From Octopus vulgaris (Eukaryota): DNA of 64,000 bases. Positions 1-64,000 of this stretch are shown here, in pieces (the stretch's first letter is position 1; every line of letters starts with the position of its first letter). The stretch spans positions 24,056,001 through 24,120,000 of the forward strand of contig OX597826.1 in the NCBI GenBank assembly GCA_951406725.2, read 5' to 3'. Made by a program: the position numbers and the translations under genes. The notes under the pieces are model-generated. The model ran no database searches. It saw only the letters and a program-made list of their open reading frames with translations, and was not told the origin of the DNA.

Positions 1-935
1 GACGTTAAACGTTGATGATGATACATATATACAACGGGCTTCTTTCAGTTTCTGTCTGCTAAATCCACGCACAAGGCTTTGGTTGGCCCGAGGCTATAGT
101 AGAAGACACTTGCCCAAGGTGCCACACAGTGGGACTGAACCCGGAACCATGTGGTTGCTAAGCAAGCTACTTACCACACAGCCACTCCTGTAGAACCATT
201 AGTATACCAAACAAAGTGTTTAGTGGTATTTCATCTGCTTTACATGCTGAGTTCAAATTCCAGGAAGGTTAACTTAGCCTTTCATCCATTTGGGGCAATA
301 AAATAAGTATGAGCTATACACTGAAGTTGATGTGATCAACTAGCCCCTCCCCTCAAAAATTTCAGGCCTTGTATCTATAATAGAAAGAATATAGATATAA
401 GTAACTTATATAGTACATTAATAAACAGGGCTAACTTAACTGTTTCTCCATAGATTAAAAATATGATGAATAACCTTAATTGATTTTCAAATCTCATTGA
501 ATTCTTATGAGAGGTGTCTCCATCAATTTAACCAATTCCAGAGAAACAAGCCAACTATTATGGTAGCTACAGAAGACTGGACTCACTAATTTGCATATGA
601 TGTTAACACTATATTTTAAATATCAGAGGCCTAGGTGGTAAATCCAGCACATGCTTGTAATTATATTGCCACCATCTGGCCTTTGGGTAACTCTGGGAGG
701 TTTTACTCTGGCACAAGCAAGTATTCTGATCGGTCCATCAGTTTAGCCCTCACTTCTCCTCTGATTTTCTTGCTGAGACTAAACTTCACAAAGTCTCTAG
801 ACAGAGAGTGTTAATCCTTTCGTTACTGTATTTATTTTGATATGCTCTGTGTTTCTTTCAATTAATTTTAAATATAACAAAGAATTTAGTAAAATAACAT
901 AGTTATCATTAAGCTAGTATTAGAAACATGAATTG

Positions 936-1182
936 CAGCTAAGGCACAGTCGTCTCTCTTGCACACCACATTTGATGCTTCTTATGTCCAACTTTTCTCT
1001 CAGGGCATTTACACTCTGTTGTATATGCACACTGACATTACACATCCAGCGGATCTTACTAGCTTCATTTCTTTCAAGCCTATGCATGTCTTCAGCATTC
1101 ATGGCCCATGTTTCACTGCCATGTAGCATGGCAGTTCACACACATGCATCATACAGTCTACTTTTCATCCTGAGTGAGAAGA
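936..1182 (-). mobile_element. RTE fragment nested in a TTAA MITE (812-1266)
   Basis: MLHGSETWAM..ERNEAS; flanks TTAATCCTTTCG and CGAAAAGGTTAA. Confidence 0.8.
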
Positions 1183-1887
1183 TTTTAACTCAAAACTTAT
1201 GAAAACAAGACAATTGTACTATAGAGCAAGAGGCGGTTTCAGTCAGGTTGGTATCGAAAAGGTTAAAATGCCAGCAAAGCTCACAAACACTGCTGTTCCC
1301 CCATCTCTCTTGTATTATTGTTGGCAATTTACATGGTACCTTCTGTCACTCTTCCACCGATGAATAATTAAAAGCTACCATCATCCTCACCGGAATCATT
1401 GTGTAACAACTTTATCTGCTCTTATACTTATATTTATTAAGTCTTAAACATATGCTCTCATTTGTCTGTGTTAAATGAATGAACGAATCCAGTGTGTCTT
1501 CAATTAATCATTAATTAATGTAAACATAAATATGTTATTTATATTCTCCATTGATTTATTTTGTTTGTTTCCATATGATTGTTTCTTTTTTTTTTAGCAG
1601 GTATGAGGGAAGAGGGGGTAGCAAAGTTATGAATGACTTTATTGTGTTTTAGGAATTCATATTTAGTATCCTCATTGTTCGTTTTAAAGTAACATAATAA
1701 CAGTGTCAGTTATCAGACAAATTGTTCTTTAAGCGTTTTCTATTCACATCGGTACAGATGTGGCTATGTGGTAGGAAGTTTGCTCCCAACCACATGGTTT
1801 CAAGTTCGGTCCCATTGCATGACACATTGACAAGTGTCATCTCCTATAGCCCTAGTCTGACCAAAGCCTTATGAGTGGATTTTGTAG

Positions 1888-3800
1888 ATCATCATCATCA
1901 TTGATTAACATCTGTTTTCCAAGCTGGCATGGGTTTGATGGCTTGACTGAGGTCTGGAGAGCCAGCAGCTGGACCAGGCTCCAATATGATCTAGCAAAGT
2001 TTCTACAGCTGGATGCCCTTCCTAACGCCAACCACTCCGAGAGTGTAGTGGGTGCTTTTTACATGCCACTGGCACAGGAGCCAGTCAGGTGGGCTTGGCA
2101 ATGATCATGTTCCGCTGGTTCTTTTTATGTGCCACTAGCACAGGAGCCAGTCAGGGGTACTGACATTGGTCATGATCGGTTGGTGCTTTTTACACCACCG
2201 GCATGGGAGCCAGTAATGGGGTACTGGCATTGGTCATGATCGGTTGGAGCTTTTTACATGTCACCAGCATGGGAGCCAGTCAGGCGGACTAGCATCAACC
2301 ATTTTTGGATGGTGCTTTTTATGTGCCACCGATACAGGAGCCAGTCTGAGGGTACTGGCATCGGCTGGGTTCAGTCGGTGCTTTTTACATGCCACCAGCA
2401 CAGGAGCCAGTCAGGCGGGCCTGGCAACGATCACGTCTAGATGGTGCTTTTTACGTGCCACTGGCACGGGAGCCAGTCAGGGGGCACCCGCTCCAGCTAT
2501 GATATTGGTTTTACTTGACTCAACAGGTCTTCTCAAGCATATAATATTGCCTGATGCATCAGGGGTATTCTTAATGGGGCCTGGACATACCTTGCTGCAA
2601 TCTCACTATAGTTGCCAGCATATCTCCAAAGGTCCTGGTCTCCTGTCATTGCCTCTGTGAAGCCCAATGTTCGAAATTCATGCTTCACCACCTCTTCCCA
2701 TGTCTTTCTGGGTCTACCTCTTCCACGGGTTTCTTCAATAGTTAGGGAGTGACACTTCCTCACACAGCTGTCTTCATTCATACGTAACACATGGCCATAT
2801 CAGCACAGTCGTCTCTCTTGCACACCACGTTTGATACTCCTTATGCCCAACTTTTCTCTCAGGACACTTACACTCTGTCATGTATGCATGCTGATATTAC
2901 ACATTCAGCGGATCATACTAGCTTCATTCCTTTCAAGTTTACGCATGTCCTCAGCATTCATGGCCCATGTTTCACTGCCATGTAGCATGGCAGTTCGCAC
3001 ACATGCATCATACAGTCTACCTTTCACCCTGAGCAAGAGGCCTTTAGTTGCCAGCAGAGGTAGGAGCTCCCTGAACTTAGCCTAGGCTATTTACTCTAGT
3101 GCTACACTCTCAGAGCAACCACCCCCACTACAGACTTGGTCGCCTAGGTAGCAGAAGCTATTAACTACTTCTAGTTTCTCCCCCTGGCATGTCATGGAAT
3201 CTGTTTTCTGTACATCTTCAGTGTTTATTTCCCCAGTGCATCTGCCACACACAAAAATTATTTTCCCTGTTAACCTTCCTTTGATATAACTAAAGTTTTT
3301 GTGTCCATAGATTACACCAGGTACATCGTATAGAGTTTCTACCCATGCCTTTTTTACACATCAAGCAGGGCTATCTACCTGAAGGGGATTGTGATTTGAC
3401 AGCCTTCCTACTTACTAAGACTTTGGTTTTTGCGAGGTTAACCCAAAGACTCTTCAATTTTAGACCTTGCTTCCACACCCTAAACTTCATCTCCAGTTCT
3501 GGCAGTGACTCAGCTATTAGAGCAAGGTTATCAGCATAGAGGAGCTCCCAGGGGTAGCTTGTCTTGAATTCCTCTGTTATTGCCTGGAGGACTATAATGA
3601 ATAAGGGGCTGAGGACTGAGCCTTGGTGAGCCCCTACTTCTACTTGGAATTCTTCATTATACTCATTCCCAACCCTCACCTTACTGACAGCATCCCTGTA
3701 CAGGGCTTGTATAGCTCTTACCAGCCACTTGTCTATCCCCAGTTTCGGCATTGACCACAAAATAAGGGATTGGGGCACCCTGTCAAAGGATTTCTCTGGA
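1888..3800 (-). mobile_element. Degraded 5'-truncated RTE LINE with expanded 3' UTR repeats
   Basis: FDRVP..QGSVLSP..YADN and GRGRPRKTW fragments; about seven ~60-bp units at 2040-2490. Confidence 0.9.
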
Positions 3801-4116
3801 AGCTGATCATGCCCATCATGTATATACGTATTACTTCGGTGAAATACTGTGCTTGACAAGATCTGTCAAGCCAAGTGAAATCATAGTTGTGGCGGATGCA
3901 GGTGTTTCATAACTGGCACCCGTGCCGGTGACACATAAATGGCACCCACTACACTCTTGGAGTGGTTGGCGTTAGGAAGGGCGTCCAGCTGTAAAAATCA
4001 TGCCAAATCAGATTGGAACCTGGTGCAACTCCCAGCTTACCAGTTTTATTTCAAACCGTCCAACCCATGCCAGCATGGAAAACAGATGTTAAATGATGAT
4101 GATGATGATGATGATG

Positions 4117-4160
<44 letters not shown>

Positions 4161-4323
4161 TGACGTATATTTGCCATCTCAATATGGCTACCCCTAAGGG
4201 TGGATGCTACTGTAGTTTTTAGCCCCAGGAGGACACACTCCTCCAGCTGGCCATAGACACACTTTCTGTGTCCTGTCAGTATTTGCAAAGGGAAGTCATC
4301 CTTCCCGTCTTCAACTTATGATA

Positions 4324-4368
4324 CACACGGACTCGAGTTTCGAGGTATTGACCTCTCGTCAGCGTGTG
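4324..4368 (-). ncRNA. Minimal type I hammerhead ribozyme (inverted-arm copy)
   Basis: Reverse complement of 4593-4637. Confidence 0.9.
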
Positions 4369-4592
4369 ACAATCATAGTTGTCGGCGAGAATTAGATTTC
4401 CTTCACAAATACTTATACTTTTTCCAGCGTCCACTGTCGCTGATATTGAAAAAGTGAAATCAAACAATGATATATGGCTACCCCTAAGGGTGGATGTTTG
4501 ATTTCACTTTTTCAATATCAGCGACAGTGGACACTGGAAAAAGTATAAGTATTTGTGAAGGAAATCTAATTCTCGCCGACAACTATGATTGT

Positions 4593-4637
4593 CACACGCT
4601 GACGAGAGGTCAATACCTCGAAACTCGAGTCCGTGTG
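4593..4637 (+). ncRNA. Minimal type I hammerhead ribozyme
   Basis: Stem I CACACG/CGTGTG, core CTGACGA, stem II GAGGT-caat-ACCTC, GAAAC, palindromic loop TCGA, GTC cleavage triplet (cut after 4631). Confidence 0.93.
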
Positions 4638-4848
4638 TATCATAAGTTGAAGACGGGAAGGATGACTTCCCTTTGCAAATACTGACAGGACACAGAAAGT
4701 GTGTCTATGGCCAGCTGGAGGAGTGTGTCCTCCTGGGGCTAAAAACTACAGTAGCATCCACCCTTAGGGGTAGCCATATTGAGATGGCAAATATACGTCA
4801 CGATGTGTTACTGCTACTGTATATAACTCACTTTGATATTTATCATTG

Positions 4849-4877
<29 letters not shown>

Positions 4878-4886
<9 letters not shown>

Positions 4887-5030
4887 CAAAAGAAAAACAG
4901 GATGCAAAGGTACCGCTAAACCCTTTGCATCCTGTTTTTCTTTTGATAAATATACCCTATCACCTACACCACTAACTGGCATATACAGGTGCTTACAGTT
5001 ATCAAGTATTCACCCTGGATTTTTTGTACC
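4878..5030 (+). mobile_element. Short fold-back element with tail in (TA)n
   Basis: Arms 4878-4910 and 4922-4954, 11-nt loop, unpaired tail 4955-5030, TA tracts on both sides. Confidence 0.65.
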
Positions 5031-6289
5031 TATATATATATATATATATATATAGGTGCAGTATGGTTGTGTTTTTGGAAGTTTGCTTTCCAACCAAATG
5101 GTTTCAGGTTCGGTCCCACTGCATGACACCTTGGACAAGTGTCTTCTATAATAGCCCTGGGTTGATCAAAGCCTTGTGAATGGATTTGGTAGATGGAAAC
5201 TGAAAGAAACCCATTGTATATATGTCATCCTGAGAAAATGCTGATGAGTATAGACACGTAGTCTCAGCCGGGAAAAACATCTTGAAAACCATGTGACCAT
5301 TATTTATTTATTTGTTTAAGCTGACATCTTAACAGTGCAAATGTTTTCTATGATGCCAAAAATAAAGAATTCATTTGCATAAATAAACTCTGAAAAGAGA
5401 GTAAAAAGATCAAGTGACTATGAAAAGAGAAGCAAACATTGATTACAAAGTCTTAGATGTACCAAAACAAACAAGATGGTCGTGGCTGGAATGCCTTTGA
5501 TCATAGGCCTACACAACCAGTTCTGATATACAGCTAGATATCATCAACATTAAATTGTTTCTCCTTTGTGCTAAGCAGTATTTCTCTTATTTCTACTAAA
5601 ATTTTTATTACATTTATTATTTTCTATTATTTTATTTGTTATTTCTTATTATTTCATTCATTATTGTAGTTGTTTTTGTTGTCATTATTAAAGCAGCAAG
5701 CTGGCAGACTCGTTTGCACACTGAATTAAAATGCCACCAAGGTCGACTTGCTCTTTTCATGGTTGATAAAATAAATAGCAGTCAAGTACTCCAGTTGCTG
5801 TAACTGACCGGTCCCCTTCCCCCAAAATTCCAGACCTTGTGCCTATATTAGAAAGGATTAGAACAAACAGGGTTGTCTGTTACAGAGGACTTCCTGGTTG
5901 GGAACTATCATGGATAATTTCCAGATGTCTTTGGGTTGGCAGTACTGCTGAGAGGTGCTTTTTATGTACCACCGGCAATGGGCCAATCAGGCGGGCCTGG
6001 CAACGATCATGTTTGGATGGTGCTTTTTATGTGTCACTGGCACAGGAGCCAGTCAGTGGGTACTGACATGGGTCACGATTGATTGGTGCTTTTTACACGC
6101 CACCGGCATGGGAGCCAGTCATGGGGTACTGGCATTGGTCATGATCAGTTGGAGCTTTTTACGTGCCACCAGCACAGGAGCTAGTCAGGCAGGCCTGGCA
6201 TCAACCACTTTCAGATGGTGCTTTTTATGTGCCACCGACACAGGAACCAGTCTGAGGGTACTGGCATCGGACAGGTTCGGTCGATGCTT

Positions 6290-6923
6290 TCTACAGGTAC
6301 AGATGTGCTGTCAGTCAGACTTCTCTGAGGTGCATACTGTGACAAAACCATTCTGCACACCCTCGTTCAGTATCCGGGCATTGCTGACTTGTGGGGTTAT
6401 GTTGAACAACTGCTGTCATGTGTGTGATGGATCCATCTGTAGTGATGATTGCACCACCGCCCTCCTTCAATTGGGCAAGCAGATACATTCCTCTATGGTA
6501 GAGCTCCCTTTGACCTTTTTAAGTTTCACTTTAAAAGGAAATTGAGAGTGGAGAGGGAAGTGTTGTCCTCGAGTGAGTTTATTGAAAGATGGATGAAAGT
6601 TGTGAAAATGGCAAGAGTAGACCTGTGAGTCGGAGAGAAGGAATTAGAGAAGGCACTTGGTCCTAAGGTTTCGGGGGAAATCTCAGACAGTGGGGTTTCT
6701 TGATTATCCCTAGAGGCATTCCTGTATCAGGAGGGCCATCTCTATCATGCTCCCCCACTTTCTTTTTCTTTTACTTTTGTTGTCCCTTCTTTTCCAATGT
6801 ATACCGTGTAATCTTTATTTTTTATCATTATTTTTTATTTTTTCGTTATTATATGTCAACCCTCCACACTTTATGTCTGTCTCTGTATTATTCCGCTCAT
6901 CCTTAGCCATTGTGGAAAATGAA

Positions 6924-6925
<2 letters not shown>
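6290..6925 (+). mobile_element. Degraded 3' fragment of an L1-Tx1 element
   Basis: Frame reads KTILHTLVQYPGIADLWGYVEQLLS, matching ETVLHALVQCPSIAEIWVYVEQLLS of the 47-kb element; T-rich 3' UTR ending in (ATT)n. Confidence 0.75.
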
Positions 6926-6956
<31 letters not shown>

Positions 6957-9900
6957 GTTGTTGTTGTTATTAAGACAGCAAGCTGACAGAATTGTTAGCA
7001 TGCTGGGCAAACTGCTTAGCAGCATTTCATCTGCCTTTACATTCCAAGTTCAAATTCCACCAAGGTTGACTTTGCTTTTGATCCTTTCAGGACAATAAAA
7101 TAAGTACCATTTGAGCACTGGGGGTCAATGTAATAAAGTATCCCACTCCCCCAAAATTTCAAGCCTTGTGCCAAAATTTGAAATCATTATTAAAGTAATG
7201 AGCTGGCAGAATCATTAGCACACCAGGCAAAATGCTTTGCAGTGTATTGTCTCTCTTTATATTCTGAGTCCAAATTTGACCATGGTAATTAAGTACCAGT
7301 TAGCACCAGAGTTTAATGTAATCATCTGTTCCCCTCCCCCCAGAATTCCAGGCCTTGTGCCTGTTATGCAAAGATTCATCATCATCATCATTTAGCGTCC
7401 GTTTTCCATGCTAGCATGGGTTGGACGGTTCAACTGGGGTCTGTGAAGCCGGAAGGCTTCATCATGCCCAGTCAGATATGGCAGTGTTTCTACGGCTGGA
7501 TGCCCTTCCTAACGCCAACCACTCCGTGAGTGTGGTGGGTGCTTTTTACGTGCCACCCGCACAGGTGCCAGACAGAGCTGGCAAACGGACACGAACGGAT
7601 GGTGCCTTTACGTGCCACCGGCATGGGGACCAGGCGAGGCTGCAACGCACACGAACGGATGGTGCTTATACGTGCCACCGGCACGGTTATTTATTATTAT
7701 TATCATTTCTTCTTGGAGCAGTTTTTCACACTTTTCAAAGTTCTTTTCCAACTCACAAGGAATATCCTCCTCGTTACCATCATCATCCTTGCTTTGATGT
7801 CTACATCTTGTCTACTTTTCTTTACATCGGTTGCACAGAAGATTTTGAGGCAGCATTTTACAACAGAATACTATTCCTTATGCCAACCCTTTTCTTGTCA
7901 AATCATCACATACAACACTAGAAACTAGCATAATTATTCTAAAAACACATACAATTCTCTAGAATTTAAGAATACTATCTCCAATAGAGCAATTTTTCCT
8001 GCGTAACTTAGCATATTTATTTTCTTTTTTTCTGTGACCTACAAATAGTTTTCTTTGGCTCTCTTTCTCTCCCACATATTGGAACTAACACTCTAAGTTG
8101 TTGTTTTTATACACCTCATGGATTTTTTTGTGGGTGGGGGTGTATTTTATTTAACATCTCACACTCTGCATATCATCAAAATCCTTAACCCCCCCCCCCC
8201 CGTCCTAGAACATGGCCATCTGAAGTTCTCTCTGCACCAAGATTATTTTCACGAACCCACAGCAGTTACATCAGTTTAAGAATGCCTACAAAAGCCCCCC
8301 CCTTTTGTGTTTAGGGTAAAGGGTGGGTAATAACTATAGTTTTCTTTGCACCCAAATTCCCTAGATTGGTGTACCTGATACACAACTCAAACATCTACTG
8401 AATTATATCGATGTCTGCAGAGAAAAAAGAAACATTTTTTACCCTAAAACCTCTTATTATTAATGATAAAAAATAGAGATCCTTGTAGTTTCTGACAAGC
8501 CAACTAGTTTCCATGACAATTAATCCCAGTTCCTTACCTTCAATTCCTTACCATATATTTAAACCATTATTTACCATATTTTATAGACACTTTTATATTA
8601 TTTATTATATATCTTTTTTCTGCTTCTTTTTTTCCTCTCAGGTAAGAAGTTCCATATTTCTTTTGGTTTCAATGAAATAGCTATAATATATATATTATAT
8701 TGGCTCCACTAAAGAAAAGAAAATCAAGATAACAGTAAGTTTTTTTTTTCATCTAAGTGCATGGCTCATTGTCTTATACTTGGAATAAGTATCGCAGCAT
8801 TTCATTAGAATATAAGTATATATTTAAGAGAGTTATATTAAAGAAGGTAAAACAATATTGAAATGAAACATTTAATAGACCAAAATACATTTTTGGCTTT
8901 TAACTGTTTTTAATTCTATATACAGCCTTATATATAACAAATCACAGAAAGGAAACTTTGACAATCAAACAAAGTCTATGTAGACAAGATTTTTCATGAA
9001 TTTAACGTTTTTTGTAAATTGGGTTGCTATGAAAGCCTCTTCATATGGTAAATTGACTTTGAATGGTAAAAAATGTTTTTGTTCAATGGATTCCCAACTC
9101 TCCTGAGAGCAACATATAACAGACCATGCGTGAACACTAGCAGTATTGTAAAAAAAAAAATGATTTATTATACAGAGAAACTTGCTAACAGATGCAACAT
9201 GGAAGATAGACATTGGCCTTTCAAAATCACACAAAAGTTGATATACTTGCTTAACCCTTTAGTGTTCAGATTACTCTTTCAAATGTGATGCTTCTTTATT
9301 CACATTGATATGAATTAGTCATGCATTACCTCTTTGTAGCTTTGGGATTTCAATGAAGTGATTGTTTATCTTTAGAATAATATTGTAGGGTAAGTGTGAG
9401 AGGCCAGATCTGACCAGTTTGAAGATGATTACAGGTAGATTATTTTGGCTGGATATGGTCAGCTTAAATGCTAAAGTGTTGAACATAAATAATAAAAAAA
9501 AATATACAGGGGCCTGAGCAGGGGCTGCTAGCAGTTTGTGCTGGTCACCATTTAAGACCTCAGTTGTTCTCAGACCCTACACTTCTGATTTCTTTGACAA
9601 AATCAGGATAATATGGCCTGTCTGAGAAATGAGCCCCCGTGAGGTGGAGTGGCTGCTGTAGTGAGTATCACTAGCCATTCTACACAGCAACACCACCACG
9701 TTTCTGACCATGGGGCACAACTGAGCACGCCATTTTTTCTGGGGTATGTGACCGGTTGCTCCCTCCACTTCTGCTACTTAACCCTCGCCCCTTTGTTTTT
9801 CATTTTTTCTTTTCTTTTTCTGGTTTTTTTGTTTGTTTCCTTGTAATGAAATTGTGATGAAGTTTATTTTTTATTTAAAAAAATAAAAAGAACTGAATTC

Positions 9901-10711
9901 TCAAAACTGCCATCACATTAACAGCGACTTGGTCACCAGCAAGATTTAAATAAATTTAAGAATCTTTGTGTGTTTTTGAATGGCTAATATATATATATAC
10001 GTTTTCCTTGCTGTAATTGTTTTTGTTTACATAAAATTTCAGCACAACTCACTTGTGTCTTATTAACAAAAAGAAATGAATAATTATTTGTAAGCATTCT
10101 TAAGAGAAATTTAAAGAAACGAGATACATTATTTTCTTTCGATTTTGTAATAAACTTCTTTAAAAGATGAAATTTATTATTTTCAAAAGTGATAGCTTAA
10201 TGTCTTTTATGATAAATGTTGAGAAATATGTGAGTGCGTGTACAGAGGAAGCGAGCAAGAGAAGAAGGTAGTTGCAAGCCAAACTAGAAGTTGTGTGACA
10301 CACAGACAGATTTCACTATCATTAGAATTAAAGATTGTCATCATCTCCTTCAGCATCTTCTTGTTCATTTGTCTTTATTGCCATCATCATCATCATCATG
10401 GTGGTAGAATGAATGTTACCTTAGATGATCAATACCTCCAGTCCATGGTAAAAATCTGTTTCTTATCTACACAGTGCAATGAATCTCAAGTTAATCCTTT
10501 AAAAGCCCCTTGTGGAATACTTAGGGTTGGTAGCTCAATAGACTTTTACAAACATGTGCGTATTCATCATTGTCATATCTACTTTGCCATGCATGCATTG
10601 TTCAGATGAAGGAAACATTATATATTTATATATATATACACACAATCACATTATATATATATATACACACACTCACACACACACACACAAAATCACTATA
10701 TATATATATAA

Positions 10712-11348
10712 GTATGGTCATGTACTACGGATGGATGAGGAAAGGTGTGTGAAGAAGTACCACTCCCAAACAGTTGAAGGAATTTGGGGTAGAGGTAGAC
10801 CCAGTAAGACATGAGATGAGGTGGTCAAGCATGACCTTTGAATGTTGGGCTTTACAGAGGCAATGACGAAAGACCGAGACCTCTGGAGATATGCTGTAAC
10901 AGCGAAGACCCGACAAATGAAGTGAGTTCATGGCTCGCAGGATGGCCTGCTGTGCTTACCTTGGATTGTAGGGCAACCTGCTGTGCTCGAGGAGACCTAT
11001 TGAGTCAAGTACATCAACATCAAAATAAAAATCAAATGGAAATTGTAGTTGTGATACCTATGTCAGTGGCACGTAAAAAGCACTATCCAAACGTGAGCTT
11101 TTCCAGGGCCGCCTTGACTGGTGTCCGTGCCAGTGGCACGTAAAAACACCAACCAATCGTGGCCATTGCCAGCCTCCTCTGGCCCCTGTGCCAGTGGCAC
11201 ATAAAAAGCACCCACTACACTGATGGAATGGTTGGCATTAGGAAGGGCATCCAGCTGTAGAAACACTGCCAGGTCAGACTGGAATCTGGTGCAGCCTCCT
11301 GGCTTCCCAGACCCATTCTAGCATGGAAAACGGATGTTAAATGATGAT
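10712..11348 (+). mobile_element. RTE 3' fragment
   Basis: YGHVLRMDEE..GRGRP, 3' UTR and GAT tail. Confidence 0.85.
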
Positions 11349-12072
11349 ATATATATATATATATATATATAAAGACTCCCTTCGGTCATAAATGACCATG
11401 GGATTGCATATAGAAAGTTCCCCTCCAAGGCACAATTCCAGGCAAGGTTGTTTATGGAAGACCAGCAGTCACCCATGCATACCATACCCCTCTTCTCCAT
11501 GTCACCAGTGTTATCCAAGGGAAAGGCAACAACCAAAACTGCTTGGCGCTAGTGACATCGCAACTCATTTCTACAGCTGAGTGGACTGGAGCTATGTGAA
11601 ATGAAATTTCTCACTCAAGATCACAACAGTCAGCCTAGTTCGCTTATTGAACTCACTACCTCATGATTGGGAGTCTGACACTAAGCAATGAGCCATGTGC
11701 CCATAAAAATTATTTGGCAACTTTCATGTTCAACTGAAGCTAACTGAGTTTTCTACTCAGCTACACCATATAACTACTCATTCAAACAACTCCTTTAATT
11801 CTATTTGACAATGTACATAGCCCTACACAATTTTGGAGTTATTATATCTCAACAGGGGTATCATTGCTAGTCTGAAAACCAACAAATCTCAATTTCAGCA
11901 TAGACGGGGTCTCTACACCTATGTGTATACCCCTATCACAGCCCTCTAAAATATCCATTTCTGGTACTTTATTTTCTACCTCAGTATACCCATTACTGAG
12001 TGCCCTGAAAATTTGCATTACCTGTGTATAAGATTTGCCCCATCCACCTCACCTATTGTTCACATTGTAAAG

Positions 12073-12800
12073 CAGTGGTTCCTGACCGTTGTTTACCTGT
12101 GGGCTCCTTTGATTCTTATTTTACTTGGATGGATCTTCATTAGCATTTTGTGTTTAACCCTTTAGCATTTAAACTGGCCATATCCAGCCAAAATATTCAA
12201 CCTGTTTTATGTTCAAAATGGACAGATCACATCATTGAAATTTCACAGCTGTGAGAATACACGAGTACTTTGTGTGGTATGTAGCTTGCTTACGAACCAC
12301 ATGGTTCCGGGTTCAGTCCCACTGCATGGCACCTTGGGCAAGTGTGTTCTACTATAGCATTGGGCCAACCAAAGCCTTGTGAGTGGATTTGGTAGACGGA
12401 AACTGAAAGAAGCCCATCGTATATATATATGTGTGTGTGTGTGTCTGTGTTTGTCTTCCCAACATCACTTGACAACCGATAGAATAAGTACTAGGCTTAC
12501 AAAGAATAAGTCCTGGGGTCGATTTGCTCAACTAAAGGCGGTACTCCAGCATGGCCACAGTCAAATGACTGAAACAAGTAAAAGAGTAAATAACCATTAC
12601 ATTTGACAGAGCAATCTTAAATGCTAAACAGTTTTAAAAATCCTATTATATTTTCTTAATTAAATATCTTTGGGAATTGTATAAAAAGGATTAAAATATT
12701 TTGTGTATTGTAGAAGTATAAACAATATATTTCACATAAATTTTAACAAAATCTTATGTAGGCCCCCAGGGGTCATTTGGACGAAAATTGAGAATCACTG
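12073..12800. mobile_element. hAT-type MITE with nested TTAA MITE (~12155-12636) and SINE (~12270-12590)
   Basis: TIRs CAGTGGTTC/GAATCACTG; 8-bp TSD TTGTAAAG/CTGTAAAG. Confidence 0.75.
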
Positions 12801-13371
12801 CTGTAAAGTTTTCACTGAATGAGCAGAGAAAATGGAGTGTTATGAGGTCCCTCTAGTCCTGCCTTGTCAAGGACCGTTCAATCCCTGTAGTGTTGATGCC
12901 ACATGGAAATACATCCAGAACTCTCTTTAGGGACTTATCAAAATGAAGGGCATTCAGCTGTAGAAACCTAGCCAAGCGAGATATACAAGCACAAGTCTTT
13001 AAGAGCACTGGTATCTCCCAGAGGGAGGTGACTCGGACCTTGATAACACATCCACCCTTTTCCAGCACAGAAAGTGTACATAAAATGATGATGATGATGA
13101 TGATGATGAGTCTGGCTGTTTATATATTGATTCAAAAGTGGAGTAAATTGGTTTACCGGCAGCTACCAACAGAAAACATCACTCTCCTACAAAGAATACT
13201 GCCTGAGAGATTAAGGTTTATCCCCTTCCTCACAGCAAAACCAATTTATTCCCCTTTTGAACTGTTTATGCTTGCTAATTGCTGACACAGACCATCACTA
13301 TTTTCCTTGGATCCTACTGCTAAATTTATTCCTATATACATATGTGTACTATTTGCATGTGTGTGTATATA

Positions 13372-13427
<56 letters not shown>

Positions 13428-13438
13428 ATATGTGTATG

Positions 13439-13475
<37 letters not shown>

Positions 13476-42281: not shown

Positions 42282-45200
42282 TGAATAATGCTTGAATGTT
42301 GTCAGGTCGGATGAAAAATGCCTAAAAAACAATCACCACAACAACCCTCTTCTTTTCAGGTGCTGAATTGCATCCCTCCTCCCCAAACCTCACCCCACAT
42401 TACCTTCCCAGCTTTCAGAGTTGGCACTGTCAATGTTGGTACACTGAAAGGTAGGTCTAGTGAGATTGTAGAGATGCTTGAAAGAAGACGGGTTGATGTA
42501 TGCTGCATACAAGAAGTAAGATGGATAGGTGCTTCAGCTAGGGTCCTCACAGGCAAGGTAAATAGGTATAAAGTCTTCTGGCATGGATGGTGTAGGGGGT
42601 GTAGGCATTCTCCTTGCAGAGAAATGGGTGGATAAGGTCATAGAGGTTGTCAGGGTTTGCGATAGAGTCCACAAGCTCAGGTTAGTCCTACAAAACGGCA
42701 CAGCTACGGTTATCTCCGCCTATGCCCCACATGCGGGGCTACCAAATGATCAGAAGGACCACTTTTATGATACCCTTCTACAGGCTACCTCAAAGACGAG
42801 TGGCAAGGACCTCATCTTTGTGGCTGGAGACTTTAATGGGCATGTTGGGCGGGAATCGGGTATCTTCACTGGGGTACACGGTGGCCATGGTATTGGCACC
42901 AGAAATGATGAGGGAACTAGACTACTGGAATTCTGTGATGCATGTAACCTTTTAATCTGCAACACTAACTTCAGGAAGCCAGACTGCCACCTTATAACCT
43001 ATCAGTCAGGGAACTCCACTAGCCAAATAGACTTCATCCTCACCAGACAGTGGGATGCAGGGTTGCTCTTAAATACAAAGACCCTCCTGGGTGAAGAATG
43101 TACCCTTCAGCATAGACTAATCATTAGTGACTTTAGGCTTGAGACCAGAAGGATACCAAGAAACAGACCAATCCAGAAAAGAAGGATTTGGAAGCTAAAG
43201 AACCCTTCACATGGTCAGAGATTTAGGGACATCCTCATCAAGAAATTTGATGAGAGGGAAGAGGAGCTATGGACGTCGGACATAGAAGGTAGCTGGAAAT
43301 TCCTACGGGACAGCTTGCTGAGTGCCACAGACTAAGTCTGTGGATGGTGAAAAGTCCCTTCCAGACCTAGAGTTACGTGGTGGTGGAATAGTACAGTAGA
43401 CAAAGCCATTAGAGCAAAGGAACAGGCCTGGAAAGCCTGGAGGGATGGGGGTAGCAGGGAGCTGTACCAGGTAGCCAAAAGGGAGGCTGGGCGGAAGGTA
43501 TACATAGCCAAAGATGAAGTAGAAAAGAAGAAGTTTGCCAATGTCCAGCGACGTGAGGACCAAAGAACTGAGGTATTTCGGATTGCTAGACAGTGTGTGA
43601 GAGAAAATAGTGGTGTTACAGGAGAGAAATGCGTCTGCATGGATAATGGTGCACTTGCTTTTAATGATTAGGGAGAGAATTTGCTTAGATGAGATGCAGT
43701 TCGGTTTTGTGCCGGGTAGAACCACCACTGATGCTATATTCCAGGTTCGATAACTGCAAGAGAAATACCTAGCTAAAGATAAACCCCTCTACATAGCTTT
43801 TGTGGACTTGGAGAAAGCCTTTGACAGGGTCCCCCGATCCCTTATCTGGTGGTTGATGCGGAAACTGGAGATTGACGAATGGCTAATAAGGGCTGTACAG
43901 GCCCTATACAGAGAGGCTGTCAGCAAGGTTAGGATTAGCAATGAGTATAGTGAAGAATTCCGGGTAGAAGTAGGTGTACACCAATGTTCAGCCCTCAGTC
44001 CCCTTTTATTCATCATAGTCCTCCAGGCAATAACAGAGGAATTCAAAACAGGTTGCCCCTGGAAGCTCCTCTATGCTGATGACCTGGCTCTCATAGCAGA
44101 ATCACTACCGGAACTAGAAAAGAAATTTCGGGTGTGGAAGCAAGGTTTAGAATCAAAGGGCCTTAGAGTAAATGTAGCAAAGACCAAAGTTATAGTAAGC
44201 AGAAAGGCAAACTCATCACACACCCCATCGGGTAGGTGGCCCTGCTCGATCTGTAGGAAAGGTGTAGGTAGAAACTCCATAAGATGTACCCAGTGTAAGC
44301 TATGGACACATAAGAGGTGCAGCAACATCAAAGGGAAATTAACTGATACGATAGCTTTCATGTGCAGCAGATGCACAGGGACAATAGACACCACAGATAC
44401 TCAGAAAACAGATTCCATCACACATCAGGGGGAGAAACTAGAAGTAGTTGATAGTTTCCGCTACCTAGGTGACCAAGTTAGTAGTGGAGGTGGATGCTCA
44501 GAGTGTCACCACTAGAATACAAATAGCCTGGGCAAAGTTTAGAAAGCTCCTACCCCTACCGGCGACAAAGGGTATCTCGCTCAGAGTGAAAGGTAGATTG
44601 TATGATGCATGTGTGTGAACCGCCATGCTTCACGGTGGTGAAACATGGGCTGTGACTGCAGAGGACATGCATAGACTTGAAAGAAATGAAGCTAACATGA
44701 TCCGCTGGATGTGTAATGTCAGTGTGCACGCACGACAGAGTGTAAGCACTCTGAGAGAAATGCTGGACATAAGAAGCATCAGATGTGGTGTGCAAGAGTG
44801 ACGCTTGCGATGGTATGGTCATGTACTGCGGATGGATGAGAAGAGATGTGTGAAGAAGTGCCGCTCCCAAACAGTTGAAGGTATCAGGTAGACCCAGGAT
44901 GACATGGGATGAGGTAGTCAAGCATGACCTAACAGCGTTGGGCCTCACAGAGGCAATGACGAAGGACCAAGATCTCTGGAGATATGCTGTGACTGCAAAG
45001 ACCCGGGCTGCTTCCTGCACCAGTCCCGCATAGCCCCTGCCCATTCAAAGTACCTTGGATTCCAGAACATCCCGCTTTGCTTGAGGAGACCTATTGAGTC
45101 AAGTACATGAACATCGAAATAAATATCAATGGAAATAGTAGTTGTAATACCTGTGCCGGTGGCACGTAAAAAGCACCATCCGAACGTGGCTGATGCCAGC

Positions 45201-45537
45201 GCCGCCTTGACTGGCTTCTGTGCCAGTGGACGTAAAAAGCACCATCCGAACGTGGCCGATGCCAGCGCCACCTTGACTGGCTTCTGTGCCGGTGGCATGT
45301 AAAAAGCACCATCCGCATGTGGCCGATGCCAGCGCCGCCTTAACTGGCTTCTGTGCCGGTGGCACGTAAAAAGCACCCACTACACTCGCGGAGTGGTTGG
45401 CGTTAGGAAGGGCATCCAGCTGTAGAACCACTGCCAGATCAGACTGGAGCCTGGTGCAGCCTCCTGGCTTCCCAGACCCCAGTCGAACCATCCAACCCGT
45501 GCTAGCACGGAAAACGGATGTTAAACGATGATGATGA
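42282..45537 (+). mobile_element. Near-full-length RTE-clade LINE (stops, frameshifts, internal deletion near 43670)
   Basis: APE (GTVNVGTL..IQEVRW, GDFNGHVG, IDFIL), RT (DLEKAFDRV, YADD), PHD finger, GRPR-like C-terminus, repeat-bearing 3' UTR, (GAT)n tail. Confidence 0.93.
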
Positions 45538-46949
45538 TATATATATATATGTGTGTGTATATATATATATATCATAGGTTGTGGGTAGCAATTTTCTTCA
45601 CTACTTCAGGGAGTGACGACCCTGCCTGACGCAAGTCCCAGGTTCAGGTGGCTCCAGCTGACAATACCCGGTATGGGCCCCTATCCAGGGTTACGGAAAG
45701 GAGACAACCATCAAAGAAATCCGGAGTGGGGCCCCGTAGGCGGTTTAGTGTTCAACTCAACACTCTTCCAGCAGCTCCTGCAACCAAGCTGGTGCCAAAC
45801 GTCAGCAAGGTCGAGAGAGGACTCCTAATGATTGGGCTACCCAGGATTTTCTTACATCTAGCCCAGGCCTGTGCAGAACTGGAGAGGACATGGAATGTAA
45901 AAACAGACTGTATTAGTTCATGTGCAACTCAATTGTGTCCCGAGACAAAAGGATGCCAACAATATATCTATCATCATCATCATCTTCCTATACTGAGATA
46001 CGTGTTTGTCCTTACCCACTATTTGACAAATACTGGTTTGTTTATCTCCACATAAGTTAGTGGTTCGGCAAAAGAGATTGATAGAATAAGTACCAGACTT
46101 AATGCAGACAAGTATTGGTATTGGTGTGGTGGTGAACGGGGGGGGGGTGATTTGTTTAACGAAACGCTTCAAAGTAGTGCCCCAGCATGGTTACAGGTCA
46201 ATGAGGGAGACATGTAAAAAGTAATTCAACTGTTTTGTTACCATCTTTCTATTGAAACGCACAGCTTTAGTTACAATTAATTTCAAGTATAATGAAGAAT
46301 TTATTAAAATGACTTTTTGTTGTTATTGAGCCAATGTTTGGAATATAAATTAACATGGAATTCTGATGGATGGTTTTTACTTTAGATCACTTTAAAACAG
46401 GGAACTTGTATCATTGAACTACAGGCGGTCTCAGGTAGGATGGCATCAAAAGAGTTAATCATCAGCTTCTGAAAGATCATCGACAATTCTCTTGCTTTGA
46501 TTTTTAAGATTGGTTTTCCAGAGTGTTCTTCAATGATTTTGGTTCTGGTGTTTTGCTACTTTACACCATTTGAACTTCCAGAGTCTTCTAAGAATATTGC
46601 TTGCTTTAGCAACTGGCATGGTGAGATGACTTCTTCTCCAATTGCATTTCCAACTTAGAAGCTAATGAAGACAAATTCTTTGATTTCAGCTAACAGAAAT
46701 AATACTGATGATGATGATGATGATGCTCATGTGATTGGTGATGCTGGTGGTGTTGGCAGTAAAGGTTAACAATAACGTCAAAAACAACATCACCAGTAAT
46801 AATAATAATAATAATCAATTCTTTTTTATTGGCCACAAGGGCTGACATGCATGATTACATAAAGGGACAAGACAGGACGAAAGGTTACAAAGGGTTTTGT
46901 CCGTTTTTTAAAAACATCGAGTAAAAATCTTTATAACAATTTGAAAAAT

Positions 46950-49900
46950 TCAACAATGAAAAACTCCCAAAAGGGGGAGACGTTTCGAAAGGTTCCTGGT
47001 GGAAAAAACCCTACAAAAGCCAACGGGAGCCTGGTCAAAAAGGGGGTGTAGAGAGTCCCGTTTTTCTCCTTTTGTATTACCTTTTTGAAATAACAGACGA
47101 AACCTGAGAACTGGTCCATTTATACTGGCCAGTCTCGCACAATTCACCCACCTTTCATAAAACTTGCTATTGGACAGCACTTTCCTCTCTAACCTCATCT
47201 TCCTTTTCAAGTGAAACTTGAAAAAGTTGATAAGGCCTTGACCAAAGAGGAAAGTGTCTGACTTTAGCCCTTTCAAACGAGTCCACCACACAACTTCTTT
47301 CGCCACAGCCACTAGGCATAAGAAAACGGCCTCGCCCTCCTTGTTAAAGGAGGTCGGCGGGGCAATCTTCACTATGGATTCGGCCGATAGTCGGATCCGT
47401 CCTACACGTGACAGTAGCTGTTCGACATAAACCCATATTTCAGCAATACTCGGGCACTGGACGAGTGCGTGCAGAACGGTTTCGTCGTCCTGGCAACACC
47501 TCGGGCAGGTCCGGCTGACGGCACTTCCGTGCCGGTAGAGTTTATCTCGAACAGGCAGTGCCCCTCGTAGCACTGCCAGGCGAGCGACCTCTGGAAATTA
47601 TCCATCGGCCCCAGCCCGAAAGTCCTCCCGAACAGACCGCTCAGTTCGTCGTCTTCAACGCCTAGAGTTTCCTCGAGAACGTCGTCGCATTTTTCCTCCA
47701 CTAACCCTCTATAGAACGCTAGAGTGGAGCTGTAACCGATCGCATTGCCCACCTGACGGAGGGCGGAGAGGGCTTGACGGCACTTGAGGTGCCAAGCGCC
47801 CTTTCTCGGTCTACGTTTGATCCAGGTCTGCAGCTCCGTCAAAGAGACAAGCTGCGGAAAATCGCGTCTGACAAAAAAACGACCACACCTGTTCACCGTC
47901 TAGGAAGCGCTTGAGATGCCGCAGCCTGAGCGCATGTCTGCGCAACAGCAACCACGGCATTCCAAGGCCTCCGTTCAGCGGTCGTTGACAGCAGATGGAT
48001 CGCCTGACCAGTGGCACCTGACCCTTCCACAAAAAGTCGAAGAGCAGGCGTACCAGCTTGGCCAACCAGCGGTCGGGACAAGGGACGACGGTCAAGCGGT
48101 AATAGATGACGGATGCGATGTACGCATTCACCACCTCCGCTCGACCTTTCAGGGACAGCTTCCTCTCGGCCCATTTCTGGGTGAGACGTGCCACCCTGCT
48201 CGTCACCTCTTCCCAGTTCTTATCCACCTGGAGGTCCGGACCGAACCAGACCCCGAGCAGTTTAACGGGTCCGTCTGTCCAGCGCCCTACGACGCTGTTG
48301 GACGGCCCAGTTGCAAGCCCACAGACTTTTCCGCGTTAATCTTTGCCCCTGTCACCGCTTCGTACTGGTTTAGTGTCTCGCCAATCAGGCCAATGTGCCT
48401 GTGGCTCGACACCACCACGGTGACGTCGTCGGCATAAGCAGACACGCTGTTTCCGCCTCCTAGATCGCGCGGGATACCCCTCAAAGCCTCCAACTTGCGC
48501 AGTAATGGCTCGAGAGTCAAAATGTACAAGAGGGAGGAGAGAGGGCATCCTTGGCGGACCGAACACGAGATGTCGAACGGTTCCGAAAGGTGGCCGTTCA
48601 CCCGTATCACCGACCAGATGTTGCTGTATAAAGCAGCTATCCACCCGCGGAAGACTGGACCGAAGCCGGCTGCCTTGAGGACAGCTGCCAGGTACCGATG
48701 GTCGACCCTATCGAAGGCTTTACTCTGATCCAAGTTGATCAAAGCCCTACCCGCGCCAGCGTCGTTACCCACCCTCTCTATGATGTAGCACATGAGATGG
48801 AGGTTGTCGTGTATCGACCTGGTCAGCACGGCGCATGTCTGCGTCTTGCCGACCAGCTTGTCCACGACAAGCGCCAATCTCTTGGCTAGCACCTTGGCCA
48901 AAATCTTCAACTCTGCATTGAGCAGAGTGATGGGCCGGAAATTGCCTATAATGTCCCCCTTGTTTGGGTCCTTCTTCAGCAAAGCCACCACCCCTCGACA
49001 GACAAAAGCAGGAATTCTCCCGTTTTGCTGCCAGTTGCAGTAGACATTTGCCAACAGGCCCGCAAACAAGTCAGGCATTGAAAAGTAAAGCTCGTAGGGC
49101 AGACCATCCAAACCCGGTGATCTACCTCTCGTGCAACTCTTCATCGCTTCCTGTACTTCCCAGGCAAATATCGGTCCTTCGCAGCACTCTGCCTCGCTGT
49201 CCGAGAGTTGCGGTAGGCCGTCCAGGTACACACCGAAGTCTGCACCGTTGTCCGTTCCACCGCTCGTCCCAAACAGTTGAGCAAAGTGCCGCTGAAGCAC
49301 CGTACACATCTGCTTCGGTTCGGTAACCTCGCGCCCGTTCTGGTCCACCAAAGACCGAATGGTTGCTTTGTTGCCTCACTTCGCCTCTGCCACGCGGGCC
49401 CATCGAGTGGCTCTAGTCCCCTCCCCGCTTAGCGAACGTGCCTTAGCTCTGACAATGCAGCCTTCGTGTTTGGCGTCAAAATGTTGGTCGAGGGCCAACC
49501 TTGCCGCCAACACGTCGGTCGCGATGCCAGTGTCAAGAGCCTCGTCTAGTTTCTTAACTAAATCCCACTCTCTCTTCCTACGTTCAATAGCTAGAGTCTT
49601 ACTATACCTAATCGACTCTACTTTAATTGCTCTCTTGAGGGCAAACCACCAGTTGTTGTTGATGATTGCCCCCGTGAGCGCCCGCTTAACTAGTAAACTA
49701 ATCCGGTCTCTGTAAGCTTTGCACGCCGTTAACGACGCGTTCAGCTTCCAGTAGCCGGGTCCCTGTCTATGTAGCCTATCTAAGTCGACCGTACAGATCA
49801 CTAATTTGTGGTCCGTATATTCGACTAGGTGGAATTGTGGACACCCTACGCTGTCCTTATCCGCTGGCCTACAAAACACTCTATCTAAGTACGATCTAGA

Positions 49901-50490
49901 CGACCCGATGCGGTTGGTCCAAGTCCACATTGGCACATTCGGGTTGTCTAGTCGAAACCTGTCGGACAGCTGAAAGCGGCCGAGTAGGTTGGCGAGGCTC
50001 TTGCACCCTCCCCCTCTCCTATCAGACGCTCCCCTGCCCACCCGATCGAAACGTTCGTCTAAGACAGCGTTCCAATCCCCAACTAGCACTAGAGTGCGTG
50101 ACGTTCCCAGGAAAACTTCCAGACGTTTGAAATAATCCGACTGCCCTGCTCCTGTCGGAGCGTAGGCAGCCAGCAGTCTGAAAGCACCGCCGTCACTACT
50201 GTCGACGTCGAGGACCACCAACTTACCTTCCGGATCCAAGAAGACTGTCCTTATTTTCAGGTCCAGGCCCTTCCGAAACAACACCGCAGTACCACCACCG
50301 GCCGACACGGAGATAGAAATATCTCGTATCTGCCGAAAAGGGCTGCGAGTTCCTGCGGGTCGGAGAGCCTGGTTTCACTGATGGCTGCTACATCCACATC
50401 ATGAAAACTCAGGTCGTTTAACAGGGGACCCTGTTTCCAAGGTGACCCGAGGCCTCTCACATTCAGGCAACCGATTCTAAGATTTGCCAT
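46950..50490 (-). pseudogene. Tx1 ORF2: APE endonuclease + reverse transcriptase + CCHC, disrupted
   Basis: LNVRGL..ISET, GDWN, YLDR, TDH (APE); DQSKAFDRV, RQGCPLS, YADD (RT); CPRC..ETVLHALVQC; about four frameshifts and one stop at 49376. Confidence 0.92.
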
Positions 50491-50493
50491 GTT

Positions 50494-52353
50494 TCAAAAG
50501 TTAGGAAAAAAAAAGGAGAAAAAAGGCTCTACTTGCTGTTGTTGGTGGTGGGGGGTGGCTCCCTTGTTTTTTTGCACGGGTTCTTCCACAATATTTTTAT
50601 ATAGTTTCTTAGAGAAACTTTTCCCTAACGATCCCACATCGTTAGGGAAATTTTGTTTGATTTCATTATATATTGTTTTGTTTATTTTTATTGTGAGAAT
50701 GTGTGCTGGTGGTGTGTTTTTTGTTGGTATAACGAAATCTGTTATATTTGTGCTTGTTTTGTCTTTCAAATACTCAACCAATTCTTGGTTTTTTGTATTT
50801 ATTGCTGTAATTGTGTCTGTGTTTGTTTGTGTCTGTGGCAGTGGCAGTGGCAGTAGTGGTGTCGAAAGTGTTGTTGTTGTTTGTTGTTGTGAATGTGTGT
50901 TGTCGTTGATGTTGTTGTTGATGTTTGGAAGCACTATTTGTTCGTGCTTCCCCTGTATATCTTTTTGTTTTCTCCTCCTTTTCTTTTTTGGAGGCACTGT
51001 GCTCCATTCTCCTTTGTTGGAATCAGAGCTCGCACAATCCGAGTACTCTTCATCCGGCAAAGGAATGGTTGAGGGGTCTGCTTCAGCAGCAGGACGAAAG
51101 GTTGTTGGTTCCGCCGGTATCGGTGGTGCCGCTGCTCCTGTTGCTGTTGATGGTGCTGCTGTCGACTTTCTAGGTACTGGTGTTGGTTTGGTGGTGGTTG
51201 TTGTTGTTGGAGGTGGTGTTGTTCGTCTTGGTGCTGGTGATGGTGTTGGTGGTGTGGCAGCTTTTGGTGTTTCGTGTTGTTTCTGTTGTTGTTGTTTCTG
51301 TTGTTGTTGTTTCTGTTGTTGTTGTTGTTGCTGCCTCTTGCTGTAAGCCTCCATTCTCTTTTTTTGAATGGGGCAGTCCCTCTTTAAGTGGCTTTCGCTG
51401 CTGCAGAGGAAACATTTTGGCTTTCGCCCCTCTACAGCAATGTTTAGCCTGGTGCCGTCCGGCAAACTAACGAAATCTGGGACCTTGCTGATATTTTCTT
51501 GCTGAATTTGAGCAAGAAGCAGCACTCCCATCCCCAACCAGTTTTTCTCCCTCACTCTCCTGACATCCAGAATGGTGGTAGTGTCCTCTATATCATAGAG
51601 GACAGCTGCCACCAGCCATGACATATCTAGTTCAGGAGGGGCAAGGTCAATCTTTATTTTTGTCACTCTTCGCCCGAGGTGGGTCGGGACGAGTAACAAA
51701 CTCTCAGTTTGCAAGGGCGAAATGGTGTTCGCCCTTGCTTGCTCCTCTGTTGGGAAGCGAACCTCCACGGTTCCGAAACGCTTCCCCTTGGTTACGTAGC
51801 TCTTTTGGGCCCAAATGGGCTTTAGAGCTATCTCTAACTGTTGGGGTGTGGCGTTTGTCATTTTTTTCAGTTTTCTATCGAAAACTCTGTATGTAATTGT
51901 TTACCTATTGGTGTTGTCAATTACATCTTGTGGAGTATTGAGGAAGATGCTGTTGCCATCCTTCCTCAACAACTCCTTTGCTTTTTTAATGTCTTGTAAT
52001 GTAATTTTTACTTCCTCCGAAATTTGCTTCGCAGCAGAAGCAAAATCGTTGGAAATTTTTACATTTTTCTCTGTGTTCCTGTTTGTGTTTGTGTCTGTTA
52101 TAACTTTCCTTTCCTTCCCCTTCGGTACAACATCACATGTTGAAGGAATAGGGGGAAAATCGGGAGTGACGTCGAATGCGACGTCCTGGTTAGCATTCTC
52201 TTTTCGAACGGCGCGCGTGCTTTCCGTTTCGGAAGGAGGAGCTCTGTTGCCTTTTACGGCGCGAAGTAGGTGTTTTTTTGGTGATAACGTGTGTGTTTGC
52301 GGAGGGAATGTATTTGGAAGGAAGGAACAGCTAACTGCTCGCTTCATAGCCAT
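50494..52353 (-). pseudogene. Tx1 ORF1 (Gag-like, zinc knuckle) with one in-frame stop at 51901-51903
   Basis: ORFs 52353-51901 and 51861-50494 share a frame, joined by TITYRVFDRKLKK; CFLCSSESHLKRDC knuckle followed by Q/P/T-rich region. Confidence 0.85.
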
Positions 52354-54206
52354 TTTTTGTTTAAAAGTTTGTTATTTTGACAAAGTTCAAAAGTTCAAAA
52401 TGCAATTTCACCCCCAATGGGGCAAAATTTTGCCTAGCCAACCAGCTTCGTACGAAGTTAGTCGGCTTGGCCACACAAATATTAAAAAATATTACAACTT
52501 ACAAACAAATTTCCAATGAAATTGTCACAAAAATCACGGAGCTTCCATACACACGTCCATCCGCGTTGGAAGGAATAATAATAATAATAATAATAATTCT
52601 TTCTACTGGAAGCAAAAGGCCTCAAATCCCTGGGGAAAGGGATTAAGCCGATTACATCAACCTAAGTACGTAACTGGTACTTATTTAATCAACCCCAAAA
52701 GGATGAAAGGCAAAATCGACCTTGGTAGAATTTGAACGAAGAATGTAGCAACAGATGAAATACCACTGAGCATTTCATCCAGCGTACTAAAAATTCTGCC
52801 AGATTGCCACCTTAATAATAATAATAATAATAATAATAATCTATCTACTAAAGGCACAAGGCCTGAAATTTGGTGGGAGGGGACTTGTCAATTACATTGA
52901 CCTCAGTATTTTACCGGTACTTACTTTATCGGCCCCGAAAGGATGAAAGGGTAAAGTCGACCTCAGCAGAATTTGACCTCAGAACATGAAGAGAGATGAA
53001 ATACTGCAAAGCATTTGGCCTGGCGTGCTAATGGTTCCGCCAGCTTACTGCCTTAATAATAATGATAATAATAATAATAATAATAATAAATAAACTCACC
53101 ACACTAATAATAATAATATCAGTCTTTTTTTGCTAAATCACTAAGTTATATAAACAAACAAATATCAGTTGTGAAGCAGTGGGGGGGGGGGGCAAACGCC
53201 AGCGACAAAGGTACACACACAAATATATATGACAGGCTTCTTTCAGTTTCCATCTACCAAATCCACTCACAAAGCTTTTGTAGAAGACACTTGCCCAAGG
53301 TGCCATGCAGTGGAACAGAACTCAGAACCATATGGTTTGGAAGCAAACTTCTTACCATATGGCCACGTAGATGTTTTTTTTCCAAGCTGCCACCCGAAAC
53401 CAATGTGATTGCAAAGCGAAATTCTTAACCAATCAACCATGCCTGCACTTATGAGATATCGATAATAATAAATAGCGATAACAATATGAAATAACGAGAA
53501 AAAGATCTCCAAAATTGAGGCAGGCGACCACACAGAGGGCATTGAGTTCATCTTGCATTCTACACCAGGTTATTCTGTCACTCCGAAGATAAATGCCTTC
53601 TCCCTGTTCCTGCCACTCGCCTACAACCACGTGCGCACGTGTGTGTATATATAGCATAGGTCCATTAAACCATATCAATCCAATGTAATCAGATCTCTGG
53701 GGGTTAATGGGTTAATTTCTAATCTAGCACACTTTTTTATTATATTTTATTTATCTCTTTTTTTTGTCTTAGAAGCTTGGTATTCAAAAATGTTTGTGGA
53801 GAGAAAAACATGAAGCGAAGAATTTGTACATGTATGCGTGTGCGTGCATGTGTGTGTGTGTGTGTATGTAACGTGTGTCTCAGGGATGGGTGGGTTATGT
53901 GTGTGTGTGTATGTGTGTAACATTTCAGAAAAAGAAAACAAATTCCTGTTGCTTTCAAGAGAAGAAAGTCAGTTCTATGAGAGATATAAGATATTGGTAA
54001 TTACATCTCAGTTTTTGTATTCAGTGTCTTTTGGTCTTTAGTATTATGTCTACAAACAGAAGAGACAGAAAGAAAGGAGAATCTGTGTGTATGTGTACAT
54101 AGATATATGTGTGTTTGGATTTGTGGATACATGCGTATGTGTAGGTCTATATATATTATATATATGTATGTGTGTGTGTATATGCATGTATATTGGGTGT
54201 ATGCAA

Positions 54207-54237
<31 letters not shown>

Positions 54238-54275
54238 CAAATATATATACATATATATACATATATATATATACA

Positions 54276-56636
<2,361 letters not shown>

Positions 56637-56865
56637 ATATATATATATTTATATATATATATATATATGTATATATTTATATAATAATAAATATTAGGGA
56701 ATAAATCCAAATTTACAGGGAAAAATCAGATTTAGGATTAAATCCAATTTTATAGTAAAATATTATATAATATAATTCGAGACAAAACCACTATTTTGCA
56801 AAACAAACAAGGAAAGACTTAATCAATACATAAAAATTTTTTTTTTAATATAAAGAAATAAACCG

Positions 56866-56908
56866 CCACTACAATCGTTTCATGTCTTCAATGACATTCG
56901 TCAGGTGG
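56866..56908 (-). ncRNA. Minimal type I hammerhead ribozyme in TA-embedded insert ~56680-56950
   Basis: Minus strand CCAC-CTGACGA-ATGTC-attgaa-GACAT-GAAAC-gatt-GTA-GTGG. Confidence 0.85.
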
Positions 56909-56948
56909 ATTTTCGATCTCCTAATCTGTTTTAATTTATGAAGTCTTA

Positions 56949-57048
<100 letters not shown>

Positions 57049-57379
57049 CTGTGTATGTATGTGTGCTTGGGTATATACATATGTATTTAACATATGTAAA
57101 TATGTGACATAATTTTCTCTACAAGACAACAGCAACAGGACTGAAAGAGAACTAAAAGAAACCACACTTCCATGTCTTCTGTGACATGGAAAAACTTTTT
57201 GACAATGTACCAAAAGAAGCCATATGGATGTTTACATGTACTGCATGACTCCTTTCCAGCACACCACCTCCTCATAAGCTTTGATCCTTTGCTATTTCGT
57301 ATGTGAGTTCAGCCTCTTCAGATCAGTCTTCACCAATTTGTCTTGTGTCTTCCTTGAGCATTCTCTTCCACATGAGTGT

Positions 57380-57410
<31 letters not shown>

Positions 57411-57413
<3 letters not shown>

Positions 57414-57762
57414 ACAATTGAGGGTAAAATCAATTAGTTCTCAATCAATTTCACCAAGTATTCAGTATGTAAAAGGACCATTTAAGGCGAATTCAAAATA
57501 TTACATTATATAATTAGGGCTTAGTAAAATAAATTACTTTGCCACATACTGAACTTTCTAGAAATAGCAGCCCAAAAAGTTTTTTAGCCATTTCCACTAC
57601 TTAAAGAAAATTTCTCTCGGATAATGTTTACTCAAATGTTATTTTGAGTAAACATTATCCGAGAGAAATTTTCTTTAAGTAGTGGAAATGGCTAAAAAAC
57701 TTTTTTGGCTGCTATTTCTAGAAAGTTCAGTATGTGGCAAAGTAATTTATTTTACTAAGCCC

Positions 57763-57772
<10 letters not shown>
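57411..57772 (-). mobile_element. Fold-back element, second copy of family B
   Basis: Starts TCAACAATTGAGGGTAAAA like 35443; tail 57411-57506; arms 57507-57636 and 57643-57772 (one mismatch seen); folds back before the ribozyme. Confidence 0.85.
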
Positions 57773-57821
<49 letters not shown>

Positions 57822-58159
57822 ATGTATATGTATATGTATATGTATATATATATGGTAGTTATTTACTACTTATACGGAGTTTGACCACCTCTTGTATCTA
57901 TTGTGGTGTCTGATGTGGCTTTTTAGACCATACAATGTTTTGAAAAGACACATACATAAATTGCGTCTCTACTTTGGACCACCAAGAGCTGCAGTTAAGT
58001 TCTGATCTTTGTGGATCTTAATATATATATCAAGATTAATCAGCCGAAATTGCGAGGATGATCCGGTTCTTGACTGAAGATTAGAGGCTTCGAATGACCC
58101 GTCCGTATTTTTTTGTATCATCTATTTGAATGTTTTGCATTCTTGTCCCATCTTGTATT

Positions 58160-58194
<35 letters not shown>

Positions 58195-61103
58195 ATATAT
58201 ATATATAGTGAAATTCAATAAACCAGCATTAAAAACGACAATAACAAACAAGATGTGCGCATGGGATGTATTAGTTTGGCGCTTGGTGAAAAGAGAGAGT
58301 TTTTGATATTTCAAGCATAGCTCTTCATCAGAAAGGAAAACAGAAAAGTCCAAAGAAGGAAAAAAATCACCAACAGCACGTGTGTAGTTACACACTCTCA
58401 CACACATACACACACAGGTACATACATGCATATGTATGAGTGTGTGTTTGTCTCACCATCACCAATTGACAACCAGTGTTGCTTCATTTATGACTCTAAC
58501 TTAGCAGTTTGGCAAAAGAGACCAAGAGAGTAATTACTAAACTTGAGACAATAATTACTGGGGTTGAGTTGCTTGTTTAAGCCATTTAGTGTGGTGCCCC
58601 AGCTTGGTCACAGTCCAATGACTGAAATGAGTAAAACATAAAATATAAAGATGTCCAAGGTGCATATACTACAGTGCAACATTGCACTTTGTATGCAAGC
58701 ATCATGCAATCCTCCTTTCACTTGATGACAGAAACCCATTGTTGCCAGTAGAACTTAACAACCCTTTCAGCTGTTTTCCACTCCATCTTTAGCACCTGTT
58801 TTTTCCTTTCACATATGCCCTTACTCAGGCCCAGCATTATAGCCAACATCCCCACTCTCACCACCCAGGCAAAGCAATGGAAAGGTTTATGACTTTGTTT
58901 GCTTTTCCATGCTGGCATGGGTTGAAGGAGGCTGCATTTTGGGCACAATTTTTACAGCTGGTTGCTTTTCCTAGCACCATCCTTTACTTGTTTTGCAAGT
59001 TCCAATTTCCTTTTTGTTTGTTTGTTTTTATTTCACAAGTCTTAGAAAGCACAGAGCAACTGGTCATAATGTCAATAAGAAACGTGAATATCACTGTTTC
59101 ACTCAACCAGTGATAAAAGAAGCCTCGGGATATCAACATACATTACCATACACACACACACACAGCTGGATCAAGGCCAGTTCTGACCATCAAGTTTATC
59201 TCTTCACAAATGCTGCTCACATCCAACCAAGTACATCAAATTGTGCAGACACTAGCTATCATTCGCCAATGTGGTGTAGTGTTCAGGTTCAGGGTTTTAG
59301 TGGGAATACAAGTTCCCTAGTCACATGCATACACACCTTGGGGCAGTGTGATCCATAGCAGCTCATTTTGCCATCGATTACTGACTGTTGCAGTGGATTC
59401 TGCAGTCACTGAATTGCTATCTATTGTCAGAACAGACATAGCTTGGGTTTCAAGCGGGTTCTACAGACATGCTTTAACAAAAGCTAAGGGACGTCTCACT
59501 CCCAGTGGTCTTCCACCACACTGGACACCTACCCAGAATTTCTGAGGGCCCGTGCTTACACACATACACATATGGCAAGCATTCTGCTGTTTCTGTCTAC
59601 CTATTTAACTCATAGTGAAGGCATGTGGCTTATTTATGAGGGTAGTTCGCTCATGAGTCAACTACCCTCATATGGTCATGAGTTCAATTCCCAGTGGTGC
59701 ATTATATCTTTGAGCAAGACACTTATTTTCACCTTGTTCCAGTTCACTCACCTGGCAAAAATGAGCTGCACCTGTAATTCAAAGGGCTGACCTTGTCACA
59801 TTCTGTGTCCCGTTGAATCTCCCCCAAGAAATATTTTAAGGGATACACATATCTTTGGAATGCTCAGCCACTTGCATCTTAATTTCATGAGCAGGCTGTT
59901 CCATTGATCAGATCAGCTGGAACCCTTGTCATCATATATTTCTTTATTATCCACAAGGGGCTAAACATAGAGGGGACAAACAAGGACAGACAAAGAGATT
60001 GAGTTGATTACATCAACCCCAGTGCGTAACTGGTACTTATTTAATCTACCCCGAAAGGATAAAAGGCAGAGTTGACCTCGGTGGAATTTGAACTCAGAAT
60101 GTAACGGCAGACGAAATGCCACTCAGCATTTCACCCAGCATGCTAATGATTCTGCTAGCTCGCCGCCATCATCACCATAACCAATGGAGTGCCACTTATT
60201 GAACTCATGAGACAATGGTCAGCTTGGGGCTGTAGTAGAAAGCATATGCCCTCAGTTCTCTTCATTGAGATTGAACTCAAAAGTTTGTGATTGTAAAATA
60301 GACTTCTTAATCACACACACACAAAGTTGTATTTCTGAACGCATGTGCACGAGCTCTTGTTTTGAAATACTTTCCAAAGAATTTGTTTAAATAAACATAT
60401 TTACAGACATACACATCTGTGTTTTGTGTGTGTCAAAGTTGTCATATTTTGTGATTTGGAATTATTGTTTACAAACGCAAAGTGGTGTGTTTGTGTGTAC
60501 ATGTATACATACACACACATACACATATGGAGAGTGCTGTAAAGTTCACACTAGCCTAATGTGCTGCTGCCTGAAACTTGTCAAAGGTTATGTATATGTG
60601 TACAGGCTTGCGTGCATGCATGAAAATGTTTAAGCATGTATATAAATGAATATGCATCCATAGGTTTATATGCAAACATCATCATCATCATTTCATGCCA
60701 TCATGGGTAGGATGGGTATCCCAATTTATTCTTATTTGGAATGGTCTCTGTGGTTAGATACCCACATGTATCGAACAAATCGACCCCAACACTTTGTAAG
60801 CCTAGTATTTCTTCTATCCGTCATTTTTGACGAACTGCTAAGTTATGGGGACGTAAACACACCAGCACCGGTTGTCAAACGATGTTGGGGAGGGGGAGAC
60901 AAACACAGACACACATACATACATACATATATATATATATATGACGGGATTCTTTCAGTTTCCGTCTACCAAATCCACTTCAAGGCTTTGGTTAATCCGA
61001 GGCTATAGTAGAAGACACTTGCCCAAGGTGCCACGCAATGGGACTGAACCCGGAACCATGTAGTTGGCAAGGAAGCTACCTTACTACACAGCCACTCCTG
61101 TGC

Positions 61104-61202
<99 letters not shown>

Positions 61203-61744
61203 TTATACATGTATGCAGGTATATATGTGTGTGTATATATTAACATAATTTGTTCGTTTAACGTCCATTTTTCCATGCTAACATATCTTGGATGGGAACT
61301 TATCTAAGGCATCATATTATGGCCAGAGGTCCTTCTTGTCACCAGCCCTTACCTGTTTTTCAATTCAGGGTTTTTTTTTTGTTTTTACTCCACTAGTCTT
61401 TAAAAGCATAAATTGACCAGTCAACGAGGAATGTAAACATCACATCATTTTGTAGGTCAAATGGTGAAAAGCAAAAGTGTGAAATGTCAACATTTGTGTA
61501 CATAATGCTCCCGCATACATATACCCAAATGCACACACACGCACACACCTAAACATACACACATACCCAAATGCACATGCATATACTCACACACATACGC
61601 CCACACACACATTTGAATGTGTGTACTCATTTCAGTCATAAGACAGTGGCCATGCTGGGGCACCACCTTCAAATGTTTTAGTTAATCATATTGACCCCAT
61701 TGTTTATTTTAGTCTGATCCATATTTCACCAATCTTTAATCTTT

Positions 61745-62459
61745 AGTTGCCAAACTGTTGTGAGACATAAATATCTTGCAAACAACTTGCACATGCAAGT
61801 GCTACCAGTTAAAAGCTCCGTATATCGGAAGCTAGCAAGTGTATGGGGTCATCAGGAGAGAATGCGCGCCGTTTTGGGGCCTACCTCTCGACGGCATCAA
61901 TGCGCACTGGCCCCCCTCACTGATATGAGGCCCCGCTTGCTAGATCAGCTGGATATGAAGAACTCAATATACTTCTAGCCATCGCTCATCGTCTCTTTTT
62001 AACCAAATCCAGTGGCTAGCCTTCTCCACTGTAGATTGGATATCAGTCATGGTGGTATTGACTTTACGATGAGTTAGGCCTAACGATAACAACAGTCGTC
62101 TCACGCTGTGTCCTACAAACCCTCTACATCCGACTTCGATAGGAAAATGTTCTGCTTTCCAGCCTGTGTCTTCACATTCCTCGAGGAGGTTTTCATAACG
62201 GTTTAATTTTCGAGCTCGAGCGGCGTCCATATTATCTTCGTGAGGAACCGTTAGCTCGACTATATTTACAATTTTCTTTCTTTCACACCACATCAAAATA
62301 TCTGGTTTTTTCAAAACTGGGATGGGAAAGAAAACCTGGCACCCAGGTAAATCTGCAGTTACCTCCCAATAGCCGTTCCACTTTTCATTTTTCTCAGGAA
62401 GTTTCTTGGTCTTCTTCTTGAAACGGATCTGCTGACCTGGTCGCACGAAGGTAATGAAC
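61745..62459 (-). mobile_element. 3' fragment of a HERO-like restriction-like-endonuclease non-LTR element
   Basis: KPDILMW..IVELTVPHE..RKLNRY..PIEVGCRGF..ASHWIWLKR followed by a GC-rich 3' UTR. Confidence 0.8.
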
Positions 62460-62875
62460 TTGTGTGTGTATGTATATATACACACACACATATGCATATA
62501 TATGTGTGCATACATACACATACACACATATATGTATATATACATGCATATACATACATATATATATGTACAAACATATATACATACATACATTCACACA
62601 TATACACATCTGTATGAACAGAACACAATTAGAGATTGACATGGACACACACACACACACGGACGCACACATGTGCACACACACACACACTGAGGCAAAA
62701 ATCCTTCATAGTTTAAAGACATGAGTGGTAGTGGTATTTATCAGAAATAATTGATTTTATTGGTCAAGTATAAAGATTTCAAATTCAGATGCTCTGGAGA
62801 GAAAGGTCCTCAAATTCTGGACCAGAATCTTCCATTGGAGGAAAAGATAGGTCTTCCAATTTCCTTAGTGTAGCT

Positions 62876-63389
62876 CAGTGGTTCTCAACCATTTTTTGCC
62901 TACAGATCCCTGTAATTTCTGTTTTACTTCCCTGGAGCCCCATAGCCATTCAATATTTTAAAAAAGCCTATTATATTTTTTTGGAATTAAATATTATTAA
63001 GGATTGTATAAAAAATTGTTGAAATATTTTTGTGTATTATAGAAATTATAGAAATATAACCAATTTATTGCTTATGAATTTTAACAACAAAACCTTACAT
63101 AGACCCCTGTTGAGAAACACTCTAATACACTCTGTACAGTGTTTCTCAATGATTTTTTTAACTATGGACTTCTTTGTTTCTTATTTTATTTGGATTACCC
63201 CTCATAGTTATTCCATGTTTTAAAAAGCCTATTTTCTATAATTAAATATTATCAAGAATTGTATTATAAAATTTTTTAAATATTTTGTGTACTGTGGAAG
63301 AATGACCAATTTATTACACCTGAACTTTAATTACAAAATCTTCTATGGACCTCACTGAGAGTGATATGTACCCTGGTGGAGAACTACTG
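62876..63389. mobile_element. Tandem dimer of the same hAT-type MITE
   Basis: Two units starting CAGTG(G/T)TTCTCAA; outer 8-bp TSD GTGTAGCT/TTGTAGCT. Confidence 0.65.
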
Positions 63390-64000
63390 TTGTAGCTGAA
63401 TGTCTTATAATAGTTACAAATTAGTCTCTGCAAATGCATAGAAAGAAAAAGAAACATATTTTGGTGAGAGTAAGGCTGGAGATGGAGAAATAATGTGAAC
63501 AGAAAGAAAGAGGGGAGAAATATTAGCCAGTTTAAAGTGGGGAGAGCTTTTGTTTTTGTATTCTTCCATGATTTTTTTTTTGTTTTTTGGTCCATTCGAA
63601 GTCAGTGTTTTGTAAACAACTTGTCAATAACATTATACGCACACACACATATATGTGTATATTTGTGTGTGTATGTATATATACACACACACACACACAT
63701 ATGCATATATATATGTGCATACATACACATACACACATATATGTATATATACATGCATATACATACATATATATATGTACAAACATATATACATTCACAC
63801 ACATACACATCTGTACATATTTGTAGATATGAATAGTTGAAATTAACCAGGTACTTGCATATTTTCATAGACAGGTACAAATGCATATATTAAGCTACAT
63901 ATCCATGGGAGTAGCTGCAACTAAGCTAGTAGTTTGCATGTTCCCTTCCGACACGCAAACAAACACACACACACACTTATATATGTCCTCGCATGCATAG

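Follow-up and report, generated by a model that had tools for sequence, protein, structure and literature searches.

A palindromic retrozyme insertion in Octopus vulgaris, likely the product of Penelope-type priming of two cDNAs

The window, i.e., the whole 64,000-nucleotide stretch of Octopus vulgaris DNA that was analysed, holds a palindrome which is likely an insertion footprint. Specifically, it is probably one recent retrozyme insertion, with its head-to-head arms likely the work of a Penelope-type reverse transcriptase (RT)/endonuclease that primed two cDNAs on one RNA. The hammerhead ribozyme that had been flagged at this locus is itself ordinary, as one of 446 intact ones, and the value of the locus is instead found in the insertion footprint of the family to which it belongs. 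That family fits a known kind of element, a young non-LTR retrozyme, here in hundreds of copies.

The locus and its ribozyme

This copy is typical of its family, with a short end at 4157, a tail end at 4849, and filler with a 2-nt overlap found centrally (Table 1). The ~310-bp inverted repeat of the original prediction stands, as arms 4157-4466 and 4495-4804; these nevertheless differ at one base, 4533, and the element continues on to 4849. No frames of at least 130 aa are found across 4157-4849, and the element is without an ORF. An autonomous Penelope-like element was rejected as an identity for this stretch, as no RT plus GIY-YIG ORF is found within it, with such ORFs found elsewhere. A microRNA identity was rejected as well, as the Rfam microRNA matches of the palindrome fall short of their gathering scores and merely mirror the hairpin.

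Table 1. Features of the window, in window positions
Feature	Position	Strand	Remarks
Left (TA)n target tract	4118-4158	no strand	
Short-ended arm	4157-4472	-	unit 347-352 then 1-310; outer 3' end (unit 310) meets (TA)n
Mirror copy of extended hammerhead	4312-4381 (core 4324-4368)	-	inverted repeat, motif scan, Rfam model
Templated filler	4472-4496	-	25 nt, unit 261-285; direct repeat D2; overlaps left arm by 1 nt, right by 2 nt
Tail-ended arm	4495-4849	+	unit 1-355, i.e., one whole unit plus 3 nt
Extended hammerhead	4580-4649	+	stem I prolonged past UGU/U internal loop; fold z -3.4
Type I hammerhead core	4593-4637	+	motif scan, Rfam model
Tail between two fixed 3' ends	4805-4849	+	45 nt; on tail-ended arm only
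Right (TA)n target tract	4850-4882	no strand	
Inverted repeat in same (TA)n run	4878-5030		33-bp repeat at 4878-4954; ~75-nt extension on one arm only
tRNA-like Rfam match	26650-26712	+	anticodon GUU, 52.6 bits
Long LINE-like element, in pieces	46950-52371	-	endonuclease- and RT-like frames, by eye
RT-like frame	55014-56648	-	544 aa, by eye
Second type I hammerhead, unrelated, in TA-flanked element	56650-56955 (core 56866-56908)	-	GUA cut site
TA-flanked palindrome	57523-57766		one arm only extended (~95 nt) before next (TA)n

A type I hammerhead was taken to consist of CUGANGA, GAAA, and NUH, together with helices I to III, with the whole open at helix I. All of these are present in the flagged core: CUGACGA at 4599-4605, GAAA at 4620-4623, and GUC ending at C4631, with stem II as 4606-4610/4615-4619 (5 bp) and stem I as 4593-4598/4632-4637 (6 bp). 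The claim of an intact core and intact stems I and II thus is borne out, with a motif of equal quality seen in 0 of 200 shuffled windows (a looser version averages 0.025 per shuffle). So too is the claim of a 2-bp stem III, which encloses UCGA; as ACUCGAGU is self-complementary, a dimer fold is possible. The cut site is predicted between 4631 and 4632, i.e., unit 137/138. The Rfam Hammerhead_1 model (RF00163) matches over positions 1-45 of 45, at 32.2 bits and E 4.4e-6 in a 671-bp search, vs. a gathering score of 34, and in the whole-window Rfam search this hammerhead is absent among the 150 of 163 matches listed. The description of this hammerhead as 'minimal', however, did not hold up, as stem I continues past an internal loop. 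The minimal Penelope-type hammerhead is described, in the accessible text of PMC6155905, as without helix III and tertiary contacts, and was rejected as an identity here given this family's 2-bp helix III and extended helix I. In the accessible text of PMC7229834, a 2-bp stem III with tetraloop is likened to the hammerheads of invertebrates, efficient cleavers for the most part, and an axolotl hammerhead of this build performed better as a dimer. As predicted for the circle, the active fold is a minority one (stem I 0.64, stem II ~0.3, stem III 0.00).

Helices are kept in 25 aligned copies (pairing in 90.4% of cells, with 10 double changes; none of 500 shuffles as good), although the shuffle control overstates this conservation because the aligned rows are related. 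A-U/G-C swaps are seen in stems I and II among these copies, which are of young and older subfamilies, and all loop letters except one are 90-100% conserved, as would be expected of a full type I ribozyme, in which loops I and II may be in tertiary contact. In 21 of 25 rows (alignment A1, columns 33/46) there is a mismatch at the base of stem II, vs. the canonical G-C of the young subfamily, so the ribozyme may be recently tuned. Constancy of the core nucleotides (1 change in 2039 vs. 287 in 61455 elsewhere) was dropped as evidence of conservation, as loci had been chosen by exact core or best score. Separately, a CCGA core, with C for the conserved core U, occurs in 7 of 24 older aligned copies (L153, L154, L157, L164, L165, L169) as well as in three of five loci of a hammerhead-bearing autonomous Neptune-like family (L181, L186, L187), and these variants evidently spread.

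The hammerhead is, as had been predicted, encoded on both strands. With just one sense ribozyme per strand there is no cis dimer and no monomer release, and this copy is in that respect a dead end. It had been suggested as well that a transcript from either strand would hold the ribozyme and its antisense copy within a double-stranded hairpin. A hairpin is indeed predicted for read-through RNA, at -629 kcal/mol, but it would bury the ribozyme: from either side the antisense arm comes first, with all 13 ribozyme pairs predicted at probability 0.00. That hairpin, along with small RNAs reported from rotifer Penelope copies (PMC3846280, accessible text), could be taken to indicate a selected device, i.e., a host locus that supplies ADAR or Dicer with ~310-bp dsRNA and bears a ribozyme on either strand. 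Such a device is nevertheless highly improbable, given not only the burial of the ribozyme but also that the locus matches the family reference at 99.4-100% and has the same build as dozens of others, and that no host gene was recognised by eye among the 71 listed window frames. Those frames that were recognised by eye are retroelement fragments. Contigs from four putative RNA runs include none that bridges the unique junction at the locus centre, 4467-4496, a gap which proves nothing.

Other features of the window can be noted here. For the second, unrelated hammerhead at 56650-56955, relatives at 86-91% are found in L193 (inverted) and L054. The palindrome at 57523-57766 may be another twin-primed insertion, with weak relatives in L038, L190, and L057. 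ARAGORN calls no tRNAs, the tRNA-like Rfam match included.

The family and its paired ends

Exact hammerhead cores number 446 genome-wide (2.8 Gb; control, 0) and are spaced 352-353 bp apart, in head-to-tail units of 352/353 nt, up to about six per arm, with full-length units mostly 97-100% alike. With a second search pattern, older relatives were located at 708 places, and the 30 that were retrieved are roughly 72-94% alike. The unit, with a G+C of 151/352 and no long frame, folds strongly as a circle (z about -7). Of 93 loci, 83 have (TA)n on one flank or both, and target duplications of ~8-13 bp were seen at three of five loci inspected by eye, these being unreadable inside (TA)n, as at this locus. 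The family in these terms displays what is asked of non-LTR retrozymes, i.e., units of 150-450 bp in head-to-tail order that each contain a type I hammerhead, are non-coding and under 50% in GC, and are associated, when there is a target duplication, with one longer than 4 bp. Contigs of the four putative RNA runs cover the unit, mostly as older variants, with A>G places inseparable from alleles; as they reveal neither ends nor level nor strand, they were set aside as evidence. One insertion, L061, has flanks that are inverted copies of each other. Neither this family nor a paired-end rule was found described in the openly accessible literature searched.

For classification, 93 loci were used: 60 which hold the first 100 cores in genome order plus 33 others from among the 40 best-scoring. 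The first set consists of 31 head-to-head and 29 single-orientation loci, and the second of 11 and 22, respectively. The palindrome as a special feature is not supported; it is the usual architecture of a young family, as seen in 31 of the 60 position-ordered loci. Long, near-perfect inverted arms in a TA context might also suggest a DNA transposon of fold-back or MITE type, bounded by long terminal inverted repeats, its hammerhead there by chance. Such an element should possess equal terminal inverted repeats and a fixed structure. Here the two outer ends differ, neither 5' ends nor arm lengths are constant, and 51 of the 93 loci are single-orientation, most of these being head-to-tail tandems; this candidate was rejected, and is scarcely credible.

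What is fixed are the 3' ends, which lie at unit ~310 (short) or at 352-355 (tail), with 5' ends variable. At single-orientation loci the 3' ends are short in 38 cases, tail in 11, and of another kind in 2. The 42 inverted loci are 37 short + tail and 0 with two ends alike, the remaining five having one unclassifiable end. All 37 classifiable inverted loci, that is, combine one short with one tail end (p 7e-12 vs. 50:50), these being 36 independent loci as L063 and L067 look like one duplicated event. Among 30 older loci, 14 are inverted, with 10 short + tail (one of these pairs read from flank), one two-short (L169), and three unclassifiable, i.e., 10 of 11 classifiable inverted loci of older subfamilies display the pairing. 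An inverted 5'-truncated copy and a tail at one end, as are seen with Penelope-like insertions, thus are both properties of this family.

One template or two

The arms of a locus resemble each other in their alleles. Majority-vote subfamily calls are concordant in 39 of 42, and because the three misses are mixed haplotypes, site-by-site allele tests were used. Arms agree in 136 of 138 of these subfamily-site tests, with 50-68% expected, though the ages of the two young subfamilies are unequal (0.34% vs. 0.68%), so that this concordance may be partly temporal, and conversion between arms could add to it, both of which weaken the one-RNA step. Rare variants of template type, i.e., which fill one arm, are found in both arms in five of five cases, four of them unique to one locus; of all rare variants, only 17 of 253 are common to both arms. 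It is against these observations that a second reading can be weighed, in which family and helper are the same but each arm comes from an RNA of its own, the two being bound by an asymmetric enzyme dimer, or the arms come from different transcripts of a single source locus. An identical stretch of RNA is copied into both arms, for which one molecule would need strand displacement; the correlation of arm lengths does not reach significance (rho 0.25, p 0.13); and a dimer is predicted for an anole Penelope protein (PMC11167929, accessible text), all as two RNAs would allow. The shared rare variants and concordant alleles argue the other way, however, and two RNAs alone provide no reason why both arms never start at the same site. 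This reading is unlikely.

The form of the template can be considered as well. Only two of 135 5' ends are near the cut site (4.2 expected), and arms run intact across it. As 5' ends are not gathered there, copying crosses the cleavage site, and the template accordingly would be an uncut multimer or a ligated circle. Variants in multi-unit arms are present in all units in four of six cases, which does not distinguish circle from multimer.

Shared alleles would be predicted also were the inverted arm to arise by fold-back self-priming of the first strand, or by later DNA repair. Self-priming has been proposed and argued for with rotifer Penelopes (PMC3846280, accessible text), and junctions at L090 and L074 are near-symmetric. 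Still, neither arm is contained in the other at 12 of 37 inverted loci, this locus included, which argues against fold-back copying, as do L196 and L210 of an autonomous, 781-aa family, where likewise neither arm is contained in the other. In addition, the two 5' ends of an inverted locus usually differ widely, and copying gives no cause for a fixed second end. Fold-back or repair is therefore a quite improbable origin.

Variants shared within a locus (n=21) include six A>G and no T>C (p 0.03), vs. 10 A>G and 17 T>C among single-unit variants (n=151). This excess is a weak hint of edited templates and, at that strength, concerns the template RNA of the family rather than the hairpin at this locus.

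Mechanism, helpers and known systems

The preferred reading remains that of two cDNAs primed on one RNA. A helper Penelope-like protein would introduce nicks in the two strands of AT-rich DNA, offset by about 8-13 bp. Priming would be at the short site for one DNA strand and, 42-45 nt downstream, at the tail site for the other, with an uncut multimer or ligated circle as RNA template, and the two cDNAs would be joined via short overlaps or filler. In source arrays, ribozymes would process multimers to monomers, which would then become circles, as has been shown for other animal retrozymes. A stricter version, a two-primer rule, can be formulated, in which an enzyme dimer acts on one RNA (for the retrozyme, a ribozyme-made circle), one cDNA coming from the short site and the other from the tail site, with the second displacing the first. 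That version is tentative, its chances being somewhat short of even.

A second DNA strand priming on RNA, giving rise to an inverted 5' part, is known from the twin priming of LINE-1, for which the second site varies and there is no overlap between the two parts. Second-strand priming on RNA would be shared, but here neither site varies and the arms do overlap. Another comparison is with the anole Poseidon element (Frangieh et al. 2024, PMC11167929, as based on its accessible text), for which nicking and extension of both strands of an AT-rich target were seen in vitro with the purified protein, as was initiation at two internal RNA sites that bound the tail, i.e., with target and starts like those proposed here. 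Its ribozyme mutants left in vitro insertion unaffected, and the ribozyme needed help from protein. No start-site difference between strands was seen there, whereas here each inverted insertion uses one of each, and that text does not link the two start sites to inverted insertions.

Endonuclease-bearing Penelope-like elements in general (PMC8557442, PMC3846280, accessible text) display, as here, partial tandems, an inverted 5'-truncated copy, often a tail at one end, microsatellite or AT-rich targets, and 8-10-bp duplications, with inverted one-end-tailed copies described qualitatively. Unlike those elements, the present family is without an ORF and its tail is 42-45 nt vs. 30-40; nor does it have sequence in common with the autonomous Penelope-like families examined here. 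Metazoan non-LTR retrozymes (Cervera and de la Pena 2020, PMC7229834, accessible text) likewise consist of a non-coding tandem unit, of 150-450 bp (350-390 bp in mussel vs. 352/353 nt here), and have in common with this family a GC below 50% (43% here), a type I hammerhead per unit, strong self-pairing, and coexistence with Penelope-like elements. Circular RNA and cleavage have been shown for them, whereas both are predictions for this family; that text is without the words 'inverted' and 'microsatellite', and fixed paired ends or head-to-head arms are not described in it.

As to helpers, this genome possesses a young RT + GIY-YIG element of 781 aa with a Neptune-type CxxC linker (clade label from the accessible text of PMC8557442), itself with two 3' ends, 39 nt apart. 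Among the 41 of its loci that were examined, short + tail is seen in six of six inverted ones with both ends in view, the query having pre-selected tail ends. A second, hammerhead-bearing family displays the short + tail pairing at L186. A copy of the 781-aa Neptune-like family, with the family having many open frames, is found at L195 (G000:C2:17353500-17360000, minus strand), and a hammerhead scan of its 3' region was negative. By age and target this family is the best candidate helper. In 50 of 148 listed GIY-YIG loci no pseudo-LTR homology to the unit, and hence no helper, was found, the sole unit match in those 50 being an old copy in TA-rich sequence past the end of that element. A Penelope-like neighbour in L097 looks unrelated by eye.

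Dependence of vertebrate retrozymes on Penelope-like elements has been argued by Li et al. 2026 (10.64898/2026.07.22.740005, accessible text) from co-occurrence and pLTR homology. The evidence here is instead an insertion footprint, with homology not found, and neither 'tail' nor 'mollus' occurs in that text. The role of Penelope-like elements in moving retrozymes so far, that is, rests on co-occurrence and homology, and it is upon that role that the footprint bears, along with the origin of inverted and tandem insertions, which for Penelope-like elements has been called unresolved (PMC8557442, accessible text). A 352-nt template, two nucleotide-exact starts, a one-of-each rule, and matching arms together make for a small, direct test. 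The family could also be used to examine whether edits made in RNA become copied back into DNA. If the two-primer rule is true, then the tail, the head-to-head repeats, and the tandems of retrozymes would all follow from a single step, as would an occasional writing of A-to-I RNA edits into the genome.
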